Shown: positions 1 to 64,000 of the stretch, one piece after another
Numbering within the stretch: the stretch's first letter is position 1
Layout: every line of letters begins with the position of its first letter
Source: a virus
Lineage: Duplodnaviria; Caudoviricetes
Direction: 5' to 3' (one strand)
DNA length: 64,000 nt
IMG/VR virus record: IMGVR_UViG_3300011242_000002
Location: 128,001 to 192,000 of that record
Made by a program: the position numbers and the translations under genes
Notes under the pieces: generated by a model
What the model saw: only the letters and a program-made list of their open reading frames with translations
What the model was told of the DNA's origin: nothing
The model's database searches: none

Positions 1-1
1 C

Positions 2-3000
2 CGCCTGCGCACGCCAAGCGACTACTGGTTCATCCACTTCTGGCTGTGGCTCGGTAACCACCGGGAAGCGTCGCTGTTCAGCATGCTCGACCATACGCCA
101 AAGCAGCTGGAGAAGATCCACTTGGTAATTGGCAACGTCGGGGCCTACACTGTACTGCGCCTTGACGTGGTTGAGAAATGGCGTGAAGAGATCCTCAAGG
201 CCTCAAAGTCGGGTAATGGGTTAGACAACTTCCGCAAGCACATGCTAAAGTTCATGACCAAGCTGTTCGAGGTGAAAACCGGTGGCCAGGACATTGCGAG
301 CGAAGACGAACAGGCGGAGATCATCAGCCCGGTCGAGCTGCCGCAAGAGGTGCAGGCCAATGAAACTGACGATGCCGACGTGGGCGACGGAACCGACGAC
401 GCCCCTGCCCCGGCTGTGCCGAAAACCATCTTTGGTATCGAGGTGCCCAGTGTCGAGGAAACGCCAACGCCTGCGCCGGCTACAAAGCCAGCGAAGAACC
501 CATCTACTGGTTCAGCGCCTGACGGTGACGAACCCCTTAGCGATATCGACGTCTACGAGCAGCGCAGCTTTAACGACGAGATTGCCGACGATGAGTTCAA
601 CCACGACCGTGACGGACGTCGGGCACCGACCGTTCCCAACAACACCGTGGAAGCCAAACCAGAAGACGGCGTTAACGAGTACATTGAGGCTCTGTCCGAT
701 GCCGGCATGTTAACCGCGGCGGAATACAAGCGCTTTAAGCGTCTGGCTGAACAGTACCGGCAGATCCCGAACCCAATGGGACCGGGGACCCTGCTGGATC
801 TGATGACCATTGACCCGGCGAAGCTGACCAACCTGTCAGGTGGTGAAGCCCCTGATTCGATCAGTATCCTGAACAAGGCGATGTTGTCGACCTGCCTGAA
901 CAACCTCGACAAGAACTACATCGAGCACGTGCTGGAAGCGGATATTGCCAACGTGGTGATGTCGATTCAGAACACCGGAGTGGCGGTTATTGACTACCAG
1001 CGCGAGGAGCGTCAGGACGCGGTCACCCGGTTCGTGGTCTACACCGTACAGGTGCAACCGGTGGGCGGTAAGGTCTCTACCCTGCGTTTTCGTATTCCGA
1101 AGATTGATCCGGACGGCACCACCCTTACCAACAACGTGAAGAGCCGCGTGCGCAAACAGCGTGTCGATATTCCGATCCGTAAGGTCAGCACCGTCAAGGT
1201 GGCGATGACCTCCTACTACGGAAAGATGTTCATGACCCGCTCGGAGCTCGCCAAGTACGACTACGGCCGCTGGCTGGGCAACCGCGTCAACCTGATGTCG
1301 CTCCCCAACCCGAGCGACTCGACCTACGTACCGCCGATCAGCAACCTGGTGATTGGTCGCTACTTCACGCCGTCGGTCTACGTGCCGCACACCTATGCGA
1401 TCATTGCCCAGCGCTATAAAGGTTTTGACTATCAGGGGGTGACGTTCCTGTTCTCCATCAAGCAGGTGAAAGAGCAGGTCGGTGACGAGCTGTGGGATCG
1501 CTACTACAAGAACAAGCTGGTCATCTGCGGCTTTAAGCAGGGCAGTCCGGTGCTGATGGACAACAACGGCAACCTGTACGTAGCAAACGGTGATGCGCTG
1601 GACCCGCTGGGGGATTTCGAATCCTTCCTCGGCCTGGACGTCAGCAAAGCACCGATTGAAACCGTCGAGCTGCAGATCTTCCGCAAGGCAGTACCGGTAG
1701 GGGTGATCCTGGCCTACTACTACGGTCTGTCCACCATGGTGGAGCAGCTGCAGATGCAGGTGCGCTTTGTGCCACGCGGTGAGCGATTGAAGCTGTCGGC
1801 GGATGAACGTGCGGTCACCTTTAACGATGAGGTGCTGGTGTTTAACCGCAGCGATCGCTTAACCGCCATGCTGCTCAACGGCTTTAACTACTACGAGAAA
1901 GAAGTCCAGCGTTTTAGCCGCTACGACTTTGACCGTAAGTCGGTGTACGCCAACCTGCTGGCTTCGGCCAACCTGGGGGTGCGCTGGATTCGTGAACTTG
2001 ACCTGCTGCGAGAGATGTTCATCGATCCGATTACCCGTGACGAGCTCAAGCGGATGAATGCACCAACGCGCTGGGATCTGCTATTGCTGCACGGGGTGCG
2101 GATGCTGTTAAACGATCGCCACCTGAAAGAGACCTCCATGCGCGAACAGCGTATTCGTGGTTCCGAACGCGTGGCCGGGGCGGTGTACAAGGAGTTGGTG
2201 AAATCGGCCCGTCAGCTGAAGACCCGCGCGGCGGCCACAAAGGCTGGGATGGAGATGCACCCGGATGCGGTGTGGTACGAGCTGCTCGACGATACGGCAT
2301 CAACCCCGATCGAAGAGTGCAACCCGATCCACAACATCAAGGACTACTCGATTGTCACCTTTGGCGGCACCGGTGGGCGTACGGCACGGTCGATGACCAA
2401 GCCCACGCGTGAGTTCACCGAGGACAACCTCGGGGTAACCTCTGAATCCTCCGTGGATAACTCGGATGTAGGCTATGCGGCACACATGACCTCGGATCCG
2501 TTGATTACCGATCTGCGTGGTAACGCCCAGGCGGCCACCGACGAAACCAACCCGAACCATCTGGTGTCCTTTACCGCAATGCTCAACCCGGGCTCGGATC
2601 GTGACTCCCCGCAGCGTGTGATGTTTACCTCGGTGCAGCACTCGCAGGCAATGTATGCGGTAGGGTATAAAACCACACCGTATCGCACTGGGGCCGAGCG
2701 GATGGTCGCACACCGCGTCAGTAAAATGTTCTCGTATGCGGCAGAAGCGGATGGGGTGGTAAAAGAAGTCAGTGATAAGCACCTGCTGGCGGACTACGGT
2801 GATCGGATGGTGGGCGTGGAGATCGGTACGCGCTTTGGCACCGCATCGGGGACCACCTACGTGCACGAGATCATCACTGACCTTAAGCCGGGCGATAGCT
2901 TCCGTAAAGGGGCGATTTTGGTGTGGAACCGCAACTACTTTGAGCGCGACTTCATGGAACCCGATCAGGTCTCCTGGAAAGGCGGGGTAATTGTTAACAC

Positions 3001-3736
3001 CGCGTTGATGGAAGACCAGTTCACCTATGAAGACTCCTCGATGATCTATCGTGGTGTGGGCAAGGACCTGGCAACCTTTACCGGCAAGCCAATCCCCATC
3101 ATCGTGGACTTCAACCAGGAGGTGCGTAACCTGATCACGGTGGGGGAAGAGGTTGAGCAGGAAACAATCTTATGTACCTTAGAACACCAGGTCAGCGCCC
3201 AGCTGGGGCTGGACGACGACGGGAGCTACGACAGCCTGCGCGTCTTTAGCCATGATAACCCGAAAGCGAAAGTGGTCGGGCGGGTGGCCAAGATCGACGT
3301 GCTGTATCGGGGAAACATCGACGACATGTCGGAGTCCCTGGCGGTAATTGCGAACCGCTCGGATCGGGAACGGCGTAAGCTGAACCGAGCCCTGCGGGGG
3401 AACGAGGCCGAAACCGGTGAGGTGATGGGTGGGCTGCGCATCGGTGGCGATACCCTGGAGCCGAAGCAGGCGGTGATCTACGTGTATCTGATCACGCCGA
3501 TGCCTACCATCATTGGTGACAAAGGGGTGTTTGCTAACCAGATGAAGTCGACCTTTGGCTACATCTACGACGAGCAGATCCTAACGGTCAGCGGGAAAGA
3601 GGTCGGAGCGATCTTCTCCAACCTGTCGATTGCGAACCGTATGGTGACCTCACCGTACATCATCGGCGCCATGAACTCTTACCTCGATACGGTCACGAAA
3701 AACGCCTTCAAGCTCTGGAAGTCAATGAGAGGATAA
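2..3736 (+). CDS. Virion multisubunit RNA polymerase beta subunit (phiKZ gp178-like), 5'-truncated by the window
   Basis: Frame is open from position 2, upstream of the ATG at 83. C-terminal beta-like motifs (TYEDS, IGDKGVFANQMKS). Lies upstream of a vRNAP small subunit and the head protease, as in phiKZ/SPN3US. Confidence 0.88.
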   Translation, partial: RLRTPSDYWFIHFWLWLGNHREASLFSMLDHTPKQLEKIHLVIGNVGAYTVLRLDVVEKWREEILKASKSGNGLDNFRKHMLKFMTKLFEVKTGGQDIASEDEQAEIISPVELPQEVQANETDDADVGDGTDDAPAPAVPKTIFGIEVPSVEETPTPAPATKPAKNPSTGSAPDGDEPLSDIDVYEQRSFNDEIADDEFNHDRDGRRAPTVPNNTVEAKPEDGVNEYIEALSDAGMLTAAEYKRFKRLAEQYRQIPNPMGPGTLLDLMTIDPAKLTNLSGGEAPDSISILNKAMLSTCLNNLDKNYIEHVLEADIANVVMSIQNTGVAVIDYQREERQDAVTRFVVYTVQVQPVGGKVSTLRFRIPKIDPDGTTLTNNVKSRVRKQRVDIPIRKVSTVKVAMTSYYGKMFMTRSELAKYDYGRWLGNRVNLMSLPNPSDSTYVPPISNLVIGRYFTPSVYVPHTYAIIAQRYKGFDYQGVTFLFSIKQVKEQVGDELWDRYYKNKLVICGFKQGSPVLMDNNGNLYVANGDALDPLGDFESFLGLDVSKAPIETVELQIFRKAVPVGVILAYYYGLSTMVEQLQMQVRFVPRGERLKLSADERAVTFNDEVLVFNRSDRLTAMLLNGFNYYEKEVQRFSRYDFDRKSVYANLLASANLGVRWIRELDLLREMFIDPITRDELKRMNAPTRWDLLLLHGVRMLLNDRHLKETSMREQRIRGSERVAGAVYKELVKSARQLKTRAAATKAGMEMHPDAVWYELLDDTASTPIEECNPIHNIKDYSIVTFGGTGGRTARSMTKPTREFTEDNLGVTSESSVDNSDVGYAAHMTSDPLITDLRGNAQAATDETNPNHLVSFTAMLNPGSDRDSPQRVMFTSVQHSQAMYAVGYKTTPYRTGAERMVAHRVSKMFSYAAEADGVVKEVSDKHLLADYGDRMVGVEIGTRFGTASGTTYVHEIITDLKPGDSFRKGAILVWNRNYFERDFMEPDQVSWKGGVIVNTALMEDQFTYEDSSMIYRGVGKDLATFTGKPIPIIVDFNQEVRNLITVGEEVEQETILCTLEHQVSAQLGLDDDGSYDSLRVFSHDNPKAKVVGRVAKIDVLYRGNIDDMSESLAVIANRSDRERRKLNRALRGNEAETGEVMGGLRIGGDTLEPKQAVIYVYLITPMPTIIGDKGVFANQMKSTFGYIYDEQILTVSGKEVGAIFSNLSIANRMVTSPYIIGAMNSYLDTVTKNAFKLWKSMRG

Positions 3737-3737
3737 G

Positions 3738-4460
3738 ATGAGCGTCAGTGCCATTCGTGAAGTGCAACAACAGTTAAAGGACGCCGGGTTCTACACCGGC
3801 GTGGTAGACGGCGCCTGGGGCAAACTGTCCCGGGACGCCTTAACCGCATGCATTGCAGCAGGTAAAGGTGGAAGTAACATGAGCGGAACAAAGTTGGATA
3901 TTGCCTGGAGTGCGAAGGTCAGTCCGGCCTTCTGTGCCCGAGTGCGTCAGATGGCAATTGATCTGAAGATCCCGGATCTGATGATCAACAGCGGCTACGG
4001 TAACGTTCAGCTGGTTACCGGCGCGGACATGCTGATGGCGTGCATGGCGTTTGAAACAGGCGAGACCTTCAGCCCGACGATTAAGAACGGTGCAGGTGCG
4101 CCCTACTACGGCTTGATCCAATTCGGCAAGGCGGCTGCCACCGACTGCGGGACCACCGTGGAAGCGCTGGTGAAGATGAGCGCGGAACAGCAGCTGGAAT
4201 ACGTGTACAAGTATTTCAAACCGCTGACCGGGAAACTGAGAACCGTCAGCGACCTGTACATGAAGATCCTGTGGCCGGCGGCGGTCGGTAAAGCCGAAGA
4301 CTTCGTGCTGTGGACCCAGCAGGGCCGTCCTACCACGTACCTCCAGAACAAGGGGTTGGACGTGAACAAAGACGGGGCGATTACCAAGGCTGAAGCAGCC
4401 AGTAAAGTTACAGACAAACTGACGCGTGGTCTGCAGCCACAGTTCCGTCGGGCCCTGTAA
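3738..4460 (+). CDS. Modular lysin: peptidoglycan-binding domain plus lysozyme-like/lytic transglycosylase domain
   Basis: N-terminal QQQLKDAGFYTGVVDGAWG PG-binding motif; MAFETG (catalytic Glu candidate) and GLIQF; EF-hand-like DVNKDGAITKAE. Confidence 0.8.
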   Translation: MSVSAIREVQQQLKDAGFYTGVVDGAWGKLSRDALTACIAAGKGGSNMSGTKLDIAWSAKVSPAFCARVRQMAIDLKIPDLMINSGYGNVQLVTGADMLMACMAFETGETFSPTIKNGAGAPYYGLIQFGKAAATDCGTTVEALVKMSAEQQLEYVYKYFKPLTGKLRTVSDLYMKILWPAAVGKAEDFVLWTQQGRPTTYLQNKGLDVNKDGAITKAEAASKVTDKLTRGLQPQFRRAL

Positions 4461-4506
4461 TTACTTTCGGGGTGTTTCGACACCCCACCATCCTCGAGGA
4501 GTGTGT

Positions 4507-4701
4507 ATGTCAACGAACACCTACGACAACGCCAACGTGTTGGCGAATATCGTATCAACCACCACAGCGGTGATGGAGGCGATCAGTGGTAACGAGATTG
4601 CTGATCTCAGCGACGTGAAGGACGCTAACGTGATGGCCAACCTGGCCGCAGCCAAGCTGCACAACCTGGTGACCCCTCTTTTAATCAACAGCGCGAATTA
4701 A
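4507..4701 (+). CDS. Small protein in the head/vRNAP operon (64 aa)
   Basis: GAGGAG RBS before ATG 4507; fills the gap before 4711. Confidence 0.6.
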   Translation: MSTNTYDNANVLANIVSTTTAVMEAISGNEIADLSDVKDANVMANLAAAKLHNLVTPLLINSAN

Positions 4702-4710
4702 GGACCCATC

Positions 4711-6240
4711 ATGCTGAAGAAACAAGATGTGGCTGCAATTATGCCAATCGCCGGGATGTTGGCCGAACGCGGCGTGCGTTTAGAGACGGTCCCCGGTTCC
4801 CCGATCAGTAACCTGACCATGGCCAGTGCCTCCATCAACCCAAGCGATGCCGATCCTGAATCGGTGCTGATTGCGGTATCGAACCCGTACGACACCGGTC
4901 GTCGTGATACCGAGGGTAACCCAGTGGTCCTGCCCTCTGAACACGGCTTTGTGAAAAAGCGCACCGTGGACTGTATTGCCAAAGGCGTCCAGACCGTCGT
5001 GGCGAACGCCCGTGGGGTAGTGATTCCCGCGATTAATGCTGCCCGTGATGCGGTGCTGACCGGGGTGGATGAAGGTAGCAAGGCCAAGGTGATTATCCCT
5101 GAGGTCGACGTCTACAACTATGATCCGATCTACGCCAGCGTTATCGTTGACGGGATTGCTAACCAGTACCAGCAGGTGGACCTGGTCGGGATGCCTACCC
5201 TGCAGTTGCCGGATCTGAGCGAAGAGCAGCTGCATGCTCTGGTGGATTCCGGTTCCCAGGAAGTGCGTGACTTCATCGCCCGTGAAGACCAGGAGTGTCC
5301 AGGTCATCTGTCAGCGATCTGGCAGATCTGGTTCCAGGGCCGTCCGGTTTCTAACACTGACGACTTCGTGTTCTTAAGCCGTATGCTGGTTGGTGGTAAC
5401 GACAAGACCCGTCTGATTGCGGCCGGTCAGTTCGGTGACAGCACCGACACCCGTAAAGGCTACGACTCGATCCTGGTGGCGTTCCTGTTGGCCAATGCCC
5501 TGTACGACAACCCGGTAAGCGGCGTGAGCTGGAACCTGGACCTGGCGCAGTACAACATGGCGATGTCGGCGTTTAAAGCACACTTCGGTAAAGTGGTCGG
5601 TCGCGTGTACAACGCCCGTGTGGTGGCTGCCGAACAGAAGCAGCTGATCATCAACATGCCGGTAGTGGCTAACTGGCAACTCGGTGAGCGCACGGAAAAC
5701 ATCCTGCTTAACGGTGACGTGTATAAATGGTACCTCGACAACGGTGGTTCCATTGAAGCGGTAATCGGTAACGTCTTTAGCCAGCGTACGCCAAGCGGTC
5801 GCACCACGCTTGACCTGAAGCCGCAGTTCGAAGCCGCGTATAACAACGTGGTGAGTAGCTATGCGGGTCTTGGGGTAAGCAACAAGCATCGCCTGACCAT
5901 CACCCTGTTGAGCGAAGTCTTGATTAACCATATCAAGCAGATCGACATCGGCTACTGGGACAGCCTTCATCCGAACACCAGCAAGCTCTCCGTCATCCAA
6001 GACGTGCAGAACTACCTGGCGCAGGGTTTACCGCTGGGCACCACCGATGCCATTAACCGTGTCATCATCTTCGCCTTTGCTACGCTGATCTACGGTCCGC
6101 TGCGTACCGAAGACTTCATCTCGGCGATGAACAACTACCCGGACCAGACGCTGTCGCCAAAAGCGATCGCTGCACACGTAATCATGGACATGGTCATCAA
6201 GTCCCTGATGTGCGACGTCTATTACAACTTCAACTCGTAA
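4711..6240 (+). CDS. Virion/head structural protein (phiKZ gp177 / SPN3US gp243 position)
   Basis: 509 aa, AAGGA RBS; call rests on synteny between vRNAP beta and the protease. Confidence 0.55.
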   Translation: MLKKQDVAAIMPIAGMLAERGVRLETVPGSPISNLTMASASINPSDADPESVLIAVSNPYDTGRRDTEGNPVVLPSEHGFVKKRTVDCIAKGVQTVVANARGVVIPAINAARDAVLTGVDEGSKAKVIIPEVDVYNYDPIYASVIVDGIANQYQQVDLVGMPTLQLPDLSEEQLHALVDSGSQEVRDFIAREDQECPGHLSAIWQIWFQGRPVSNTDDFVFLSRMLVGGNDKTRLIAAGQFGDSTDTRKGYDSILVAFLLANALYDNPVSGVSWNLDLAQYNMAMSAFKAHFGKVVGRVYNARVVAAEQKQLIINMPVVANWQLGERTENILLNGDVYKWYLDNGGSIEAVIGNVFSQRTPSGRTTLDLKPQFEAAYNNVVSSYAGLGVSNKHRLTITLLSEVLINHIKQIDIGYWDSLHPNTSKLSVIQDVQNYLAQGLPLGTTDAINRVIIFAFATLIYGPLRTEDFISAMNNYPDQTLSPKAIAAHVIMDMVIKSLMCDVYYNFNS

Positions 6241-6249
6241 GGATAACCC

Positions 6250-6975
6250 ATGGACCTGTCAACCTTAACACGTAACCGGGAGAAGGTCCGTGCCAATCTG
6301 GTAAAGCTTGACGACAACTCGGTCGTCTGCCGCGAGGGGTGTAAAGTCTACATCCCTCAACGCTACGTCAGCAAAGGCCTGGCCGGCGTTGGCGAGACCG
6401 TGTGGTCGGTCGGTGAATTCGTGATGGTCACGGACAGTGGGTTCTATTGTGCAACGCTCGTGCCGGCGATCATGACGCTCAACCCGACGGAGGTGCGTCA
6501 AGTGAAGCTGGCCGGTGATCCGTACTACGAGCTGGGGTTTGCTGCCGGTAGCGTGGTGATTGCGTCAACCTGGGTCGCGAAGTCGGACAGCACCATCCCG
6601 CCGCTGTTTAACGAGTTGGTGATTAACGGCAACGTACCCTACGGCTTTAGCCTGTTTGACCTGATCAAGTGCTTCCACCTGGCACAGAAGTACACCGGGT
6701 TTAAGATGGGTGCCAACCCGCAGGTATTCGAAACCATCGTCAACATCATTGCCCGCGACCCGGACGATCTGAACAAACAGTATCGTGGGGTGCCTAAGGC
6801 TTTGGATGACGTGTACAAGAAGCCGCCGACCATCGTGGGTCTGCGTAACCCAGCGGTAACCTCCACCAACACGGTGGCCAAGCTGATTGGGTCGTATTTC
6901 CAGGACGGGGTGGTGTCGTCGCTCATTAACCCATCGGATCGCGTTGAAGGCGTTGAAGCCTTGCTGAGGAGCTAA
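6250..6975 (+). CDS. Probable small virion RNAP subunit (beta' C-terminal part; phiKZ gp176 / SPN3US gp244-like)
   Basis: Synteny and size (241 aa); C-terminal KLIGSYFQDGVVSSL segment resembles the end of beta'. Confidence 0.6.
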   Translation: MDLSTLTRNREKVRANLVKLDDNSVVCREGCKVYIPQRYVSKGLAGVGETVWSVGEFVMVTDSGFYCATLVPAIMTLNPTEVRQVKLAGDPYYELGFAAGSVVIASTWVAKSDSTIPPLFNELVINGNVPYGFSLFDLIKCFHLAQKYTGFKMGANPQVFETIVNIIARDPDDLNKQYRGVPKALDDVYKKPPTIVGLRNPAVTSTNTVAKLIGSYFQDGVVSSLINPSDRVEGVEALLRS

Positions 6976-6977
6976 GC

Positions 6978-7688
6978 GTGGACAGTTCAGACATGCAGGA
7001 TATGTTAAAGTTTCTGGAGTTCTGGCCGTCGACGATTGGTAACAACGTGGAGATCTTAACCCCCAACAACTCGTCGGGGGTGACCTTTCACATCAGCACC
7101 AACAACAGCCTGAAGTCCTTTGAACCGCGCGTCAGTCGGCGCACGATGAATAAGGAAGACCGTTCGGTGCCGCGGGTGTCGACGGCGGCCACCTTAAACG
7201 GCTGCCTCTCCGGCTACAGCGCCGCGCTGTACGACTGGGAGAACATGGACAACGAGAAGTGGCAGGGTGGCTGGAAGATCTACGCCATTCCGTATGACGT
7301 TGCGTTAAAGCCCAACAAGAAGATTCTGGGCGATGCTGAGCAGACCGAAGAGCTGTGGCTGGTGCCGTACAATAAGGCACACGTGCGCTACCAGGCCACC
7401 CCGATTGGTGAGATCTTCTTTACCAAGGTCGGGCGCGAGGCCACGGGCAACACGAAGATGCCACGCAGGATTGTGGTTCGCGCGTATATCCGCATCGCCG
7501 AAGGTAACATGCTGCCGTTAAACAAAAGCACGGTACTGCGGGCAGGGTACTACCAACTCACTTACAACAACTGGTTCGAAGCAATGGATCTGCGTAATCC
7601 ACAGGACATCATGGTGATACCTATTACCAGCGGTGACTACCACAGCTATAAAAAGCTCGGGGCGGGTAATCTGGGTTTAACCACTTAA
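6978..7688 (+). CDS. Hypothetical protein, possible ADP-ribosyltransferase-like fold
   Basis: GTG start with GAGGAG RBS; FHIS...FEPR...EDRSVPRVSTA...GCL motif pattern. Confidence 0.45.
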   Translation: MDSSDMQDMLKFLEFWPSTIGNNVEILTPNNSSGVTFHISTNNSLKSFEPRVSRRTMNKEDRSVPRVSTAATLNGCLSGYSAALYDWENMDNEKWQGGWKIYAIPYDVALKPNKKILGDAEQTEELWLVPYNKAHVRYQATPIGEIFFTKVGREATGNTKMPRRIVVRAYIRIAEGNMLPLNKSTVLRAGYYQLTYNNWFEAMDLRNPQDIMVIPITSGDYHSYKKLGAGNLGLTT

Positions 7689-7697
7689 GGGGACGCT

Positions 7698-8480
7698 ATG
7701 TCAAATATTACGTTTACGTGTCAGACGCTCAAGGGCACGAACAAAGCCGGGACGTTGAAGCCAAGTGGGGATGGGTACTGGACCGTCGTGCTGGGCGGGT
7801 TTAACATCCATAACGAAACCGGTAACTTCTACCCGTTTAACAACTACCTCAAAGAGGTGTTCCTCAAATCGTCGACGTTTATGCGTCGTATCGAACGCGG
7901 GCACCTGCGCGGGGAGCAGGACCATCCGAAGCTGCTGCCGGGGATGACCCAGCAACAGTTCTTCTCCCGTCTGCGTTACCTGGACATGAACTGCTGGTCC
8001 CACCACATCCGTGCGGTGGAGCTTGACTTCAGCAACTTCAAGTCGCAGCATGGCGAACAGATGGTAGCGGTGCTGGGGGAAATCAAACCGGTGGGTGGTC
8101 CAATCGGTGACAAGCTTCTGGCCTCTTTGGAAAACCCGAGCGAAGACACCTGCTTCTCCGTGCGTTCTCTCACCATGGACACCATGATGGGGATGGCGTG
8201 GAAGAAGGACATCTACGAGCTGGTAACCTGGGACTGGGTGCCGGAGCCGGGTGTACGTAACGCCACCAAGTACCACTCGCCGGGGCTGGAGGCGTTCGAA
8301 GAGTTCCGCTTTGATCCTGCGATCATTCGTAACGAAATCGTGACGGCAAAACACGCCGGCGGTCAGGGCTACGGGCTGGAGTCCAACAGCAACGACACCT
8401 CGCGTCTGGAAGTGATGCTGCAGGATTATGAAGCGGGCAGCAACTCCCCGATTCTGCGTCCAACAGCACTGCGCTGGTAA
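7698..8480 (+). CDS. Prohead (head maturation) serine protease (phiKZ gp175 / SPN3US gp245-like)
   Basis: GEQDHP (His), FSVRS (Ser), TWDWVPEPG motifs; C-terminal GLE sites consistent with autocleavage. Confidence 0.88.
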   Translation: MSNITFTCQTLKGTNKAGTLKPSGDGYWTVVLGGFNIHNETGNFYPFNNYLKEVFLKSSTFMRRIERGHLRGEQDHPKLLPGMTQQQFFSRLRYLDMNCWSHHIRAVELDFSNFKSQHGEQMVAVLGEIKPVGGPIGDKLLASLENPSEDTCFSVRSLTMDTMMGMAWKKDIYELVTWDWVPEPGVRNATKYHSPGLEAFEEFRFDPAIIRNEIVTAKHAGGQGYGLESNSNDTSRLEVMLQDYEAGSNSPILRPTALRW

Positions 8481-8488
8481 GTCATACG

Positions 8489-8517
8489 GGGCGGGGTACA
8501 CCCCGCCCTTTATGCCG
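8489..8517 (+). terminator. Terminator hairpin followed by TTATGCCG
   Basis: GGGCGGGG-taca-CCCCGCCC then TTTATGCCG after the protease stop. Confidence 0.75.
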
Positions 8518-8578
8518 ATTAGTAAAATTGTACTCAAATCCACATTACTATGTCTACCTACGACTAAGGATTACAACA

Positions 8579-9112
8579 ATGATTATCGATGCCCCGCACA
8601 GTGTGGCGCGCGCCTTCCTAGGCATGAAAGAACTTGAAAGCTTTATCCCACGCTACGTGGACGTGGTCATGAAGACCGTAGCTGAAATGCAAAACAGCGC
8701 CGAGCGTTTAAAAGTGGATGACAAGGAGTCGCGGGATGCGGTCCTCGGGCAGCTGGTGACCAACGTCAACGTTTTTGTCTTAGGCGATGATGCGGAGAAC
8801 GTCAAGGACTGGCCGCTGGTGAGTATGTCTCCGCTGCACGTGGGGCTGGCGTTTCGCAGCCAGCTGATTTACCTGCTGTCGCGGGATGAGGTGAATATCC
8901 GCAATATCCTGAACTTCATCAACGTGGTGTATTTCCCGAACCTCAATCTCGTGGAACTCAACGAGATGCTGCTGCGCTACGGTGACCGCCCAGGACCCAA
9001 CAGCGCACGGGTACAAAAGATGCTGGTGCTGCTGGTTCATCAGGTGGCAATGCTTGCCTCACGCCGTGAGCTGGTGCTGACCGAAACCGTTACTGAAGAA
9101 GGAGACGCCTGA
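8579..9112 (+). CDS. Hypothetical protein
   Basis: TAAGGA RBS before ATG 8579, in frame with the ORF at 8528; CACATTAC promoter-like site at 8541. Confidence 0.7.
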   Translation: MIIDAPHSVARAFLGMKELESFIPRYVDVVMKTVAEMQNSAERLKVDDKESRDAVLGQLVTNVNVFVLGDDAENVKDWPLVSMSPLHVGLAFRSQLIYLLSRDEVNIRNILNFINVVYFPNLNLVELNEMLLRYGDRPGPNSARVQKMLVLLVHQVAMLASRRELVLTETVTEEGDA

Positions 9113-9279
9113 TGGGTGGTCCAACATTACACGTGATGCTGATGGAGTTTAATACGGCATACGAGAAGTTCATTGCGGACAATCGCTACGCGGGCTTTAG
9201 CCCGGCGATGCTGCATGCCAAAGCGATGGCGTATGCACGGGATCACCTGCAGTCCATCTGGCCGGTCATGGCCGATTAA
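9112..9279 (+). CDS. Small hypothetical protein (55 aa, MGGPTLHVML...), not in the ORF track
   Basis: TGATG stop/start overlap with AAGGAG RBS. Confidence 0.6.
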   Translation: MGGPTLHVMLMEFNTAYEKFIADNRYAGFSPAMLHAKAMAYARDHLQSIWPVMAD

Positions 9280-9280
9280 G

Positions 9281-9316
9281 TTCAAACTTTTTACACCCCT
9301 ATATTACCTAAGTGTA
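9281..9316 (+). promoter_or_regulatory. Early (virion RNAP) promoter, identical 36-bp copy of the site upstream of chimallin
   Basis: TTCAAACTTTTTACACCCCTATATTACCTAAGTGTA also at 63583-63618; contains the phiKZ early core TATATTAC. Confidence 0.85.
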
Positions 9317-9375
9317 TATCTGCGCAGATATATACAACTACTCAACACAAACACCCCATTTAAAAGGAACTCGTA

Positions 9376-9822
9376 ATGTCTAAAGAAATCAAAGCTTCTA
9401 CCCGTGCCCTGGCTGACTCCATGAAAGCTGCAATGACCATGGGTGAAAACGGTGTTGCAGTAACCGCGCCTGACTGGTATGAAAAGAGCCTGCCGGAAGG
9501 CCTGACCATGGATCAGCGCAAGCAGTTCCAGAATCATGACAGCGCGGTCATGGCAGCGCAGGCGGTGGCCCTGGCCGAAGTCGGCATGCCGGTGATGAAG
9601 GAAAACAACAGCTTGAGCCAAATTTCTGCATCGATGGCGGTAGGTGGCGACACCATCAGCACCGACATCGTGCGTGAATACCAGCACGGCAAAACCACCG
9701 TACACGGTCACGTCATCAGCGCCTATACCCACAACGCGGCAGGTGCCAACCGTGGCGAGCTGGCAGCGGCCGTTAAGTACGTGCGCAGCATGGGCGATGA
9801 CCTGCTGACCGGCGGTAAGTAA
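9376..9822 (+). CDS. Probable abundant early protein of unknown function (148 aa)
   Basis: AAAAGGA RBS; downstream of the strongest early promoter match. Confidence 0.8.
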   Translation: MSKEIKASTRALADSMKAAMTMGENGVAVTAPDWYEKSLPEGLTMDQRKQFQNHDSAVMAAQAVALAEVGMPVMKENNSLSQISASMAVGGDTISTDIVREYQHGKTTVHGHVISAYTHNAAGANRGELAAAVKYVRSMGDDLLTGGK

Positions 9823-9848
9823 TCTGTAGTCTGCAGTACCTGTACCAA

Positions 9849-10017
9849 GCGGGTGGAGACCTAAGACACCTCCATCCGTGGCAGTAAAACAACAAACCCT
9901 TTTCCATTAACCATGCCTCGGTTAATTCTGAAGATAAGTTGTCCCGAAGTACATTCATTAAGACAAGCTAGTCGGTAGGGGATTATCACAGTGGTCCCTT
10001 ATCTACTGGGTTGTTGT
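9849..10017 (+). ncRNA. Structured RNA between the 9376 gene and its terminator
   Basis: 10-bp hairpin 9849-9879; closing stem ACAACAA/CCC (9889-9899) with GGG/TTGTTGT (10008-10017) enclosing three hairpins; many G-U pairs. Confidence 0.5.
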
Positions 10018-10020
10018 AAC

Positions 10021-10047
10021 AAGGGGCTTCGGCTCCTTTCTTTTTTT
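10021..10047 (+). terminator. Intrinsic terminator
   Basis: AAGGGGC-TTCG-GCTCCTT followed by a T run. Confidence 0.8.
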
Positions 10048-10065
10048 GTTAACAAGGAGCGAATT

Positions 10066-10659
10066 ATGACCATTGTATTCTTTAAGCAAGACGAATTGAT
10101 CAACGAAAATAATCTGATGTCCGTGCCACAAGGCGAAGAACGTCTGGCGGCTTGTAATCAGGCCCTGTTCGGTTATTTTGACGACCTGGCCAGCAACATT
10201 AACAACAGCATCAAAGCGGTCATTGCCGGCTGGCGCCGTGGTTATTCTGCAGAAGCCGTGGCAGATCACCTGTTTATTAACAGCTTCAATGGCTTTGCCG
10301 GTAAAGACTTTGGTGTTAAAGACGCTTATTTGCTGCTGCAGTCAATGTTCACCAAAATGGGTTACGACACCAGCGAGACGTATTGGGGTGTGCAATACGG
10401 CTACACTCCATCGCTGGAAGAACGCGCGCGCGACCCACTAGATGTGCAGGTTGGTATCAACGTGCGTGCACAAGACCTGGCTAAGGATCATGGTTTCGAA
10501 ACTATCGTCTTTGGTCAGTACCAAAACAACACGGGTTCGGTCCGTAACAAAGAAGAAGCGATCAGCGTGGATGAGTTCCGCAAAGATGTGTGCTCTGCGT
10601 TGACTAATCGTCAGGGGCAGTTCTTTACGGTAGTGATCGAGGATACCGAGAATGTTTAA
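10066..10659 (+). CDS. Hypothetical protein, paralog of 10652-11251
   Basis: AAGGAG RBS before ATG 10066; shares IAGWRxGY, WGxxYxYTPS and QxxINxR motifs with the next gene. Confidence 0.75.
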   Translation: MTIVFFKQDELINENNLMSVPQGEERLAACNQALFGYFDDLASNINNSIKAVIAGWRRGYSAEAVADHLFINSFNGFAGKDFGVKDAYLLLQSMFTKMGYDTSETYWGVQYGYTPSLEERARDPLDVQVGINVRAQDLAKDHGFETIVFGQYQNNTGSVRNKEEAISVDEFRKDVCSALTNRQGQFFTVVIEDTENV

Positions 10660-11251
10660 ACTGCGTGAAGAGGTTGAGTTAAAAGACGGGAAATTCGAAT
10701 ATGAAAAATACCCCGACTACGCTCGTTATGCCGCTGGCGTGGTAGCCAATGCCGTTACAAACCTTACTGCATTGTTTCGGGATAACTACTACGCGAAAGA
10801 TATTATTGCAGGTTGGCGCTATGGCTACGCGCCTGCTGCGGTAGCCCGCTACATTCTCGAACGCGCCGTCGAGACTTCTGCCGTGCAGTATGCGCAAAAC
10901 ATGTATCAGGCCCGGGCCATTACCGTGCTGCGTCAGCTACTGCGGGTTAATGAAAAGGGCTGGGGTGCGTTGTATGACTATACTCCGTCCGTGGCTGAGC
11001 TTTCTACTCCGGCTGCAATAGTGCAAGCCGACATCAATAAACGTTTAGCGGCTAACCGGACGTTAGCCGTGGCCCACGCCGAAGAAGTGAACGGTATTAT
11101 CCCTCGGTATCGGTTTAATGAGACGATCGATAACCCCGGGATTATCAAGCACGAATCGGAGGTAGCGGTGGTGCTGGCGTTTACGTCTGAGGTCTTTGTA
11201 GAAACACGCAAGCTTATTCGCCAGGTGTTTGACGAGATCGTCGACGTATAA
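10652..11251 (+). CDS. Hypothetical protein, paralog of 10066-10659
   Basis: Same shared motifs; overlapping start. Confidence 0.75.
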   Translation: MFKLREEVELKDGKFEYEKYPDYARYAAGVVANAVTNLTALFRDNYYAKDIIAGWRYGYAPAAVARYILERAVETSAVQYAQNMYQARAITVLRQLLRVNEKGWGALYDYTPSVAELSTPAAIVQADINKRLAANRTLAVAHAEEVNGIIPRYRFNETIDNPGIIKHESEVAVVLAFTSEVFVETRKLIRQVFDEIVDV

Positions 11252-11272
11252 GTTTACTATCCGGAGGTTAGC

Positions 11273-11662
11273 ATGGAAGTCTTTACGGTACAGCTCGGAC
11301 AGTGGCGTTTGGCGAAGGCGTTAAATATCCCGCTTATCGACACAACGTACCGCTCCGGGATTCTTCATCAGAACGTGCGTTGGCTCGCCCCAACCGGTGA
11401 GCTGTTGGGTAACTATAAAAGTGGTACCGTTACTGCCTGTGGTTATCAGGAAATCTACCTAAACCTTATGAGGAACCGCTGGACGCAGGATCCCCAGTGG
11501 TTCTTGGATTTTTGTCGTACCCACGACAGGGTAGCGTTGGCCTGCTATTGCAGTGCAGGTGAGTTTTGTCACCGTTTATTACTCGTTGATATTTTGCGCA
11601 ATATTTGCATCAAATATAATATCCCCTTCAGCTACGGCGGGGAACTACAAAGGGCTGCCTGA
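11273..11662 (+). CDS. DUF488-like protein
   Basis: LAPTxELL and ALACYC...FCHR motifs; GGAGG RBS. Confidence 0.65.
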   Translation: MEVFTVQLGQWRLAKALNIPLIDTTYRSGILHQNVRWLAPTGELLGNYKSGTVTACGYQEIYLNLMRNRWTQDPQWFLDFCRTHDRVALACYCSAGEFCHRLLLVDILRNICIKYNIPFSYGGELQRAA

Positions 11663-12063
11663 TGAACAAGTTCATTTATATCCAGGTCACCGACGCGGCG
11701 GTTATTCCGACCGAGATGGTGATCAACCCGCTGCAGCAGATTGACAGCGTCTACATGCCAGTACGGTTGCGCTTTCACTTTACCGCTAGCGAGCAGCTGA
11801 TTGATACCCAGGTGATTGAAGTGCCGTTTGTTAATCAGCGCGCCTGTGATCTGGTAGGTGCCTGCCTGTTGTTTTCCCCGCTGGCCGAACAGGCTTCCCT
11901 TTGCCAGTTCCCGTATCTGAAAGATGGCGCGGTCTGGGTCGAGCTGGCGGTGGAGCTGACTAAGGTTCCGCTGTCATCCGGGGATTTGCTCAACCTGTAC
12001 GCCTCGCATTTTAACGCTACTCCGTCGGCTGCGATCCTGCGTAATCTGCACATTTCGGAGTAA
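11662..12063 (+). CDS. Hypothetical protein
   Basis: TGATG coupling to the upstream gene. Confidence 0.65.
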   Translation: MNKFIYIQVTDAAVIPTEMVINPLQQIDSVYMPVRLRFHFTASEQLIDTQVIEVPFVNQRACDLVGACLLFSPLAEQASLCQFPYLKDGAVWVELAVELTKVPLSSGDLLNLYASHFNATPSAAILRNLHISE

Positions 12064-12065
12064 AC

Positions 12066-12482
12066 ATGTATAGTAACCAGCACATCAGAATGGTCGCGGA
12101 GATTAACCTTCTGGTCCTGGTCGTGGGATTGGCGTTACTAACCGCCATCATTATCCTGAGCTATCGCGAACTGCGTATCCGTAAGCTGAGAAAGTGGGAA
12201 GCGGATACGCGTTTGATGATCGGGTCGTTTGATCTTTACAGCCCCGTAGACCGCTCAAGAGTGGTGACGCTTATCGATGACCTGTATCAGCTGTATCTGG
12301 AAAGCTGCGCAGCCTGTGGGCAACCTCAGGCCAATACCTTAGACGCGTTTGACCGTTTTATCCAAACCTTTGCCTATTCGTACGTGAGCGGGCGTATCGA
12401 CTTCTCAGTGTTCCCTGCTGAGGTGGCGACAGTGTTTCGCATCAAGCACGCACAGGTGTATCTCGTTAACAAGTCGGCATAA
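12066..12482 (+). CDS. Hypothetical membrane-anchored protein
   Basis: N-terminal hydrophobic stretch LLVLVVGLALLTAIIIL followed by basic residues. Confidence 0.65.
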   Translation: MYSNQHIRMVAEINLLVLVVGLALLTAIIILSYRELRIRKLRKWEADTRLMIGSFDLYSPVDRSRVVTLIDDLYQLYLESCAACGQPQANTLDAFDRFIQTFAYSYVSGRIDFSVFPAEVATVFRIKHAQVYLVNKSA

Positions 12483-12541
12483 AAGAGGCGTTCCTCTCCT
12501 TGACGGGAGAGGAACCCTCTGGGTCTTATGCCGTTTTTTTT
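12475..12541. terminator. Bidirectional terminator flanked by CGGCATAA / TTATGCCG
   Basis: GTTCCTCTCC...GGAGAGGAAC stem between convergent genes. Confidence 0.8.
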
Positions 12542-12545
12542 TGGC

Positions 12546-13412
12546 TTAGCGAGCAGCCTGCTTCGCACGGATGTCGTTGATATCGTCAACCACACCAGAC
12601 TTAGCAGCGTTCACGTCCGGACCAACCGTTTTCAGCACGTCTGGCAGATCACGGTTGTACGGGTTCGCACCGATCAGGGAACGGGTCTTGTTGATCTTCT
12701 CAGCGAGCTTATCAACCGCGGCGTTCATGATACAGGTGCTGGTGAACTCGATGGAGTGCACCAGATCCGAAGAACCCTGAGACTTGTCGTAACGGGATTC
12801 ACGGGTACCGGAGGACTTCGGCTGCATACCCACGCACAGGTAGGCGTTGATGATCTCCAGACCGGTTGGGTCCGTATCGTAATACAGACAGATCATGGAG
12901 GTCATGTCAGGCAGCAGGTCTTTTGGCGGGTTCGGGTAGGTCATGATCAGCGGACGTTTGACATCCGGGTCCATCATGAACAGACGAATCCACCACTCCA
13001 GCAGGGTCCCGTTCGGGAAGCCATACTTCTCACCGATCTCATGCGTTGGGGTCGGCTGCTGCTGGGTAACGTTGGCCAGGTCAAAGTGCTCAGCACCGGA
13101 ACCGCCAGCTGGCTGGGAGGAGTGATCCACCTGCAGCGCACGCTGGAAGCCCGTGATGGAACGGGTGTGCTTTTCCATCATTGCTTTGATGTGACCATGC
13201 CACACTTCCGGGTGATCCAGGTGCTTGATCGCACCCGGAGTACGCAGCACCACGCACTGCAGCTGTTGCTGACGGAAGCCGGCGTTGTCCACATGCCGTG
13301 CCAGGTTTGCCGCGATGCCGTGGTAACCGCCGGTCAGGGCGTTGACCATGGTGGCGTTCGAGAACGCCCCTGCCCCAGCACCCGGTTGGGCAATAGAATC
13401 CGATAAGCGCAT
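12546..13412 (-). CDS. Tail tube protein (phiKZ gp30-like)
   Basis: 288 aa, translationally coupled to the sheath gene; conserved jumbo-phage arrangement. Confidence 0.75.
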   Translation of the reverse strand: MRLSDSIAQPGAGAGAFSNATMVNALTGGYHGIAANLARHVDNAGFRQQQLQCVVLRTPGAIKHLDHPEVWHGHIKAMMEKHTRSITGFQRALQVDHSSQPAGGSGAEHFDLANVTQQQPTPTHEIGEKYGFPNGTLLEWWIRLFMMDPDVKRPLIMTYPNPPKDLLPDMTSMICLYYDTDPTGLEIINAYLCVGMQPKSSGTRESRYDKSQGSSDLVHSIEFTSTCIMNAAVDKLAEKINKTRSLIGANPYNRDLPDVLKTVGPDVNAAKSGVVDDINDIRAKQAAR

Positions 13413-15496
13413 TATGCATTATCCTCGCGGTTACGGGAAACGACGGTGAAGCTGCCGATGTACTGACCCTTGTTAAAGGAGGCGTTAACTTCACAGGAGT
13501 AGCGAACGCGGCTGTTGATATCCTTGGTCGTGCGGAACGCATTCACAGAGATGTCAACGCGACCGTCGTACAGATCTTTGGTCAGATCCGTCAGGATGCT
13601 GTTCAGCTCAGCCAGGTTCTGCTCGGTGGTGCGACGCGTGTCCACGCCCAGCATGCGGTAAGCCTGCTGGCATTTCTTCTCGATATCGACACAGATGGTC
13701 AGTGCGATTTCGTCACGCAATACCGAAGACTCTTCGGCGTACACGGTTTGCACGTGCGGCACGTACGCCTGCGAACGGTTGACGTTCTGTGCGTAGTTGA
13801 GCCCCAGGTTCCAGTTGTTGTCACGGATGTCCTGCGGTTCCCACAGCAGATCCATGTCGCGCAGAATCTGGACGCGGTTGTTGGCCGCGGCGTCGTACGC
13901 AAAGGCGTTCTTCAGTACGCCGTCACCGGAGCCTGCATAGCGGGAACGCTTGTGGGCGTGATCCAGCAGATGCGGGTAGTAGTTACCGGAGTCGTCGTCG
14001 ACCTGTTGACCAGACTGCATGAAGAAGATCACGCGGCAGACACCGGTACCGTACAGCGTGGATTCCGGATACAGACGGGCATAGCTGCGCAGGGCTGACG
14101 CCATGGAACGCTGCTCGGAGCCGGACAGACGCTCGTGACCGTCGATGTAAGTGCCGACGTACGCGATGATGTCTTTACGCTTGCCGGTGATGCTGATCAG
14201 CGACTTCTTGGTTTCCAGGTCGTAACCGCAGTCCCAGTACGCCGACTGTGGGTAACGGGCATCGTCTAACACTTCGATGTCTTTGAGCTCACCGTAGTTG
14301 TCAAACTGCTCTTTACACAGCTGGTTGTACATCTGGATCTTGGTCAGTGGCTTACCGGTCGCATCTTCATACGTACCGTCAGAACCACCCTCAGCGTAGT
14401 AGATGGCTACGTCGTTGAGGTTGATACCGCCCTGGGCAACCGACTGCACGCGCAGCGTGTAGTACGGGTTGTTGTAGAAGTCGACGCCGTTCAGGAAGTT
14501 GATCTGGTGGTGTGCGTCAACGCCGTCCAACAGACTGTTGCCCGCCGCCGCCTTCTCGTTGTCGAAGATACGCTTCAGCACCGCGTCCAGGTTATCGTAG
14601 TACACTTTGGTACGGCCGATTGGGCCTGGGACCGGGGTGAAACCGTTTGGTGCATCGTCGTAGTCCTTCACGCGCAGCGCAAAGTTGTACTTCTGCGCCG
14701 TTGCGGTGTCAACCACGGTTTTCTTGAAGGAGAAGTTAATCTCAGACTGACGATCGGAAGTCAGCTTCAGAACCGGGGTAGACTGCAGGTCCGGACGCTC
14801 GTACACGCGCAGGCGGTAGAGCTGCGCCAGCTGGTCAACAGCGACACCCACGTTCAGCGGGTTCAGCGATTGGGTATTTGGCGCCCACAGGCTAAAGCCG
14901 ACGTTGTTACCGAACTCACCCGGTGACGGGATCTCGATATCGAGCAGCGGGTAGTAGTCGGACTGGATGGCGGTCGAAGAGGTCAGTTGACCTTTCTTCT
15001 TCACGGCGCTACCAAACGGTACGCTATCTACGCCTTCATTAATAACCAGACGTGCTACCACGCCTGCACGTTTGGTGGTTGCCAGTACAAAGCTGCCGTT
15101 GGCGTCACGTTCGGCGATGCCGGCTACGTCACGCTTGTAGTCGGTGATCTGGTCATCCACCAGTTCAATGCCAAGCGTCCAGTACGCCGGTGCCAGGCCA
15201 TCGGCCGGATGCACACGCTGAACCATGACGGTGTTGCCGTTACCTGCGATAGTCGAGGTAAAGGCTGAACCCAGGGTGTAGTACTTTGACAGCGGATCAA
15301 ACGTCTTGCTACCGTAGTATGACACCAGCAGAGACGGATCCAGCAGCTGTGGGGTTAACGGCCCACGTTCTGCCAGGATGTATAAGTGCGGCAGGTGCTG
15401 CGCATATACCTCCGGGACCGGGACCGGAGCGATTGTGGATTCATCCCGGATACCTTCCAGGATAAAACGCGGCGCCCCGTTGGAAAGATTTGACAT
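13412..15496 (-). CDS. Contractile tail sheath protein (phiKZ gp29-like)
   Basis: 694 aa; NGAP..GIRD N-terminus, YGSKTFD, YWDCGY and LYPESTLYGT motifs; divergent from the virion/terminase operon. Confidence 0.85.
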   Translation of the reverse strand: MSNLSNGAPRFILEGIRDESTIAPVPVPEVYAQHLPHLYILAERGPLTPQLLDPSLLVSYYGSKTFDPLSKYYTLGSAFTSTIAGNGNTVMVQRVHPADGLAPAYWTLGIELVDDQITDYKRDVAGIAERDANGSFVLATTKRAGVVARLVINEGVDSVPFGSAVKKKGQLTSSTAIQSDYYPLLDIEIPSPGEFGNNVGFSLWAPNTQSLNPLNVGVAVDQLAQLYRLRVYERPDLQSTPVLKLTSDRQSEINFSFKKTVVDTATAQKYNFALRVKDYDDAPNGFTPVPGPIGRTKVYYDNLDAVLKRIFDNEKAAAGNSLLDGVDAHHQINFLNGVDFYNNPYYTLRVQSVAQGGINLNDVAIYYAEGGSDGTYEDATGKPLTKIQMYNQLCKEQFDNYGELKDIEVLDDARYPQSAYWDCGYDLETKKSLISITGKRKDIIAYVGTYIDGHERLSGSEQRSMASALRSYARLYPESTLYGTGVCRVIFFMQSGQQVDDDSGNYYPHLLDHAHKRSRYAGSGDGVLKNAFAYDAAANNRVQILRDMDLLWEPQDIRDNNWNLGLNYAQNVNRSQAYVPHVQTVYAEESSVLRDEIALTICVDIEKKCQQAYRMLGVDTRRTTEQNLAELNSILTDLTKDLYDGRVDISVNAFRTTKDINSRVRYSCEVNASFNKGQYIGSFTVVSRNREDNA

Positions 15497-15686
15497 GCCT
15501 TTCTCCTAACTATCGATAGTTGTCAAAGAGCCTTTTTTTCGAAACATGTTTCACCGTACCAGCGCCTACAAACCACCGTCGTGGCAGGGAGTAATGGTAT
15601 GGTTCACTATTTACGACGTTTAAACAGTGCCATACCATTAGTTGTCATTGTTTACATATAAGCGCGCTGGAGAGGGTTTCGCAACC

Positions 15687-16637
15687 ATGTTTATTTCCCC
15701 GTATCAGACCAAAGCTGCCAGTTGGAACCCGATCGATAAGATCCAATCGGCGATGAAACTAGCCAAGGTGGAAAAACGCCTTGTGTCGGCTACCAAGCCT
15801 ATTGCCGGACTGACCGGTTTATACGGCCCCACTAAAGATGAAAACCTGTGGCTGTTGATCGCTGGCATTACCGGTAACGAAGCCGAAACACCGTTTACCA
15901 ACCCGATTACCTTTACCGATACCCTGGGACGTGCGAACATCGTGATCGATGTGCGTGCCTCCCTGATGTTGGACCCCAACACCGGTACGGTCACCTTGCG
16001 TAACCGTAACGCGGCTACCGACCTGCAGCAACAGATGATCCGCATGAAGGCGGTATGGTACTGGATGTCCGGCAACCACCGTGATTTCCTTAACCTGTCT
16101 CCGGTGCCGATGCAGGTGTTCGTGCGCTGGATTGCCGAAGGGCTGTCGCGCAAGCTGGGGCTCGGGTACGACACCATGCCGCGCTTTATGGCCTACGTGG
16201 GCTGGTACTTCTTCTGTCAGTTCTATAATGAAGGCGACATGTCGGAAGGCATGCGCATGGACGGGATCCGTAAGGTGACCGACCAGGCGCGCGTACGCAG
16301 CGATTACGTAACCGCCACGTTAGAGAATGCGCCGTACGTCGGCACCGTGCAGCAGTTTGTGGACAACGCCTATGCGGTGGTGGGTGCTGAAGAGCTGCGC
16401 CAGCTGGATCTGCGTATGTTCCTCAACATTGCGGGCGGGGCCTGGTTTGGTGCGCATGCCGCCGAGTCCGGGGCCATTGGCCTTGAGTACCCGCCGGTGT
16501 TTCTCTCTATGCTGTACGGCGGGGCGGAAAACCGTTACTACCGCAACAGCACCCTCGGCAACATCCTTGACCGCGGGGAGTTTAAGAAAACCAAAGAGCA
16601 GTTCATGCGTAGCTTCGCCGGCTGCATTGATGTCTAA
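15687..16637 (+). CDS. Conserved virion protein (phiKZ gp28 position)
   Basis: ATG 15687 after GGAGAGG; synteny. Confidence 0.6.
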   Translation: MFISPYQTKAASWNPIDKIQSAMKLAKVEKRLVSATKPIAGLTGLYGPTKDENLWLLIAGITGNEAETPFTNPITFTDTLGRANIVIDVRASLMLDPNTGTVTLRNRNAATDLQQQMIRMKAVWYWMSGNHRDFLNLSPVPMQVFVRWIAEGLSRKLGLGYDTMPRFMAYVGWYFFCQFYNEGDMSEGMRMDGIRKVTDQARVRSDYVTATLENAPYVGTVQQFVDNAYAVVGAEELRQLDLRMFLNIAGGAWFGAHAAESGAIGLEYPPVFLSMLYGGAENRYYRNSTLGNILDRGEFKKTKEQFMRSFAGCIDV

Positions 16638-16649
16638 GAAGGGGGTTCC

Positions 16650-19220
16650 ATGGCGAGCGTCGATTTAGTTAACCACGCCATTGCGAATGCGTGGGCTAAC
16701 CCACAGGCCGACCGTCAGCACATTCTGCGCCTGGCGCGGCTGTCCCGTGACGTCGGGGATATCAACTATACCCTGGTGATGAACAACCCGGTTTACCTGC
16801 CCACCCGCATGGAGCTGTACCACGTCTTTCAGATCGGCCAAAACCATCCTTGGACCTGGAACGTCGGCAATGAGTACGTCTCGCCGCTGCCGCTGGAAGA
16901 GTGGGTGCCGTTAACCGATCTGCGCACCATGCAGATGCTGACTGCCCAGCTGTATCTCGACACCGGTGTGCAGCTGCCGGCTTCGGGTGCCTTTGTGCGC
17001 TTGCGCTATGACCACAACATCCTGATTGCCGTCACCGACTTTCAGAACATGACCGTTCCGCGTAACGTGGACGTCTATCTGCGGGTCTACAGCAACGCCT
17101 ACTTTGAAACCCTGCTTGAGGCACAGCGTAACGGATTGATCCGCTGCTTCGGCGGTAACATGAACGACCCTAAGCAGGTGCTACGCTGGCAGAACGATTA
17201 CCTGACGCTGAAGCAGTCGGGGAAAGGATTGGCCCAGGCCTTTGTCAACGGCATGTTGGTCAACGACTTCCCTCCGGGTTCCTATCGCCAGCGTGACTAC
17301 GTCACGGTCAGCTATGACGGCTCGGTGAAGAAGGTGGTGGACATTGCGGTGAAAACCATGCCGACGTTCTTGTCGACCTTGGATAACCGACAGAAGTACA
17401 TCTTCCACCCGCCGCGGTTAAAGAACGCCAGCGACCTTGACGTGGTGTTTTTTGACGACGTGGACTTCTGGCTGATTGGTCCGGACAAGAAAGGCGTGTA
17501 CTTCCATCGCAATATGCGGGATGCGGTACGCCAACTTACCCACCGCGACTACAGCCTGTGTGTGGCCTACTTGCAAAACCTGGTGACGGCACAAGGTTGG
17601 GGTCAGCTGAATAACTGCACGGTACGCTGCGTGATGCGCCACAGCGGGTTTAACCAGACCCTGGTGCACGAGGCTCATCGGATTCGTGAACTGTATAAGC
17701 TGCCGGATGCGTTGATTATCGATGCGATGGTTAACGTGCGGGCAACGCTACCGGAATGGTCCGCTGCTGAACTGGAACGCTCCAAGTACGTCGAGCTGCT
17801 GGGTACCCAGTACAGTCGCCTGTCATCGGATCTGGTACGTGACGCTTACGGCTACAACGCCATGACCCAGGTGATGGCCAATACCCCGCTGCTGCTGACC
17901 CAGGGGACGACCAGCAACAACTGGGCGAACCTGTCACCGGGACTGCAGGAGAACATCCAGGTCTACGAGTACGATACCAACGGTCTGTACCTCGGCACCT
18001 ATTACCAGTCGGGGGGCGTGCGCTACATTGCCCGCAACCGCAACGCGGTGATGATCGAGGTGTACAGCGGTAAGGCCAGCAAGAGCCCGCACTACATGCT
18101 GGGCAACGCCAACGTCACGCTGATGGCCAACTACGGTTACCGGGTGTACCAGGCGAAGTGGGACGGGACGACGATTGACAAAACCTCCTGGCAGGACGTC
18201 ACCGGCCAGGCCAGCATCTACGGCGTGGTTGATGGGGTGCTGAGCTTCCTGCACAACAAGGCGCGGTATATTGGGCTGGTGCTGTTCAACGACGTGTTCC
18301 TGGGCTACGACTTTACCCTCGATCACCTGGATAAAACCCTGTCGTTCTCCTTGACCTACGATTGGACCGGGGGTGGTTTAGAAGCACCGATCGCACCGGG
18401 GGTGGTGGACATCATCATGAACGGGCGCTCACTGGTGCCGGGGATTGACTACATTGAGCGTTTCCCGCGCTACGTGATCACCAACAAGCGTTACCTGGTC
18501 GCCAACCAACCACAGCGGTTTACCGTGCGCGCCACCGGCTCGGGCACGACCGATTTGCAGCCGCAACCGATTAACGAGCACGGCTGGGTCACGCGGGAGC
18601 ACATCAGCAACAACGACGTGTACAACCTGCGTGATGACCGAACCGTACGCTGTGTGGTGGCAGGGCGCATTGTGCGTCGGGAAGACCTGGTGTACGCTGA
18701 GGACGTGCCGAGTGCTACCGGGCTTGACCCGAGCTACAACGGTCAGCCGTACTACATCGGTAACGTGATGGCTAGCGTGCGCTCGGTTGACCCGTACGAA
18801 GCGTTTCCGCTGCGCGATGCGTCGCTTGATCTTGATGCTCGCCTGTCGGCGTTCCTGACATCCATCTACCCACAGCCCGATCTCGGTGACCCAAACTTCA
18901 TCCAGCAGAAGTACGTGTTGTACTCTCCGCTGCTGCAAAAGCTGATCTACGATCTGCGTCTTGGGTTCCTGGTGATTCCGTCTGCGGGTTGGGGTTCAGA
19001 TGAGAAGCTTGACAAGATCCTGGCACCGTATAAATGGTGGTTGGAGTTTGACCCTTGTGCGCTGGAGATGGACTGGACCTACCTGATGGTCGAGCCGCAT
19101 AACCAACCCGGGACTCTGGCGGTAACCTCCATGCAGTATAACTTCCTGAATCGGGTCATTGACCTGTACCTGAACAAACGCACTACCTTGTCGGGTTACG
19201 TAACCATCACCGCAGGATAA
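16650..19220 (+). CDS. Conserved virion/baseplate protein (phiKZ gp27 position)
   Basis: 856 aa; AVRQLTHRDY and YGYNA motifs; synteny. Confidence 0.65.
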   Translation: MASVDLVNHAIANAWANPQADRQHILRLARLSRDVGDINYTLVMNNPVYLPTRMELYHVFQIGQNHPWTWNVGNEYVSPLPLEEWVPLTDLRTMQMLTAQLYLDTGVQLPASGAFVRLRYDHNILIAVTDFQNMTVPRNVDVYLRVYSNAYFETLLEAQRNGLIRCFGGNMNDPKQVLRWQNDYLTLKQSGKGLAQAFVNGMLVNDFPPGSYRQRDYVTVSYDGSVKKVVDIAVKTMPTFLSTLDNRQKYIFHPPRLKNASDLDVVFFDDVDFWLIGPDKKGVYFHRNMRDAVRQLTHRDYSLCVAYLQNLVTAQGWGQLNNCTVRCVMRHSGFNQTLVHEAHRIRELYKLPDALIIDAMVNVRATLPEWSAAELERSKYVELLGTQYSRLSSDLVRDAYGYNAMTQVMANTPLLLTQGTTSNNWANLSPGLQENIQVYEYDTNGLYLGTYYQSGGVRYIARNRNAVMIEVYSGKASKSPHYMLGNANVTLMANYGYRVYQAKWDGTTIDKTSWQDVTGQASIYGVVDGVLSFLHNKARYIGLVLFNDVFLGYDFTLDHLDKTLSFSLTYDWTGGGLEAPIAPGVVDIIMNGRSLVPGIDYIERFPRYVITNKRYLVANQPQRFTVRATGSGTTDLQPQPINEHGWVTREHISNNDVYNLRDDRTVRCVVAGRIVRREDLVYAEDVPSATGLDPSYNGQPYYIGNVMASVRSVDPYEAFPLRDASLDLDARLSAFLTSIYPQPDLGDPNFIQQKYVLYSPLLQKLIYDLRLGFLVIPSAGWGSDEKLDKILAPYKWWLEFDPCALEMDWTYLMVEPHNQPGTLAVTSMQYNFLNRVIDLYLNKRTTLSGYVTITAG

Positions 19221-19224
19221 GCTG

Positions 19225-20946
19225 ATGACTGATTTATTAAACAGTGTGTTTAGCACAACCACGACCCTGGCTGCGTCACTGCAGCCAATCCTCCCAGGTG
19301 CCAACGACGTCGTGCGCATCTGGGATATTCGCAACATCTACAAAGGCCCCTCCTTTATTCAGGAGAACGGCTATTACGCCTACGTCCCGAAAGAAGGCGA
19401 CTGGGTGGTTGACAAAGACAACGGCTGGTTCTACGTGGCGCACGTTGGCATGGAAGGGGAAAACCTCTCCACCCTGGTGCCGTGGGAAGCCCCGTCGCGG
19501 GTGGGGGTGGGTGAAGACGACCTGATCCTGCTTGGCGCACCGTCACGCTATACCAGCGAGTTCATCACCTGCGCGATTGACTACTCGCAGATGCCGCCGG
19601 TCATGTCAGTTGACAACCGCATCCAGGCCTACGGCAGCAACGTGGCCTCCGCCAAGGTGTTCCTCAATAACGACATTGGCCCGGATGGCACAGTGGTGAG
19701 CTGCCGCTACGACAACTCCGGCAACATCATCAGTAACGACATGACGCTTGAGCTCGTGAAGTTTAACGACTCACGCAACATTGCCGTACGGGTGCCGCTA
19801 CCCTGCCACTGTTCGCAGAACCTGGCCGACGGGGAAACCCTGACCCTGGTGTTCTACGACAAGAACGGCGGGGCGCTGCTGCCGGTGTATCGTCTGGTGG
19901 TACAGAACACCGCCTTTGTTCGTCGCACGGAGCTTGGGCAGAAGTACGTGAAGAGCGTGCAGCTGCTGTCGCCGTTCTTGAACGGCAGCGACCCTGAGCT
20001 ACTGGAGATTCCGATCTCGATTCGTAACCTGAGTGCTGTGGAGTTTCGTGCCCGCGTCTGGTACAGCGACAACACCTACAAGGACTGGACGGTGGACGGC
20101 GAGCGCGTGGTGTTAAACGGCGCACGGGAATACGTTCCCACCATCGTGGGGCAAGAGGCCAGTCTGACGCTGACCTACTTCCTTAACGATACCGAACAGG
20201 CCGTGTCGGCGAACCCGGGTGAGAAACCGCACATTGACCAGAACTACCGCATTCGCACCACGGAAGCGGTGGGGGCTTACGCACCGAAGCTGTACGGCTA
20301 CCCGGTGTGGGTCAATGCAACAACCGGTTGGAAGATGACCTGGTGGCTGTACAACCTCGATCGTCAGATGGCTTACGACGTGACCAGCAAGGTAGAGCTC
20401 GGTGTGAACTCCCCGGCGTTTGACGGTAAGAACTACGGCGTGGTCCAGCACCTGTCGTACGCCATTACCCTGTCGTCGGTAGACTCGCGCTGGAAATCGT
20501 ACCGTCACGTGCAGAACCTCGACGTGGTCTTGTACGGCGCGCCAAACGCCGCATCTACTACGCCGTGGACCGTGGGCTTTGATCCGGGGCAAACACCGTT
20601 GTATGGCCCGAGCCTGGTATGTAAGATCACCGCGACCGCGTCCAACACCCGCACCGTGAAAATCGACAGCGGGATTAAGACCTACACCGAGTGGCTGGAA
20701 GCGCTGTTCTACAACACCCGTCCGCTGCGCGCCGTGGCGTCGGAATCGAAAGCGCCGGCACCGACCCACTTTGAGATCTACATCGACTCCTCGCGCGTCT
20801 ACCGTTATCCGGTTACCCAGTGGAATGCCTCACTGGTGCTGAACACGGTAATCACCGCCGGGCAGAACGTGTACATCAAGTGGCTGAAGACCGATGCCGG
20901 CAGCGTCGAGCTGCAGCTGGGCATCTCTGCACTGGTGGTGGCATAA
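19225..20946 (+). CDS. Conserved virion/baseplate protein (phiKZ gp26 position)
   Basis: 573-aa beta-rich protein immediately upstream of terminase. Confidence 0.65.
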   Translation: MTDLLNSVFSTTTTLAASLQPILPGANDVVRIWDIRNIYKGPSFIQENGYYAYVPKEGDWVVDKDNGWFYVAHVGMEGENLSTLVPWEAPSRVGVGEDDLILLGAPSRYTSEFITCAIDYSQMPPVMSVDNRIQAYGSNVASAKVFLNNDIGPDGTVVSCRYDNSGNIISNDMTLELVKFNDSRNIAVRVPLPCHCSQNLADGETLTLVFYDKNGGALLPVYRLVVQNTAFVRRTELGQKYVKSVQLLSPFLNGSDPELLEIPISIRNLSAVEFRARVWYSDNTYKDWTVDGERVVLNGAREYVPTIVGQEASLTLTYFLNDTEQAVSANPGEKPHIDQNYRIRTTEAVGAYAPKLYGYPVWVNATTGWKMTWWLYNLDRQMAYDVTSKVELGVNSPAFDGKNYGVVQHLSYAITLSSVDSRWKSYRHVQNLDVVLYGAPNAASTTPWTVGFDPGQTPLYGPSLVCKITATASNTRTVKIDSGIKTYTEWLEALFYNTRPLRAVASESKAPAPTHFEIYIDSSRVYRYPVTQWNASLVLNTVITAGQNVYIKWLKTDAGSVELQLGISALVVA

Positions 20947-21009
20947 TCCTTGTACGGGGTTCAGGGGGTCACACCCCTGAATCCGTACTGTTTTTAAGGA
21001 ACGTGTTTT

Positions 21010-23190
21010 ATGATACTGTATGGGAATGACTGGTGTAAGTACCGTGTTATGCCACACGTACACTATGAAACCAAAAACGACAGCTTCCTCAAGATTGCCA
21101 AGAAGCTGCACGACATGGGGGTCAAGAACTGTCTGTTCATGCTCTCCTTGTTTAACAAGTCACTGATCGACGTTGACCCCTACGACCCGAACTTGACCGA
21201 TGAACAGAAGCAGGCGATCGCCATTGAGTGCAGCATCAACTTCTGGTACTTCATCCGTGAAGTCATCCGTATTCGTGTCCCTGGTCAGGCGGAAGGTATT
21301 CGCTACATCGCCAACCGTGGCAACATGGCGTTGAGCTGGCTGTACCTGGCACACATCGACGTCTTCCTGATCCAGCCGCGTCAGACCGGGAAGTCAGTAT
21401 CGACGGACTGCATCATGCTGTGGCTGATGTACTTCGGCAGCCGGCAGAACAACATCTCCCTGATCACTAAGGGCGACCTGCGGACTGAGAACATCAAGCG
21501 TCTAAAAGCGATGCGTGACTTCCTGCCAGGCTATCTGATCGTGCGTGACCGTAAAGACCCGGATAACTCCGAGTGGCTGGGCTACGCCGCGTTGAAAAAC
21601 GTCTATAAGGCCGCGATTGCCCAAGGTAACGAAACCGCAGCCAACAACCTGGGGCGTGGTATTACCACGGCCACCATCCACATCGATGAAGGCCCGTTCC
21701 TGTCGTTTGTTGACATCACCATTCCGGCGGCGCTTAACGCCACGACAACCGCGCGCCGCTATGCTGAGATGAACCAGACGCCACACGGCAACATCTTTAC
21801 CACCACGGCCGGTCGTCGTGACTCCCGTGAAGGTAAGTACTTCTACGGTATTCTGCAGGACGCGGCAGTGTGGAACGAAATGTTCTACGACTGTGTCGAT
21901 TTCAAAGACCTGTCGGAAACCATCATGAACAACTCCGGCTCCGAGGCGCCGTCGGTGAACATCACCATGTCGCACCGCCAGCTGGGGTACACGGACGAAT
22001 GGTTGCGTAAAACCATCGCCCAGAACAAGAACGACAAGGAGTCGGCAGAACGTGACTTCCTCAACCGCTGGACTTCAGGTAACCTGACGTCTCCTCTGTC
22101 GATTGCGCTTAACGAAAAGATCAACGCCTCGCAGCGTGAAGTGGTGTACACCGAAATCACCAAGCAGAAGTACATCGTGCGCTGGTACATCTCGAAGGGG
22201 GATATTGACTACAACCGTACGCATACCCACTACACCATCGGGATGGATACCTCGGATGCCACCTCAACCGGGGACAGCAACACCATCGTCATTCGCGATA
22301 TTCGCGACATGGGGGTGGTGGCGACCATGAACTTCCGCAACACCAACACGATCAACATCCAGAACATGGTCGCTGATCTGCTGGAGCAGCACCCGAACTC
22401 CACGTTCATTCCTGAACGTAACCGGGCTCAGTCGTTGATTGACCATCTGCTGATTGAACTGCCGCGTCGTGGTATTGATCCGTTTAAGCGCATCTATAAC
22501 ACGCTGGTTGACGATCAGACGGTACGTCGCTCCGACTTCATGGAGTTGATCAACACGCCGCTCGGTGCGCGCACGCAGGAGTTCTACGACTCCAAGCGCA
22601 CCTGCTTTGGTTTCTGGACCGGCGCCCAGTCGCGTCCAATTCTTTACGGTCGTATTCTGCAGGAGTGTGCGAAGCACACCGGCTACGTCACCCGCGATAA
22701 GGAACTCATTGATCAGATCATGGGTCTGGTGGCAAAGAACGGCCGCGTGGACCACAAGTCCGGTGGACACGACGACCTGGTCATCGCCTGGCTGCTAGGC
22801 TACTGGTTCATTACCGATGCCCGCCATCACGACTGGTACGGTATTGACACCCGGAAGGTTATGTGTGTCACCGAACAGGCACAGGGTTACTCCATTGAGG
22901 AGCAGGCGTGGCTGGACTACCAGGCCCGCATGCGTGACGAACTCACCAGCGTGATGGAGCAGCTGAAGAACAGCACCAACCCAATGATCATCAGCCGGTT
23001 GGAGCAGCAGCTGCGTAACCTGAAAACCCAGATCGTCGATATGGGTAATGATGCTATGACGGTAGATCAGTTGTTACTGGAAGCGAAAGAGGCACGTCAG
23101 CTGAAAGCGCGCACCGGTCGTCAACTGACCCCGCCGCAAAACATCGGCGCCCGACCCAAGTCGCGGCGCTTTAACCACGTGTACTATTAA
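21010..23190 (+). CDS. terL: Terminase large subunit
   Basis: Walker A PRQTGKS, Walker B IHIDE, coupling motif TTTA, nuclease motifs IGMD and GHDDLVIA. Confidence 0.93.
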   Translation: MILYGNDWCKYRVMPHVHYETKNDSFLKIAKKLHDMGVKNCLFMLSLFNKSLIDVDPYDPNLTDEQKQAIAIECSINFWYFIREVIRIRVPGQAEGIRYIANRGNMALSWLYLAHIDVFLIQPRQTGKSVSTDCIMLWLMYFGSRQNNISLITKGDLRTENIKRLKAMRDFLPGYLIVRDRKDPDNSEWLGYAALKNVYKAAIAQGNETAANNLGRGITTATIHIDEGPFLSFVDITIPAALNATTTARRYAEMNQTPHGNIFTTTAGRRDSREGKYFYGILQDAAVWNEMFYDCVDFKDLSETIMNNSGSEAPSVNITMSHRQLGYTDEWLRKTIAQNKNDKESAERDFLNRWTSGNLTSPLSIALNEKINASQREVVYTEITKQKYIVRWYISKGDIDYNRTHTHYTIGMDTSDATSTGDSNTIVIRDIRDMGVVATMNFRNTNTINIQNMVADLLEQHPNSTFIPERNRAQSLIDHLLIELPRRGIDPFKRIYNTLVDDQTVRRSDFMELINTPLGARTQEFYDSKRTCFGFWTGAQSRPILYGRILQECAKHTGYVTRDKELIDQIMGLVAKNGRVDHKSGGHDDLVIAWLLGYWFITDARHHDWYGIDTRKVMCVTEQAQGYSIEEQAWLDYQARMRDELTSVMEQLKNSTNPMIISRLEQQLRNLKTQIVDMGNDAMTVDQLLLEAKEARQLKARTGRQLTPPQNIGARPKSRRFNHVYY

Positions 23191-23257
23191 TCAGTATTGT
23201 GTGACATAAGTCAATAACCCTATAGACTCGTGTCACACTTTATTCTCAAAGAGGTAG

Positions 23258-23554
23258 ATGATGAAAGATAATGAATTTCGCATCCTTACCGATCTGCTTC
23301 GGCGTTATGAAACCGAAGTCCCGCCCGGGATGGTAACCCCGCTGGGCGTTGATCTGGTAGAGCGAATCGTTCACAAGGTGCGTAACATGGTTAGCCTGGC
23401 ACCGGGCGTTGCAGACGTGCAGTTCCTTCATGCAATGGAAAACATTGGTTACCCAATGCTTCCCCTGCAGCAGGATCTGGTGTCCGTGCACCTGTACGGG
23501 ATCAACACCAGCAAAGGCTTCATCCACGTTCCCACCACCGGCGTTGCTGCATGA
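23258..23554 (+). CDS. Hypothetical protein
   Basis: GAGGT RBS; 98 aa. Confidence 0.6.
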   Translation: MMKDNEFRILTDLLRRYETEVPPGMVTPLGVDLVERIVHKVRNMVSLAPGVADVQFLHAMENIGYPMLPLQQDLVSVHLYGINTSKGFIHVPTTGVAA

Positions 23555-23569
23555 TCTTTTTTAAACCAA

Positions 23570-23609
23570 CATAAAGGAGAGGAGCTTGCGCCCCTCTCCT
23601 TTTATGCCG
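23570..23609. terminator. Bidirectional terminator with TTATGCCG
   Basis: AAGGAGAGG...CCTCTCCTT stem between convergent genes. Confidence 0.75.
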
Positions 23610-23614
23610 ATTTA

Positions 23615-24580
23615 TTATTTAAACGATTTAATGATCCATTCTTCCAGACCACGCGCAATACCGATGAGCTGGGTGTGGATTCTGTAGCCGTAATGACCGA
23701 GATTGCCGTTCACGATCTCGGCGTAACCCCACTCCCATATAGCGTCGGCATCATCACCAAACTTATCAAAGTAATCCCACAGCCCGACGTTATGCCACAC
23801 GTCTTCGGTGAGTTCATCAACGTCGGTTGCTTTGGCAAGTAATGACTTGATCAGCGCGACCGCTTTACCGTATTCATCCTTGGTCAATGCCGGTAACTTA
23901 CCGCCTTTCTTATCTTCTTTATCCAACTTAATATTGGCGCAGGGTTCGGTCCAGACGTCACGGCCATATTTAGCTCTGAGTTGCTCAACGATACCTTCAC
24001 GTTCCTCACGATCGGGTTCGTCACCCCAGCGACGGATGTAGGGTTCGATCTCTTTCCACAGTTTAATGTGGTCAGCAGTCGCTTTCTTAAATTCGGTGAC
24101 TACCTCATTGAAGTATTTCTCCAGCGCTTTACTGACCGTAGCGAAGTCTTTGCCCTCGAAGAGTTTGGAGATCATGCCGTTGCTTACTTCTTTCTCAACG
24201 GATTCTTTGCCGTTAAGCCAGGCTGCGGTGTAGGTGCTGTTGACCTTTTGCTCGGCCACCTTGATGTCTTTCAACGCCGGGCTGTTCTTGGCCAGCATCA
24301 GTTTCTTAAAGCCGACGTAGCCCGCCGTGGCTAAAGCTGCCACACCGACGATGGCGAGACCGATGGCTTCGTTACCCACACCCGGCTGCACGTGTTTGCC
24401 GTAGCGAGCTTCCAGCCCTCGCATGATCAGCTGATGGGCGGGATTTTCTGCCAAGGCTTCCACCCCGACACCTTCGATCTGCTTAGAGTAGGCCGTTAGC
24501 AAATCACGGTCCTGTTTAAGCCGGCGACCTTCGTGTACAAAGTTGACGAAGGCTTGCGGCTCCTTATCAAAAATAGACAT
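23615..24580 (-). CDS. Protease-processed head protein paralog with a transmembrane-like segment
   Basis: GVE, GLE and GNE sites in the N-terminal region, followed by AIGLAIVGVAALATAGYVGF; C-terminal LEEWIIKSFK matches the paralogs. Confidence 0.7.
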   Translation of the reverse strand: MSIFDKEPQAFVNFVHEGRRLKQDRDLLTAYSKQIEGVGVEALAENPAHQLIMRGLEARYGKHVQPGVGNEAIGLAIVGVAALATAGYVGFKKLMLAKNSPALKDIKVAEQKVNSTYTAAWLNGKESVEKEVSNGMISKLFEGKDFATVSKALEKYFNEVVTEFKKATADHIKLWKEIEPYIRRWGDEPDREEREGIVEQLRAKYGRDVWTEPCANIKLDKEDKKGGKLPALTKDEYGKAVALIKSLLAKATDVDELTEDVWHNVGLWDYFDKFGDDADAIWEWGYAEIVNGNLGHYGYRIHTQLIGIARGLEEWIIKSFK

Positions 24581-24729
24581 GTTGAATCCTTAATCCAGTT
24601 TACGGAGCATGCGGAAATACCAGTATTTAAGTGCACGTGCTTTAGACATAAGATGCCTCCGGTAGGGTACGTTATTATGGTGTACGGTGGCATAAGGGCA
24701 GGGGGGTACCCTGCCGCTTACGTTACAAC

Positions 24730-25707
24730 TTACTTCAGCGCGGTGATGATCATCTTTTCCATTTGAACCAACACATTTTTCATGAAGTCGGCACATTTGG
24801 CATACAGCTCTTCACCACCTCCCAAGACCGCTTCCCAATGCAGGCAATGATAATAAAGTTTATCAACCTCATTAAGCTCGACAATCCCGAGATGGTCTAG
24901 ATCGGAATCACCAACGGCATCAAGATACGGCTCTTCAAAATCAATAAGCTCGTTATAGTACCAGTTAACGATACGCGCCATCTCATCCCCGATGGCAACG
25001 CACTGTTCCTTAGAGAGCTTAATATCAGCGGCGCCGTTGCCGGGTTTGATTTCCACACGAGTGTTTAAGCTATCCAATTTAGGTCTCAGGATAGCAAACT
25101 GCTCAGCCGCGTATTTCTTCAGCGCCTCGTCGTCGTCACCGAGTTTATTTAACTGATCCACCACTTTGTGGGTCTCGGTGATGTACGCTTTGATGTTTTT
25201 GGCGTAATCATTGATGGCGACGTCGTACAGCTTGAAAGCTGCAGCTGGGGTGGAGGACACCTCTTCCGCAGACTTAACGTCGCCGACAACTTTAGCCAGT
25301 TCAACGGTACTAACTGATTTGCCTGTCTCATCCTTGTCAGAATACCAGCTGCGGTTACCGTAGGTTTTCTTGATTGCGCTTTCCAGATCAACAGCCGCCT
25401 TTTTAAGCTCGGCCGGCAGTTTACCCTTGAAGCGTTTCTTTAATCCACTGATCCCGGTCTTCAGTTTATCAACAAGCTCGCGTAAGCCTTCGATACCTGA
25501 ACCCACCTTGAAATGATCCGGATAACGAGTGGAAAGACCGCTTTCGATTAACGCACCTGATACGGTATTTAGTGACTCCACCCCACAGCCGTTGGCGTGA
25601 ACTAAAAACCGTTCAATAAGATCAACGTCCGCCTGGAGTGATTCTACTCCGCCAGAGGCTGAGATGATGATTCCCAGTTTTTCTAACTCATGGTTCATTT
25701 CAACCAC
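24730..25707 (-). CDS. Protease-processed head protein paralog
   Basis: HANGCGVES...GL..RYP..F..GSGIEG propeptide; MEKMIITALK C-terminus. Confidence 0.75.
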   Translation of the reverse strand: MVEMNHELEKLGIIISASGGVESLQADVDLIERFLVHANGCGVESLNTVSGALIESGLSTRYPDHFKVGSGIEGLRELVDKLKTGISGLKKRFKGKLPAELKKAAVDLESAIKKTYGNRSWYSDKDETGKSVSTVELAKVVGDVKSAEEVSSTPAAAFKLYDVAINDYAKNIKAYITETHKVVDQLNKLGDDDEALKKYAAEQFAILRPKLDSLNTRVEIKPGNGAADIKLSKEQCVAIGDEMARIVNWYYNELIDFEEPYLDAVGDSDLDHLGIVELNEVDKLYYHCLHWEAVLGGGEELYAKCADFMKNVLVQMEKMIITALK

Positions 25708-25710
25708 CTT

Positions 25711-26685
25711 TTACTTCAATGCGGTGATGATCATCTTTTCCATGGCGATCACGGTTGGGCGAATCAGCTTACCAGCCTCGGCCAGCAGCTGCTCGTTCGT
25801 CCCGAGCACGGCTTCCCAGCACAGGTAGTTCCAGAACAGGGTCGCGAACGCCTTGTTCTCTTCTGCGCCTTCGATGCTGTTCAGCGTGGACTGACCCATT
25901 GCTGCGTCAAGGGCTGGATCGGCTTTCAGCATCTGGTTTTTGATCCAGTTCGGAATACGGGCCATCTCTTTACCGATCGCCACACACTGGTCTTTAGTCA
26001 GTTTAGCATCGGCGACACCCTGACCGGCACTAATGTCAACCGGCACGTACTTCAGCTTCTCGTGCAGCGGCTTAAAGATTTCAATCTGTTCGTTAGCAAA
26101 CTTGGTCAGCGCTTCGCTATCACCGGCCAGCGCTTTCGCCTTCTTCACGACCTCGTGCGTTTTCGGGATGTACGCGTTGACTTCTTTCAGGTTGCTGTTC
26201 AGCGCGGCATCGTATTTCTTGAACGCGGCGGATACGGCAGAAACCACGTCGCTACCGGACTTGATGTCACCCACGATCTTGGCCAGCTCAGCGGTGCTAA
26301 CCGGCTTATCGGTTTCGTCCTTGTCGGCGAACCAGCCTGGGTTGCCGTAGGTTTTCTTGATGGCGTTTTCGAGGTCGCCCGTTGCTTTAACGAGCTCCGC
26401 AGGCAGCTTGCCCTTAAAGCGCTTCTTAAGACCGTCGAGGCCTTTCTTCAGCACCCCTACCAGCTCCTGCAAACCTTCCAGGCCGCTGCCGGCTTTGAAG
26501 TGGGTTGGATAGCGGGCTTCCAGACCAAGCTCAATCAGCTGACCGGACGGAGTATCTAAAGACTCCAGACCACAACCGTTGGCATGGGTCAGGAACTGCT
26601 CGATGAGTGAAATGTCAGTCTGGAGCGATTCCATGCTGGCGCTAACGGTGCTGACAAGTTCAAACTGGGATAATTCGTGTTGCAT
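25711..26685 (-). CDS. Protease-processed head protein paralog
   Basis: HANGCGLES...GLEARYP...GSGLEG; closest to 24730-25707. Confidence 0.75.
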   Translation of the reverse strand: MQHELSQFELVSTVSASMESLQTDISLIEQFLTHANGCGLESLDTPSGQLIELGLEARYPTHFKAGSGLEGLQELVGVLKKGLDGLKKRFKGKLPAELVKATGDLENAIKKTYGNPGWFADKDETDKPVSTAELAKIVGDIKSGSDVVSAVSAAFKKYDAALNSNLKEVNAYIPKTHEVVKKAKALAGDSEALTKFANEQIEIFKPLHEKLKYVPVDISAGQGVADAKLTKDQCVAIGKEMARIPNWIKNQMLKADPALDAAMGQSTLNSIEGAEENKAFATLFWNYLCWEAVLGTNEQLLAEAGKLIRPTVIAMEKMIITALK

Positions 26686-26696
26686 GATGACCTCTA

Positions 26697-27716
26697 TTAA
26701 TAAGCTTTGGTGGTAACCGTGGTGCTGCTACGTACGTAGTCGTCACCACTAAAAGTTGTTTCCAGGTAATCCACACCACCTGGAATAACGATGCGCGCAC
26801 CCACGTAACCATTGGCACGGGCGACAGTGCGAACGAACTCACGCATGGACTGCAAGTTTTCGGCGGTGCGGTATTCGGGTAGCAGATAGAGTTCTTCGAC
26901 CACCATAACCTTCATGCGGCCGTCAATGCTGTCCTGGAACGACATCACACCTACAATCCCGCGCATGCACTGACCCAGCATAATGTTGCGGTCCATCACG
27001 GCACCCCGGGCCTTAATCACCCCGGGGATGTTCAGCGTTTTCCTGTCTGCTTCCAAACGCTCCATGTCCGCATACTGCAGCAGGGTGATAGCCGCACGGG
27101 TTAGCTGACGGGATTTGGCAAGTCCTTTAGGCGAGTGGGCTGACCACTGCAGCGTTGACGCCACGGTGTTAGCAAACTCAAACACCGCACCCCAGTCGAC
27201 CACGCCGAGCTTATCGTTCTCGGCATTGGTTTTCGCGATGATCTCCGCCATCCCTTCTAACCCACCGGCCAGATGCTCCAGCGATGCCAGGCTATTATCT
27301 TTAAGACGGTCCGGGTAGAGCTCGTTCAGATCGGCAACCAGCTCCAGGTGACCCGGGTGATCATTCAGGGCTTCATTCCCTTCACTCATCAGCTGCACGT
27401 GAGTGCGGATAGCTTGGGCACGTTCACGCGACTCAACCTCAAGGTCAAGCATCTGCGCGTGCTGCAGCTCGGCACCGGTCATCGGCGCTGCAATATCTTT
27501 ATCCATCGCCTTCAGTAAACTGCCCAGGCCTTCGATGCCAGCGTCAAGGGTAAAGAGGTCGGGGTACTTCTCAGCCATCTCGGCAGCGATCTCAACGGCA
27601 GGGGTGGTGCTTAATGTTTCCAAGCCACACCCCTGGGCATCGGTCATGAACTGACGCAGCTTTTCAGCATCGTCAATCATCTGCTGGCTTTTAACGTAGG
27701 GTGACATTCCGGTCAT
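26697..27716 (-). CDS. Head-propeptide-bearing protein with a C-terminal GNAT acetyltransferase-like domain
   Basis: Two propeptide units, then GIVGVMSF...VEELYLLPEYR...ARANGY..ARI, a GNAT motif A/B pattern. Confidence 0.65.
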   Translation of the reverse strand: MTGMSPYVKSQQMIDDAEKLRQFMTDAQGCGLETLSTTPAVEIAAEMAEKYPDLFTLDAGIEGLGSLLKAMDKDIAAPMTGAELQHAQMLDLEVESRERAQAIRTHVQLMSEGNEALNDHPGHLELVADLNELYPDRLKDNSLASLEHLAGGLEGMAEIIAKTNAENDKLGVVDWGAVFEFANTVASTLQWSAHSPKGLAKSRQLTRAAITLLQYADMERLEADRKTLNIPGVIKARGAVMDRNIMLGQCMRGIVGVMSFQDSIDGRMKVMVVEELYLLPEYRTAENLQSMREFVRTVARANGYVGARIVIPGGVDYLETTFSGDDYVRSSTTVTTKAY

Positions 27717-27725
27717 GGCGCGACC

Positions 27726-28697
27726 TCATTTAACGGAGTTAACGATAAGCTTCTCAAGCTCTTTGACCGCCTGCACGCAGTAGTCGGCTGCGCGTTTAGC
27801 GCTGCGATCAACCGGCATGTAGTAGTCTTCCCAGAACGTGCGAATCCAAACCTCTCTTTGCAGGTCTTTGTTCTCGATATCGTCGTAGGCACCTGCATCA
27901 GAGATGCCGCAGTCCTCGATCACGTCTGACGCATTATTGGCCAGGTGTACGCAACGGGCCATCACTTCTTTAAGCAACTTGCCGATAGCCTGTGCCTGCT
28001 CCACGGTCAACCCGTCGATGGTTTCGCCTTTGCCGCCGCCAAGCTTAGGCAGCTCTTCATCGAAGGCCTGACTGGCGCGTTTTGGTAGCGCGGTAACAAT
28101 GTCGCTGATCAGTTTATCAACGCCATCCTCTTTTACCTTTAATGCACGCTTATAGAACGGTTCGGCTTTACCCCAATAAGCGTTAACGTTGCTGATGATC
28201 TTTTTCATGTGATCATCCACAGTTTTCAACAACGCTTTTACCTGACGATCCACATCGGCGTAGCTGTTGATGTCACCGACCAGATTGGCCAGTGAGGCCA
28301 CGGAAACCGGTTTGCCAATAGCGGACTTGTCTTTATACCAGTTGCTGTTGGCATAGGTGTTGTTAATTTCGGTGGCGGTTTCATGGGCAATTTTGTCAAT
28401 GAACGGTTTGGCTTTCCCGCGCGCCATTTTCTTCAGGCCCTGGATCCCCTGCTTGAGCTTGTCAGCCAATGCGCCCAACCCTTCCAGACCGTCACCGACG
28501 TTGAAATAGCCAGGATAGCGGGCAGCCAGGCCGGTCTCGATCAGCTTGCCGGTGGCGGTGTCAAGCGACTCCAACCCGCAGCCGTTGGCATGGGCGATAA
28601 ACTGGGTCAACAGCTCAACGTCTTTTTCAAGGCCTTCAAGGGCGTGACCGAGGAACATGTTGTCAACAGCGGTGGTGTTAATTAAAGACATAATCAA
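27726..28697 (-). CDS. Protease-processed head protein paralog
   Basis: ALEGLE, HANGCGLES, GL.ARYP, GDGLEG; LEKLIVNSVK C-terminus. Confidence 0.75.
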   Translation of the reverse strand: MIMSLINTTAVDNMFLGHALEGLEKDVELLTQFIAHANGCGLESLDTATGKLIETGLAARYPGYFNVGDGLEGLGALADKLKQGIQGLKKMARGKAKPFIDKIAHETATEINNTYANSNWYKDKSAIGKPVSVASLANLVGDINSYADVDRQVKALLKTVDDHMKKIISNVNAYWGKAEPFYKRALKVKEDGVDKLISDIVTALPKRASQAFDEELPKLGGGKGETIDGLTVEQAQAIGKLLKEVMARCVHLANNASDVIEDCGISDAGAYDDIENKDLQREVWIRTFWEDYYMPVDRSAKRAADYCVQAVKELEKLIVNSVK

Positions 28698-28700
28698 TCC

Positions 28701-29999
28701 TTAGGATGAGTAGTGTTTCATGGATAAAGCACGCAGGATAATGTACAGGAACAATCCAACGCGAACGGTCGCCACGGTGGCGGGGGTGCGAATGCCGGTG
28801 GCAATGCTGACCATATCATCGCCGATCTCACGCATGCGCAGCAGGCTTTCGTTGCTGGTGCGGCTTGAACGATAGGCGCCCTTCATTTTCGACACCACGT
28901 CCGGGACGTCGTTGAGTTTCAGGTTCTTTGACGACACGTATTCGAACAGGTGCTGAATGGTTTCCTTGAGCAGGCTGTCGATCATCCCCGACTTATCGTA
29001 GCGGTAGTTCGATGAGATATAACGCAGGGTGGCTTCCAAGGGTGCCGGCGGGATAGTGGGGTTGGATTTGGTGATAATCACCGCCAGTTCCGGACGATAC
29101 CAGTCTGACTCCACCCCGACGATGTTCTGTACGTAGCGCAGGTACACCGACACGATACGCTCCACGTCGCGGATGTGCTTCACGCCGTCAAGCTCTACCG
29201 AGGACGAGCCTTCGGTAATCATCGCCTCTTTCAGCTTCACCTGGTGAAAAACGTTGTTGATCGAGTTGATGACATCACGCAGGCGGTCCTGGACGTCACC
29301 CACCATATACACCACCGCTTTATCATCGGTCATGCGCACGTAGGTCTCGTAGTGGATCCCGCTGCCCTGTGTAATTATTGACTTTGCTCTGGCATCTATG
29401 AGGGCCTGCCAGCTACCGTATTGCTTCAGGTCAAATTTCTTTGACAGCTGACGGTAGGTTTCCATCGCCACCGACTTGTTGGCCGGGTACGGATAGTCGT
29501 GGCTGAGGATCGAAGACAGGTTCTTGTAGTGGAAGATCCTGACCACGTCCATCTTGCCCTGCTCAATCTCCGCGCTGTTAAGGTGTTTGGAGTGGTGCAG
29601 CAGGTGCAGCAGCACCGGCATGGACAGGTTAAACAAATCACCGGTAACGTGGAATTTCGGGTTCACGAAGGCGGTGTTGTGCACATCGTTGGTCAGATCA
29701 ACCTCGTCGGTGTCCAGGATGGTATCAAACCACTCGTTACGGTCAGCAATGGTGAACTTGATCGGATAAACGCCAATCAGGTTGCCGCCAAAGAAGCTGA
29801 TGTGATCCTGGTTCTTGTTGCGAAAGCGACTGGCGTACATCCCCAGCGCACGCACCAGGTTACGGTCGGCCACCAGGTGTGGGCAGTTCTTTAAGAACGC
29901 CTCTTTGATGGTCATGCCGTTACCGGGTTTAAAAGGTAGGGCTTCGAGTCCGGCTGACAGGTACTGTGCCTCGTCAGTGAACATAGTGTGATCAAACAT
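28701..29999 (-). CDS. Conserved phiKZ-like virion protein
   Basis: KNQDHISFFGGNLIG motif; N-terminal AGLE cleavage site; first gene of the paralog operon. Confidence 0.6.
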   Translation of the reverse strand: MFDHTMFTDEAQYLSAGLEALPFKPGNGMTIKEAFLKNCPHLVADRNLVRALGMYASRFRNKNQDHISFFGGNLIGVYPIKFTIADRNEWFDTILDTDEVDLTNDVHNTAFVNPKFHVTGDLFNLSMPVLLHLLHHSKHLNSAEIEQGKMDVVRIFHYKNLSSILSHDYPYPANKSVAMETYRQLSKKFDLKQYGSWQALIDARAKSIITQGSGIHYETYVRMTDDKAVVYMVGDVQDRLRDVINSINNVFHQVKLKEAMITEGSSSVELDGVKHIRDVERIVSVYLRYVQNIVGVESDWYRPELAVIITKSNPTIPPAPLEATLRYISSNYRYDKSGMIDSLLKETIQHLFEYVSSKNLKLNDVPDVVSKMKGAYRSSRTSNESLLRMREIGDDMVSIATGIRTPATVATVRVGLFLYIILRALSMKHYSS

Positions 30000-30032
30000 A
30001 GCGGGCCTCTAGTAATGAAAGGGATCTCGGAC

Positions 30033-30050
30033 CTATATCATCAATGTGAA
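30033..30050 (+). promoter_or_regulatory. Early promoter variant (CTATATCAT-N4-GTG)
   Basis: Matches the extended motif seen at four other sites; heads the 30.1-34.5 kb cluster. Confidence 0.5.
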
Positions 30051-30097
30051 TTAATTCCTCTATTTAACCATCAACCTTAACCTGTAAGGAAAATTAC

Positions 30098-30967
30098 ATG
30101 CAACTTATCGCCATGGGTCAATTTGAAAAGATGATCCGCTACGACGCGCAGCTGCGCAACTTCGGTAACTTTTCGGTCTACACTCACCCTACCGCACACG
30201 ACGACTCGCTGGCCGTGGTCTACATTGATGTCCGGTCAGATCGGGCCACGCTGCTGAACGTCACGCGCTTAAACGTAAATCCGCTGGCCTGGGAATTGCA
30301 GGTGCTGGACAGCCTGCTGCGGATCTATCAGGAGCGCACCGGTAAGAGCTTCCATAACGGGCTTCTCGCCATCACTGCACGTTCGGAACGTTACACCGCG
30401 GAATTCACCAAGGAGTTGAGCGCAACGCCGCTGAAGGCGTTAGAGCGCGTTCTAGAGGACCCTATGGGCTGCGACCACGAATACCACAGCTACACGGCAC
30501 CGCAGGCAATGCGGATGGCTACCGACCTCAGCTTGAGCGAGACCGCAGCGTGGATTCAGAAAAACAACGGCACGGTGCGCAGCTACATTAGCTTTGAAAA
30601 CGACGGCCAGCAGTTTACCGTCCTCGGGCGACAGTTTCGTGAGGAGTCCTTCCTGATGTTAACCTCGTATAACCCCGTGAAGCAGATGGCCTATTTTGAC
30701 GGTATGGTCAGTGGGGCGTCGGTTCATCAGCGGGTGGCGCTAAACCCAGCCAGCTTCCAGGGTGATCGGCTGTTTGTCGAACACATGGAGGGTAAGAACA
30801 TCGTGGGTGAATATGGCACTATGTGGCGCATTCGTCACCTCGGGTACAACGAGGATGAAGACGGGGATGGTTTCCTGCGGGGTCCACACGTGTCTGGTTT
30901 TGGCAGTCAACTGATTCCCAGCCAGCACGAGCATGACTTCGTCGAAAACCGGATCATCATTCTTTAA
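30098..30967 (+). CDS. Hypothetical protein
   Basis: TAAGGA RBS; 289 aa. Confidence 0.75.
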   Translation: MQLIAMGQFEKMIRYDAQLRNFGNFSVYTHPTAHDDSLAVVYIDVRSDRATLLNVTRLNVNPLAWELQVLDSLLRIYQERTGKSFHNGLLAITARSERYTAEFTKELSATPLKALERVLEDPMGCDHEYHSYTAPQAMRMATDLSLSETAAWIQKNNGTVRSYISFENDGQQFTVLGRQFREESFLMLTSYNPVKQMAYFDGMVSGASVHQRVALNPASFQGDRLFVEHMEGKNIVGEYGTMWRIRHLGYNEDEDGDGFLRGPHVSGFGSQLIPSQHEHDFVENRIIIL

Positions 30968-30984
30968 TAACAACAGGAGCAGGT

Positions 30985-31584
30985 ATGTTTAGATGGTGGA
31001 GCGCGTTATTGACCCGATTACGGGGCGGGTCACCGACCAAGCAAAAGGTGGTCTTTAACGAGCGCGAGCGCATCGACCCGGTGATTCAACTCGTTGACGA
31101 ATCGTTTATCGTGGGCGAAGTGCGCGTAGTTGACCAGATCGTGCAGCGTCGCACACAGCATGCTTGGGAACCCGTGTGTTATCTGCCAAAACAAGAGGAG
31201 GTCAAGCGGACAGAAGATCTTCCTGCGTTGGCACCCTTTGGTTGGCGCTATGTGGTCGACGGCGTCGACTGGACGTTTGATGGGATGGTGTGGGTTACTA
31301 ACCGAGTATGGTACGATAAGCCCACCATGTTTACGAGACCCTTCTCTGTTACGCCGGTACCCGGTCGTGCTCACGTCAGGTCTACGCCGGTCACCACCAA
31401 CCCACAACCGACGGATAACGGTATCATGACGACGGCAATGATTGCCAGCATGGCAAGTGATGATTCCTCACCCACTCGGAACCACAGCTCATCGCACCAT
31501 GGCTCCGATGACAGCTGTCGGAACCACGACAGTAATGATTCCGGTTACAGCTCGTCTGATTTCGGTTCTTCATTCTGTGACTAA
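30985..31584 (+). CDS. Hypothetical protein with a Ser/Asp-rich C-terminal tail
   Basis: AGGAG RBS; SDDSS...SSSDFGSSFCD tail. Confidence 0.7.
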   Translation: MFRWWSALLTRLRGGSPTKQKVVFNERERIDPVIQLVDESFIVGEVRVVDQIVQRRTQHAWEPVCYLPKQEEVKRTEDLPALAPFGWRYVVDGVDWTFDGMVWVTNRVWYDKPTMFTRPFSVTPVPGRAHVRSTPVTTNPQPTDNGIMTTAMIASMASDDSSPTRNHSSSHHGSDDSCRNHDSNDSGYSSSDFGSSFCD

Positions 31585-31643
31585 CAAATCCTGTGACGTC
31601 AGTTTTGTCCCCTAACCGAATCAACCTGCAAGGAATTTACATC

Positions 31644-31919
31644 ATGACAACCTCACCACGCCAAGACCGTTTCACCAAAGGCCTGCATGCCTCCAAAGTT
31701 TACAGCTTCTTACAGAAAGGCGGTAAAGCCAAACTGGGGAAAGCCGTAAATGACCATCACATCGAATTTGGTGGTGATCTGGAGCAAGCACCCGGTGAGT
31801 ACGTGGTCGCTGTCCCGCGTGAAGGCGTTTGTCAAGCGTATTGGTACGCCACCGCCCTGGATCTGCTGCAAGAGCAGGGTACATTGAAAATTGATGGGAC
31901 GACTGTCTCACTCGCTTAA
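31644..31919 (+). CDS. Hypothetical protein
   Basis: AAGGA RBS before ATG 31644. Confidence 0.7.
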   Translation: MTTSPRQDRFTKGLHASKVYSFLQKGGKAKLGKAVNDHHIEFGGDLEQAPGEYVVAVPREGVCQAYWYATALDLLQEQGTLKIDGTTVSLA

Positions 31920-31930
31920 CGGGTATATAC

Positions 31931-32488
31931 ATGTCTGATATTCTCACCATTACGGAACTGCACCAGATCAACTCTCCCAGCGATATTATCAACGGGCCTG
32001 AGTGGGTGCGTTACCACACGAGCCATACCCAGTATGGTTTTATGTATGCCGGGACGGGCTTTGACTTTGGTAACTGGCTGGTGCGGTTGTCAAACGGCGA
32101 GATCTACGTTTACACCGATGCCTTCCTGAAGATGTTTGCCGCGTCGCTGCCGGCCTTTAAGGCGGCGGGTTTGATTGCTGATGATCTCGACAACCCGCAA
32201 GGGCTGGCGCGCTTTACCACCGCCTTCACGGAAGACACCGTGCTGATCTACGTTAAGCCTGATTTTGACGACGGTAACGACAGTGGTGAGATCGTGGTGC
32301 TGGAGCGCGCACCGCACCGTGATCCGCTTACCAACATCATTGATCCACATCGCACCTGGGTAATCCTTGCCAGCGAGTACTTAAGCGGGCAGGTGGTAGA
32401 AGGCGCGCGCTTGAGCGTGTTTACCGATCTGTTAAAAGCAGCCCGTATCGACTACCGCTTAGGCAGCCGGGGCCCCGAAACCGTGTAA
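31931..32488 (+). CDS. Hypothetical protein
   Basis: Operonic spacing; followed by a hairpin and TTATGCC. Confidence 0.7.
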   Translation: MSDILTITELHQINSPSDIINGPEWVRYHTSHTQYGFMYAGTGFDFGNWLVRLSNGEIYVYTDAFLKMFAASLPAFKAAGLIADDLDNPQGLARFTTAFTEDTVLIYVKPDFDDGNDSGEIVVLERAPHRDPLTNIIDPHRTWVILASEYLSGQVVEGARLSVFTDLLKAARIDYRLGSRGPETV

Positions 32489-32555
32489 CTATCCGACCTG
32501 GGGGTAACCTCAGGTCTTTATGCCAATCTATCCTTAACTTTAACGAGAGACTTGT

Positions 32556-32804
32556 ATGGAAAAAATATTAGAGATTGTGCAGATCGGTGCACTTAGCCAG
32601 CGCTATGACCTTCCTGAATGGGCAAGGAATGCAATCACCGTTCTTGGCGGACCGGGTTTTGTTGTGCGTGATCAGCAGTTCCACTGGTATGACTACGTGG
32701 TCAGAACCGAGTTCTACGGTGTGAAGGGGATGAAACGTGAAGACGTTAACATCATGGCCCACAACGGCAACGTGATCAACGCCATTGAAAGGAGCTGCAC
32801 ATGA
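32556..32804 (+). CDS. Hypothetical protein
   Basis: 82 aa; ATGA overlap with the next gene. Confidence 0.6.
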   Translation: MEKILEIVQIGALSQRYDLPEWARNAITVLGGPGFVVRDQQFHWYDYVVRTEFYGVKGMKREDVNIMAHNGNVINAIERSCT

Positions 32805-33214
32805 GCATCCGTGACCCACTGGCGTGGCTGCGTGAACACCAACCCGGTGATCTGTATCCAGAGATCACGTTGATTATTACCCATGGGGTGCACGACCACC
32901 GCATGAGTCGTAAACGGGTCAATACTTTTACCAAGAAAATGGTCCATGGGTATAACGCGGTGATCGACTGGTTGGAAAAGTCCCCGGTCTATGTTTGGCC
33001 GTATGCCGAGATCACCCTCCCCACTGCAGATAATCCGGGGGTGACGCTCAAAGTCGCCATTGACTGTGCAGCGGTGGCTGCCTTGCGCGTCGATGGAGAT
33101 GACACGTCAACCTATTATCACCTCGCTATTAAAGTGGCCGAAACATTGGAGGCGCTGGCTGCTCACGTAAACGCACAGACTCAAACCTGTATCTTCATTA
33201 ACGGCGCCAAATAA
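32801..33214 (+). CDS. Hypothetical protein
   Basis: AAGGAG RBS; ATGA overlap. Confidence 0.7.
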   Translation: MSIRDPLAWLREHQPGDLYPEITLIITHGVHDHRMSRKRVNTFTKKMVHGYNAVIDWLEKSPVYVWPYAEITLPTADNPGVTLKVAIDCAAVAALRVDGDDTSTYYHLAIKVAETLEALAAHVNAQTQTCIFINGAK

Positions 33215-33223
33215 GGAACCCGT

Positions 33224-33754
33224 ATGAAAACCTACGCACAAGATCCGATCGATTACATCCGTGACTTCCGCTTCGCCATTTACCAACCCAACCCGGGTTC
33301 GTCGAAAGGCCCGAACCGCAAAGAGCAGGACCTGCTTATTCGCCTGACCGACGTGACGGGTAGCGGGGCTACCGAGGTGGCGATTCCGCACGCCAACTAC
33401 ACGGTCGTGAAGCATGTCGCTGCCTGGCTGGAAAAACAGGCCTTCTATGTATTCCCGCTGGCGGAGGTGATTACCGGTGAAACCCACACCTGGATCAATC
33501 TGCAGGTAGCCGGGACGGATATCCAATTCGGTTCCGTTAAAGCCCAGCTGGAGGCGCTGCTCGGACACGTTGCACCAGTGACCCAGCGGATTGCTGATGG
33601 TTGTGTCAAGATTATTCCCTCACGTGCGGAGCGTGAAGCAATGAGCCAGCCGGGGTACAGTCAACCTGGTACGTTGGGGCGACAAGACAGTCGTGCGCCA
33701 CAAAACTGGAACAAAGGTGGCAACAACGGTTCCGGCGGTAATAGCAACTGGTAA
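33224..33754 (+). CDS. Hypothetical protein with a G/N-rich tail
   Basis: TAAGGA RBS; its AWLEKQAFYVFPLAEVI resembles DWLEKSPVYVWPYAEIT of the upstream gene. Confidence 0.7.
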   Translation: MKTYAQDPIDYIRDFRFAIYQPNPGSSKGPNRKEQDLLIRLTDVTGSGATEVAIPHANYTVVKHVAAWLEKQAFYVFPLAEVITGETHTWINLQVAGTDIQFGSVKAQLEALLGHVAPVTQRIADGCVKIIPSRAEREAMSQPGYSQPGTLGRQDSRAPQNWNKGGNNGSGGNSNW

Positions 33755-33784
33755 TATCAACCTAACCATAGCGAGGGATTCCCT

Positions 33785-34537
33785 ATGAAAAGCAATGAAC
33801 AATTTGCACGTAAATGCCTTTCCAACTTACCGCGGTTACGGGGTCGTAATTTCCGTATCGTCCTGGTTGCTAAACGCACCGTACGTCCGATGTATATCAA
33901 ATCTTCGTCTGAAGAGCAGCTGATTGCGTTCTTTAATCTGTTCCAAAGCTTCATGATCGACAACGATTTGTTGGCTACACCGACGATGGGGGAAGAGGAT
34001 GATCTGTTCGTTACCTTCGCTCCGTTCCAGTTCCACGTGGGTAACTACGCGCATGCCGCACCGGTTGACTTCCTGGAAGCGATCGTTAGCGAGTTCTACT
34101 TCCACTCGGTAGTGGGTGAGAATGCGTATGCTAACACCGTTAAATCAGCTAATGTAGATCTTGATGAAGAGATCACGCGCCGTCTGCAGGTCCCTCTTCT
34201 CGAGTTACGTCGGGGTGGCGTGATTCCAATGCAGGTTCGTCGTTACATCCCTGGACCAAGGGGATTTAACAAGAATAGCAAATATCACACTACGAGCTGG
34301 GCGAGCTGGGGTAGAGAAACGGCGGGTGAAACCACACTGATGGATTTGGAGAAAGAGCCTCATCTGGTAGTGGTAGTCAAGCCTTGGGCTGCGAAGAACG
34401 ATCCTAAACATGGTCGCGATGATCTGAGATATGCATTAAGCATTCCAGAATTCCTGGCTTACGCTGAACGTAAGAATCTGTCAACCGGCCCTGTCAGTTG
34501 GGAAGGTGATTTTACAATCAGTCGTATAAAGGACTAA
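33785..34537 (+). CDS. Hypothetical protein
   Basis: GAGGGA RBS; 250 aa; terminator follows. Confidence 0.7.
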   Translation: MKSNEQFARKCLSNLPRLRGRNFRIVLVAKRTVRPMYIKSSSEEQLIAFFNLFQSFMIDNDLLATPTMGEEDDLFVTFAPFQFHVGNYAHAAPVDFLEAIVSEFYFHSVVGENAYANTVKSANVDLDEEITRRLQVPLLELRRGGVIPMQVRRYIPGPRGFNKNSKYHTTSWASWGRETAGETTLMDLEKEPHLVVVVKPWAAKNDPKHGRDDLRYALSIPEFLAYAERKNLSTGPVSWEGDFTISRIKD

Positions 34538-34540
34538 GAT

Positions 34541-34582
34541 CGGCATAAGAGGAAGGGTTAACGCCCCTCCTCTTTTTTTTTT
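34541..34582 (+). terminator. Intrinsic terminator preceded by CGGCATAA
   Basis: AGAGGA.GGG...CCC.TCCTCT stem followed by a long T run. Confidence 0.8.
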
Positions 34583-34583
34583 G

Positions 34584-34614
34584 CCGGCCAAACAAGGTCG
34601 TTCTTCGAACGACA
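34584..34614 (+). repeat. 31-bp dispersed repeat, copy 1
   Basis: CCGGCCAAACAAGGTCGTTCTTCGAACGACA; one mismatch to 44742-44772; contains the hairpin GTCGTTC-TTC-GAACGAC. Confidence 0.9.
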
Positions 34615-34694
34615 AAGATAATTCTAATGAGCTAGTATTACGCTACTTATCTGCTTACTTTTATAGCAAGGTTTGGAACCCTTGCCCCGAGCGT

Positions 34695-34770
34695 ATATTC
34701 GATCGAGTGAATGACAGGAATGAATCTGAACGAAGTGAAGATGAATGAATGGCATGAATGAGGAGAATAG
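34695..34770 (+). other. Putative ssDNA hairpin with tandem sheared G.A pairs and a GAA triloop
   Basis: GA-AT-GA-ATCT-GA-AC[GAA]GT-GA-AGAT-GA-AT-GA symmetry centred on 34733. Confidence 0.55.
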
Positions 34771-34912
34771 AAGAGCGAGTGAGGAATGAGTCTCTGACGA
34801 ATGACATCTCCAGATACTACTAGGGAAGTGGGGGACCGGGGGCAGTGGTTGGGAATATTCTTTTATGCTGGTTAAATCGTATAGATCATCCTTACACTTA
34901 ACCGGTGAACTT

Positions 34913-35062
34913 ATGCAGGAAATACTTTTATTCAGTAACGGCGTAACCGTATTACCGCCTGTCAGGATCGTTTCAACTCGACTTCATTATATTGCTGCTC
35001 AATTCAGACCCTTTAGAATTGCCAGTGCTCGCTTATATTACATTACACCTAACGGGGGTTAA
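34913..35062 (+). CDS. Small protein of tandem module 1 (49 aa, MQEILL...)
   Basis: Paralog of 36147-36305; internal repeat VSTRLHYI/ASARLYYI. Confidence 0.7.
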   Translation: MQEILLFSNGVTVLPPVRIVSTRLHYIAAQFRPFRIASARLYYITPNGG

Positions 35063-35063
35063 C

Positions 35064-36122
35064 ATGGCATTAGTGTGGGCGTGGACCCCAGATCATCTTT
35101 ACCAAAGTGCGTGGTGGGGCGGTGATGCTGCCGCCAACCTTAATCAACTATACCCACGCGCTAATAACGTAACCGACAGTAGCTGGATGTTGTTTGATGC
35201 AATCAGCACGCTGCGGTTATCGTACAACACCGTCTTAGGCCGTAACGTACTGCGGTTTAGTTCAGGTGCGACCCAAGCTACAGCCTGCATGCAGATTAAA
35301 CCTCGTACCTTTGGTTATACGAAAGGAAAGCTATGGATTTGCCTGCGTATGCTAACCAACACCGTGGCTAACTCAACCACCAACACGATGTTACAGATAA
35401 AGACAACGGACGATGGTGCATGGGTTAACCTGTATCGGGCGAAGGCCTCGTCACAGTACATGGTAGAGCTGGAGTGTAACTTCGACACTAACAAGTTAAA
35501 CGTGTGGATTAACGGACAGTTATCGGCAAGTGACTGCAGCCTATCAGGGGTGAACGTGGGGTCGTTCTCCAATGCTGCTGGTGTGTCTGTTATAGGCGGA
35601 AATACTTACGGTAACGCTATTGGCTTTACTGATTTCTATATGGCCTATGACGCACCTGACGACCCTAACCCAACAGGGCGGCTAGGTGATATTAAGATTG
35701 AATCGCTGCAGGTAGCGTCCGTGCTGAATGCGCCGGGGTATACCTACAGCGTTGATGGTAGCACCGGTGAGAGCGCACTTAAACCCGTGCTGAACCAGAC
35801 CCTAAGTAACCCCACCACCCTGATACCGGCCGTTGTCTCTCCTAACAGTGAGACCGCCATGGACCTGACCTTTACGCCACCGCCTGACAATACGATCATC
35901 CTTGGGGTGATCGCCAGTGTAATGGTGAACGCCCTAGAGACATCACAAACAGGATTGTCTATCACCTACAACGATAACAAGTCTGCAATACATAACAACC
36001 TTAACAACACGGTTAACCGTAGTGTGGTACTGCCCATCGATAAGCCCAGCAGTGGTGGGGTGTGGACAACGGCCGAAATTGGTAGTGCAGTTATTTCCAT
36101 TAAACCAATCAAAGCCTTTTGA
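35064..36122 (+). CDS. Beta-rich putative virion/tail accessory protein, module 1
   Basis: ATG 35064; shares W.PDH, LGRN.LR, G.TD.Y.A, RLG and PIDKP..W..AE.G with 36305-37348. Confidence 0.7.
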   Translation: MALVWAWTPDHLYQSAWWGGDAAANLNQLYPRANNVTDSSWMLFDAISTLRLSYNTVLGRNVLRFSSGATQATACMQIKPRTFGYTKGKLWICLRMLTNTVANSTTNTMLQIKTTDDGAWVNLYRAKASSQYMVELECNFDTNKLNVWINGQLSASDCSLSGVNVGSFSNAAGVSVIGGNTYGNAIGFTDFYMAYDAPDDPNPTGRLGDIKIESLQVASVLNAPGYTYSVDGSTGESALKPVLNQTLSNPTTLIPAVVSPNSETAMDLTFTPPPDNTIILGVIASVMVNALETSQTGLSITYNDNKSAIHNNLNNTVNRSVVLPIDKPSSGGVWTTAEIGSAVISIKPIKAF

Positions 36123-36146
36123 CCTACTTTAGATGAGGAGACCTGT

Positions 36147-36305
36147 ATGCAGGAAATTCTGTTAATGGGGAATAGTGAAAGGCCCCAGGATGAAAACAAG
36201 ATCAAACTGATCTCCACCCAGTTGCTGTATGCGGTGCAAGACAAGGACCCGGTACAGTTCATTAGCGTGCAATTACTGTATGCTGTACGAGAGGAAAACA
36301 TCTAA
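36147..36305 (+). CDS. Small protein of tandem module 2 (52 aa, MQEILLMG...), not in the ORF track
   Basis: GAGGAG RBS; TAATG coupling; internal repeat ISTQLLYAV/ISVQLLYAV. Confidence 0.75.
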   Translation: MQEILLMGNSERPQDENKIKLISTQLLYAVQDKDPVQFISVQLLYAVREENI

Positions 36306-37348
36306 TGCGCATTATCGGCTTATGGAACCCGGATCACCACACTGGGGTGGTTAGTAACAACTCGACGTTCACGCCCAACACCTCAGCATTGTACATTAAC
36401 GACACGGTACCCACTAACCTCTTAAGCGCGACGGTCAGTAATGGAAAACCCTCTAACTGGGCGTGGTATGTCATGCAGGCCCTCGGACGTAACTGGTTGC
36501 GCATTCTCCCCACTGTCAGTTCCAACCCCCCTATCACCTACTATACGCTGTGTCCGGCGTTAAACGCCAGCCAGTATACCGAGCTGCGGGCACAGGGCGT
36601 GAAGCGGGTCTATTATGGGCTACGGGTTTACGCGATGTCGGTGAAGGCGGGCGCTTACCTAATCGTCGTGAGCGGTTCCCAATATTTCCCTATCACTACC
36701 GGTAACGTTTACTTTGTTGAGGCAGTCATCAACCTCGAGGACAATACCCGCACAATTTACGTCAATGGCGCAGTGGTCCCCATCCCTGTAGTGAACGATT
36801 TGGTGGCAGTCGGCAACTACAACAGCTCCATGCTCTCGGGATCAAGCCACAGTTTTGGTGTTACCGATTACTATTTTGCAGCCAGTGAGGCCAGCGATAC
36901 GGTGTTACCGGCACGCTTGGGGAAGATGACAGTGGGCACAGCCCTGCCGGTCAGCACCAGCAACGACAGCAAATTTAAAGCCGTAGGTCGATTTAACATC
37001 GTTGACACTTTGGCACTTGCACGGGCTATCCAGGCACCCAACTACCTTTCTGACTACGTGGAGTCGGACTCTAACGGCAGCAAAATGGATGTGATGTTTG
37101 CAGCCCCGACGGCAGGTAACGAAATCTTTGGCGTCACCTTACGGGTGGCGGGGATGAAGGATCCGGCGGCACAGGCCTTTGCTCGCGTGGATTACGGCAG
37201 CGGGATGAAGAACGTCAGTATCCCGAATACCGACAGCACCCTAACGCCTTACTATCATCCTTTCCCGATTGACAAACCCACCAACGGCTGGAGCGAAGCC
37301 GAGCTGGGTAAGATCACCGTTAAGCTCTGGAGTGAACGTACTGTGTAA
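36305..37348 (+). CDS. Beta-rich putative virion/tail accessory protein, module 2
   Basis: Paralog of 35064-36122. Confidence 0.7.
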   Translation: MRIIGLWNPDHHTGVVSNNSTFTPNTSALYINDTVPTNLLSATVSNGKPSNWAWYVMQALGRNWLRILPTVSSNPPITYYTLCPALNASQYTELRAQGVKRVYYGLRVYAMSVKAGAYLIVVSGSQYFPITTGNVYFVEAVINLEDNTRTIYVNGAVVPIPVVNDLVAVGNYNSSMLSGSSHSFGVTDYYFAASEASDTVLPARLGKMTVGTALPVSTSNDSKFKAVGRFNIVDTLALARAIQAPNYLSDYVESDSNGSKMDVMFAAPTAGNEIFGVTLRVAGMKDPAAQAFARVDYGSGMKNVSIPNTDSTLTPYYHPFPIDKPTNGWSEAELGKITVKLWSERTV

Positions 37349-37351
37349 CCT

Positions 37352-37395
37352 GGGTTCCTCTTCTCTTCGGGGGAGAGGAACCTGCCTTTATGCCG
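37352..37395 (+). terminator. Terminator with TTATGCCG
   Basis: GGTTCCTCT.CTC-TTCG-GGGAGAGGAACC hairpin. Confidence 0.75.
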
Positions 37396-37506
37396 GCCAG
37401 ATACTATGAATTACGAAGATAACGGTAATAAACAATGATGGCAGAACGAGTGGGTTTATGGTTTTTTCGTTAAACCCATAACAGAAACACCGCAGATAAA
37501 GGCAAC

Positions 37507-40500
37507 GTGATGAGTTTAACAAATAACTTTAAACACTTCTCTGAGCTGCCCATAGAGACAGAGATAACTAAGCGATTAATGGTGCCGGTGATCCAACGGG
37601 TATCAGAGATCGGCGCAAGCGAAACTGTATATGAAAACGTGCTGGTCCCCGCAATGGGGCTGGCGGCCGGCGTTGCCACCCACGCCTTTGACAGCGTGGC
37701 TGCAATGATGGCGTGTGATGACCTGACCCCCGGTACCGTGGTGTCGACCCGGGGCTACTTTAAACCGCTGGGACACGGTGCGGCCACCTACGACATTTGG
37801 GATTTGGACGCCTACCGTGCCTTGATCAACAACCCGGGCTGGCTACCCGATGGTGAAGAGATCACGGTCAACGGCCTGCGTTACTACGCCGGTGGCGACC
37901 ATATGCTGCGCAACAACTTGGTGGCGATCCTGCGCTTTAACGCATTGTGGGCCGGTCAGCTGGGGCTACCCGATCCGGTAAAGGACGAGGCGGAATACAT
38001 TGCTAAACGCCTGCACCACGATCACGGGATGCAGAAGGCCGTCGATTTTGCCAAGCGCGTGACCAGCGCCGGCGACCGCTCGGCAACCAGCACCAACGGT
38101 ATCGGCACCCACCGCAACATCATGCTGCATATCGAACCGGGCAACTACGTGCTGACCCACACCATCTGGATCCCGGGTTCGGTGCTGCTGGTTGGTGGCT
38201 CCATGTGGGGGACCGGCGGGCGCTACGTTGACTTCATTCCATTGAAGGCCGAACACGGCGGTTCGTTGATCAACTACGTGCGGGGCTACACCTTCATCTG
38301 GAACGGCAACCGCTACTGGCCGGGCACCGAAGAGATCCCGATTGGCGCAACCCCTGCCGAGTCCATTTATTCCGCACCGTATGTCGGTGGGATGAGCGGG
38401 ATTTCCATCAACAACTACGAAACCAGCTACGGCATGACCGACGGGGTAATCGACTACTACAAGCCGAACTACCTCAAAGGTATCAAAGGCTGTATGGTCT
38501 TTGGCGGCGCGATCTTCCACTCCTGTAACGGCGAGCGCGTGTGGATCTTTGCCCACCGCCCCGGCGTGGACTGGCTGGATTACTATACCGACGGCTGGGT
38601 GATCAGGGACTACAAGTGTAACACCCCGTTTGAGAACGAAGAGTACCAGCTCGACTTCAACGGCTCGGGCGACATCATTGATATTGATGGCGTGCAGTTC
38701 CCGGTCACCGTGGAGCTCTCGGACCCGAACGAAATGTGGGCCAAGGGCGAATACCTTAACGGGCCGCCGAAGGGGATCCGTCTGCACAACTGGGCCAGCT
38801 GGGACATCAAGCCACCGGGCGAGGGTGGGTCCAACGAGCAGATCTCCTACGTCGGTGCGGGGATGCGTATCCAGCGCGTGATCAACGGCGTGATCGACAT
38901 CTACGGCTACCGGCAGGTGCAGATCGAAGCCTCGCACTTTGAGTTTGGCCAGATCATCCTTAACCAGGGTTCTGCCTCCGTGGCCGACTGCTACTTCTCG
39001 AAGAACACCAAGATGGCCTACAACTCCATCGAGTGTCGTCCGGGCTTCTACGGCGGCATTGGTGCGGATCTGTCGCTGAAACGCTGTGAGTTCCACCGTG
39101 GTTTTGACGGCAGTCACCTGCCGGTAGAAGACGGCTACTACGACCTGGTGATCAACAACAACTTCACCGTGGTTATTGAAGACTGTTTCCAGGGCTGGGA
39201 TACCGCGGACTCTAACCAGAAGATCGGGATCACCGTCGGGCTCTATAACAAGAGCAACGACAACGTGGTCACCATCACCCCGTTACCGGGCTGGGATCGC
39301 TGGTCAGCGTACCTGTCGCAGGGCTGCACCATCGTGCGTGGTAAGATGTCGGTACAAACACGGGAAACCATGTGGGGTGGTTTCGAAGGGGTGCAGGAGG
39401 TCAACTGTACGCCGTCGAACAACAAGCGCAACTTTGACATGCCGGCTAACACCACCTACTACTACTTTGCCCAGTTCCTGGTAGACCCGGGCGATGATAC
39501 GGTCGCCCCGGACTTCATCCCGCTTGGGCGTAATCAGCGTGAACGCTTCGTGCTGGATGCGCAGGGCAACCCGACCACCGAGCGCTTTGAAGCATCCTGC
39601 TTCGTGAAACCCAACGTGCTGCACGACGACGGAACCAACCCACCGTACGAAAGCTACTTCCGTCCAGTAGCGTATTTTTACGGCGAGGATGAAACACCGG
39701 ACATCTCCACGATTCGTCTCTACCGCGGGACCTCACCGATGCAGTACGATGAGTACGTCGATCTGCCGATGATGAGCCGTGCGGCCATTGACGATTACGG
39801 AACCACGGTGTACGGGCGCAAGTGGAAGCCGAACCCGGTCGCGAAAGACACCAACCCGGATCTGACGCTGCGCAAACGTAACGTGCTGCCGGTAACCGGT
39901 AACGATCTGACCAGCTACACGGTCAAGATGCGTGCGGGTTCACCGTTAGCACTGACCGTCGATCGCGGGACGGATTACTACAACCGTCAAGAACTCGAGT
40001 ACATCGGCACGGGTGGTTGGTCGACCAACGCCGGCACGGCGGTCATTCGTGCATCCAACACCGGGGTGAACGCCGCCGACGAACAGGCCATGGCATCGAT
40101 CTGCATCTTTGACCGTCTGTTTACCACCGACGTTTACGTAAACCTGCCGGTGACCGGTGCACCGAACTGGGACGGCAGTCGGACCCTGAAGTATAAGAAA
40201 GGGGCGCGCTCCGATATTGTTCGCTCTAAAACCACGGCCCCGGAAGACGAGGATGCCACGGTCTACGATCTGATCGTGCAAACGGAGCTGCCGGGTGGGA
40301 TTGTAAAAGAGCTGTACCGCATGCTGCCCGGCGAAACGGTTACGGCCTTTTACGACGAGAAGGACGTGCTGCAGCCGGACGGTAAGACCTACCTGCCGGT
40401 CGGTGAGTGGATCATCGTGCGCGGGACCTTGAGCACCAAGGCCGACTCGGAACACCACTACATCGATGCGGAAGCGGGGGGTTACTACAACCTGCTGCCG

Positions 40501-41475
40501 GACGGGATCCATGAAACCACCATCAACTACAACTACGCTAACACCACGGAAGAGATTTACGCCGGGGTGCCGTTTAAGGCGAAGGTGGGGTCGCGGGTCA
40601 AGATTGTCCGTGGGGCGTTTAATAACGGCGATCTGAACGTCCTGGTGAAGGTCAGTGAAGACGTGCAGGATTCGATCATCAACATTCCGGTGGGGAACAA
40701 TACCACCGAGCTGGTGAAGAAGGCTTCGGGCTGGGTGATTGAATCGCAGATCAACGCGGTCGATACCAAGGTCAATTTACTGGGCACGCAACAGTATGCT
40801 GACCTGACGCCAGAGTCTGGGATCCTGAAGTACTACTGCATCCTGAACCAGCCGTTACCGGCACTCGAGGACAACCAGTGCATCTATCGCTTAACCCACA
40901 GCGTCAAGGGGCGAGCGGTACCACCAGGCAGCTACGTGCGGGTGTATCGTGACGTGGGGGCAACCTACGACGGCGAGCTTGACATCATCATTCGCCAGAC
41001 CGACGATGATGATAACGTGCAGGCGGTGTTAGCGAACCTGATTGTGCCAGGCCAGTGGGTGGATCTGATCTACGACGGCAGCAACTGGTCACAGGTGGGT
41101 AGCAACAACGCAGCCGGCAGTGGCAGCGCAGGCGGTGGGGTCGCAACGGCGAGCAATACCTACGTCATTGTGACAACGGATTGGACCTACTACGACGCTG
41201 ATACGCTGGCGCAGGGACGGTTGTTCTTGGACCACCGGTTTGCACCGGCAACCACCACGGCTGAAACGGGCCTGACGTTTGATGTCGATGCGGCGGTAGG
41301 TAGTGAAGTGTACATCAAGACCACGCTTCCTCGAGGGGTACTCGTATTGCAGACTTCAGAGGGGGAGATCAAGCGCATCACCAAGGCCGGGGTCACCCAC
41401 ATGATCAAGGTCGCTGAAGGCGGTGCACCGAGCGCGTGGTTTGTGATTGGCACTCACGCTATCCAGGCACAGTAA
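37507..41475 (+). CDS. Tailspike / polysaccharide depolymerase-like protein (predicted beta-helix)
   Basis: TRGYF...GHGAATY tailspike N-terminal motif; MQKAVD...LHIEPGNY.L..TI pectate-lyase-3-type helix cap; 1322 aa. Confidence 0.7.
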   Translation: MMSLTNNFKHFSELPIETEITKRLMVPVIQRVSEIGASETVYENVLVPAMGLAAGVATHAFDSVAAMMACDDLTPGTVVSTRGYFKPLGHGAATYDIWDLDAYRALINNPGWLPDGEEITVNGLRYYAGGDHMLRNNLVAILRFNALWAGQLGLPDPVKDEAEYIAKRLHHDHGMQKAVDFAKRVTSAGDRSATSTNGIGTHRNIMLHIEPGNYVLTHTIWIPGSVLLVGGSMWGTGGRYVDFIPLKAEHGGSLINYVRGYTFIWNGNRYWPGTEEIPIGATPAESIYSAPYVGGMSGISINNYETSYGMTDGVIDYYKPNYLKGIKGCMVFGGAIFHSCNGERVWIFAHRPGVDWLDYYTDGWVIRDYKCNTPFENEEYQLDFNGSGDIIDIDGVQFPVTVELSDPNEMWAKGEYLNGPPKGIRLHNWASWDIKPPGEGGSNEQISYVGAGMRIQRVINGVIDIYGYRQVQIEASHFEFGQIILNQGSASVADCYFSKNTKMAYNSIECRPGFYGGIGADLSLKRCEFHRGFDGSHLPVEDGYYDLVINNNFTVVIEDCFQGWDTADSNQKIGITVGLYNKSNDNVVTITPLPGWDRWSAYLSQGCTIVRGKMSVQTRETMWGGFEGVQEVNCTPSNNKRNFDMPANTTYYYFAQFLVDPGDDTVAPDFIPLGRNQRERFVLDAQGNPTTERFEASCFVKPNVLHDDGTNPPYESYFRPVAYFYGEDETPDISTIRLYRGTSPMQYDEYVDLPMMSRAAIDDYGTTVYGRKWKPNPVAKDTNPDLTLRKRNVLPVTGNDLTSYTVKMRAGSPLALTVDRGTDYYNRQELEYIGTGGWSTNAGTAVIRASNTGVNAADEQAMASICIFDRLFTTDVYVNLPVTGAPNWDGSRTLKYKKGARSDIVRSKTTAPEDEDATVYDLIVQTELPGGIVKELYRMLPGETVTAFYDEKDVLQPDGKTYLPVGEWIIVRGTLSTKADSEHHYIDAEAGGYYNLLPDGIHETTINYNYANTTEEIYAGVPFKAKVGSRVKIVRGAFNNGDLNVLVKVSEDVQDSIINIPVGNNTTELVKKASGWVIESQINAVDTKVNLLGTQQYADLTPESGILKYYCILNQPLPALEDNQCIYRLTHSVKGRAVPPGSYVRVYRDVGATYDGELDIIIRQTDDDDNVQAVLANLIVPGQWVDLIYDGSNWSQVGSNNAAGSGSAGGGVATASNTYVIVTTDWTYYDADTLAQGRLFLDHRFAPATTTAETGLTFDVDAAVGSEVYIKTTLPRGVLVLQTSEGEIKRITKAGVTHMIKVAEGGAPSAWFVIGTHAIQAQ

Positions 41476-41477
41476 GA

Positions 41478-41531
41478 CGGCATAAAAGGTGTACCTCTCC
41501 CACACGGGAGAGGTACCCTTTATTTATGCTG
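41478..41531. terminator. Bidirectional terminator
   Basis: GTACCTCTCCC-acac-GGGAGAGGTAC flanked by CGGCATAA and TTATGCTG. Confidence 0.8.
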
Positions 41532-41539
41532 ATCGAGGA

Positions 41540-42943
41540 TTACTCTTCGTTACCTTTGTCGGCATCATCAGCGGGAGCAGCTTTACCGCCCACTGCTTTC
41601 TTCGCAACGGTCAGGGCAGCGCCACAGACGTTGTTTACCGCAGCTGGTACGGCCAGTACCAGCTGGTTAACACCGTCCATCATGTCACCTGGCAGCTTGG
41701 CCAGCTGGTACACGATGGTTTCCACGCCTTTCTCACTCTGCTTGTTAGCCTGGTCAGACTGGATACTCGCCTTGACGTGACGATCGACCGACTTGAGGAA
41801 GTTAGTACCCCATCTGGTGTTCTTACGAATGATGATGGCCGCATCACACACCTTGATGATAGACTGGGCGATCTTCACTGCGTCCTGTGGTGTCAGGTTA
41901 GCGGAGAATTCAACCTTACCAGAAAGCTTACCGTCATCAGGACGCTTGATGGTCGCACGTGCCTTACCGATCGCTTTGATGTGGTTACACACTTCCTGCC
42001 AGGAATCACCGCCGGTAGTTTTGTATTGCAGGTCAAACACCGCATAGCCGCCGAGCATGACTTCGGTGCGCTTAACGGTGACTTCTGGTGTGTCCTTCAC
42101 GGAAACAGTTGCGCCCGGGAATGCTGGCGGCTCCAGAGCGTCAACCAGTTTCTTCGCATCAGCAACCGTGGTGACGGCTTTCATGCGACTCAGTGCAGTA
42201 ACCACTTTACCGTTACCGTACCCACCAAGGTTGTCCATGAAGTTACCGGTCAGCGAGGAGATGACTTTCTCAAAGCCTTCGAGATCGCTTACCAGGTTGG
42301 TAGACGGTTGGCCGGACTTGGTCACCAGGAATTTATTACTAAAGGTGACTTGGGTGGAACCGGATTTACCCGCCGCGGCTTTAATTACGCCTTCCGCGCT
42401 GGCACGCATACGACCAGCTTTCAGTACCACGCGCTCGGTGTACTTGCTGATGCTCTTGCTCACCTGCTGCAGAGCGCTGAAGATACGCAGACCCAAAGAG
42501 GTCTTGGTGCTGTTCAGCGCTTCAAGACCTGCGGTGAAGAAAGCTTTAACCTCTTCTTCGTTATCAAAGCCTTCCAAACCACCGCCGATGGTAGAGACGG
42601 ACTGACCGTGGGTCAGCAGCACGTCAGACAGCTGGCCTTTCAGCAGCGCGGCGGTAGCCGGCGTCAGGCCTGCTTCGATGAAATGTTCCAGTGAAGCGGC
42701 CAGGGTATCAACGCGTTCTTGTTCCTGCGACAGCGCGGTCATGCGAGCAGACTCGTCAATCACCGCAGATTCTGCTTCTAAAACGGCCGCATCTTCCAGT
42801 GCCACGTTGCGCTCAACGACTAACACGTTGGCTTCTTCAACCGGAACCGGCTCGACGTAAACCTGATCCACAGGCACCGGGATAGCATCGGTTTGATCTT
42901 CAAATGCTTCCAGACCAATGCCTAAAATGTAGTTATTTAACAT
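41540..42943 (-). CDS. Internal head (inner body-type) protein with an acidic propeptide
   Basis: GLE, ALE, SLE, GLE, GLE sites in the Glu-rich first ~140 aa; LGGYAVF motif. Confidence 0.7.
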   Translation of the reverse strand: MLNNYILGIGLEAFEDQTDAIPVPVDQVYVEPVPVEEANVLVVERNVALEDAAVLEAESAVIDESARMTALSQEQERVDTLAASLEHFIEAGLTPATAALLKGQLSDVLLTHGQSVSTIGGGLEGFDNEEEVKAFFTAGLEALNSTKTSLGLRIFSALQQVSKSISKYTERVVLKAGRMRASAEGVIKAAAGKSGSTQVTFSNKFLVTKSGQPSTNLVSDLEGFEKVISSLTGNFMDNLGGYGNGKVVTALSRMKAVTTVADAKKLVDALEPPAFPGATVSVKDTPEVTVKRTEVMLGGYAVFDLQYKTTGGDSWQEVCNHIKAIGKARATIKRPDDGKLSGKVEFSANLTPQDAVKIAQSIIKVCDAAIIIRKNTRWGTNFLKSVDRHVKASIQSDQANKQSEKGVETIVYQLAKLPGDMMDGVNQLVLAVPAAVNNVCGAALTVAKKAVGGKAAPADDADKGNEE

Positions 42944-43120
42944 ACGAGCTCCATTATAAAAAAGTGAATGTAACGTTACGATTCATACAATAACGCCAGC
43001 ACCCGCGGGCGCTACAGCTGAGTAATACTATGTAATAAACTCCTCCTCCTCTTACCCCTGGTTGGTGAGTGGTCGGAGGGTTTATGCCGATCGGGGTATG
43101 TATTGAAATAATTAACAGAA

Positions 43121-43138
43121 CTATATTACTGACTTGAT
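43121..43138 (+). promoter_or_regulatory. Early promoter (TATATTAC 43122-43129)
   Basis: phiKZ-type core with an AT-rich upstream element; follows a terminator with TTATGCCG. Confidence 0.75.
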
Positions 43139-43172
43139 ATAACCCGTGAAAATTTAACAGGAGTGCGTTAAC

Positions 43173-43916
43173 ATGTATCAGCAGCTGACCCCGAATTTAT
43201 ACCTCGTCCATAATGCTGACGAGTTTGAAGCTTTACAGGACCGACTTCTCAAAACCGAATTGAACCTGCCTGAACGCCCGGCCAATTACGTTCCTGATGA
43301 ACTGGAGCTGCTGTATCCGCACTGGATAAAGTTGATTGCTGACTACCCACTTCTGGTAACACTCGAAGGCAGTATCTCGACCATGAGAATGGTGCCGGTG
43401 GGAAAGGTCATTGGCAGGATGGGTACTATCAATCAGTTAGACATGCGGCCGGCGTTTAATAAGTTAAAAGAGGCTTGCGTAAACTGTGCACCGTTGAAGC
43501 AACCCCGCATCCTGCTGACCGGCATTACCATCAAAGCGCGCACGGCAGCGGTGAGACGCGGTAATGAGGTTCGTACAACACATAACTCAGACCTCACGGA
43601 GGCGATGGCTAAGCTGGGTATGAACCTTACTCAACTGAAGACCCTGCGTATTCAGTTTGGTGACGGTCGCTTCCACGGCAGTATTGAAATGAAGGAAGAG
43701 ATGATGTTTGTCTCCCAGGTGCGGGATATCACCAACCACATCGCACACGTTACCATGGATGAGAAAACCGGCAAATTTACTGCGGACTACATCTTTAACC
43801 ATTATGACTTTATGAATGCCATGCCGGAGCTGCGCGAGTACCGAGATTTAGCAAAGTGGGAGATTTCCGTCACCACCGCGGTAGAATCGTCACTGGACAG
43901 CAGCAAGAAAAACTAA
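43173..43916 (+). CDS. Hypothetical early protein
   Basis: AGGAG RBS. Confidence 0.75.
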   Translation: MYQQLTPNLYLVHNADEFEALQDRLLKTELNLPERPANYVPDELELLYPHWIKLIADYPLLVTLEGSISTMRMVPVGKVIGRMGTINQLDMRPAFNKLKEACVNCAPLKQPRILLTGITIKARTAAVRRGNEVRTTHNSDLTEAMAKLGMNLTQLKTLRIQFGDGRFHGSIEMKEEMMFVSQVRDITNHIAHVTMDEKTGKFTADYIFNHYDFMNAMPELREYRDLAKWEISVTTAVESSLDSSKKN

Positions 43917-43937
43917 GGACGATTTGGGATTATCATT

Positions 43938-44372
43938 ATGAACGAAAACGATAACATTACAATTGAAGCGCTAAGCTTAGTGACCTTTGACCAGCTGCGG
44001 GCTGAACTCGACGCCAAAGACTGGATGCACGTTAAGATCAATGACCTGTCACTGCGGGGTGAAGACACCCGCTACAGTGACAGCGACACGTTGGTGCTTA
44101 GAACTGCCTACACCGATCACAACAACGCCAACCGCAGCTTTACCTACAAGCCGGGGATTACGTTGGGGTTGGTACGCGGTGCCAACGGCCTGTATGATCT
44201 GAGCGGCATTTACGTTGAACTGCTGTGGTCGCCTAAGCTTAGCTGGTTCCTGGTGCAGATCCATAGCGCCAGTCTTGGCACCCTCGTGTACCGAGGCTTT
44301 ACCGAACCCCATCGCGCCAAGCGGCCGAACGGGATGTCCATTCGTATTAGTCGCATAGGAGTGACCGTATGA
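43938..44372 (+). CDS. Hypothetical protein
   Basis: Operonic; ATGA overlap with the next gene. Confidence 0.7.
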   Translation: MNENDNITIEALSLVTFDQLRAELDAKDWMHVKINDLSLRGEDTRYSDSDTLVLRTAYTDHNNANRSFTYKPGITLGLVRGANGLYDLSGIYVELLWSPKLSWFLVQIHSASLGTLVYRGFTEPHRAKRPNGMSIRISRIGVTV

Positions 44373-44629
44373 CTGTCTTACAACTTCAGCTCAGCGGCAA
44401 GCATGGTTTCGTGCTGACCAAGCCTGAGCGTGCTAACCCCGCAGACATCAAGCTGATGGAAGGTGACCTTCGCCTGCAGGATAACAAGTTGATGCTGGGA
44501 GAGTCTGAACTCGCCACCGTCACCAACCGTAACCTGAAGCTCAACACCTCGATCCTGATGACCGCGGTCGGGGATCTGCGCCGCATTGTGCAGCAGCTGC
44601 GCTACTTTAGCCAAACGCTGCGTGCCTAA
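44369..44629 (+). CDS. Hypothetical protein
   Basis: AGGAG RBS. Confidence 0.65.
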   Translation: MTVLQLQLSGKHGFVLTKPERANPADIKLMEGDLRLQDNKLMLGESELATVTNRNLKLNTSILMTAVGDLRRIVQQLRYFSQTLRA

Positions 44630-44741
44630 ACGTATTCCACCTGCAGTGTCATAATAACGATAATACTTAGAACGGCCTCGTTAGGGTGAGGGGTTTGATA
44701 CCCCCCACACCCTTTTTTTTTTTATGCCGCCCGCCCGGCGC

Positions 44742-44772
44742 CCGGTCAAACAAGGTCGTTCTTCGAACGACA
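44742..44772 (+). repeat. 31-bp dispersed repeat, copy 2
   Basis: CCGGTCAAACAAGGTCGTTCTTCGAACGACA. Confidence 0.9.
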
Positions 44773-44779
44773 CCAGGTG

Positions 44780-45230
44780 TTCTGAATCCTTTGGTTTTTT
44801 CTTTTTTATTTTTATCTGTGGATTCACTGTTGTGGACCTTAGTCCAGTAACAACAGTAATCCTCTCCTACCCTTCTTTTCTTCGGTTAAATCACCCCGTA
44901 TGTATGAAAATACATACGTATATATGTTATGTGTTATTATATTAAATTTACTGTTTTTTAGCTAAATTCAAGCGAATTTTCACTTCGCTGTAATATATAT
45001 AACTGGGGGGATAGGGGGGTAGGATGAGGGGGGTAGGATGATTGATGATGGTGGCAGGAGAGAGGGGGTGCAGGGGGAGAGAACCTGGAGGAAGAAGAAA
45101 GAAGGAAGGGGGGAGAAGGAAGGGGGGAAAGGGGGTACCGTCCAAAATCGCCCGAAATTCCGTTAAATAAAACACCTTTCACCATCCCTATAACACCCGC
45201 ACTGCCGACCACCTAAGTTCTTTTTTTTTT
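44780..45230. other. Origin-like non-coding region: hairpins, AT-rich block, G-rich purine tract
   Basis: Hairpins 44826-44858 and 44897-44918; AT-rich ~44900-45002; G-run purine tract ~45004-45136; T run ~45221-45230. Confidence 0.45.
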
Positions 45231-45286
45231 GAAACCGTCTTACGAGACACGTGCTTACGAGCGCATACTACAACCAGGAGTTTACC

Positions 45287-46153
45287 ATGAAGAGTTTAAT
45301 TGCCAAGATCATGTCCAACGAAAACCTGCCGGACAGCGACAGCCGGAAAAGCTACAAGCTGATCCCGGTACCGGATAACCACGAGATCGAGTTTCGCCGC
45401 CTTAACCTGAGCATCCCCGAGATGATCTTCCACGCCCTGTTCGGTGACAGCGATCCCATCACCGTCCCTTTGCAGGACAGCGGTAACGTGTACATCCTGG
45501 AGAACGGTAAAACCATCTCCACCTTTGGCAGCGCACCCCCGCCGCATACCGAGCAAGCTATCGCTGAGCAGCCAAAGGACACACCGTTTAATCAGTCGTA
45601 TTTCGATCAGCTGATGCAGCTCTTTGATCGGGTGACCGATCAGGCGCAGCCGGAAGAATATCCGTGGTTCCAGGTAGTGGCCGCCGCCTTGGCAGGTGCC
45701 CCTGCGAGCCTACCCCCAGAGGGGTTATGCGTGCCGTTTGCGATGGCCGATGGCAGGTTGACCGATCGGGCGCGTGCTTTCGTTAAAACGCTGAACAGCG
45801 CGCTGTTGAACAGCAAACCGATGCTGGCGTTGGAAGGGGCGAAACTGATCAAGGCGAACTACGTGTACCTGGTGCAGATTATCCCTGCCCCGTACGTGGA
45901 GAAGTCAGCGTATGAAACCCAGACCGCCAAAGAAGAGTTGCTGAACCGCGACATTTCCCACAGCGTGGTCAACGCCGTGCAGCGGGCGCTGAAGATGTAT
46001 AACCACGGCGCCACGTTTGCGGTACTGACGCCTGCGCTGCGCATTAGTCCTAAAGAGCGAGTCGCAATCACCGCTATCTTTAAGAAATGGCATGACGTAG
46101 ATGTCAAGTTCCGGTTTGTGGATGATCTCTGCACCCTGTTCTATTTTGACTAA
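45287..46153 (+). CDS. Hypothetical protein
   Basis: CAGGAG RBS before ATG 45287. Confidence 0.75.
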   Translation: MKSLIAKIMSNENLPDSDSRKSYKLIPVPDNHEIEFRRLNLSIPEMIFHALFGDSDPITVPLQDSGNVYILENGKTISTFGSAPPPHTEQAIAEQPKDTPFNQSYFDQLMQLFDRVTDQAQPEEYPWFQVVAAALAGAPASLPPEGLCVPFAMADGRLTDRARAFVKTLNSALLNSKPMLALEGAKLIKANYVYLVQIIPAPYVEKSAYETQTAKEELLNRDISHSVVNAVQRALKMYNHGATFAVLTPALRISPKERVAITAIFKKWHDVDVKFRFVDDLCTLFYFD

Positions 46154-46294
46154 CCATCAGGGGTCCGTTGAGACCCCTAATTATTTCCGTTATGAAAATA
46201 AGTAATAAAATACATAGCAACCCCTTAGTATGTTAGGTAGTCGATGTCGAGGTTCATTAGAATCATCCGGTCGGCTACCCTTCATGGAGGATTC

Positions 46295-46408
46295 ATGCAT
46301 CTATCTAAACAGGCTTTAGCGCGCCAGCGGTTAGCACAGCTGAATATGTGGTTAATGATCTGTGGTTTTGAACCGCTGTGGACCAACCAGACCCTCAAAG
46401 AAAAATAA
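46295..46408 (+). CDS. Small protein (37 aa, MHLSKQALARQ...)
   Basis: GGAGGA RBS; not in the ORF track. Confidence 0.5.
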   Translation: MHLSKQALARQRLAQLNMWLMICGFEPLWTNQTLKEK

Positions 46409-46440
46409 AACCAGTTTCCCTTTTAAACAAGGATGACACC

Positions 46441-46602
46441 ATGGGTTTCTTTACGCGGTTTTTCTGTACCCACAAATACAAGCTTGTTCGCACCATCCAC
46501 GGTGATGAAATCATCTACCGTAACTATAAACGTAGCGAATGGAAGTGTCGACACTGCGGTAAAATTATATTCAGCAAATACCTGGAATACATCGGTAAAT
46601 GA
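46441..46602 (+). CDS. Small Zn-ribbon-like protein (CxH...CxxC)
   Basis: AAGGA RBS; FCTHKY...CRHCGK. Confidence 0.65.
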   Translation: MGFFTRFFCTHKYKLVRTIHGDEIIYRNYKRSEWKCRHCGKIIFSKYLEYIGK

Positions 46603-46610
46603 GGTGAGTC

Positions 46611-46796
46611 ATGCCAGCCATTCACGTGTCACAGACCATCGCCGATAAGCTGGATGCTAAAATGGTTCAGTTGATCACGGAAGGACAACGCAAGATAAAG
46701 CGCGCAACGATAAATGAACTGGCGATTCAATACGGCATCGATAAGGTCACCCTTGAGCGCGTCATTGCCTACGAATCAAAGCAGGAGTTCGTATGA
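46611..46796 (+). CDS. Possible ribbon-helix-helix DNA-binding protein
   Basis: GAGGTGA RBS; short strand (AIHVS) followed by two helices; 61 aa. Confidence 0.5.
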   Translation: MPAIHVSQTIADKLDAKMVQLITEGQRKIKRATINELAIQYGIDKVTLERVIAYESKQEFV

Positions 46797-47134
46797 AAAC
46801 AATCCCCGATCTGGATTTAGAATTCGCCGCATTAGTTGGTGACTTGTCTGAAGAAATAAATGACTGTTGTTATAATGACGACAGTATTTTGTGTGCAGCA
46901 TTGCACGGGATGTTAAACGAGCAATTGGCGGCGCGTGATAAACGTCACCGTGATTACATTGCGCGACTGTATCCTGATTATCCTGATTTAGACGCTCGTG
47001 TCATTGAATTGATAAAATTGACTGGTGGATGGCCGATGAATTTTGGCGAGCCAGTTACGCCGTTAAAAGAGTTACCTGAAAAGTATTACCTGGAATATTT
47101 CAGGAGCTCGGGTCGAGAAGACTTGCTGCAGTAA
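46793..47134 (+). CDS. Hypothetical protein
   Basis: AGGAG RBS; ATGA overlap. Confidence 0.7.
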   Translation: MKTIPDLDLEFAALVGDLSEEINDCCYNDDSILCAALHGMLNEQLAARDKRHRDYIARLYPDYPDLDARVIELIKLTGGWPMNFGEPVTPLKELPEKYYLEYFRSSGREDLLQ

Positions 47135-47141
47135 GTTAGTA

Positions 47142-47325
47142 TAATTCTGAGATGAATGCTCAACGTTGAGCACCCTTAATAGCAGGATGGCGGCGTGTGT
47201 ATTCGCAAAGTCGTTACACCCCACGGTCACCGCATGGACCGTGGTAATGAGAGACTTGGGACGCAGCTGAAAGTATGCTGGTAAATAGCCGTAACCACGA
47301 CCAACCGCGTGGCATCTCAGAATTA
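47142..47325 (+). ncRNA. Unknown ~185-nt multibranched structured RNA
   Basis: Perfect 13-bp closing stem TAATTCTGAGATG/CATCTCAGAATTA enclosing at least five helices; fills the intergenic gap. Confidence 0.7.
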
Positions 47326-47343
47326 GACAGGGGAATGTAGTAA

Positions 47344-47565
47344 GTGCATACAACAAAAATAAAGTACCATCAAAGAAACGGCAGTGGCTGCTATTCACTG
47401 AATGGCAAACCGTTATCTATTGAGGACGAACAACATTATCAGGTAGAGATGCGCCGCGCCAGGGAACTCTACCACATCCACAAGAAGTTCATCGATGGAC
47501 TCCCACAGTGGATCAAATCACTGGGTAAACGCTTTAACATCAAAGCGCTTACGCAGTACCTTTAA
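47344..47565 (+). CDS. Hypothetical protein
   Basis: GTG start, 73 aa. Confidence 0.5.
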   Translation: MHTTKIKYHQRNGSGCYSLNGKPLSIEDEQHYQVEMRRARELYHIHKKFIDGLPQWIKSLGKRFNIKALTQYL

Positions 47566-47583
47566 CCAAAAGGAGACGATTCT

Positions 47584-48165
47584 ATGGCAACCATCAATTA
47601 CGATGCGATTGCGCAAGAACTCAAACGTGGTCTAATCGACAACGAAAATACAGCAGCGCACCTGTGTATGGATAAGCCCATGCTGCTAAAAGAGCTGTAT
47701 ACCTTAGCATTCGGTGGTCCACGCCAAACGGGGAAAACCAAATGGATGATCGAGCATTTAATTCGTGATCCTGATTCTCGTTTGATCGCACTCAACCTAA
47801 CCATGCGTGAAGCTATCATTCAACAGCTTTCAGCGTATGCAAGGCTTGACGAAAATCGCGAAGGTGATGAACCACGACCAGATGCTATTTGGCACGCAGG
47901 CGGGATCGGCTGGGTGCAGGTGCATAAAGAAACCGCGGAATTAATTCGTAAAGATCCTAGGGTTGTCGAGCAGGCGATGCTTCGAATTATCACGGTGCCG
48001 ATGTTGCGGACCATGATTAATCAAGACACCGTCTTGCCAATCAACATCAGCCAGATCTTTATCGACCAGCGCGTTCAGGCGTTCCAGCTGATCCGCGCTA
48101 GTAAATACTATACGTGGTTGGCCAAAGTTTCTGATAAACCTATTCTGACCTGGCTGATCGACTAA
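47584..48165 (+). CDS. P-loop NTPase-like protein
   Basis: Walker A GGPRQTGKT; Walker B-like QIFID; AAGGAG RBS. Confidence 0.65.
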   Translation: MATINYDAIAQELKRGLIDNENTAAHLCMDKPMLLKELYTLAFGGPRQTGKTKWMIEHLIRDPDSRLIALNLTMREAIIQQLSAYARLDENREGDEPRPDAIWHAGGIGWVQVHKETAELIRKDPRVVEQAMLRIITVPMLRTMINQDTVLPINISQIFIDQRVQAFQLIRASKYYTWLAKVSDKPILTWLID

Positions 48166-48190
48166 ACTAATTTGCAGGGTACGAATCAAT

Positions 48191-48513
48191 GAGTCTGGCT
48201 GATAACCAGCTCACAGCGATAATAGCTTAGACCTACGGCGCGCCCCTAAGTCCGTAATAGCCGAATGCACAAAGCACTACTGCTCATCCGGTAGGCATTC
48301 GATCGCTGAACCATTATTCGATATGACACGGCCCACACAGCCAACCGTCAAAACCAAATTGACCCTGCGGCCGCCGCCTAATATACACGTAGCCGATGCG
48401 CGAAGACGTGATGGCGTTTGAGCGGCAGGGATCATAGGCCCAGGTACGTCCTGGACCGACCTTATTAAGTTAATCGGTTCGAGTGTTGCCATCCTAGCTG
48501 ACAAGGGTTCAGC
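48191..48513 (+). ncRNA. Two abutting structured RNA domains (one with an H-type pseudoknot)
   Basis: Closing stems CAGCGAT/ATCGCTG (48214-48308) and GCTGAACC/GGTTCAGC (48305-48513), each with several internal helices. Confidence 0.6.
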
Positions 48514-48528
48514 ATAACGGAGGCGAAC

Positions 48529-48828
48529 ATGAACTTATATCTGGTAGAGCGGACCGACACCGTCTGGTATGATGAGTATGTGGGTATGATCGTTGCGGCA
48601 GCGTCTGAAGATGCAGCGCGCATGATTCACCCGTCAGCATACAAACCGCTGGATAAAGCCGATGCGTTGCATTGCATAAAAGAGTCGGCGTGGTGTTTTG
48701 AGAATGATCGCAATCGTCGTAGTACGTATTGGGTGTTTTTGGAACATACATCGACTCTGCGCGTTACCCTAGTGGGAACAACGCACCTGGCTCCCTGCAT
48801 CCTGCTCTTGGATTTTAATGCCGGTTAA
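48529..48828 (+). CDS. Small phage hypothetical protein (YDEY..MIVAA.SE..AR..HP type)
   Basis: GGAGG RBS; motif typical of small phage proteins. Confidence 0.7.
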   Translation: MNLYLVERTDTVWYDEYVGMIVAAASEDAARMIHPSAYKPLDKADALHCIKESAWCFENDRNRRSTYWVFLEHTSTLRVTLVGTTHLAPCILLLDFNAG

Positions 48829-48864
48829 CTTAACGCCCGGGTAAGCCCGGGCACCTCTTCATAT

Positions 48865-48954
48865 TTGAAGCCCTGGGTCACTGCGAACTTCAACGTAGTC
48901 ACAAACATTCGCGATAATGGACTGTACGAGCTGCAGCCGTATCCAGGGCTTCAA
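48865..48954 (+). ncRNA. 90-nt three-way-junction RNA
   Basis: 14-bp closing stem TTGAAGCCCTGGGT/ATCCAGGGCTTCAA plus two internal hairpins. Confidence 0.6.
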
Positions 48955-48962
48955 TCCCAATC

Positions 48963-49062
48963 GTCCGGATAGTTTAATGAGAACAACGTCCTGGAAAGTG
49001 GTATAACTTACATGCCGCGTAATGGACGAAGGTGGATGAGGTTTGAGTCCTCCCTCCGGACA
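48963..49062 (+). ncRNA. tRNA-like element with a 32-nt expanded anticodon region (not a canonical tRNA)
   Basis: 7-bp acceptor GTCCGGA/TCCGGAC, U8A9, D stem GTTT/GAAC, stem CGTCC/GGACG, T arm GAGG-TTTGAGT-CCTC; no encoded CCA. Confidence 0.6.
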
Positions 49063-49074
49063 ACCTTTTGCTCT

Positions 49075-49172
49075 ACGTCGTACTGCCTGATGAGTTGCCG
49101 ACGTTAACTGCAACGAAACCTCGAGCAGTCTGGTCCCGCAAGGGAGTTCCAACCGGGCTGCTCTTGTCGCAG
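49075..49172 (+). ncRNA. Type I hammerhead ribozyme with pseudoknot; predicted cleavage after C49168
   Basis: CTGATGA 49087-93, stem II GTTGC/GCAAC, GAAA 49115-18, GTC 49166-68, stem I CTGC/GCAG; loop II CGACGT pairs with the 5' flank ACGTCG. Confidence 0.8.
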
Positions 49173-49205
49173 GGTTATCTCATTGACCAGGGTGTCTCGA
49201 GCTAA

Positions 49206-49310
49206 CGCAGCCTACTGACTATTTGAAATTACTACCGGGTTCTTTGGAATAGTCAGCGGGATGCGGTAATTTGACCGGTTACCTGTATCAGCATCGCAGG
49301 GGTGCGATGT
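49206..49310 (+). ncRNA. Structured RNA downstream of the ribozyme cut, possibly pseudoknotted
   Basis: CTGACTATT/AATAGTCAG stem; loop AAATTAC complementary to GTAATTT 49266-72; GCATCGCA/TGCGATGT hairpin. Confidence 0.5.
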
Positions 49311-49347
49311 ACGGTTCATGTTCTTGTGTTGAGTAGATGTAGCGGCT

Positions 49348-49384
49348 AAAACCCCGGGGCTAAACACCTCGGGGTTTTATGCCG
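49348..49384 (+). terminator. Terminator with TTATGCCG closing the RNA island
   Basis: AAAACCCCGGGG...CCTCGGGGTTTT stem. Confidence 0.8.
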
Positions 49385-49421
49385 GTTAAAAGCCAAATGC
49401 ATAATGCAGTTAATTTCAAAT

Positions 49422-49439
49422 CTATATTACCGCAGTGAT
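49422..49439 (+). promoter_or_regulatory. Early promoter (TATATTAC 49423-49430)
   Basis: CTATATTAC-CGCA-GTG with AATTTCAAA upstream. Confidence 0.8.
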
Positions 49440-49480
49440 AGATGTAAATAAACCCCCTTCTTCGTTCAGGAGATACCGCT

Positions 49481-49708
49481 ATGTTAATCCATTTTCTGCT
49501 GTACGGTTTTATGTTAAGCATGCTCGGCCTGGTAGGTATCCCATTGTTTGTGATGTACCGTCAAGTACTGGCCAAGCGCTACAACGTCAAACGCATTCAA
49601 CGTCTGTTGGCTGAGTACAGCCACAATGATGAATTACACACTTACGCGAAAGCCGAACTGGCTGACGCCAAGAAACGCCCGTTCTGGAAATGGAACATCC
49701 ACGCCTAA
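49481..49708 (+). CDS. Small membrane protein
   Basis: N-terminal hydrophobic helix; AGGAG RBS. Confidence 0.7.
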   Translation: MLIHFLLYGFMLSMLGLVGIPLFVMYRQVLAKRYNVKRIQRLLAEYSHNDELHTYAKAELADAKKRPFWKWNIHA

Positions 49709-49719
49709 GGAGTACACCC

Positions 49720-49926
49720 ATGTTTATTAAAGTCACTAACGATACTAGCGATAACGTCGCCCGCATTATGGCCAAGCAGGTTACGACCTGGGAGTACATG
49801 GACAGCAACCGGATGCGGGTGTTTACCACCGATGGCCATCAAATGGATATCAAGTGTGATATCGATAATTTTGATGACGCTATCCACCGTGCACTGAACG
49901 GTGAAGTCGTGGACATCACTTACTAA
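49720..49926 (+). CDS. Hypothetical protein
   Basis: TAAGGAG RBS before ATG 49720. Confidence 0.7.
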   Translation: MFIKVTNDTSDNVARIMAKQVTTWEYMDSNRMRVFTTDGHQMDIKCDIDNFDDAIHRALNGEVVDITY

Positions 49927-49977
49927 CCCACAATTACCGATCTGCAATCTAACCCTTAACCTGTTGGAGTATTAAAA

Positions 49978-50358
49978 ATGGCTTTAAGCAAGAAATCCCT
50001 GAAACGTCGCAACTGTCGCAACTACATTAACAAAACACCATACTTGTTAGTTCTCTCAGCAGTGCTGCGTATGAATGAAGCAGCTAAAGCATATAACTTA
50101 ACGGCTCAACAGGGTCTTAGCAGTAAACACCATCCAGAACAGGCTTTCCGTGATGCAGTTAGACTGCGCCGTGCGGGGTTGTGGGATGAGTACAGTAAAG
50201 CAAAAACAGAGCTCCACAAGTACCGTCGTAAGTACGGGACTGAGTTCACCAAAAAGATTGCTCTTAGTGTTGACATTGCGGCCGCACGTAATCTGGAAGC
50301 TAATCGGATTGGTTTGAATAAACCCGGCTGGATACGCAAGAAGATTACCAATGTGTAA
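49978..50358 (+). CDS. Basic hypothetical protein
   Basis: K/R-rich; GGAG RBS. Confidence 0.7.
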   Translation: MALSKKSLKRRNCRNYINKTPYLLVLSAVLRMNEAAKAYNLTAQQGLSSKHHPEQAFRDAVRLRRAGLWDEYSKAKTELHKYRRKYGTEFTKKIALSVDIAAARNLEANRIGLNKPGWIRKKITNV

Positions 50359-50423
50359 TTTCTAACTAATACAGCCATATGTCATGGCTATCTACGACCA
50401 ATAATTGTAAAAGGAGTTAGACC

Positions 50424-51014
50424 ATGACAACAATGGTAGTAAACCCTGAGCACCAAGAACAAGTAGACACCGCAGTTCAACGTTTAGCACACAAGCTCAG
50501 ACTGGAACTTAACCTTGACAAACCGGAGTATGAGGCAATCATGGAATCGAAAGAAGCGTTCTCACGTATTCGCCAACTTCTCATGGCAATGTGTGAACTG
50601 TACGCGCTCAAAGAAGAGCTGTGGCAGGAAGTGACCAGTCTGGGCGCTAACCTTACGACCGAGCGCATTGCTATTTTAGACAGCCGTCATCAGCCAATTA
50701 ATGAAACCATCTATCAGCGGATCATTGAGATCAACTACCTCACCCGCTACCTGAGCGCTGAGCAGTTAAATGACGTAGATGGTTACATTGATCAGATTCA
50801 ACCGCAGCTTCAGCGCTGCGTGCCGCGCATGAGCAAACCCACCCACCTTTTTGGGAGCCCGTATGACGACCCTCAAACCTGGTACCAGCCTTGCCGCTGC
50901 CAGCTTTCAACAGCTGTTGAACGCGCGGCGTCAGACGTTATCGCCGTCACTGCCGAAAGCTGGGCCGTCGCCCCAGACACAAAGCGTCGAACGCGTACTC
51001 CAAAGTTTGCTTGA
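50424..51014 (+). CDS. Hypothetical protein
   Basis: AAGGAG RBS. Confidence 0.7.
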   Translation: MTTMVVNPEHQEQVDTAVQRLAHKLRLELNLDKPEYEAIMESKEAFSRIRQLLMAMCELYALKEELWQEVTSLGANLTTERIAILDSRHQPINETIYQRIIEINYLTRYLSAEQLNDVDGYIDQIQPQLQRCVPRMSKPTHLFGSPYDDPQTWYQPCRCQLSTAVERAASDVIAVTAESWAVAPDTKRRTRTPKFA

Positions 51015-51064
51015 CCAACGCACCCTTAACCGTTCTGTATAACTTGACATGTGAGACCTAAATT

Positions 51065-51487
51065 ATGAAAAGCAAAGTAACCGTCGCCGTTGGCTATAAT
51101 CCCCTGACTAACCGCATGTGGGTCGCCAGCCAAATCATCGACCTGGTAAAGTCCGGCACTGCCGATATCTATGTCATCAATTCCGATGAACGTATTGCCG
51201 GTGACGTCTTGGCCACCGTACGCGAAATGACCAAGGACGACCTTGAGTACCAGCAACACATCAGTCAGCACAACATCCAGATCCACCCGATGTCGCCCGA
51301 GCAGATTGATGAGCTGGACGATGCTAAACCGGCTGGCCGAGGCGCTATTCTTGCCAACAGCATCTTCTCTATCCCGCTGCGCACATTGACCAAGCTGACC
51401 AAACACAACATGCCGGTGTATATCGGTTCCACCCCGGCGCAGCTGAAAGGCATCGAAGGCGAAGACGTGGATCTGCGTTTCCTGTAA
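51065..51487 (+). CDS. Hypothetical protein
   Basis: 140 aa; followed by a GGCTCC-TTCG-GGAGCC terminator. Confidence 0.7.
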   Translation: MKSKVTVAVGYNPLTNRMWVASQIIDLVKSGTADIYVINSDERIAGDVLATVREMTKDDLEYQQHISQHNIQIHPMSPEQIDELDDAKPAGRGAILANSIFSIPLRTLTKLTKHNMPVYIGSTPAQLKGIEGEDVDLRFL

Positions 51488-51536
51488 TACCTTGGGCTCC
51501 TTCGGGAGCCTTTTCTTTTTTGCAAGGAGAACCCGT

Positions 51537-51824
51537 ATGTGTAAACTGTTTGAAGGTAAATGGGTCGTGGTCAGCGGTCTGTTCATTAACTTTGACCGTC
51601 ACCACCTCAAGAACGAGCTGTGTGCGCGTGGCGCCACGGTCTCAGCTCGCCTGGATCGACGCGTAGCCATGCTGATTGCCGGTGATGCCGCCGGACGTAA
51701 GGTAGCGGAAGCCGAGCACCTGGGCATTCGCATTGTCTATGAGAATGAACTCTTAACATTACTGGGTCGAGGTAACGATGATCAAGCTGATAAAGCGATG
51801 GATCACTACTCCCTCGCACCTTGA
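51537..51824 (+). CDS. Stand-alone BRCT-domain protein (NAD-ligase type)
   Basis: LFEGKWVVVSG...GATVS...LIAGDAAGRKV..AE.LGI.IV.E matches the LigA BRCT pattern; AAGGAG RBS. Confidence 0.8.
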   Translation: MCKLFEGKWVVVSGLFINFDRHHLKNELCARGATVSARLDRRVAMLIAGDAAGRKVAEAEHLGIRIVYENELLTLLGRGNDDQADKAMDHYSLAP

Positions 51825-52260
51825 AAGCGAGCTGCTGGCGCTGCGCAGCTGCAACGTGGAAACCGAACTGCCGCGCCTGGTGGTGGAAGACACTCACGCC
51901 TACATTGATAAACCCAAGAATAACCTTTACCCCACCATCGATTTTGTTATGGAGGATTATTACGCCAGTATCTTCAAATATGCACGAACCCTGGCAGTCC
52001 TTCGTTGCGACGTCGCCGATGTCTACCCAGATGGTTGCTCATCGCGTAGGGCCATTGCCCGCGGCATTCAGTTCTGGCACGACGATGGTCGGCAGTACAT
52101 CTACTGGGCGTGGCTTCACCCTGACCATAAAAAGAAAACCTTTGCGGCCGATCTGTTCGATGCGCTTGCGCGCCAAGGGCTTGATCGCCGCACCCTCGAT
52201 AACTTCCGCATTGATTACCGTGCCGGTCGTATCTATCAGCACCATTTACCGTTAAAATAA
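51778..52260 (+). CDS. Hypothetical protein
   Basis: GAGGT RBS; overlaps the BRCT gene end by 47 nt. Confidence 0.6.
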   Translation: MIKLIKRWITTPSHLESELLALRSCNVETELPRLVVEDTHAYIDKPKNNLYPTIDFVMEDYYASIFKYARTLAVLRCDVADVYPDGCSSRRAIARGIQFWHDDGRQYIYWAWLHPDHKKKTFAADLFDALARQGLDRRTLDNFRIDYRAGRIYQHHLPLK

Positions 52261-52272
52261 AAAGGATGTATC

Positions 52273-52854
52273 ATGAGCGCACGTGACAACAAAACCCAGT
52301 CCTGGGATTTCAAGACCGCCACCATTGGCAGCCTGACGTTGGAGCTGAAGATTCCGCAAGACCCGACCCTGATGAACGATAAAGGGAAAGTGGATCTGTC
52401 GGTGGGTCGCATCCGTAACAAAGACGGTGTGTACATCACCGACAGCATTTATCTGCCGATTGCCGATCTGTCTAACCTCATCACCGGTGTGTTCAATAAC
52501 GTCGCACTGGGTCAGCCTATCACGGCTGGGTTAAACCGCGCAGAAGTGCACGCGGAACTGTCTGAAGCAATGAAGCTTCTGAACTACAACGGGGCTTCGC
52601 AGCTGCTGCAAAACACCGGGATGGGCGGCGAGTTTGAGTTTGCTGGTAACAAGGTCTCCTACCAACGCCAGGCTTTAGGTACCACGGTGGTGACGTCGTA
52701 TAATACCCAGCTCCTCGCCACTAAAGATACCAGCGTCCGTAATGGCACCTGGACTCTACTCACCACCGATATTGAGCACGTAGGCAAAGCCGAAGACGAG
52801 TATGCGGCGTACATGGCCGCATATGCAGGCGAAGCTACGGCTAAGGTTGACTGA
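52273..52854 (+). CDS. Hypothetical protein
   Basis: AAGGA RBS. Confidence 0.75.
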   Translation: MSARDNKTQSWDFKTATIGSLTLELKIPQDPTLMNDKGKVDLSVGRIRNKDGVYITDSIYLPIADLSNLITGVFNNVALGQPITAGLNRAEVHAELSEAMKLLNYNGASQLLQNTGMGGEFEFAGNKVSYQRQALGTTVVTSYNTQLLATKDTSVRNGTWTLLTTDIEHVGKAEDEYAAYMAAYAGEATAKVD

Positions 52855-53522
52855 TGTCGGTGCTTGATGAAATCATGCCCGAGGATGAGCCGCATTCTCA
52901 GCCAAGCATCACCACCTTTGTCGACGGCGTGCCGACCTTTACCCCACGGGTAGTCGTTAAGCAGGTGTTGGATAATCTGGTGGTGGGTATCAGCAGCACG
53001 CCGGATATCACCAAAAGCCATTACACCGTGGGTGACGGGACCTTTGCCTACCACATGTTCTTTGCCCAGTCCGGCATGAGCCTGGTGGACGTGCTGGCCA
53101 TGGCGTACCGCAACGTGTTCATGTGGATTCGTCCTCAGGGGGTGAATAGCCTCTACTACGACGTCAACCCTAACCGTGATCTGGCCCTGGCCCACCTGAG
53201 TCAGGTGTTGTCGGATCTGGTGGGGTCGGATGCAAGCGAGCGGATGTATGCGGACTACCACGACGAGCGGCTGCTGGTGATTGATAAAGGCAGTGACGCC
53301 ACGTTGTACCAGATCACCCGCAGCTACGAGCGCAAGCACGATCGCCTCACGACAATGATCACCGGGTTGCCCGAGCGTTATGCGTCGCTGGCACCGGAGG
53401 AGATCTTTGAAGAAGGGGTGGTCTCCACGGTGCAGAAAACGCCGGCCTGGATTGACCCGGGTGATTTTATCCCGGGGGTGTGGACGGTGGATCCCAACGT
53501 GGACAGTGGCGAACAGTACTAA
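52854..53522 (+). CDS. Hypothetical protein
   Basis: TGATG coupling. Confidence 0.75.
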   Translation: MSVLDEIMPEDEPHSQPSITTFVDGVPTFTPRVVVKQVLDNLVVGISSTPDITKSHYTVGDGTFAYHMFFAQSGMSLVDVLAMAYRNVFMWIRPQGVNSLYYDVNPNRDLALAHLSQVLSDLVGSDASERMYADYHDERLLVIDKGSDATLYQITRSYERKHDRLTTMITGLPERYASLAPEEIFEEGVVSTVQKTPAWIDPGDFIPGVWTVDPNVDSGEQY

Positions 53523-53523
53523 G

Positions 53524-53590
53524 CGGCATAAACAAGGCGCCTCCTCTCCGTAGGGAGAGGCAGGCGGCCTTTATGCGGTTCTTTTTTTTT
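53524..53590. terminator. Bidirectional terminator
   Basis: GCCTCCTCTCC-gtag-GGAGAGGC region flanked by CGGCATAA and TTATGCGG plus a T run. Confidence 0.75.
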
Positions 53591-54438
53591 TACCGTTTCG
53601 GTGTAGCCCGGCGAATTGCCCGGTAGCGACCCAGTCGGTTGTTGTAGGCGGCGACGCGCTGCCAGCGCTCACGCAGGAAGTCCTCGTAGTTCTGTGCCGC
53701 GTCCGAGTATTCCTGAATGACCTCACGGAACGCCCCCAGCTCCACACCACCCTGAATCTGTCCCTGGTCAAGCTTGATGCGCAGCTCTTTGTAGATGTAC
53801 GCCTTGCAGGCATAGCGGGCTAACTGGGAGAACTGCGGCCAGGAGTTGTTCTTGATGTTGTTGAGCTCCGCATCGTTGCTCAACCGGCAGCGCAGCGTCA
53901 GTTGATTGGTGACGATTTGGGTTTCGTAGATGGCAATGGTGTTAAAGCCGACCAACTCACAGTTCACCAGCTGAATCTCCACCGCCGGGGCATACGACTG
54001 CAGCATGGTGGTGGTCATCATGCCGATGGCACTGGTGTGAGAGTTCTGGTTAACCGAACCGGTGTAAGAACCAATCCCGGTTCCCGGTGAGCCGTACAAC
54101 GCATCCGGGTAGCCGTACATCACCGAGAGGATTTCGGTAATGCGCAGACCACGGGTTTTTTCCTGCCCTACGCGAAACACGGTGGTGTAGTTATCGGGCT
54201 TCCAGTACTCGGTGTCGTACAGCGGAATGATGACCTCTTCCCCGCCAAACAGGTCACAGTCCTTCAACACCTTGGCGTCAAAGATCTTGTTGCGGATCAC
54301 ATCGTTTAACGATGAGTTGTACACCTGTCGGGTGCCGGTGGTGCTGTACAGCTGACGGTCGCCAAGAAAAGCCGCTTTCAGTATCTCAAGCGGAATCTCA
54401 AACAGGATGTCGGCGATCGCATTATCGACTGCGCTCAT
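53590..54438 (-). CDS. Conserved phiKZ-like (probably virion) protein
   Basis: EIPLEILKAAF and CKAYIY motifs; TAAGGAG RBS; divergent from PhuZ. Confidence 0.6.
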   Translation of the reverse strand: MSAVDNAIADILFEIPLEILKAAFLGDRQLYSTTGTRQVYNSSLNDVIRNKIFDAKVLKDCDLFGGEEVIIPLYDTEYWKPDNYTTVFRVGQEKTRGLRITEILSVMYGYPDALYGSPGTGIGSYTGSVNQNSHTSAIGMMTTTMLQSYAPAVEIQLVNCELVGFNTIAIYETQIVTNQLTLRCRLSNDAELNNIKNNSWPQFSQLARYACKAYIYKELRIKLDQGQIQGGVELGAFREVIQEYSDAAQNYEDFLRERWQRVAAYNNRLGRYRAIRRATPKR

Positions 54439-54522
54439 GGGTGCTCCTTAGTAATGCGTAACTATGGCAACAATATATATGTTGCAGCTAACCTATCATA
54501 GAAATTTAACAGGAGTTTAGAC

Positions 54523-55509
54523 ATGAGCAAACGTGTAACCCGTATTTATGCCTGCGGCGGCGGCGCCATCAAGATCACTGCTGATTTGGTGGACTACGTC
54601 AACGTGCCCGGTTTTTCCGACACCAAGATCTCGCGTCTGGACACCTCGGACAAAAACCTGACCGCCAACATGACCCAGTCCTCGATCTTTGTCCTGGACG
54701 GGGCCGACGGTTCCGGCAAGCAGCGTGACCACAACTACAAGCCGGTCGTGGCCGCGATGAGCAAGATCCTGGCCCAGCATCAGCCGGAAGACTACAACAT
54801 CGTGGTCTTTACCGCGGGCGGTGGTTCCGGTTCGGTCATCGGTCCGGTGTTGGTTGGTGAGCTGTTGCAGCGTAAGGCCCCGGTCATCGCGCTGGTTATT
54901 GGTACTACCGGTGATGAAACCCAGGCACAGAACTCGGTGAACACCATCAAGTCGCTGGGTGGTATTCAGGCACAGCACAAACGTCCGGTGGTGTTCTCCT
55001 ACTTTGAAGTCAACCAGCACAACAGCCAGTCGGATGTTGACCAGCAGGTGCGCGGTGTACTGTCCGGGCTGTTGAACCTGCTGGACAGCGACAACACCAT
55101 CATCGACAACAAAGACATCGTCAACTTCCTCGACTGGACCAACGTGCGTAAAGAGATTCCCGCACAGCTGGTGTGTCTGGAAATGTACAGCGGCACCGAG
55201 ATCGACGAGCTGGCCGGTAAGGCACCGATTACCATGGCCTCGATCTACCCGAACGAAGAGCGCAGCTACCTGCCGGTCTCCCCTGCGTATTCGACCGACG
55301 GCGTGCGCAGTGAGAACAGCGTTCAGACCAACGCTGAGTTTGCCCAGCTGACCATGCACTACGTGATCCATGCCGGTCCGGTTACTCCAGCCCTGCGTGA
55401 GCTGGAAAAGACCCTGCAGCGCATCCGTGATACCCAGCGTGCGCAGTTTGAAACCAGCAACGTGGTCAGCGGCGATGACAGCGTCGAAAGCACCGGGATG
55501 GTACTTTAA
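54523..55509 (+). CDS. phuZ: PhuZ phage tubulin
   Basis: RIYACGGGA, DGSGK and GGGSGS tubulin/FtsZ motifs; acidic C-terminal tail. Confidence 0.92.
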   Translation: MSKRVTRIYACGGGAIKITADLVDYVNVPGFSDTKISRLDTSDKNLTANMTQSSIFVLDGADGSGKQRDHNYKPVVAAMSKILAQHQPEDYNIVVFTAGGGSGSVIGPVLVGELLQRKAPVIALVIGTTGDETQAQNSVNTIKSLGGIQAQHKRPVVFSYFEVNQHNSQSDVDQQVRGVLSGLLNLLDSDNTIIDNKDIVNFLDWTNVRKEIPAQLVCLEMYSGTEIDELAGKAPITMASIYPNEERSYLPVSPAYSTDGVRSENSVQTNAEFAQLTMHYVIHAGPVTPALRELEKTLQRIRDTQRAQFETSNVVSGDDSVESTGMVL

Positions 55510-55661
55510 CCGCTATTATATGTAACGTAAGCGGCTTGTCGAGTTATCCTTCTCGTTGAGTGCGGTCACAGCTTCTGGCTGGGGATGTGACCCGTTATCA
55601 TTGCGCTTTCCCCCGGGGCCGTGTGCTCCGGGGGCTTATGCCGCCTAAAATAATTTTGGTC

Positions 55662-55679
55662 CTACATTACCTCAGTGTA
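55662..55679 (+). promoter_or_regulatory. Early promoter variant (CTACATTAC-CTCA-GTG)
   Basis: Matches the extended motif; follows a terminator with TTATGCCG. Confidence 0.7.
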
Positions 55680-55753
55680 TTACCGTACATGAACGCCCTA
55701 TTAAGTAGGACGTAGTCCTTTATAATTGGGGTATCACAAGGGAGCCGAGCGCC

Positions 55754-57082
55754 GTGAACTTTAACACTAACACCTTCGTCATTTCCATTGGCGAGCACCT
55801 AAGCGCGATTGCCTATCAGGCACCGTGGATGAATGGCCAGCCGATTAACCATGCGCAGGCGTACCTGATTCTCTGTGCCGTACACGAAGAGTTGTTTAAC
55901 GAGATCTTCCCGTGGGCCAGAATTGACAATTCGTTACAAGACGCCATGATCAGCGTCTATCAGGGTTTCCAGGTACTGGTTCCACAACAGCCTCGCCTGT
56001 GGCGTCACAACGGCCGCGAGTGGCAGCTGACCACCAAGCCGACGCAACACATCATCCAGGTGCCGGTGGGTGGTGGATTACCAAACCAGCCGCAGCCTAA
56101 CGCAACCTACCACGTACACGGTGGCGTAACGTACGATCAATGCTTTAACCAGTTTATTGATGGTACGTTGAACACCGTACGTTGGGCACTGCGCTGCGAA
56201 CTTAACAAGTACCTGGGTACCCAGCGCGACTACGAGTGGTATTACGAATACGCCGGTAACGGCATTACCTACACCCGACAGGAGAAGGCGGTCATTACCT
56301 ATGCCAACGTTGAGCCGGAAAACGAAACCGAACTGGTGCAGCAGGAGATCAACCTGCAGCCCAAACCGGAACCCCTTACCCCAGCCTTCGTGATGATTAA
56401 CCTGGCGGAGAACGAAAGCCGCGGTGGGCAGGATCGTAGTACCGGGGAGGTGTTCCCGGATAAGTTCACGCCGTTACTCAACAGCCTGCCGGCGGTCATG
56501 AACCAGCTGTACCTGCAGGCAATGCAGTCGGGGCTGATGCGTGCCGATATTCTAATCCGCTTTGTCAACCCGGTGTTTCTGCGTGAGGTGTGTGATCGTA
56601 TCTTGGAGCTGACCCGTCATCTGCCGGTGAAGTTTACCGTGCGTTCTGAGCAGGTACCTCTGGGACATACCCCGGCGGTGGAAACCGTTCAGCGTGCCCT
56701 GCATCAGCGCTCCTTAGATCAGGTACAACATGAGGCCTTTGATCTGGCCGCCAAGCTTACCGTGATCCGTGATCGCATCGTGCGCCGTAACAACGTCACC
56801 GCACTTGACATTCGTGAGATCAACAGCCTGGAACCCGCGCTGCTTACCCAGACCGTGTTAAATGAGGAGTTGTATGTATCCGTGAACAATCGTGAACACT
56901 GGTATAAGTTCAGCGACCACAACCCGGCCGAGCTGCAGCACCCGGTGATTGGCCTGTGTCTGCTCCTCAGTAATCAGATTGACAGCTTAACCGGTTATAC
57001 CCCTCATCCAAGCCCCACTCCGACCTTCCAGGTTCGGGATGAAACGCAACCGATTGGGATAACCCCTCTTTATTGTAATTAA
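55754..57082 (+). CDS. Hypothetical protein
   Basis: GTG start, AGGGAG RBS; 442 aa. Confidence 0.7.
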   Translation: MNFNTNTFVISIGEHLSAIAYQAPWMNGQPINHAQAYLILCAVHEELFNEIFPWARIDNSLQDAMISVYQGFQVLVPQQPRLWRHNGREWQLTTKPTQHIIQVPVGGGLPNQPQPNATYHVHGGVTYDQCFNQFIDGTLNTVRWALRCELNKYLGTQRDYEWYYEYAGNGITYTRQEKAVITYANVEPENETELVQQEINLQPKPEPLTPAFVMINLAENESRGGQDRSTGEVFPDKFTPLLNSLPAVMNQLYLQAMQSGLMRADILIRFVNPVFLREVCDRILELTRHLPVKFTVRSEQVPLGHTPAVETVQRALHQRSLDQVQHEAFDLAAKLTVIRDRIVRRNNVTALDIREINSLEPALLTQTVLNEELYVSVNNREHWYKFSDHNPAELQHPVIGLCLLLSNQIDSLTGYTPHPSPTPTFQVRDETQPIGITPLYCN

Positions 57083-57092
57083 CGGAACCGCC

Positions 57093-57440
57093 ATGAATCT
57101 CTACATTGCCATGGAACCCACGTTGTGTCGTTGGTTCTCCCCGACCCAGCTCAACGATGCTATGCACCGCATGGCGTTCACCGATCTATTGCAGTACGTG
57201 GCTGAAACGGCAGTGGGGGAATCATCGGAGCTGGACGTGATTGGGCCATCGCTGTACCTGGTGGGTATCGGCATTCCTCGTGCACACGTTGACCATTTCG
57301 TTGCCGTGTGTGGGGAGGAAATTCGCCAGTTCTATCACCACAATACCCTGCCGGAGTGGCGGGCCTGGGGACGTCATCGGATTCAGATTGATGCACGTTA
57401 TGGTATCTTTATTCAGTTAGGAATCGACCCGTATGCTTGA
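57093..57440 (+). CDS. Hypothetical protein
   Basis: Operonic. Confidence 0.65.
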   Translation: MNLYIAMEPTLCRWFSPTQLNDAMHRMAFTDLLQYVAETAVGESSELDVIGPSLYLVGIGIPRAHVDHFVAVCGEEIRQFYHHNTLPEWRAWGRHRIQIDARYGIFIQLGIDPYA

Positions 57441-57789
57441 AACAAAAAGTGTCTGCGTGGTGGACTGTCGTGAATGGCTCAACCGCTATCGGTTTACCGA
57501 CGGTCATATGACAGAAGAGGACGCAGCAGCGGTACTGGTAGCGGCAACAACGCTGGCGGTGGATAACCTGTATGTTGACCCTATTCTCAGCTTTGATTCC
57601 CTGCTGGCGCCCTCTCGCGCCAGCGCCATGGCGCGAAGCATTAGCGTGCATATCAGCGATCGCTTCAGTGAAGCGTTAACCGAGATGCCAAACAGCGATG
57701 CCTATGAGGCCAAGGTCACTACCGAAAGTGAGGTGGATGGCGGGCTGGTAATTCTCACCCTCAGCGTAGCCGAGGCAGGTGACGCATGA
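57433..57789 (+). CDS. Hypothetical protein
   Basis: Overlapping start with AGGA RBS. Confidence 0.65.
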   Translation: MLETKSVCVVDCREWLNRYRFTDGHMTEEDAAAVLVAATTLAVDNLYVDPILSFDSLLAPSRASAMARSISVHISDRFSEALTEMPNSDAYEAKVTTESEVDGGLVILTLSVAEAGDA

Positions 57790-58202
57790 ACGATTTTGAC
57801 AACCACATCCCTAATCACCTGATCGTTAACCTGAACATGTTTTTCTGGGCTAACCCCAATAACATCATGGGAGTTTTCTCCCCCGCCAGCCTGTTCGAAG
57901 CCTACTGCCTGACGCTTTTGGATTCAGTAGGCAAGAGCGATTACGATTGGGGATCATTGATGGAGTGGGTGTCGGAAGAGCTGGATCCGAGTGTCGGCAG
58001 CAGGCCCGGCTATGAACAGCTGATGTCCGATGCCAACTTTATCATGAGCATGCAGCAGTCGGTGGTGGCAGGCTTCTCCAGCTTTATCACCGACAACCGG
58101 CATTTCGTGATGCACACGCTAGTCCCGGTGATTTACCAGGCGGACCTGGTAAAAGCGTATCAGGACGGCGTCCCGCACGTCGTGCGTTTGCAGTGTATAT
58201 GA
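57786..58202 (+). CDS. Hypothetical protein
   Basis: ATGA overlap. Confidence 0.65.
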   Translation: MNDFDNHIPNHLIVNLNMFFWANPNNIMGVFSPASLFEAYCLTLLDSVGKSDYDWGSLMEWVSEELDPSVGSRPGYEQLMSDANFIMSMQQSVVAGFSSFITDNRHFVMHTLVPVIYQADLVKAYQDGVPHVVRLQCI

Positions 58203-58209
58203 GGTAGCT

Positions 58210-58584
58210 ATGACCGGACCCTGCCTGGTGCTGGATCTTAATCCCACCTGGTCATTATTGAGCAATGCGTATCTGACGTCACCCACCCGCCTGATTGGTC
58301 CTTTTGATCAATACCTGGTGTTGCTGGTTGATCTGTTCAAGGTCACCCATAACGACACCAGCGAGGAAGAGGTGTTGGTTGACAACTACATTAACGGTTC
58401 CTATCTACAGCTGACGCCGTCCGATCAAGAACAGGCACGCCTGGCGGTGCAAACCGGGCTGGATGTGATCGTGACCCTGGCACATATCTGGACGCAGTAC
58501 CCCGGCCAGGCCCGGCGTTGCGTATTGGACCTGCCCTCGCGTACGCTGCTGATTGAATTTGGAGGTGACTGTGGTCAAGCATGA
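58210..58584 (+). CDS. Hypothetical protein
   Basis: GAGGT RBS. Confidence 0.65.
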   Translation: MTGPCLVLDLNPTWSLLSNAYLTSPTRLIGPFDQYLVLLVDLFKVTHNDTSEEEVLVDNYINGSYLQLTPSDQEQARLAVQTGLDVIVTLAHIWTQYPGQARRCVLDLPSRTLLIEFGGDCGQA

Positions 58585-58999
58585 GCTACATACCGTAATC
58601 TTTACCCTGAGCTTTGAACGCTCGGAAGCGGTTTACGCGCAGGTGCGCAGTCGTCTGCTGTCCGTGGGTGATATCCCCATTAACCTGCTGGTCTATATGG
58701 CATTAAACCAGCTGACCATTGGTCAAACAATCTCCCCGGCCCTGACCAAAAACATCGAGCAGCTGTGTAGCGAACACCTGCCTAACTACAACTACGAGCA
58801 CCATCAACAGATCATTGCAACCTGTGAAGCGATTGCCGCGCTACTCTACAACGACTACCGACTGGCTATGGATGCCGCGCATCTGCCGATGCCGGCCAAG
58901 CTTGTCAGCGTGGAGTACGGTGGGTCGTCGGTGGCAATGGTGTTCGATTGCCTGGACGACCAAACATGCAGCTGGTCATATACGACTTTGCCCCAGTAG
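58571..58999 (+). CDS. Hypothetical protein
   Basis: GGAGGT RBS before GTG 58571. Confidence 0.65.
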   Translation: MVKHELHTVIFTLSFERSEAVYAQVRSRLLSVGDIPINLLVYMALNQLTIGQTISPALTKNIEQLCSEHLPNYNYEHHQQIIATCEAIAALLYNDYRLAMDAAHLPMPAKLVSVEYGGSSVAMVFDCLDDQTCSWSYTTLPQ

Positions 59000-59391
59000 C
59001 CGATTCGCTGATGGGTGAACTGGTGCACATGGAAGACGCCTGCATTGCGTACGAAGACCTGATCGATCTGATTCTCATGAACCGGGATCATGCCGATGAC
59101 GGTTACGAAGACTACCTGATTGATGTATTGTGTGACGAGCGCGACGTTAACGTCCACGATCGCCAACTGGTGCGCAGCGCTTACTACCGGCTGCTGCCGT
59201 ACGTTAACCAGATCTTCCCTGAAACTCAAGGGAGCTGGATCTGCTGTGGCTTCGTGCAGAAGCTCGGGTATTTTATACAGAGCGCCTACTTCGACGCTTA
59301 CGGCATGCACGCCTATCGGCAAACGGTGGTTCACACCATTCGGTCTTATCGGGGTTACTATGATAGTGGTCTTCAACAACAGCGTATTTGA
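58966..59391 (+). CDS. Hypothetical acidic protein
   Basis: ATG 58966, in frame with the ORF at 58948. Confidence 0.6.
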   Translation: MQLVIYDFAPVADSLMGELVHMEDACIAYEDLIDLILMNRDHADDGYEDYLIDVLCDERDVNVHDRQLVRSAYYRLLPYVNQIFPETQGSWICCGFVQKLGYFIQSAYFDAYGMHAYRQTVVHTIRSYRGYYDSGLQQQRI

Positions 59392-59695
59392 TCCCGTCCT
59401 TGACCAGATAAAACGGGTCATTGCCGACGATCTCGATGGTGAGGCGGTGAGCCTGCGCACCATCAACGACGTGGTGTATGAACTGTTCACCTACTGCGTC
59501 GAACGGGTTAACATCGTAGACATTGACCCGGAGTATCAAGGGTTGTATCAGCCATTTTATGAAGCCCTTAATACCCTGCTGCTTCGAAACAACATTCCGC
59601 TGCTGTCGGTCGCCAATATCCTGGTGGACGGCCCGGAGCGTTGGACGGTGCTGCTCATCCAGGACAATGCACGAGGAATAAAGTATGAGTTATAG
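59360..59695 (+). CDS. Hypothetical acidic protein
   Basis: ATG 59360 after GGGG, in frame with the ORF at 59120. Confidence 0.6.
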   Translation: MIVVFNNSVFDPVLDQIKRVIADDLDGEAVSLRTINDVVYELFTYCVERVNIVDIDPEYQGLYQPFYEALNTLLLRNNIPLLSVANILVDGPERWTVLLIQDNARGIKYEL

Positions 59696-60095
59696 TTTGC
59701 TGAAGAAAGGATCCACGGTGGACTTCGTTGTTGAAGCCCCGGAGATCCTGACGTCCGGCTTTGTGAATGCCTTCATTAACAGTGAGCTGGATATGGAGAC
59801 GGCGCAACAGCTGGGGCTGGACGTGATGGCCAAGCACCAGAGCCTGTATCCGCTGTTCAAGGATAAAGGCTATGCGGATGATCCGGCGTCCTACGGCTAC
59901 GTGCGCGTGACCAAGGAAAACGGCGTATCGACTATTCTGGGGATTCCGTGGATCAAAGAATCCTCGATCTCGGTGAAGCAGCGCAGCCGTATTACCGTCA
60001 GCATTCCGGATGTCGGGGTGAACGACCTTGCGCTGATCAAAGCCGCCCTCGAGTCCAACGGCTATCGCAACGCGGTGGTGAAATTGGTCGACTGA
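59685..60095 (+). CDS. Conserved phiKZ-like protein upstream of DNA polymerase (gp49 position)
   Basis: ILGIPWIKESSI motif; GAGGA RBS; synteny. Confidence 0.65.
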   Translation: MSYSLLKKGSTVDFVVEAPEILTSGFVNAFINSELDMETAQQLGLDVMAKHQSLYPLFKDKGYADDPASYGYVRVTKENGVSTILGIPWIKESSISVKQRSRITVSIPDVGVNDLALIKAALESNGYRNAVVKLVD

Positions 60096-60202
60096 TGCTG
60101 CGGGGGCTTCGGCTCCCGCAGTCTTTCGTTATGCCCGTTATTTATTTTTTGACATAGCCGGGCTATCCAATAGACACCTTTTACAGCCGTAAGGATATTT
60201 CC

Positions 60203-62314
60203 ATGGAATTGTTCGTAAATCCGGCGAACCAGTATAAGCGCGATTTGCGCATCCATCATCACTACTGTGAGAACAAAGCCAAGTCCTTGTCTTTGCTGTT
60301 CGGTGAACCGATGGAAAAGACCCGTGAGTTTGTGACCCGAGTCACCGCACCGGGTGCCAAGCACGGCGTGATTGATCCGCGCGTGCGTATCCTGATTCGC
60401 GGCAAGAACGGTGACCGTGAACTGAAGTACACCACCTTTAATAAGTTTCTGCATGCGGTCGATAAGCGCGGGGCAATTCTTAGCCCGTCGTTAACCGCCT
60501 ACCTGCATCCGAAGGAAAAAGTCTCGCAGTACGCGGTGTCGACCGACAACAACATCAAGGCCCGTAAGGTCATTAAGAAAGAGATGTTCGTTGCCGAGCA
60601 GCGTGGGGATGTTACCACCGCCACGATTAAAGACATCATGCAGACCGGGCGTAAGCTGACCAACAACGGGATGTCCGGTGGTTTCTGTACGGCCTCTACG
60701 CCGTTCTACTGTCGTTCGGCCCACAGCTCACTAACCTCGTGCTGTCGTTCAGCCACCTCCTCGACCAACGCCTTTAACGAGAAGTTCCTGGCCGGTAACC
60801 GCCATTACCACTCGCCAGAAATCGTGATGGAGAACATCGCTTCCATTTGCCTGCACTCGAACTACGAGCTGATTGATCAGGCAATGCGCGAGTTCAATCT
60901 GCAGTACCCAACCGTCGAGCAGGTAATCGCCTGTATCTACCGTGGCTCGCGCCGCTATTGGTCAGACGCTCGCTACATGGCGATGATTTACCAACAGGTC
61001 AGCAACATGACCGACGGTGAGCGTGCGGCCTTTATGTTTACCAGCGACATGTACCACATGCGTTTGGTTAACCCCGACTTTGTCCGTCAGATGCTGGTTG
61101 ATATTGCCGAGAAGACCCATCAGCCGCTTCACGAAGAGCTGGCGTTAAAAGATGGCGATGCCCGCGTGCTGGCGACGATGAAGTGCGCGGAAGACATTAT
61201 TCGCGTGGGGGTGAAGGAATCCGAGAACTCGGAGGAGATCAAAGGGTTGGTCAAGGCCAACTACCGACTGTCGGTGCAGAACATCGAGAAGTACCGCTCA
61301 TACGTGCGTGCCTTCCTGGTGACCCCGAACACCCCGGCCTCGATTGCAATGATGCCGCATCACGTCCGCGAAGTGGTCCTGGCCTCCGATACCGACTCCT
61401 CGATCTTTACCGAACAGGATTGGATTGACTGGATTCAGCCGGACTATGACTTCCGTCAGGAACGTATTCAGATCAACGCCGCAGTTACCTTCCTGGTATC
61501 ACAGCAGGTCGTGCACTTACTGGCGATTGTCTCCGGCAACATCGGGGTGGCGGAAGAGCATCTGTTCCGTCTGACCATGAAGAACGAATACTACTTCGAA
61601 ACCTTCGTGTTGACCAACATGGGTAAACACTACTTTGCTACCCAGACCGCGCGTGAGGGCAACTTCTACGCCAAGCCGAAGCTGGAGCTCAAAGGGGTGC
61701 ACCTGCGCAACTCGAACGTACCGAAGGAAATCCGTGACCGGGGCAACAAGATCATTAATGAGATCCTCGACAAGTCCAACAGCAACGAACAGTTCTCCGT
61801 AATCGAGCTGCTCCAGCAGGTGGGTGACATTGAGCGCTTTATCATTAACTCGATCAAGAAGGGTGAGCCGATCTTCCTGGCCAAAGCCACCATCAAGGAT
61901 AAGGAAGCTTACGCCAAGCCGCTCAGCAATAACTACTACCACTACCTGATGTGGGAAGAGGTGTTTGCTGCGAAGTACGGTCCGGCACCGGCGCTGCAGT
62001 ATTTAGGGCTTAAGGCAAAACTGGGCTTGGATTCAAAGACCGCGGTCGCCGACTGGTTGGATGAGCTGGAAGACCAGGCACTGGCCCAGCGGATGCGCGA
62101 CTTCATGACCAAGTACGGCAAGACCGGGATTTCCCAGATCATCATGCCGGCAGATATCGTCATGACCCAGGGGTTACCGGAAGAGGTGATTCAGGGGATC
62201 AATATCCGTCAGCTGATCATGGAAAACCTGGGGATGGTGTACTCCTGCCTGGAATCGTTAGGCCTGTACTTTACGAACCCGAACGCAACCCGCCTGGTAT
62301 CAGACGAGCATTAA
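60203..62314 (+). CDS. Family B DNA polymerase, polymerase-domain subunit (phiKZ gp50-like)
   Basis: KLTNNGMSG (motif B), ASDTDS (motif C), KHY and ELKGVHL. Confidence 0.88.
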   Translation: MELFVNPANQYKRDLRIHHHYCENKAKSLSLLFGEPMEKTREFVTRVTAPGAKHGVIDPRVRILIRGKNGDRELKYTTFNKFLHAVDKRGAILSPSLTAYLHPKEKVSQYAVSTDNNIKARKVIKKEMFVAEQRGDVTTATIKDIMQTGRKLTNNGMSGGFCTASTPFYCRSAHSSLTSCCRSATSSTNAFNEKFLAGNRHYHSPEIVMENIASICLHSNYELIDQAMREFNLQYPTVEQVIACIYRGSRRYWSDARYMAMIYQQVSNMTDGERAAFMFTSDMYHMRLVNPDFVRQMLVDIAEKTHQPLHEELALKDGDARVLATMKCAEDIIRVGVKESENSEEIKGLVKANYRLSVQNIEKYRSYVRAFLVTPNTPASIAMMPHHVREVVLASDTDSSIFTEQDWIDWIQPDYDFRQERIQINAAVTFLVSQQVVHLLAIVSGNIGVAEEHLFRLTMKNEYYFETFVLTNMGKHYFATQTAREGNFYAKPKLELKGVHLRNSNVPKEIRDRGNKIINEILDKSNSNEQFSVIELLQQVGDIERFIINSIKKGEPIFLAKATIKDKEAYAKPLSNNYYHYLMWEEVFAAKYGPAPALQYLGLKAKLGLDSKTAVADWLDELEDQALAQRMRDFMTKYGKTGISQIIMPADIVMTQGLPEEVIQGINIRQLIMENLGMVYSCLESLGLYFTNPNATRLVSDEH

Positions 62315-62315
62315 T

Positions 62316-62357
62316 CGGCATAAGCTCCTAGGTAGCCCAGGCTACCTAGGAGCGCCG
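62316..62357. terminator. Terminator hairpin between convergent genes
   Basis: GCTCCTAGGTAGCC-ca-GGCTACCTAGGAGC preceded by CGGCATAA. Confidence 0.75.
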
Positions 62358-62362
62358 TCTGA

Positions 62363-63475
62363 TCATCTGTTGGTTTTGATGCGCTTCTCAATGCTGGCCA
62401 GTTCCGCATTGATCACGATGCTGATAGCCCGCGGCATACCGCCGATGCGAAACGTATTGTCGCTTTTGATGTTGCCAAGATTGTGCAGGATGTGGTTAAT
62501 CTTTTCGCCTTCTTTTCTGCCGCGGTTAAAGTTACCGTCCACTTCTAACAGGAAGTCGATCAGCCAGCTGCGGGCGATGATCCACGCCCAGCGATTTTGC
62601 CGCACGTCAATATCCACCGGCAGACGGATAGCATCGTAACCGCTGCGATAATAGGTGGGCATGTGCATCAGTACGCTTTCCCAGTAGCGCGGGGTGCGCT
62701 TAAGCTCGGGCACCGTTTTGGCAATCAGCTGATCAAGCAGGGACAGATCATCCATTAACCAGAAGGCCTGACGCGGTTGCATGTCGTGTCCTTTGATCCC
62801 GCGATAGGCTTTGATGGTACGGTTGATCACCGCAATGTCGTTGTGTGATTTAATGAGGTTCTGCAACGGATAAGCCACGGCAAACTGGGTAAAGGTCGGA
62901 ACCGGGTTAATGTTCGCGGTCTTTACCCACTGCTGAAACAGCATGAACTGCAGGGCCAGGACCGGGATGTCAATGCTGAACACCGCAATACCGCCTTGTC
63001 CACCCAAGATCTGGCGCTTGTCCAGAATACCGAAGTTGGTGCTGTCGTACGGGTGACGGTGCACCCGTACTGGTTCCAGGTCTCGCCAGTCGATGCCTTT
63101 GACGTCCTCGTAGCGGGAGGAGGTAGCGATAAGGATTTCCATCACGTTGTCGGGATAGAAGTTGGATTTACTGATGGTGCCGTAGCTGGTGCTCGAAGTC
63201 ATCCCAACCATGTTGCCGATACGGTAATCCTGGTTGCGTATTTCATCGAAGTATTTCCTGACATTGCTGACCGATAATTGTGTAAGGTTCGGCATTTTAA
63301 ACTGTTTCAGTAAACGGACGACCACGTTGTTATTTTGTGCGCTTAAGTTACGGCTGCGAAAATAATCCTGTGATTTTCCCAGGTTAAGAAAGGCAATGTC
63401 CCGCAGGCGTTGAATGGTTTGGTTCATCATGTCGCCATGATTGAGCTGTGCATCCGTGTTAAAAAGAGTATGCAT
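62363..63475 (-). CDS. Conserved Chimalliviridae protein between DNA polymerase and chimallin
   Basis: Likely start at ATG 63475 after GGGGTGG; synteny. Confidence 0.65.
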   Translation of the reverse strand: MHTLFNTDAQLNHGDMMNQTIQRLRDIAFLNLGKSQDYFRSRNLSAQNNNVVVRLLKQFKMPNLTQLSVSNVRKYFDEIRNQDYRIGNMVGMTSSTSYGTISKSNFYPDNVMEILIATSSRYEDVKGIDWRDLEPVRVHRHPYDSTNFGILDKRQILGGQGGIAVFSIDIPVLALQFMLFQQWVKTANINPVPTFTQFAVAYPLQNLIKSHNDIAVINRTIKAYRGIKGHDMQPRQAFWLMDDLSLLDQLIAKTVPELKRTPRYWESVLMHMPTYYRSGYDAIRLPVDIDVRQNRWAWIIARSWLIDFLLEVDGNFNRGRKEGEKINHILHNLGNIKSDNTFRIGGMPRAISIVINAELASIEKRIKTNR

Positions 63476-63582
63476 AACCACCCCGAATATAGTGATCTGT
63501 AATAAAAAACATAATGAGTTATAGTATGTGGAGAATGCCATCTCCCATCTGGGCTAACGCCTGGATGCCGCCTGGAGATAGA

Positions 63583-63618
63583 TTCAAACTTTTTACACCC
63601 CTATATTACCTAAGTGTA
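63583..63618 (+). promoter_or_regulatory. Early promoter of chimallin
   Basis: Identical to 9281-9316; TATATTAC core. Confidence 0.85.
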
Positions 63619-63693
63619 ATTACCATGGTAATTTCATTCGCGAATGTTTAATCTTAGTAGCAAAGACTACTACATCAAAAAGGAACTAGAAGT

Positions 63694-64000
63694 ATGAAAC
63701 ATCCTAACGACAACCAGCCAACCAACCCTGTTCTGGGCGACGCACTGAAGAATGCTCAGCAGGCACAGCAGCAACAGCAGGCGCAGGCCCAGCCTCAGCA
63801 GCCTGCACAGCCGCAGGTGGCACCACAGGTTCCGCCACAGCCCGCTTTCACCGCGCAGCAGCAGCAGCCGGTCTTCACTGGTCAGCCTGGTGTGAACGCT
63901 CAGGCGCAGCCGCAGGTTAATCCGCAGGACCGTAAATCCCGTATCTTCGGGATGAACGACCGTCGTGAACGTACCTTCTCTTCTCAGAGCTACTCCGAGA
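63694..64000 (+). CDS. chmA: Probable chimallin (nuclear shell protein), 3'-truncated
   Basis: Open frame MKHPNDNQ... with a Q/P-rich disordered N-terminus, AAAAGGA RBS and early promoter; position two genes after DNA polymerase. The folded core is outside the window, so the call rests on synteny. Confidence 0.65.
   Translation, partial: MKHPNDNQPTNPVLGDALKNAQQAQQQQQAQAQPQQPAQPQVAPQVPPQPAFTAQQQQPVFTGQPGVNAQAQPQVNPQDRKSRIFGMNDRRERTFSSQSYSE

Follow-up and report, generated by a model that had tools for sequence, protein, structure and literature searches.

A predicted pro-protein with a duplicated head-protein-like leader and a GNAT-like domain in a jumbo-phage paralog array

The target gene and its array

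The window analysed here is a stretch of 64,000 nucleotides from the complete 273-kb genome of an uncultured jumbo phage, whose kin are the Erwinia phages RAY and Ea35-70 and the Salmonella phage SA002. Five tandem paralogs form an array on its minus strand, and the fourth of them, a reading frame that starts with ATG and stays open for 339 aa, is the subject of this study. The features of the array are as follows.

23573..23602, minus strand: terminator-like hairpin with a 13-bp stem, which ends the array
23615..24580, minus strand: paralog A, 321 aa, with a hydrophobic segment immediately after the leader
24730..25707, minus strand: paralog B, 325 aa, missing from a 98%-identical relative (L006)
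25711..26685, minus strand: paralog C, 324 aa, 75% identical to SA002_1840
26697..27716, minus strand: target gene (P0002), 339 aa by ORF and translation, a predicted pro-protein of 37.2 kDa
27724..27727, minus strand: GAGG ribosome-binding site read in the sequence, 7 nt ahead of the ATG and sharing bases with the stop codon of the paralog before it
27726..28697, minus strand: paralog E, 323 aa, ortholog of RAY gp186 and pEa_SNUABM_37_00197

The target ORF follows the preceding paralog after a gap of 9 nt and, judged from the sequence, is co-transcribed with this array of head-protein-like paralogs. RAY gp185 and gp186 belong to the same paralog family, and peptides of both were found by mass spectrometry in crude lysate containing unpurified particles, with a coverage of 66% for gp185 (PMC6690015); this is the sole experimental hint that the array proteins may be head proteins. 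No enzymatic signature was found in the regular array paralogs. Neither the target nor its array paralogs match PF12699, and kinship with PF12699 proteins is hinted at by language-model features only: the cluster nearest to paralog E has PF12699 in 12% of its members. The PF03420 profile (T4 gp21 protease) found nothing in the phage genome, and the prohead protease gene was not located.

A leader present in two copies

When the target is aligned with the paralog family (phrog_6709 and phrog_10834), only the leader aligns; the body of about 250 aa is not common to both. The N-terminal part of the protein divides into three segments.

27483..27689, minus strand: leader copy 1, aa 10–78, common to the array paralogs, with G-L-E33 and G-I-E62 (leader profile, phrog_6709/phrog_10834, AlphaFold helices)
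27435..27482, minus strand: linker between the leader copies, aa 79–94 (alignment)
27213..27434, minus strand: leader copy 2, aa ~95–168, degraded, with a 9-residue insertion and with G-N-E115, S-L-E147 and G-L-E154 (hhalign)

The first-pass annotation had proposed two leader copies in this gene, and our comparisons agree; the strings that it quoted (GCGLE, KYPD, AGIEG, EGNE, LYPD, SLE, GGLEG, VEELYLLPEYR, RTAEN and ARANGY) are all present. Copy 1 matches a paralog leader profile built without the target at 50.9 bits (hmmsearch, E 6e-18), and residues 11–77 match phrog_6709 (9.4e-10) and phrog_10834 (3.4e-6). It carries the family leader pattern G-x-G-L-E-S-L ... Y-P ... G-x-G-L-E-G-L and is modeled by AlphaFold as helices with pLDDT ~70–80. 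Copy 2 is weak in the target protein alone (5 bits; self-BLAST E 1e-3), and it is the profile–profile comparison with the family leader that reveals it (hhalign 94.9%, E 4.5e-8, 63 columns). The second copy is clear in P0003, a 52%-identical ortholog with the same architecture, both leaders and every key motif. There it scores 17.5 bits (E 1.5e-7), and two stretches of P0003 are each matched by phrog_6709 and phrog_10834.

A related arrangement is found in RAY gp185 (phrog_10834), a protein of 146 aa in which the leader is followed by a short acidic tail with many [SAG]-x-E sites. Like the target, gp185 has the leader module without the usual body; unlike the target, it has no cargo domain. 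Computation supports the view that the leader is a separable module, duplicated in the target and detached from its usual body in gp185. The earlier description of the leader as a portable tag holds to that extent, but is over-generalised. When 5.8 billion proteins were searched with the leader alone, it appeared on the usual bodies of 321–329 aa and on no other cargo, and the leader profile found nothing significant outside the array in the whole phage genome.

Putative cut motifs divide the protein into propeptide and mature domain

Head proteases of the phiKZ family cut at S/A/G-X-E. The target has nine [SAG]-x-E sites within aa 1–154 (4.1 expected, p 0.004) and none in aa 155–339, where 2.3 would be expected. 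The split is the same in P0003, with 11 sites in the N-terminal part and 0 after it. Ordinary paralogs have such sites along their entire length, so that their absence is no general mark of mature domains. The two parts of the target also differ in composition: the N-terminal 154 aa are acidic (pI 4.5) and helical, and the C-terminal 185 residues (20.4 kDa) are basic (pI 8.0). From the sequence we predict an acidic propeptide of 154 aa and a basic mature domain of 185 aa, with the following boundary.

27255..27263, minus strand: predicted last maturation site G152-L153-E154, with a putative cut after E154 (last [SAG]-x-E; kept in P0003)

This last site fits a narrower motif, G[LIVMN]E[SAG][LFIM], of which the six-frame ORFs of the entire phage genome contain 40 instances. 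Ten ORFs carry at least two copies. All five array genes and four PF12699 (phiKZ_IP) paralogs are among them, and in those nine all copies sit within the first ~155 residues. The genome encodes seven PF12699 paralogs in all, and the motif G-L-E-[AGS]-[FL] is common to these and the array leaders.

These features recall characterized internal head proteins. Such proteins are cut after Glu, at A-X-E in SPN3US and at SLE-13 and SQE-122 in phiKZ (PMC5694885), and PF12699 and other internal head proteins of both phages are ejected after this cleavage (PMC5694885, PMC10052503). Packaging of SPN3US gp47 persists when the protein is truncated, and this implies targeting by its propeptide (PMC5694885, PMC10052503). 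As is predicted for our array, phiKZ gp93–95, gp162 and gp163, SPN3US gp53 and gp54 (PF12699) and SPN3US gp47 are tandem paralogs with long N-terminal propeptides and several Glu cut sites, encoded near head genes. Among the described phiKZ and SPN3US members, however, none has its body replaced by an enzyme-like domain.

It is also conceivable that the protein is never packaged, being instead a late cytoplasmic protein whose leader helices bind the paralogs or the prohead core and which may acetylate head or scaffold proteins or regulate assembly. We consider this rather unlikely. Co-transcription with the array would fit such a role, the mass-spectrometric data on the array family come from crude lysate, not from purified particles, and the leader's confinement to its usual bodies leaves a general targeting role conjectural. 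Against this stands the strict restriction of the Glu-ending motifs to the N-terminal 154 aa, in a form common to the phiKZ_IP paralogs. Moreover, the leader duplication is better explained as lengthening of a propeptide; SPN3US propeptides measure 111–254 aa (PMC10052503).

The C-terminal domain leans towards a GNAT fold

According to the first-pass annotation, the usual body has been replaced by a GNAT-like domain. Its first part is borne out: the C-terminal ~180 aa show no similarity to the paralog family (hhalign 0.2%), from which we conclude that the usual body is replaced. For the second part, most of the evidence points to GNAT but comes from models, with no match to a curated family.

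26700..27194, minus strand: GNAT-like C-terminal domain, aa ~175–339 (ESM Atlas features and structure, Foldseek, Rac-like profiles)

In the ESM Atlas, language-model features place the domain at 0.94 to viral Acetyltransf_1 clusters, and the structure model superimposes on GNAT clusters with TM 0.56–0.64 over 127–138 residues. Two AlphaFold models, one of the full-length protein and one of the C-terminal domain, were each built from a 3-sequence alignment and are of low confidence, with pLDDT ~50 in the domain and below 50 across much of it. The order of secondary-structure elements in the domain model fits GNAT (alpha1–alpha2, a beta2–beta4 sheet, alpha3, beta5). A conserved tyrosine, Tyr317, occupies the position expected of a motif-B tyrosine. 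When the domain model, with its pLDDT of ~50, was searched with Foldseek, the ~32 chains listed among the best 50 were all GNAT-fold (E 5e-3 to 4e-2). Taking both models together, the listed Foldseek matches are all or mostly GNAT, with small-domain matches for one of the models and every E above 1e-3. A search of PDB representatives with a method other than Foldseek (VIA) returned mostly helical-hairpin matches. The best PDB profile match is a GNAT, the thialysine N-acetyltransferase 8yv7, aligned at beta4–alpha3.

Sequence searches against family collections gave no match. Pfam has no family at E up to 10 for the full protein, its C-terminal 174 aa or P0003, and PHROGs and PDB sequence searches with the C-terminal domain were likewise empty. 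PF00583 found nothing in the whole genome, and hence no second GNAT that could be the source copy.

Could the domain be a new small alpha/beta domain, its GNAT signals arising from low-confidence models and short motif matches? We regard this as quite improbable. The empty Pfam, PHROGs and PDB sequence searches and the poor pLDDT speak for it, as does the limited reach of the Rac-like matches described below. On the other hand, several partly independent lines (language-model features, the ESM structure, the listed Foldseek chains, the best PDB profile match and the rank of the target in its own genome for three Rac-like profiles) point to GNAT and to no other fold. Overall, the modeling leans towards a GNAT fold. 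The assignment draws on predicted structure, a language model and faint profile links, and no curated family model matches.

A degenerate CoA loop and a weak link to Rac-like acetyltransferases

Two elements within the domain bear on its possible activity.

26805..26903, minus strand: core beta4–alpha3 segment, aa 272–304, best conserved, matching Rac-like GNATs (BLASTP, hhalign, 8yv7 alignment)
26853..26870, minus strand: degenerate CoA-pyrophosphate loop R283-T-A-E-N-L288, where R-x-x-G-x-G/A is expected (alignments to 8yv7 and Rac)

Rac (LUZ19 gp28) and the Rac-like GNATs of Autographiviridae (phrog_3986, including phiITL-1 gp48) are small phage proteins with a common core, Y-x-L-P-x-Y-R ... 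R-x-x-x-R ... G. They are free-standing proteins of 139–160 aa, whereas the target domain is joined to a leader and its gene belongs to a jumbo-phage array. Rac-like genes lie just upstream of a small structural gene and a head–tail adaptor; they follow the RNA polymerase gene in Krylovirinae and Bonnellvirus and the exonuclease gene in phiITL-1 and IME-DE1. Rac shuts off transcription in the host by causing RNA polymerase alpha to be cleaved in a manner that depends on acetylation, and the paper reporting this does not describe Rac-like proteins as virion proteins (PMC7552054).

In comparison with the core segment, phiITL-1 gp48 shows 39% identity over 54 aa by BLASTP and reaches 86.5% in hhalign, and Rac-like profiles score 45%, 78% and 86% in hhalign against the domain. 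Moreover, three custom profiles built from LUZ19 Rac, MR5, Lidtsur, SnaR1, IME-DE1 and the phiITL-1 family rank the target first among 2,325 six-frame ORFs (E 1.4e-3 to 1.8e-4), although the match spans mainly ~40 residues and P0003 scores poorly (E 4.1). The phrog_3986 profile does not match the target at E up to 10. These comparisons weakly suggest that the predicted mature domain and the Rac-like acetyltransferases of T7-like phages are distant relatives.

The first-pass annotation was right to call the acetyl-CoA loop degenerate. At motif A, Q/R-x-x-G-x-G/A, through which CoA pyrophosphate is bound, the target reads RTAEN and departs from the consensus: the Arg is retained, but E286 and L288 stand in the two Gly positions. 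The corresponding loop of P0003 reads R-T-E-E-N-L. Replacement of both glycines argues against normal acetyl-CoA binding. The core Y-x-L-P-x-Y-R segment and R292 are retained relative to Rac, and where the predicted acetyl-CoA pocket of Rac has QYV...(A/V)R, the target has L-Y-L ... M-R under the hhalign alignment, with Tyr and Arg kept, Gln changed to Leu and the loop three residues longer. The phiITL-1 branch of the Rac family is also without the loop glycines, yet is maintained across phages.

Such a mixture invites the reading that the protein is packaged and processed but that its GNAT-fold domain is not an enzyme. The domain would then be an internal part of the head, structural or associated with DNA, or a binding decoy delivered to the cell. 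Non-catalytic GNAT-like folds exist, chimallin being one example, and Goslar chimallin is among the weak structural matches of the domain (Z 5.9). The loss of the glycines is conserved in P0003, the mature domain is basic, as internal head proteins are, and the regular paralogs in the same slot lack an enzymatic signature. Yet the retained core and R292 correspond to Rac, whose QYV...AR pocket is needed for function, Tyr317 is conserved at the motif-B position, and the phiITL-1 branch has persisted despite the same loss. Weighing these points, we deem a packaged but non-enzymatic protein unlikely.

The gene is rare and under purifying selection

Among 1.84 billion representatives searched with HMMER, P0003 is the only full-length relative besides the near-identical P0001; two other matches were set aside, P0004 as a paralog sharing the leader only and P0005 as a spurious ankyrin-repeat protein. 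A scan of viral contigs returned a 99% relative as its sole match. The family is very rare, with three sequences in ~15 billion. Scans of metagenomes for the genomic context of P0003 found nothing. An ordinary paralog, P0026, and P0003 each come from a contig of 25,136 bp, which hints that the two may share one array.

Comparison of the target with the 98%-identical relative L006 gives 17 synonymous and 4 non-synonymous differences. One of the four falls at aa 102, in leader copy 2 just past the linker, and none falls in aa 155–339, where 10 synonymous differences are found. On these sequence differences, selection on the target gene is purifying. GC and GC3 give no sign of recent acquisition of the C-terminal domain and no compositional anomaly.

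Rarity of this degree, in an array recombinogenic enough that paralog B is missing from L006, might suggest a non-functional recombination chimera or a spurious ORF. This explanation is effectively refuted by the excess of synonymous changes and the absence of replacements in the C-terminal domain, by the full architecture kept in the 52%-identical ortholog, and by a proper ribosome-binding site, operon spacing and unremarkable composition.

A candidate capsid-loaded pro-protein

We give a little less than an even chance to the reading that the target is a capsid-loaded pro-protein whose propeptide is cut at G-x-E and whose GNAT-like domain is ejected to modify or bind a host protein. For the target itself, we infer packaging, cleavage, ejection and catalysis. 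The two tandem leaders, that is, the first 154 residues, would act as a capsid-targeting propeptide that brings the protein into the prohead core. The phage prohead protease would then cut this propeptide into small pieces after E33, E62, E115 and E154. The basic GNAT-like domain of 185 residues would be retained in the filled head and pass into the cell together with the DNA. Its action on a host protein, modification or at least binding, would fall at the very onset of infection.

The logic would be that of T4 Alt, in which an N-terminal propeptide directs entry into the prohead core and a cut is made after Glu; the mature, host-modifying enzyme then leaves the head along with the DNA and is active from time zero (PMC5694885). 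T4 internal proteins with a capsid-targeting sequence share this plan of N-terminal propeptide, Glu cut and ejection. The likeness stops there: T4 Alt is an ADP-ribosyltransferase with an N-terminal propeptide of 6 residues and a C-terminal one, whereas the target is GNAT-like, with a duplicated-leader propeptide of ~154 residues. The two have no sequence relationship, and for the target packaging is a prediction. Taken as a whole, the earlier interpretation, which had an acetyltransferase or a GNAT-fold decoy delivered at the onset of infection, is partly supported.

A bolder version of the ejected-domain reading would have a jumbo phage of the nucleus-forming type capture a Rac-like acetyltransferase onto a duplicated propeptide, so that the injected enzyme disables a host target, for example RNA polymerase, before any phage gene is expressed. 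In so specific a form we find it rather improbable.

Implications

Giant phages carry ejection proteins by the tens of megadaltons, and little has been established about what most of these do or how they are loaded. A single gene in which a family leader can be recognised next to a foreign, enzyme-like domain offers a clean natural test case. If the leader suffices for packaging and is removed at G-x-E, it would be a capsid-targeting signal for this phage group and could be used to load cargo into phage heads in laboratory strains. If the proposed delivery is true, acetylation would join the ADP-ribosylation of T4 Alt among the chemistries delivered at time zero. The weak link to Rac suggests a specific phenotype, bearing on host transcription shut-off and the integrity of RNA polymerase alpha. 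If the domain is inactive, the GNAT fold would have been re-used as an internal head component. Should the captured-Rac version prove true, the gene would show, by a natural example, that the propeptides of giant phages can be transferred as capsid-loading signals and, as far as we know and by literature search, would encode the first acetyltransferase among phage ejection proteins.

Organization of the paralog array

The source genome of the window is complete and viral (273,301 bp, direct terminal repeats), and the window spans its bases 128001-192000. Among cultured phages, those closest to it are jumbo phages, namely Salmonella SA002, Erwinia pEa_SNUABM_37 and members of the Agricanvirus group (Ea35-70, RAY), of which RAY is nucleus-forming (PMC10299810). 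The target gene, T, belongs to an array of five paralogs:

21010-23190, + strand, large terminase gene, flanking the array
23615-24580, - strand, paralog A, array member
24730-25707, - strand, paralog B, array member
25711-26685, - strand, paralog C, array member
26697-27716, - strand, target T, array member
27726-28697, - strand, paralog E, array member, ortholog of RAY gp186
28701-29999, - strand, conserved phrog_2921 gene, other flank of the array

Array genes are spaced by 3-11 nt, except for 149 nt before A. The short gaps, together with a GAGG ribosome-binding site preceding T and a terminator with a 13-bp stem after A, make the array look like a single transcription unit. Immediately past its leader, paralog A (23615-24580, - strand) has a hydrophobic stretch of ~20 residues followed by K-K, also present in SA002_1820 and pEa_SNUABM_37_00195; in its sister paralogs this position is taken by a basic amphipathic helix.

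There are four array members in SA002, three in pEa_SNUABM_37, and one full gene plus one 146-aa leader-only gene in RAY. A 98%-identical relative, L006, precisely lacks paralog B, so array copy number shifts even among near-identical phages. The difference maps to window 24763-25710 versus L006:7658-7690, and the 33-bp overlap at the junction corresponds to the identical 3' ends of B and C, a pattern that looks like unequal crossing-over. The leader-only RAY protein, gp185 (L007:7035-7475, 146 aa), is the leader followed by an acidic tail. Eight [SAG]-x-E sites are spread over its full length, and it may serve as a propeptide alone or in a scaffold-like role.

T is a maintained gene with a duplicated leader

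T differs from its L006 counterpart by 17 synonymous and 4 non-synonymous changes. All four of the latter fall within residues 77-118, and residues 155-339 have 10 synonymous changes and no non-synonymous ones. P0003 (338 aa, 52% identity), the only diverged ortholog, retains both leader copies, the final G-L-E-G-M site and the entire core of the C-terminal domain, and both GC and GC3 of T match those of adjoining genes. Taken together, the substitution pattern, this conservation and the matching composition indicate that T is a real gene under selection and not a recent acquisition. The family is very rare, with three sequences (P0002, which is T itself, P0001 and P0003) among ~15 billion proteins.

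The first-pass annotation described T as two leader copies joined to a GNAT-like domain in place of the usual body, and all the strings it quoted are present in the 339-aa translation. By BLASTP, what T shares with its sister paralogs is limited to residues ~10-78, with ~60 residues aligned at 34-42% identity; phrog_6709 matches residues 11-77 only (E 9.4e-10), and a leader profile made without T matches it at E 6e-18. In T alone, the second copy gives a weak signal (5 bits; self-BLAST E 1e-3). The duplication is borne out by P0003, where the second copy scores 17.5 bits (E 1.5e-7) and PHROG profiles match twice, and by profile-profile comparison of T residues 86-170 with the family leader (94.9%, E 4.5e-8, 63 columns, 9-residue insertion). 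The duplication is real and predates the split of T and P0003. Residues 161-339 lack any similarity to the body of the other paralogs (hhalign 0.2%). A 1,227-aa ankyrin-repeat protein, P0005, matched leader copy 2 five times, but through the repeat L-E-L-A-Q-Y-L-V-E-K-Y-P-D-M-L; we took this as chance resemblance rather than homology.

The C-terminal domain has a probable GNAT-like fold

Curated sequence models (Pfam, PHROGs and PDB sequence searches) did not match the C-terminal domain, and a search of PDB representatives without Foldseek gave no informative match. When residues 165-339 were compared with the ESM Atlas by features, viral clusters with PF00583 were retrieved (0.94), and the Atlas's own model superimposes on GNAT clusters with TM 0.56-0.64 over 127-138 residues within 184-339. 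The two AlphaFold models (full-length and domain) are poor (pLDDT ~50). For the domain model, all of the matches listed in the Foldseek top 50 are nevertheless GNAT-fold (E 5e-3 to 4e-2), and small-domain matches of the full-length model are likewise GNATs. The best PDB match of a combined T and phiITL-1 family profile is also a GNAT, 8yv7, albeit weak (E 1.5), aligned at beta4-alpha3 with R-s-a-e-n-L opposite R-R-M-G-L-A.

A further link leads to the Rac-like proteins. A weak tblastn match joins T to phiITL-1 gp48 (39% over 54 residues; database E 0.09, pairwise 9e-9), which falls in phrog_3986 along with LUZ19 gp28 (Rac). Relatives of gp48, several of which exceed Pfam's GNAT cut-off, occupy the Rac position, immediately upstream of a small structural gene and the head-tail adaptor; this position follows the RNA polymerase gene in MR5, Lidtsur, SnaR1, Axy21 and LUZ19, and an exonuclease gene in phiITL-1 and IME-DE1. 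In hhalign, the T family matches the bona fide Rac set at 45%, all sets at 78% and the phiITL-1 branch at 86.5%. With three different Rac-like HMMs, T ranks first of 2,325 six-frame genome ORFs (E 1.4e-3 to 1.8e-4; runner-up, 0.14 or worse). T may plausibly be related to the Rac-like proteins; the match is concentrated in a core of ~40 residues, and the score of P0003 against the Rac-like profile is poor.

Both phiITL-1 gp48 (L009:1237-1719) and IME-DE1 gp41 (L020:1240-1665) are annotated as hypothetical and belong to the Rac family. A PHROGs scan of gp48 gave E 2e-38 to phrog_3986; the combined phiITL-1 and IME-DE1 set matches Rac at 98% (hhalign), and this branch has lost the CoA-loop glycines.

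The degenerate CoA loop noted earlier is real: R283 is retained, and both glycine positions are replaced (E286 and L288). P0003 has R-T-E-E-N-L, and the phiITL-1 branch, with R-S-A-A-N-L, also lacks both glycines. The Rac pocket QYV...(A/V)R is required for Rac's phenotype (PMC7552054); its counterpart in T, by hhalign alignment, is L-Y-L...M-R.

Five lines of evidence, spanning language-model features, predicted structures and profile links, make a GNAT-like fold quite likely. Because no curated profile matched it and it lacks the motif-A glycines, we did not assign the domain to the GNAT family, although it may work like one. Given the lost glycines and altered pocket, catalysis is possible but somewhat less likely than not.

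The leader as a putative propeptide

Residues 1-154 of T contain 9 [SAG]-x-E sites versus 4.1 expected (p 0.004), and residues 155-339 none versus 2.3 expected; the split in P0003 is 11 versus 0. The ordinary paralogs have such sites within their bodies as well, so their absence is no universal mark of mature regions. A sharper motif, G[LIVMN]E[SAG][LFIM], occurs only 40 times across the complete set of six-frame genome ORFs. Ten ORFs have at least two copies. They comprise all five genes of the array, four of the genome's seven PF12699 (phiKZ_IP) paralogs and a single ORF of 1,553 aa. Every copy in the array genes and the phiKZ_IP genes falls inside the first ~155 residues. The 1,553-aa ORF (window 1-3733, + strand; genome 127075-131733) has its copies at residues 210 and 285 and is a candidate for a further virion protein processed by the protease.

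The three best non-array matches to the leader profile genome-wide are phiKZ_IP paralogs, and by language-model features the cluster nearest to paralog E is partly PF12699 (12% of members). The seven PF12699 paralogs lie at genome 251797-261335 (+ strand) and window 41543-42982 (- strand); most have G-L-E-[AG]-F near residue 15-25 and a second G-x-E by residue ~150, a motif of the same class as in the array leaders. The PF12699 proteins of phiKZ and SPN3US are abundant and serve as internal head or ejection proteins; they have long propeptides, which the prohead protease cuts at several Glu-ending sites. Propeptide-dependent targeting was inferred from truncated gp47, which is still packaged (PMC5694885, PMC10052503). 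[quoted passage not shown]

A cut after the conserved G152-L153-E154 would release an acidic 16.8-kDa propeptide (pI 4.5), further cut at E33, E62 and E115. The remaining mature part would be basic (20.4 kDa, pI 8.0) and would comprise the GNAT-like domain and one N-terminal helix.

Implications for delivery

The leader had been proposed to be a portable capsid-loading tag that delivers an acetyltransferase, or a GNAT-fold decoy, at infection onset. Within T's genome, the leader is confined to the array, and a leader-only scoring search of 5.8 billion proteins found it on nothing but ordinary 321-329-aa bodies. The evidence for modularity thus consists of T itself and leader-only RAY gp185. 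Overall, the original observation is confirmed and its interpretation partly supported.

According to a recent review, homologs of factors for the takeover of host transcription, including GNATs, are encoded by jumbo phages that have RNA polymerases of their own (PMC13282480). Our literature search, limited in extent, found nothing relevant on a packaged or leader-fused acetyltransferase. The best reading of T is an arrangement like that of T4 Alt, in which a targeting propeptide would be removed by the protease and an enzyme-like cargo delivered together with the DNA.

Follow-up and report, generated by a model that had tools for sequence, protein, structure and literature searches.

RNAs of the tRNA region of bacteriophage T4 are processed from precursors that contain several RNAs. 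The phage RNAs GOLLD and ROOL often adjoin tRNA genes, and to our knowledge they have no known function. The T4 tRNA region contains the stable small RNAs C and D (species 1 and 2), small ORFs, and the homing endonuclease gene segB (PMC3014915, PMC2330249). Self-cleaving ribozymes have also been found in phages: hammerheads occur in phage transcripts (PMC3088659), and HDV-like theta ribozymes adjoin phage tRNAs and cut at the tRNA 3' end (PMC10879173). Theta ribozymes cut at their own 5' end and therefore form the tRNA's 3' end.

Here we describe a 3.2-kb stretch, from the genome of a nucleus-forming giant phage, that holds at least six conserved, folded non-coding RNAs. The stretch lies in a 64,000-nucleotide segment (positions 128,001 to 192,000) of IMG/VR record IMGVR_UViG_3300011242_000002, referred to below as the window. 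Its closest analogue is the T4 tRNA cluster with the unexplained RNAs C and D, and we consider it likely that the block represents an "RNA island" of the tRNA-cluster type in a chimallivirus (nucleus-forming jumbo phage).

Genome context and arrangement of the locus

A profile search of the phage genome identified a chimallin (PF25677, 119 bits), a match to RNA_pol_Rpb2_6 above its cut-off, indicating a multisubunit RNA polymerase, and a tubulin-like ORF with a score of 25 bits, under the cut-off. The characters of the Chimalliviridae, namely chimallin, a PhuZ-type tubulin, and a phiKZ-type multisubunit RNA polymerase, were all present, the tubulin with a sub-cut-off score. A first-pass annotation of the window had called the phage nucleus-forming, which was correct because the phage encodes chimallin. 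In the ORF map of the window there were three large intergenic gaps, at 47135–47343, 48166–48528, and 48829–49347, the coordinates given in that annotation. Seven modules were resolved: M1, M2a, M2b, M3a, a tRNA-shaped RNA (M3b), a hammerhead, and M3d, a 3' RNA that closes with a terminator. They alternate with small genes lacking assigned function, and the features of the block are as follows.

46200–46233, + strand: promoter-like element consisting of an A-rich box AATAAAATACATA, a spacer of about 11 nt, and AGTATGT
46236–46279, + strand: 9-bp hairpin (loop of 26 nt) within a small ORF's 5' leader
46295–46408, + strand: 37-aa ORF, conserved, served by a strong ribosome-binding site (GGAGGA)
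46441–46602, + strand: small Cys-rich (zinc-ribbon-like) ORF, likely start ATG 46441
46611–47134, + strand: two ORFs of 61 and 113 aa, in the window and not in the related locus L001
47143–47324, + strand: M1, multi-branched RNA of about 182 nt with a 12-bp closing helix (47143–47154 with 47313–47324)
47344–47565, + strand: 73-aa ORF, after M1
47584–48165, + strand: 193-aa P-loop NTPase-like ORF with Walker A GPRQTGKT and Walker B IFID
48190–48345, + strand: M2a, comprising a hairpin (48190–48213), a junction domain, and a conserved tail
48346–48528, + strand: M2b, second conserved domain, with the ribosome-binding site GGAGG (48519–48523) at its 3' end
48529–48828, + strand: 99-aa ORF matching phrog_5444 (E = 1e-20)
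48835–48852, + strand: 7-bp GC hairpin with a U-rich stretch behind it, after the 99-aa ORF
48865–48954, + strand: M3a, 90-nt junction RNA with a closing helix of about 14 bp
48963–49061, + strand: M3b, tRNA-shaped RNA (7-bp acceptor stem, U8-A9, short D arm)
49075–49172, + strand: type I hammerhead with core, three stems, and pseudoknot
49169–49347, + strand: M3d, structured RNA whose 5' end would come from the hammerhead cut
49342–49385, + strand: intrinsic-terminator-like helix and U tract at the end of the block

The promoter-like element, with its TATG at 46229–46232, was almost invariant in 11 relatives (alignment A10), and a second copy was found at 63497–63530, upstream of chimallin. 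Its layout resembled that seen in phiKZ promoters of the middle and late classes (PMC4666361), and we infer that the element may act as a promoter. The hairpin that follows had a folding z-score of −3.8 on the + strand, and its stem covaried, with compensatory changes in 7 of the 18 predicted pairs of A10. The TATG and the 9-bp hairpin, with which the first-pass annotation began the block, were both conserved in relatives.

Homologous small CDSs of the 37-aa ORF were annotated or called in relatives, and no family match to it was found. The start of the zinc-ribbon-like ORF was chosen by homology to a 54-aa CDS in L001 (the ORF list gives GTG 46378); this ORF matched phrog_7696 (function not assigned), and zinc-finger Pfam families matched it below threshold only. 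The matches of the 61- and 113-aa ORFs to HTH-like families were likewise sub-threshold, and the ORF proposed to encode a ribbon-helix-helix protein had sub-threshold matches only. The P-loop NTPase was correctly called: both Walker motifs were kept in 18 homologue clusters. This ORF matched phrog_2586 (function not assigned), and its AF2 model (pLDDT 77) gave weak RecA/DEAD-like Foldseek matches (E ≥ 0.02). The 99-aa ORF was confirmed as coding by third-position variation.

tRNA genes in the islands of related phages

ARAGORN detected no tRNA in the window, and none was found in the window genome. The islands of relatives hold genuine tRNA-Tyr and tRNA-Asn genes together with extra tRNA-like RNAs, with sporadic loss. 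Of the 16 loci compared, 9 had a tRNA-Tyr gene directly 3' of the NTPase-like ORF, and the deletion of this gene from the window genome was clean. The segment of L001 between the zinc-ribbon-like ORF and M1 holds tRNA-Asn in place of the 61- and 113-aa ORFs. These comparisons indicated that the window genome has lost every canonical tRNA and retained the other modules; the first-pass annotation lacked this key context, a locus of the tRNA-cluster kind stripped of its real tRNAs in this genome. Neighbouring genes in relatives included Tad2-like and Acb2/Tad1-like genes, and YrlA-like elements (30–42 bits, threshold 69) were present in their islands. No match to YrlA or tmRNA was obtained in 45900–49700 (E ≤ 10), and the genome contained neither an Rsr/TROVE gene nor RtcB, a lack of partners that we counted against the RNA-island reading.

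If the gaps were decaying tRNA-gene remnants and mobile-element scars without present function, one would point to the loss of tRNA-Tyr and tRNA-Asn here and in several relatives, to the degenerate tRNAs in L002, L012, and L018, and to the HNH endonuclease genes inserted in relatives. We disfavour this explanation as very improbable, since compensatory changes hold 92–99% of the cells paired across the modules, loops and junctions are invariant across genomes whose neighbouring proteins share only 42–85% identity, and the modules match or surpass the neighbouring genes in conservation (identity of 0.73–0.80 versus 0.66–0.75 for adjacent ORFs).

Covariation and strand of the intergenic RNAs

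All three gaps were kept in about 15 distinct related jumbo-phage genomes, each gap in 10–15 non-identical relatives. In the RNAalifold consensus structures, compensatory changes were found at 17 of 30 pairs in the tRNA-shaped RNA (A4, 15 sequences), 12 of 40 in M1 (A5, 13 sequences), 11 of 35 in M2a (A6, 13 sequences), 3 of 33 in M2b (A7, 10 sequences; weak), 11 of 30 in M3a (A8, 14 sequences), and 15 of 54 in M3d with the terminator included (A9, 14 sequences); because the aligned sequences are related to one another, these counts overstate the number of independent events. Among structural pairs with both columns variable, 46–95% were compensatory, compared with 4–7% of other variable column pairs in the same alignments, and slid-partner controls collapsed. 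Folding z-scores against dinucleotide shuffles were −0.8 to −5.4 on the + strand, whereas most CDS controls were between −1.0 and +1.1.

The numbers of G-U and A-C cells in six modules were 55/0, 68/0, 33/13, 42/9, 54/8, and 133/5 (the last for M3d), and the RNAs are therefore on the + strand. Such an excess is not expected of DNA hairpins. That the conserved elements are DNA-level sites (an origin, a recombination site, or an endonuclease target) or small protein genes would fit the many inverted repeats and the annotated CDSs in the corresponding gaps of some relatives. However, the relatives' CDSs in gap 3 sit in segments missing from the window, no ORF within the gaps exceeds 45 aa, and third-position periodicity was absent in the modules and present in both ORF controls; we regard this explanation as extremely improbable.

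As judged from the alignments, at least six + strand modules are under purifying selection for base pairing, namely M1, M2a, M3a, the tRNA-shaped RNA, the pseudoknotted hammerhead of type I, and the terminator-bearing 3' RNA; selection on M2b as an RNA module is less certain. The first-pass annotation had placed structured RNAs in every gap and noted that G-U pairs favour the + strand. The compensatory pairs, the G-U excess (G-U/A-C counts from 55/0 to 33/13), and the conservation in 10–15 relatives agreed with it, as did the outcome of two checks that it had named, covariation in homologous intergenic regions of related jumbo phages and folding against dinucleotide shuffles. In an Rfam scan, which it had also named, nothing was recognised in the window, the hammerhead included: Rfam 15, with GOLLD and ROOL, gave no match at the gathering score over the whole window, and only three chance-level matches at E ≤ 10 in 45900–49700.

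M1, M2a, and M2b

M1 contains a variable hairpin insert at about 47195–47245. The cells of its pairs were 98% canonical, and its z-score was −3.1; it had no Rfam match, and a pattern search found it confined to the clade of the window phage. The junction domain of M2a is closed by pairing of 48214–48220 with 48302–48308. Compensatory pairs in M2a were enriched over the null (p = 4e-7), and the module was present in all distinct loci but L021. The sequence of M2b was strongly conserved, with 6 of 13 variable pairs compensatory and a z-score of −0.8, and its GGAGG serves the 99-aa ORF. This weak structural support and the overlap with a ribosome-binding site were counted against the RNA-island reading.

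A cis-acting role is possible because M1 and M2b are directly upstream of ORFs. The modules would then be parts of mRNAs and not separate RNAs, as structured 5' and 3' UTRs or intercistronic elements by which the transcript is stabilised or the adjacent small ORFs are controlled in their translation, similar to riboswitches or thermosensors. M1 ends 20 nt before the 73-aa ORF, and the ribosome-binding site of the 99-aa ORF is inside M2b; in L018, however, M1 is followed by a 95-aa ORF and a Tad2-like ORF, which replace the 73-aa ORF, and M2a and M2b are separable, being found apart in relatives. M1 and M2a are helix-closed junctions, a shape typical of aptamers, but no Rfam riboswitch matched even at E ≤ 10. 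Most reported sRNAs of phage 201phi2-1 come from 5' UTRs (PMC11512511), whereas the roughly 520-nt M3 block leads into a terminator and not an ORF, and its tRNA-like RNA and hammerhead imply processing. We consider it doubtful that the modules are cis-acting elements.

M3a and the tRNA-shaped RNA

M3a, with a z-score of −5.4, ends 8 nt before the tRNA-shaped RNA. In the A4 consensus, the latter showed the cloverleaf, 7-bp acceptor stem, U8, and D stem of a tRNA, and the acceptor stem covaried at 3 pairs. An internal loop and a 7-bp helix extend its anticodon arm, and the helix is capped by an invariant 7-nt loop, AACUUAC; unlike in a tRNA, the arm is not a 5-bp stem with a 7-nt loop carrying U33, an A of AACUUAC taking the position of U33. 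The RNA also departs from a tRNA at the elbow, which T-loop U54-U55-C56 and D-loop GG form: its T loop varies and is non-canonical (UUUGAGU in the window), and GG is missing from its D loop. CCA is not encoded. The match to RF00005 was 16.7 bits (E = 8.9) against a gathering score of 29, and the RNA was passed over by ARAGORN. Model R1 of the tRNA-shaped RNA found one copy in the genome; among 68 IMG/VR loci hit by a pattern, it found none. The tRNA mimic of the first-pass annotation is real in view of its cloverleaf order and its covariation in 15 sequences.

Hammerhead ribozyme

The elements of the hammerhead are located as follows.

49075–49080 with loop II 49099–49104, + strand: pseudoknot
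49083–49086 with 49169–49172, + strand: stem I
49087–49093, + strand: CUGAUGA
49094–49098 with 49110–49114, + strand: stem II
49115–49117, + strand: GAA
49118–49167, + strand: extended stem III
49168, + strand: C17, with the predicted cut at 49168/49169

The core was defined as C3 U4 G5 A6 N7 G8 A9, G12 A13 A14, an A15.1-U16.1 pair, and H17 other than G. All of these positions were found in the window and in 15 further loci, with N7 being U or C and H17 being C or A. Stem II alternates between U-A and C-G, and stem III, of 10–12 bp, has several compensatory pairs; stem I is short (3–6 bp) and covaries in part only. The pseudoknot joins loop II to the 5' flank by 5–6 bp, the fifth pair of which is C-G, A-U, or U-A depending on the locus. 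In the window, stem III beside the core consists of 2 bp followed by an internal loop, which could lower activity. A compact hammerhead was found directly 3' of tRNA-Leu in the distant phage L006. The window hammerhead matched no Rfam hammerhead even at E ≤ 10, and those of relatives scored 26–30 bits on RF00008 against a threshold of 48.5; the topology of RF00008 is type III, the wrong type. The full core in 16 loci with covarying stems II and III and pseudoknot nevertheless marks the hammerhead as genuine.

Self-cleavage is predicted between 49168 and 49169. The first-pass annotation had stated that ribozymes are placed beside tRNAs in phages to process them, which is documented for theta ribozymes (PMC10879173). 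The hammerhead is predicted to cut at its own 3' end, and what it would generate is therefore the 5' end of the RNA that follows and not an end of a tRNA.

3' RNA and terminator-like hairpins

The hairpin at 48835–48852 was conserved, with both-sided changes at two stem pairs, and may be a leaky terminator that ends part of transcription. M3d (z = −2.5) consists of a conserved leader, unpaired in the consensus fold, and three conserved hairpins. The terminator placed at the end of the block by the first-pass annotation was kept in all relatives, one of its pairs being U-A, C-G, or A-U. It escaped a simple terminator scan, perhaps owing to its irregular stem.

Proposed maturation and function

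The phage's own RNA polymerase would read the block rightwards from the TATG-containing element at 46200–46233 to 49385, perhaps with partial termination at 48835–48852. The last 520 nt could be matured without need of coding sequence: host RNase P would cut on the 5' side of the tRNA-shaped RNA, freeing M3a, and self-cutting of the hammerhead at 49168/49169 would place a 2',3'-cyclic phosphate on the tRNA-like plus ribozyme RNA and a 5'-OH on the 3' RNA. We speculate that the products are stable trans RNAs in phage–host conflict, for example binding or titrating tRNA-directed host factors, and that a self-cleaving ribozyme might be useful in a compartment thought to exclude host RNases. As a tentative possibility, the modules may be discrete trans-acting RNAs with which a clade of enterobacterial nucleus-forming jumbo phages counters host RNA- or tRNA-directed immunity, or ribonucleoprotein scaffolds. 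If so, the tRNA-shaped RNA, whose AACUUAC loop is invariant, would act on a tRNA-binding host factor as its decoy or inhibitor, and the hammerhead would make maturation independent of host RNases, which are thought to be kept outside the phage nucleus.

Comparison with known systems

Like the T4 tRNA region, the island in relatives mixes tRNAs, HNH endonuclease genes, and small ORFs. It differs in that its modules are more numerous and larger, with a ribozyme built in and no sequence relation seen, and in that the genome is without canonical tRNAs and the phage is a nucleus-forming jumbo phage. The modules resemble GOLLD (RF01998) and ROOL (RF03087) as long, intricately folded phage non-coding RNAs; the island is, however, a string of separable modules without an Rfam match and not a single large conserved fold. 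The tRNA-shaped RNA combines an acceptor-like stem with a T-arm-like hairpin and has no decoding ability, as in the tRNA-like domain of YrlA (RF02553) and tmRNA, but unlike these it keeps the cloverleaf order and has an elongated anticodon arm.

The hammerhead shares with the type I hammerheads of Perreault et al. 2011 (PMC3088659) the full core, three stems, and a 5–6-bp pseudoknot between loop II and the 5' flank, and, as with phage and prophage members of this type (PMC3088659), it would lie in a long phage transcript that is the predicted target of its cut. Unlike those hammerheads, it has a branched insert of 50–81 nt in stem III, falls below every Rfam hammerhead threshold, and is linked to tRNA or tRNA-like genes. 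In this linkage it resembles the theta ribozymes (PMC10879173), being a small self-cleaving ribozyme directly 3' of a phage tRNA or tRNA-like gene; it belongs to another class, and whereas theta ribozymes cut at their 5' end, the island hammerhead is predicted to cut at its 3' end.

Phage identity and relatives

The source record of the window was 273,301 bp long with direct terminal repeats. The genome encoded chimallin (PF25677, 119 bits), a tubulin-like (PhuZ-type) ORF of 335 aa (window 54637-54960) that scored 25 bits on PF00091, under the cut-off, and a fragment of a phiKZ-type multisubunit RNA polymerase. Taken together, these three components indicated that the label of nucleus-forming phage in the first-pass annotation was correct. 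The closest deposited phages were Erwinia phages pEa_SNUABM_48 and pEa_SNUABM_37 and Salmonella phage vB_SalM_SA002, which showed approximately 76% identity across 63-73% of the island (46229-49384). To collect relatives, we used the 193-aa ORF of the island as an anchor, and two IMG/VR loci were obtained; 18 homologous protein clusters of this ORF led to sixteen further loci in ENA, Logan, and JGI assemblies, and several of these lay on contigs 280-295 kb long. A blastn map showed that all pieces of the three non-coding gaps were conserved in most of the collected loci.

Structured RNAs in the non-coding gaps

The borders of the RNA modules and their covariation are listed below; in reading the counts, shared ancestry of the sequences and the preference of RNAalifold for covarying pairs have to be considered.

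RNA modules of the island (window positions, strand, module, covariation)
47143-47324, + strand, M1: 12/40 pairs compensatory (RNAalifold)
48190-48345, + strand, M2a: 11/35 pairs compensatory (RNAalifold)
48346-48528, + strand, M2b: 3/33 pairs compensatory (RNAalifold), weak
48865-48954, + strand, M3a: 11/30 pairs compensatory (RNAalifold)
48963-49061, + strand, M3b, tRNA-shaped RNA: 17/30 pairs compensatory (RNAalifold)
49075-49172, + strand, hammerhead: core and covarying stems across 16 loci
49169-49385, + strand, M3d with terminator: 15/54 pairs compensatory (RNAalifold)

In our own count on the module alignments, 46-95% of the structural pairs with both columns variable were compensatory, against 4-7% of all other variable column pairs in the same alignments (binomial p 6e-5 to 1e-20), and the signal was gone when the partner was slid by 1 or 2 columns. 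The proposal that the gaps hold structured RNAs was thus borne out by compensatory changes in homologs. G-U cells exceeded A-C cells in the module alignments (55/0, 68/0, 33/13, 42/9, 54/8, and 133/5), indicating that the RNAs are on the + strand, as the G-U pairs noticed in the window alone had suggested. There was no codon phase in the variable columns of any module, whereas it was seen in both ORF controls, and identity to the window was 73-80% for the modules versus 66-75% for these two ORFs. Folding z-scores of the + strand relative to dinucleotide shuffles ranged from -0.8 (M2b) to -5.4 (M3a), and five of six CDS controls lay between -1.0 and +1.1. The CDS control of the 113-aa ORF had an unusually low z of -2.9, caused by a perfect 10-bp hairpin with a T-rich run at 46863-46885 within this ORF, which was also flagged by the terminator scan.

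A pseudoknot within M2a (48225-30 with 48246-51) was not supported, since the pairing was not kept in relatives. The possibility that M2a and M2b formed a group I intron split by ORFs was rejected, as there was no Rfam match and the halves were separate in relatives. When the whole window was scanned with Rfam 15 at the gathering score, there was no match. At E <= 10, the region 45900-49700 gave no family for any module, and the matches were a weak tRNA-like one at 48963-49061 (16.7 bits) and two at chance level; folds that had gone unrecognised by eye were assigned to no family by the scans either. Matches to the M1 pattern were confined to the clade, on two IMG/VR contigs, and those to the M2a pattern to the clade, on two JGI contigs of approximately 280 kb. 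The tRNA-like pattern gave 70 matches, two in known relatives and 68 dismissed as chance by R1, our model of the tRNA-shaped RNA, and the hammerhead subtype was not found in 185,579 bacterial genomes. As judged from these pattern scans, the modules are restricted to the clade of the window phage.

Ends of the island and its ORFs

The region 46200-46233 contained an A-rich box, a spacer of approximately 11 nt, and AGTATGT, and was nearly invariant among 11 relatives. A second copy of this element was located at 63497-63530, 165 nt 5' of the start codon of chimallin (ORF from 63694; L096 295-2358). A separate element with TATATTAC (63583-63618) followed this copy upstream of chimallin. Promoters of phiKZ carry TATG, in which the G is +1, and those of the middle class show, in addition, an AAanTTACc box near -24 (PMC4666361). 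A middle promoter drives a tRNA in phage 201phi2-1 (PMC11512511). From a layout that recalls the phiKZ promoters, we infer that 46200-46233 is a putative promoter. The hairpin at 46236-46279, in the leader that precedes a conserved ORF of 37 aa, covaried, and the terminator helix at 49342-49385 was conserved and covarying; the TATG element, hairpin, and 3' terminator that had been taken as the ends of the block were thus all conserved in relatives. The modules would be co-transcribed with the small genes. Transcription may be stopped in part at 48835-48852, where a GC hairpin followed by a U-rich tail is conserved, so that a single transcription unit is a tentative reading of the island.

The island ORFs matched PHROG families of unknown function solely, and none scored above threshold against Pfam. 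The Walker A and Walker B motifs of the 193-aa protein were invariant, in agreement with its earlier description as a P-loop NTPase. The structural model of this protein gave weak RecA/DEAD-like fold matches (Foldseek, E >= 0.02), and these were too weak for it to be called an RNA kinase or a repair enzyme.

The hammerhead ribozyme

The window hammerhead had CUGAUGA at 49087-93, GAA at 49115-17, the A15.1-U16.1 and C15.2-G16.2 pairs, and C17 at 49168, with stem II formed by GUUGC/GCAAC and stem I by CUGC with GCAG. Across 16 loci, the core was invariant save for the free position N7, H17 was A or C, and stem II showed switches between U-A and C-G. In these loci, the helix of stem III was 10-12 bp long, showed numerous compensatory changes, and closed off a domain of 50-81 nt. 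The start of loop II paired with the 6 nt on the 5' side of stem I, and the fifth pair of this pseudoknot was C-G, A-U, or U-A depending on the locus. The ribozyme recognised in the first-pass annotation was confirmed by this covariation of stems and pseudoknot, and pseudoknotted hammerheads are documented in phage transcripts (PMC3088659). Because stem III of the window had just two pairs before an internal loop, activity of the window hammerhead is graded as plausible and not as proven.

Sub-threshold matches to RF00008 (Hammerhead_3) in relatives raised the alternative of a type III hammerhead. However, the 7 nt between the GUC of these matches and CUGAUGA leave no room for a stem I hairpin, GUCG pairs with loop II, and stem III, which is long and covaries, runs to a GUC or GUA site farther downstream; the type III arrangement was therefore rejected. 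In a distant phage (locus L006, IMGVR_UViG_3300050151_000036), positions 772-930 contained a tRNA-Leu(UAA) ending in CCA, one base, and then a hammerhead of the same subtype, with core and loop II as in the window and an ordinary compact 7-bp hairpin as stem III. This compact form indicated that the window carries this ribozyme in a version enlarged by an insert. The hammerhead of L006 was not reported by Rfam at E <= 1. The window hammerhead is a new member of a class that is known, and it is the tRNA- or tRNA-like-linked subtype with a large stem III insert that is missed by current models. The insert was 81 nt long and well conserved in most relatives (e.g. L001 5938-6018); in the window its place was taken by another branch, 50 nt long, which includes a hairpin capped by a GCAA tetraloop (49118-49167), and locus L021 had yet another version.

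Self-cleavage is predicted between 49168 and 49169, and would leave a 3' RNA with a 5'-OH end. Theta ribozymes mature the 3' end of tRNAs (PMC10879173), whereas the window hammerhead cuts at its own 3' side and hence cannot do so. The earlier idea that phage ribozymes lie beside tRNAs for processing thus holds for theta ribozymes, and formation of a tRNA 3' end does not apply here.

The tRNA-shaped RNA and loss of canonical tRNAs

The cloverleaf-like M3b had a covarying 7-bp acceptor stem followed by U8-A9; its D stem was 4 bp long, and the short D loop had no GG. Its anticodon stem continued into an internal loop, conserved and asymmetric, and then into a 7-bp helix that covaried and was capped by the invariant loop AACUUAC; the loop of the T stem was variable and non-canonical, and the acceptor stem was followed in most relatives by ACC and not CCA. 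Since M3b departed from tRNAs in four of five defining features, it is, by its predicted fold, a tRNA mimic and not a tRNA, as had been supposed. An intron-containing tRNA was also considered and rejected, because the residual loop had neither U33 nor an anticodon layout and the insert was an arm extension with a covarying helix. Model R1 found one copy of M3b per genome. RNase P would cleave at the tRNA mimic. A second, larger tRNA-like RNA of approximately 130 nt, which has a hairpin resembling a T arm and ends in an encoded CCA, lay after the tRNA-shaped RNA and before the hammerhead in L001 (about 5722-5850) and at the homologous site in most relatives; the window, L002, and L012 did not have it.

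No tRNA was detected by ARAGORN in the window or by RF00005 in the whole genome. Among the 16 loci compared, 9 had tRNA-Tyr(GUA) immediately after the 193-aa ORF (L001 4434-4519; L002 4281-4366). This tRNA was cleanly deleted from the window at 48165-48170, with only ACTAA left against the ACCAA 3' end of relatives. In L012, an HNH endonuclease gene occupied the tRNA-Tyr position and tRNA-Tyr was not found. Upstream of M1, relatives had tRNA-Asn(GUU) or a degenerate tRNA; in L001, tRNA-Asn lay directly upstream, between the zinc-ribbon-like ORF and M1, where the window had two ORFs. The tRNAs of relatives and the deletion in the window indicated that the locus is, on comparative grounds, a tRNA-cluster locus from which the canonical tRNAs were lost in the window's genome. 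Relatives also contained YrlA-like elements (RF02553 tRNA-like domain; 30-42 bits against a threshold of 69), as follows.

YrlA-like elements in relatives (locus, positions)
L001 2502-2605
L002 2488-2605
L008 2874-2945
L010 1713-1823
L012 2826-2895
L018 1993-2056

There was no YrlA-like element in the window and no Rsr/TROVE or RtcB gene in its genome. The islands of relatives contained a Tad2-like gene, an Acb2/Tad1-like (Acb2/Tad1-hairpin-domain) gene, and HNH endonuclease genes (L018 3721-3975; L021 901-1581; L010 2878-3480; L012 4733-5254), indicating that the region is accessory, mosaic in its make-up, and has anti-defence content.

Discussion

Comparative analysis showed that a former tRNA locus carries structured RNAs, a hammerhead and a tRNA mimic among them, that are clade-specific and selected on the + strand. 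The observation in the first-pass annotation was thus confirmed, and its interpretation was supported in part. Retention of these RNAs after the real tRNAs were lost argues for a function of their own. Speculatively, the products might act in trans in phage-host conflict; if they served counter-defence or the handling of RNA in a phage that forms a nucleus, this would add a new layer to that conflict. The clade has cultured Erwinia and Salmonella phages, so that direct experiment is possible.

New RNA families are represented by the tRNA mimic and by the remaining modules, in a kind of locus that is already known. Extra unexplained stable RNAs have been known in phage tRNA clusters since T4. 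The present locus supplies six or seven such RNAs; their consensus folds are clear, and Rfam has none of them. Its closest analogue is the T4 tRNA region, which contains RNAs C and D, both still without an explained role (PMC3014915), and also segB (PMC2330249).

What the first reader, a model, noticed from the sequence alone, without database searches (positions are those of the whole stretch)
47142..47325. Unknown ~185-nt multi-junction RNA with a perfect 13-bp closing stem
Seen: TAATTCTGAGATG/CATCTCAGAATTA encloses a 16-nt palindrome TGCTCAACGTTGAGCA (47157-72), GTGTA/TACAC, CCACGGTC/GACCGTGG (47221-44), a split helix GCGT..CCC/GGGACGC, AGC/GCT, ATGGC/GCCGT and CCACG/CGTGG (47295-312). This degree of nesting is typical of a functional ncRNA and not of a terminator. 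Its function is unknown.
Basis: seen in the sequence. Interest (0 to 1): 0.75.

Follow-up and report, generated by a model that had tools for sequence, protein, structure and literature searches.

The report
Conserved folded RNA gene in jumbo phages
A small group of giant Erwinia/Salmonella-type phages keeps a 130-200-base gene for an RNA that folds into a clamped five-armed shape matching no described RNA family. It sits among the phages' tRNA genes, much like the still-unexplained small RNAs of phage T4, and its job is unknown.

Summary
Positions 47142-47325 (+) form a perfect 13-bp closing stem, the strongest inverted repeat in the window, around several helices (MFE -72.3 kcal/mol, z -4.0). 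It is a real, selected RNA structure. I found 15 copies (14 distinct), one per genome, at the same place in related ~270-295-kb phages: Erwinia phage pEa_SNUABM_37/48, Salmonella phage SA002 and metagenomic contigs. In the consensus structure 98.6% of cells pair. Twelve pairs change on both sides, against at most 2 in slid controls. There are 70 G-U cells and no A-C cell, so the RNA is read from the + strand. The fold is a five-way junction (P1, P2, P3, the P4 domain containing P5, and P6) with many invariant unpaired bases. A short form (~133 nt) and a long form (~180-200 nt, as in this window) differ by two variable hairpins. No Rfam family matches, even at E<=10. It is not a tRNA, terminator, retron RNA, Y RNA or T4 RNAC/RNAD homologue, and it is not coding. 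The gene after it varies, and SA002 keeps the RNA without the usual 73-aa ORF, so it is probably an independent RNA gene. In relatives it starts 3-10 nt after a tRNA. Function and expression are untested. The scan noted the same family in another genome (e1-5368598).

The parts
47142..47154 (+). P1, 5' strand of the 13-bp closing stem
   Evidence: Perfect complement of 47313-47325. Four of its 13 pairs change on both sides across 14 distinct sequences, and 97% of cells pair.
47155..47156 (+). J1/2, invariant AA linker. GAUGAAUG is invariant across all copies.
   Evidence: Alignment A6.
47157..47172 (+).
   Evidence: 100% paired. One pair changes on both sides, and two keep conserved G-U pairs.
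47174..47186 (+). P3 hairpin, 3 bp with a 7-nt loop UAAURGC
   Evidence: Two of three pairs covary, CCU/AGG versus CUG/CAG. Loop base 5 (A/G) covaries with the first base of J5/4 (U/C), a possible tertiary pair resting on one evolutionary event.
47190..47194 (+). P4, 5' strand (GCGGC), which closes the inner domain
   Evidence: Pairs with 47288-47292. The innermost pair is G-C, U-A or C-G in different phages.
47195..47244 (+). Variable insertion of the long form: hairpin Pa (47197-47219) and hairpin Pb (47221-47244)
   Evidence: Present in 7 of 15 copies with unrelated sequences but always as two hairpins, and absent from 8 short-form copies.
47245..47261 (+). Conserved joining strand UAAUGAGAGACUUGGGA. 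GACUUGGGA is invariant.
   Evidence: Alignment A6. The small helix RNAalifold drew here shows only one-sided changes and is not established.
47262..47281 (+). P5 hairpin, 5 bp plus one bulge, with a conserved 9-nt loop UGAAAGUAY
   Evidence: Four of 5 pairs change on both sides, and 100% of cells pair.
47282..47292 (+). J5/4 (YRAAUA) and the P4 3' strand (GCCGU)
47295..47312 (+). P6 hairpin, 5 bp with an 8-nt loop AYCAACCG. It runs straight into the P1 3' strand, so it probably stacks on P1.
   Evidence: The stem is invariant in all 14 distinct sequences, so it says nothing for or against pairing. It is predicted in every single-sequence fold.
47313..47325 (+). P1, 3' strand
46793..47134 (+). 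Upstream 113-aa ORF with no family match. Its stop codon lies 7 nt before P1. In relatives this position holds a tRNA-Asn, tRNA-like RNAs, another ORF or a hairpin.
47344..47565 (+). Downstream 73-aa ORF (GTG start), found next to the RNA in 11 of 15 loci and absent from the whole SA002 genome
47584..48165 (+). 193-aa small P-loop NTPase (Walker A GGPRQTGKT), the syntenic anchor used to find the homologues

Best explanation
This is an independent gene for a structured non-coding RNA, read from the + strand, that belongs to an undescribed family. The family is confined to one clade of enterobacterial jumbo phages. The RNA folds into a five-way junction clamped by an 11-13-bp stem between its own 5' and 3' ends, with a conserved core of about 125 nt and an optional two-hairpin extension. 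I infer that it is transcribed together with the neighbouring tRNA and tRNA-like genes and the downstream ORFs. I also infer that host tRNA/mRNA-processing nucleases cut it out, that the clamp protects both ends, and that it acts in trans as a folded RNA. Its invariant unpaired bases (GAUGAAUG, GACUUGGGA, UGAAAGUA, AAUA, ACCACGA) would form a tertiary pocket that binds a protein or another RNA. Shown here: the structure, the strand, conservation, one copy per genome, non-coding status and independence from any one downstream gene. Inferred only: transcription, processing, stability and trans action. The confidence of 0.55 is for the whole statement including trans action; that it is a real, selected RNA structure I put at about 0.9.
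For: The structure is well supported. The fold has z -3.97, and 98.6% of 574 cells pair. Twelve pairs change on both sides against at most 2 in slid controls, and 0 of 500 shuffles reach the observed covariation score. For the strand, there are 70 G-U cells and no A-C cell, and all flanking genes are on +. All 12 loci fetched through the neighbouring protein hold the RNA at 122-164 bits, and each genome searched whole has one copy. It is not coding. It is independent of its neighbours. The next ORF is the 73-aa gene, a 62-aa gene or the 193-aa gene, and SA002 has the RNA but no 73-aa homologue anywhere in its 288 kb. The upstream neighbour also varies. It sits in a tRNA-array setting. Its P1 starts 3-10 nt after a tRNA 3' end in L001, L237 and L242, and 2 nt after another closed multi-branch RNA in SA002. 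This resembles T4, where rnaD and rnaC follow tRNA-Arg directly. 38 of 54 unpaired core columns are invariant among five diverse copies, as in RNAs with a tertiary fold.
Against: No promoter or terminator of its own was found. In all 15 loci the RNA ends 12-27 nt before an ORF with a Shine-Dalgarno sequence, so a role as an mRNA leader or processing site is not excluded. In L244 a terminator-like hairpin lies just upstream, which would put the RNA at the 5' end of a transcript. No partner protein is identified. The family is narrow, about 5 lineages, so many covarying cells trace back to few evolutionary events.
Confidence: 0.55

Rival explanations
1. It is a cis-acting part of the mRNA: a 5' leader that stabilises or controls translation of the ORF that follows, or an RNase III-type processing site that separates the tRNA part of the transcript from the mRNA part.
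For: It always lies 12-27 nt upstream of an ORF start with a good Shine-Dalgarno sequence. In L244 a terminator-like hairpin precedes it. The multi-junction closed by P1, with conserved junction bases, resembles riboswitch aptamers.
Against: The downstream gene is not constant, and SA002 keeps the RNA after losing the 73-aa gene. P1 is a constant 11-13 bp. I saw no alternative pairing between its 3' strand and the ribosome-binding site, and no terminator, so there is no expression platform. A simple protective hairpin or RNase III site would not need a conserved five-way junction.
Confidence: 0.2
2. It is a highly diverged class II tRNA derivative, that is, a tRNA mimic. On this reading P1 is an extended acceptor stem, P2 the D arm, P3 the anticodon arm with a 7-nt loop, the P4 domain an overgrown variable arm, and P6 a T arm stacked on P1. 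It would be handled by tRNA enzymes or act as a decoy for tRNA-directed host factors.
For: The order of arms and the linker lengths (2 nt, 1 nt, 3 nt, 2 nt, 0 nt) parallel a class II tRNA. It lies in a tRNA island next to class II tRNA-Tyr or tRNA-Ser genes in relatives. T4 rnaC is also a closed RNA with a T arm abutting the 3' strand of its closing stem. Anti-defence genes lie nearby in relatives: Tad2-like and an Acb2/Tad1-type hairpin protein.
Against: ARAGORN finds no tRNA, and the Rfam tRNA model does not match at E<=10. The P6 loop has 8 nt (AYCAACCG) and lacks the T-loop consensus. The P2 loop has only 4 nt. The P3 loop has A, not U, at the position of U33. There is no discriminator-CCA after P1.
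Confidence: 0.12
3. It is a ribozyme of an undescribed class, for example one that cuts at its own border to free the upstream tRNA or the downstream mRNA.
For: It has many invariant unpaired bases and an optional peripheral extension, as ribozymes do. An earlier report of this scan found a hammerhead about 1.8 kb downstream in the same island (e1-5511282, not re-tested here).
Against: No known ribozyme family matches at E<=10. In the window and in L239/L245 no tRNA precedes the element. Nothing in the sequence points to a cleavage site.
Confidence: 0.07
4. It is not an RNA: the pattern reflects a DNA-level element (a MITE-like inverted repeat or a protein-binding cruciform) or the antisense 108-aa ORF at 47072-47398.
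For: It has 13-bp terminal inverted repeats. The minus strand folds almost as well in the window, z -3.95. An antisense frame is open in 4 of 5 lineages.
Against: It is single-copy. There are 70 G-U cells against no A-C cell. Minus-strand folds are weaker in the short forms. The antisense frame has two stops in pEa_SNUABM_48, and its substitutions fall 11/19/13 over codon positions 1/2/3.
Confidence: 0.03

Closest known systems
Phage T4 small stable RNAs RNAC (species 1, 139 nt) and RNAD (species 2, 119 nt)
   Same: These are phage-encoded RNAs of similar size that lie inside the tRNA gene cluster directly after a tRNA, in a region that also carries a homing endonuclease gene. The single-sequence fold predicted here for RNAC also has its ends paired, several arms, and a hairpin abutting the 3' strand of the closing stem. 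Their function is still unknown (PMC3014915, PMC9697503).
   Different: There is no sequence or structure homology: model R1 with filters off gives only noise on the T4 region. RNAC carries a canonical T arm (GGUUCGAAUCC), which this RNA lacks. The host phages are unrelated (Straboviridae versus phiKZ-like jumbo phages).
Class II tRNAs and tRNA-like mimics
   Same: Five-way junction with the same order of arms and similar linker lengths, and a location in a tRNA island.
   Different: It fails tRNA detectors. The closing stem has 13 bp. There are no D-loop or T-loop consensus sequences, no U33 and no CCA end.
Riboswitch aptamers (multi-junction closed by P1)
   Same: P1 joins the two ends, the junction bases are conserved, one peripheral stem is variable, and the element lies just upstream of an ORF.
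   Different: There is no expression platform, P1 is too long and constant to switch, the downstream gene is not constant, and no Rfam riboswitch matches.
Bacterial Y RNAs (YrlA type, with Ro60/Rsr)
   Same: The ends pair in a long stem that carries a branched, partly tRNA-like module, and Y RNAs occur in some phages (from my own knowledge of Chen et al. 2014).
   Different: The phage encodes no TROVE/Ro or RtcB gene, and P1 has no bulged Ro-binding helix.

Membership tests
Any Rfam 15 family | Score at or above the gathering threshold, or at least E<=10, against one of the 4227 covariance models | tested here: not met
   No match in the window at gathering thresholds, and none in 46900-47600 at E<=10 with permissive filters.
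tRNA | Cloverleaf recognised by tRNA detectors, with a 7-bp acceptor stem, D and T loop consensus, U33 and a discriminator-CCA end | tested here: not met
   ARAGORN finds nothing in the window or genome. Rfam tRNA does not match. The loops do not fit the consensus.
T4 RNAC/RNAD | Sequence and structure homology to T4 rnaC or rnaD | tested here: not met
   cmsearch with R1, filters off, on T4 68000-76000 gives no hit on rnaC or rnaD above noise.
T4 RNAC/RNAD | Encoded in the phage tRNA cluster, directly 3' of a tRNA | tested here: met
   The element starts 3-10 nt after a tRNA in L001, L237 and L242. The window's own phage has lost all tRNAs.
T4 RNAC/RNAD | Accumulates as a discrete stable RNA during infection | not testable with these tools
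Riboswitch | Expression platform: alternative pairing with a terminator or ribosome-binding site | tested here: not met
   No U-tract and no anti-SD pairing were seen by eye downstream of P1 in 15 loci.
Riboswitch | Consistent association with one class of regulated gene | tested here: not met
   The next ORF is the 73-aa, 62-aa or 193-aa gene. SA002 has no 73-aa gene.
Retron msr-msd | Adjacent reverse transcriptase | tested here: not met
   No RVT_1 match anywhere in the 273-kb genome.
Y RNA | Ro60 (TROVE) partner and a bulged Ro-binding helix in the closing stem | tested here: not met
   No TROVE or RtcB gene in the phage, and P1 is an unbroken helix. Host-encoded Rsr was not examined.
Intrinsic terminator | G+C-rich hairpin followed by a U-tract | tested here: not met
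   P1 is followed by GACAGGGGAA. The terminator scan finds no site here.
6S RNA | Rod-like duplex with a large central bubble | tested here: not met
   The covariation-supported fold is a five-way junction, and Rfam 6S does not match.

The most novel reading that the evidence does not exclude
The RNA is the active agent of a new phage function. One option is a decoy or inhibitor that captures a host RNA- or tRNA-directed defence or processing protein. This would fit its place in an island that in relatives also holds tRNAs, non-decoding tRNA look-alikes, a hammerhead and Tad2/Acb2-type anti-defence genes. The other option is a ribozyme of a new class. Either would make it a founding member of a new functional class of phage RNA, in a phage group whose classified relatives are nucleus-forming Chimalliviridae.
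Probability: 0.15. Interest if true: 0.85.

Novelty: new variant of a known kind. Interest (0 to 1): 0.55.

Why it matters
Phage genomes are rarely searched for structured RNAs. The best-known examples, T4 RNAC and RNAD, have stayed unexplained for decades. Here a second, unrelated phage lineage keeps a complex RNA in the same genomic setting. The RNA has a five-way junction, many invariant unpaired bases, an optional extension and strong covariation. It survives even in a phage that has lost every tRNA gene, so it is selected for its own sake. Cultured members exist (pEa_SNUABM_37/48 on Erwinia amylovora and SA002 on Salmonella), so the function can be tested directly by deletion, pull-down and probing. 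The alignment and covariance model made here would support a new Rfam-type family. The narrow distribution and the lack of any functional clue limit what can be claimed now.

Tried and rejected
- Rfam at gathering thresholds and at E<=10 gave nothing.
- Exact and degenerate DNA patterns in IMG/VR gave nothing new. The 17-mer found nothing. Of the 16 loci hit by the 5'-half pattern, two were the already known UViG contigs. The other 14 were unrelated on inspection and negative with the model.
- The one metagenome scan returned 88 stretches; the 80 listed loci were searched with the model and only two were real, both ~280-kb contigs with the same model scores as L003/L004 and probably the same phages.
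- The genome-contig scan returned 89 stretches, mostly a Streptococcus mitis gene; the 80 listed loci were searched and none was real.
- Model searches found nothing in Agricanvirus AH06, Moabitevirus (BUCT660, Totoro, Moabite, vB_ParM-25), Klebsiella phage FBKp24, Wellington or pEa_SNUABM_54. These covered loci with filters off and whole records.
- The alternative helices of single-sequence MFE folds (CCUGU/AUAGG and UGGG/CCCG) break in other lineages.
- The RNAalifold mini-helix UAGG/CUUG shows one-sided changes only and was left out of model R2.
- The sigma-70 promoter scan found no more sites than shuffles give. TTAGTATAA is not a recurrent motif. The TATAAT at 47140-47145 would start transcription inside P1 and is absent from the homologues.
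- The fold of the neighbouring 193-aa protein gave only weak, generic RecA-like/DEAD-box domain 1 matches (E>=0.02, TM about 0.4), so it points to no partner.
- The 13-bp inverted repeat at 38907-39127 lies inside a 1322-aa ORF with z -1.5 and is not a sibling element.

Full report
**Observation**

TAATTCTGAGATG and CATCTCAGAATTA form a perfect 13-bp stem. It is the highest-ranking inverted repeat within 250 nt in the whole window. The 201-nt region folds at -72.3 kcal/mol against -55.0 +/- 4.4 for dinucleotide shuffles, z -3.97. The minus strand folds about as well in this one sequence, z -3.95. Energy alone therefore does not give the strand.

**Genome**

The window is bases 128001-192000 of a complete 273,301-bp virus record with direct terminal repeats. 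Its nearest cultured relatives at this locus are:
- Erwinia phages pEa_SNUABM_37 and pEa_SNUABM_48 (294 kb)
- Salmonella phage vB_SalM_SA002 (288 kb), an unclassified Caudoviricetes

More distant phages share the neighbouring 193-aa gene. They belong to Agricanvirus (family Chimalliviridae), Moabitevirus, Wellingtonvirus and Maaswegvirus. ARAGORN finds no tRNA gene anywhere in the window's genome, and the element is single-copy.

**Homologues**

The 3' half of the element matched the three cultured phages by blastn. Reading the syntenic intergenic regions showed the whole element there and in two IMG/VR contigs. A covariance model built from five copies (R1) then recovered the element in all 12 further loci. 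I had fetched those through homologues of the 193-aa protein, and they scored 122-164 bits.

In total there are 15 copies, 14 of them distinct (A6). Searches outside this clade found nothing:
- DNA-pattern scans of IMG/VR, JGI metagenomes and 185,579 species genomes gave only the same phages plus chance hits that the model rejects.
- Whole-record searches of Agricanvirus AH06, Moabite, Totoro, vB_ParM-25, FBKp24, Wellington and pEa_SNUABM_54 were empty.

The family is real but confined to one clade.

**Structure**

On A6 the consensus structure pairs 98.6% of 574 cells. Twelve pairs change on both sides, against 1-2 when the partners are slid by 1-3 columns. None of 500 shuffles reaches the observed covariation score (five-sequence version).

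| Helix | Form | Pairs that change on both sides |
|---|---|---|
| P1 | 13 bp closing stem | 4 |
| P2 | 6 bp hairpin | 1 |
| P3 | 3 bp, 7-nt loop | 2 |
| P4 | 5 bp | 1 (innermost pair G-C, U-A or C-G) |
| P5 | 5 bp, 9-nt loop | 4 |
| P6 | 5 bp, 8-nt loop | 0 (invariant) |

P6 is invariant, so it says nothing either way, but every single-sequence fold predicts it. The helices hold 70 G-U cells and not one A-C cell. Minus-strand folds of the short forms are weaker. The RNA is therefore read from the + strand, the strand of all neighbouring genes.

The result is a five-way junction. P1 is followed by AA, P2, C, P3, three bases, the P4 domain (which contains P5), two bases and P6. P6 runs without a gap into the 3' strand of P1.

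Eight copies are about 133 nt long. Seven, including the window, carry 45-65 extra bases directly after the P4 5' strand. These always form two hairpins, but their sequences are unrelated between lineages. Unpaired stretches are strikingly constant: GAUGAAUG, GACUUGGGA, UGAAAGUA, AAUA and ACCACGA.

One candidate tertiary pair links P3 loop base 5 with the first base of J5/4. It is A-U in the window's lineage and G-C elsewhere. It rests on a single evolutionary event.

GCGT..CCC/GGGACGC and AGC/GCT are specific to the window, and ATGGC/GCCGT is in the wrong register. They do not hold in the other lineages. Nor do the alternative helices of single-sequence MFE folds, CCUGU/AUAGG and UGGG/CCCG.

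**Not coding, not DNA-level**

A 108-aa antisense ORF (47072-47398) covers the element, and the frame is open in four of five lineages. It has two stops in pEa_SNUABM_48. It also overlaps conserved + strand genes. Substitutions fall 11/19/13 on its codon positions 1/2/3. A transposon-like inverted repeat is unlikely for three reasons: there is one copy per genome, the syntenic position is constant, and G-U pairs occur inside P1.

**Context**

The element always lies on the + strand between variable upstream and downstream neighbours.

Upstream neighbours:
- tRNA-Asn ending 3-10 nt before P1 (L001, L237)
- an odd tRNA (L242)
- tRNA-like sequences that ARAGORN does not call (L234, L241)
- another closed four-way-junction RNA with a 10-bp stem (SA002, L238, L243)
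- an ORF stop codon (window, L239, L245)
- a terminator-like hairpin (L244)

Downstream neighbours:
- a conserved 73-aa ORF in 11 loci
- a 62-aa ORF in two loci
- the 193-aa gene directly in SA002 and L238

SA002 has no 73-aa homologue in its entire genome but keeps the RNA. The 193-aa protein is a small P-loop NTPase (Walker A GGPRQTGKT). Its predicted fold gives only weak, generic RecA-like and DEAD-box domain 1 matches. It also occurs in genera that lack the RNA, so it is not a dedicated partner. tRNA-Tyr follows it in most relatives. Pfam and PHROGs give no function for any neighbour. Relatives carry HNH endonuclease, Tad2-like and Acb2/Tad1-type genes in the same island. Earlier notes of this scan place a tRNA look-alike, a hammerhead and other folded RNAs 1-2 kb downstream in this genome. 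I did not re-test those.

**What it is not**

- No Rfam family matches, even at E<=10.
- It is not a tRNA by ARAGORN or by the Rfam model, and the consensus loops are missing.
- No U-tract follows P1, so it is not a terminator.
- The phage has no reverse transcriptase, Ro/TROVE or RtcB gene. This gives no support to retron or Y-RNA readings.
- It has no visible expression platform and no constant regulated gene, so it is not a typical riboswitch.

**Closest known**

The closest known case is phage T4 RNAC and RNAD. They are of similar size and are encoded directly after tRNA-Arg in a tRNA cluster that also holds a homing endonuclease. They are expressed as discrete RNAs whose roles are still unknown (PMC3014915 and PMC9697503). 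T4 rnaC also folds with paired ends and with a hairpin abutting the 3' strand of its closing stem. There, however, the hairpin is a canonical T arm. Model R1 finds no homology to either T4 RNA. The likeness is one of setting and general architecture, not of family.

**Most likely mechanism**

The following is inferred, not shown. The RNA is co-transcribed with the tRNA and tRNA-like array and with the downstream ORFs. The nucleases that mature tRNAs and phage mRNAs release it. The long clamp stabilises it, and it acts in trans through a tertiary pocket built from its invariant junction bases.

| Reading | Odds |
|---|---|
| A real, selected RNA structure | about 0.9 |
| Stable trans-acting RNA | about 0.55 |
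| Cis-acting leader or processing element | 0.2 |
| tRNA-derived mimic (overlaps the main reading) | 0.12 |
| New ribozyme | 0.07 |
| Non-RNA artefact | 0.03 |

**Novelty and score**

This is an undescribed RNA family of a known general kind: phage tRNA-island small RNAs. It has a complex and well-supported fold, and cultured hosts are available for experiments. There is no functional clue and the distribution is narrow. Interest is 0.55. That description, two 10-bp stems with the second enclosing about 108 nt and TCAGC/GCTGA, fits the short form seen in L003/L004.

Noticed in passing
window 47584-48165: The 193-aa ORF is a small single-domain P-loop NTPase (Walker A GGPRQTGKT, and an invariant D161 in an IFIDG-like strand that may be the Walker B). 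Pfam has no match, and the fold gives only weak RecA-like/DEAD-box domain 1 similarity. It is conserved next to tRNA genes in several jumbo-phage genera.
   Followed up: partly
L236 1878-2480 versus L237 2477-2552: Two almost identical phage contigs differ by an HNH endonuclease gene inserted into the tRNA-Asn gene just upstream of the RNA. Only the 3' half of the tRNA remains in L236. This looks like a homing event inside the tRNA island.
   Followed up: partly
L002 2360-2447 (Salmonella phage SA002; also L238, L243): Another closed multi-branch RNA directly abuts the element. It has a 10-bp closing stem around three hairpins, one with a T-arm-like loop, and folds with z -3.2. It is not called as a tRNA.
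   Followed up: partly
L242 2721-2975 and L244 1-581: Relatives carry a Tad2-like ORF and an Acb2/Tad1-hairpin-type ORF (precomputed Pfam hits) within 0.3-2.5 kb of the RNA. The island therefore also collects anti-defence genes.
   Followed up: no
whole genome G000: The window's phage has no detectable tRNA gene, while its relatives keep tRNA-Asn and tRNA-Tyr on either side of the element. The RNA has outlived the tRNAs around it.
   Followed up: partly
window 38907-39127: A second perfect 13-bp inverted repeat, with arms 195 nt apart, lies inside a 1322-aa ORF. The enclosed fold is not unusual (z -1.5). It is probably not an RNA gene.
   Followed up: partly
L005 3150-3300 (Erwinia phage AH06) and L006 3380-4000 (Serratia phage BUCT660): The syntenic gaps of 370-620 nt upstream of the P-loop gene in Agricanvirus and Moabitevirus hold tRNA-like fragments and other apparently non-coding sequence that the model does not match. 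They may be unrelated RNAs in the same position.
   Followed up: no
L338 2909-3047 (phage T4 rnaC): T4 RNAC folds with paired ends and a canonical T arm (GGUUCGAAUCC) next to the 3' strand of the closing stem, z -4.6. It looks like a tRNA derivative.
   Followed up: partly
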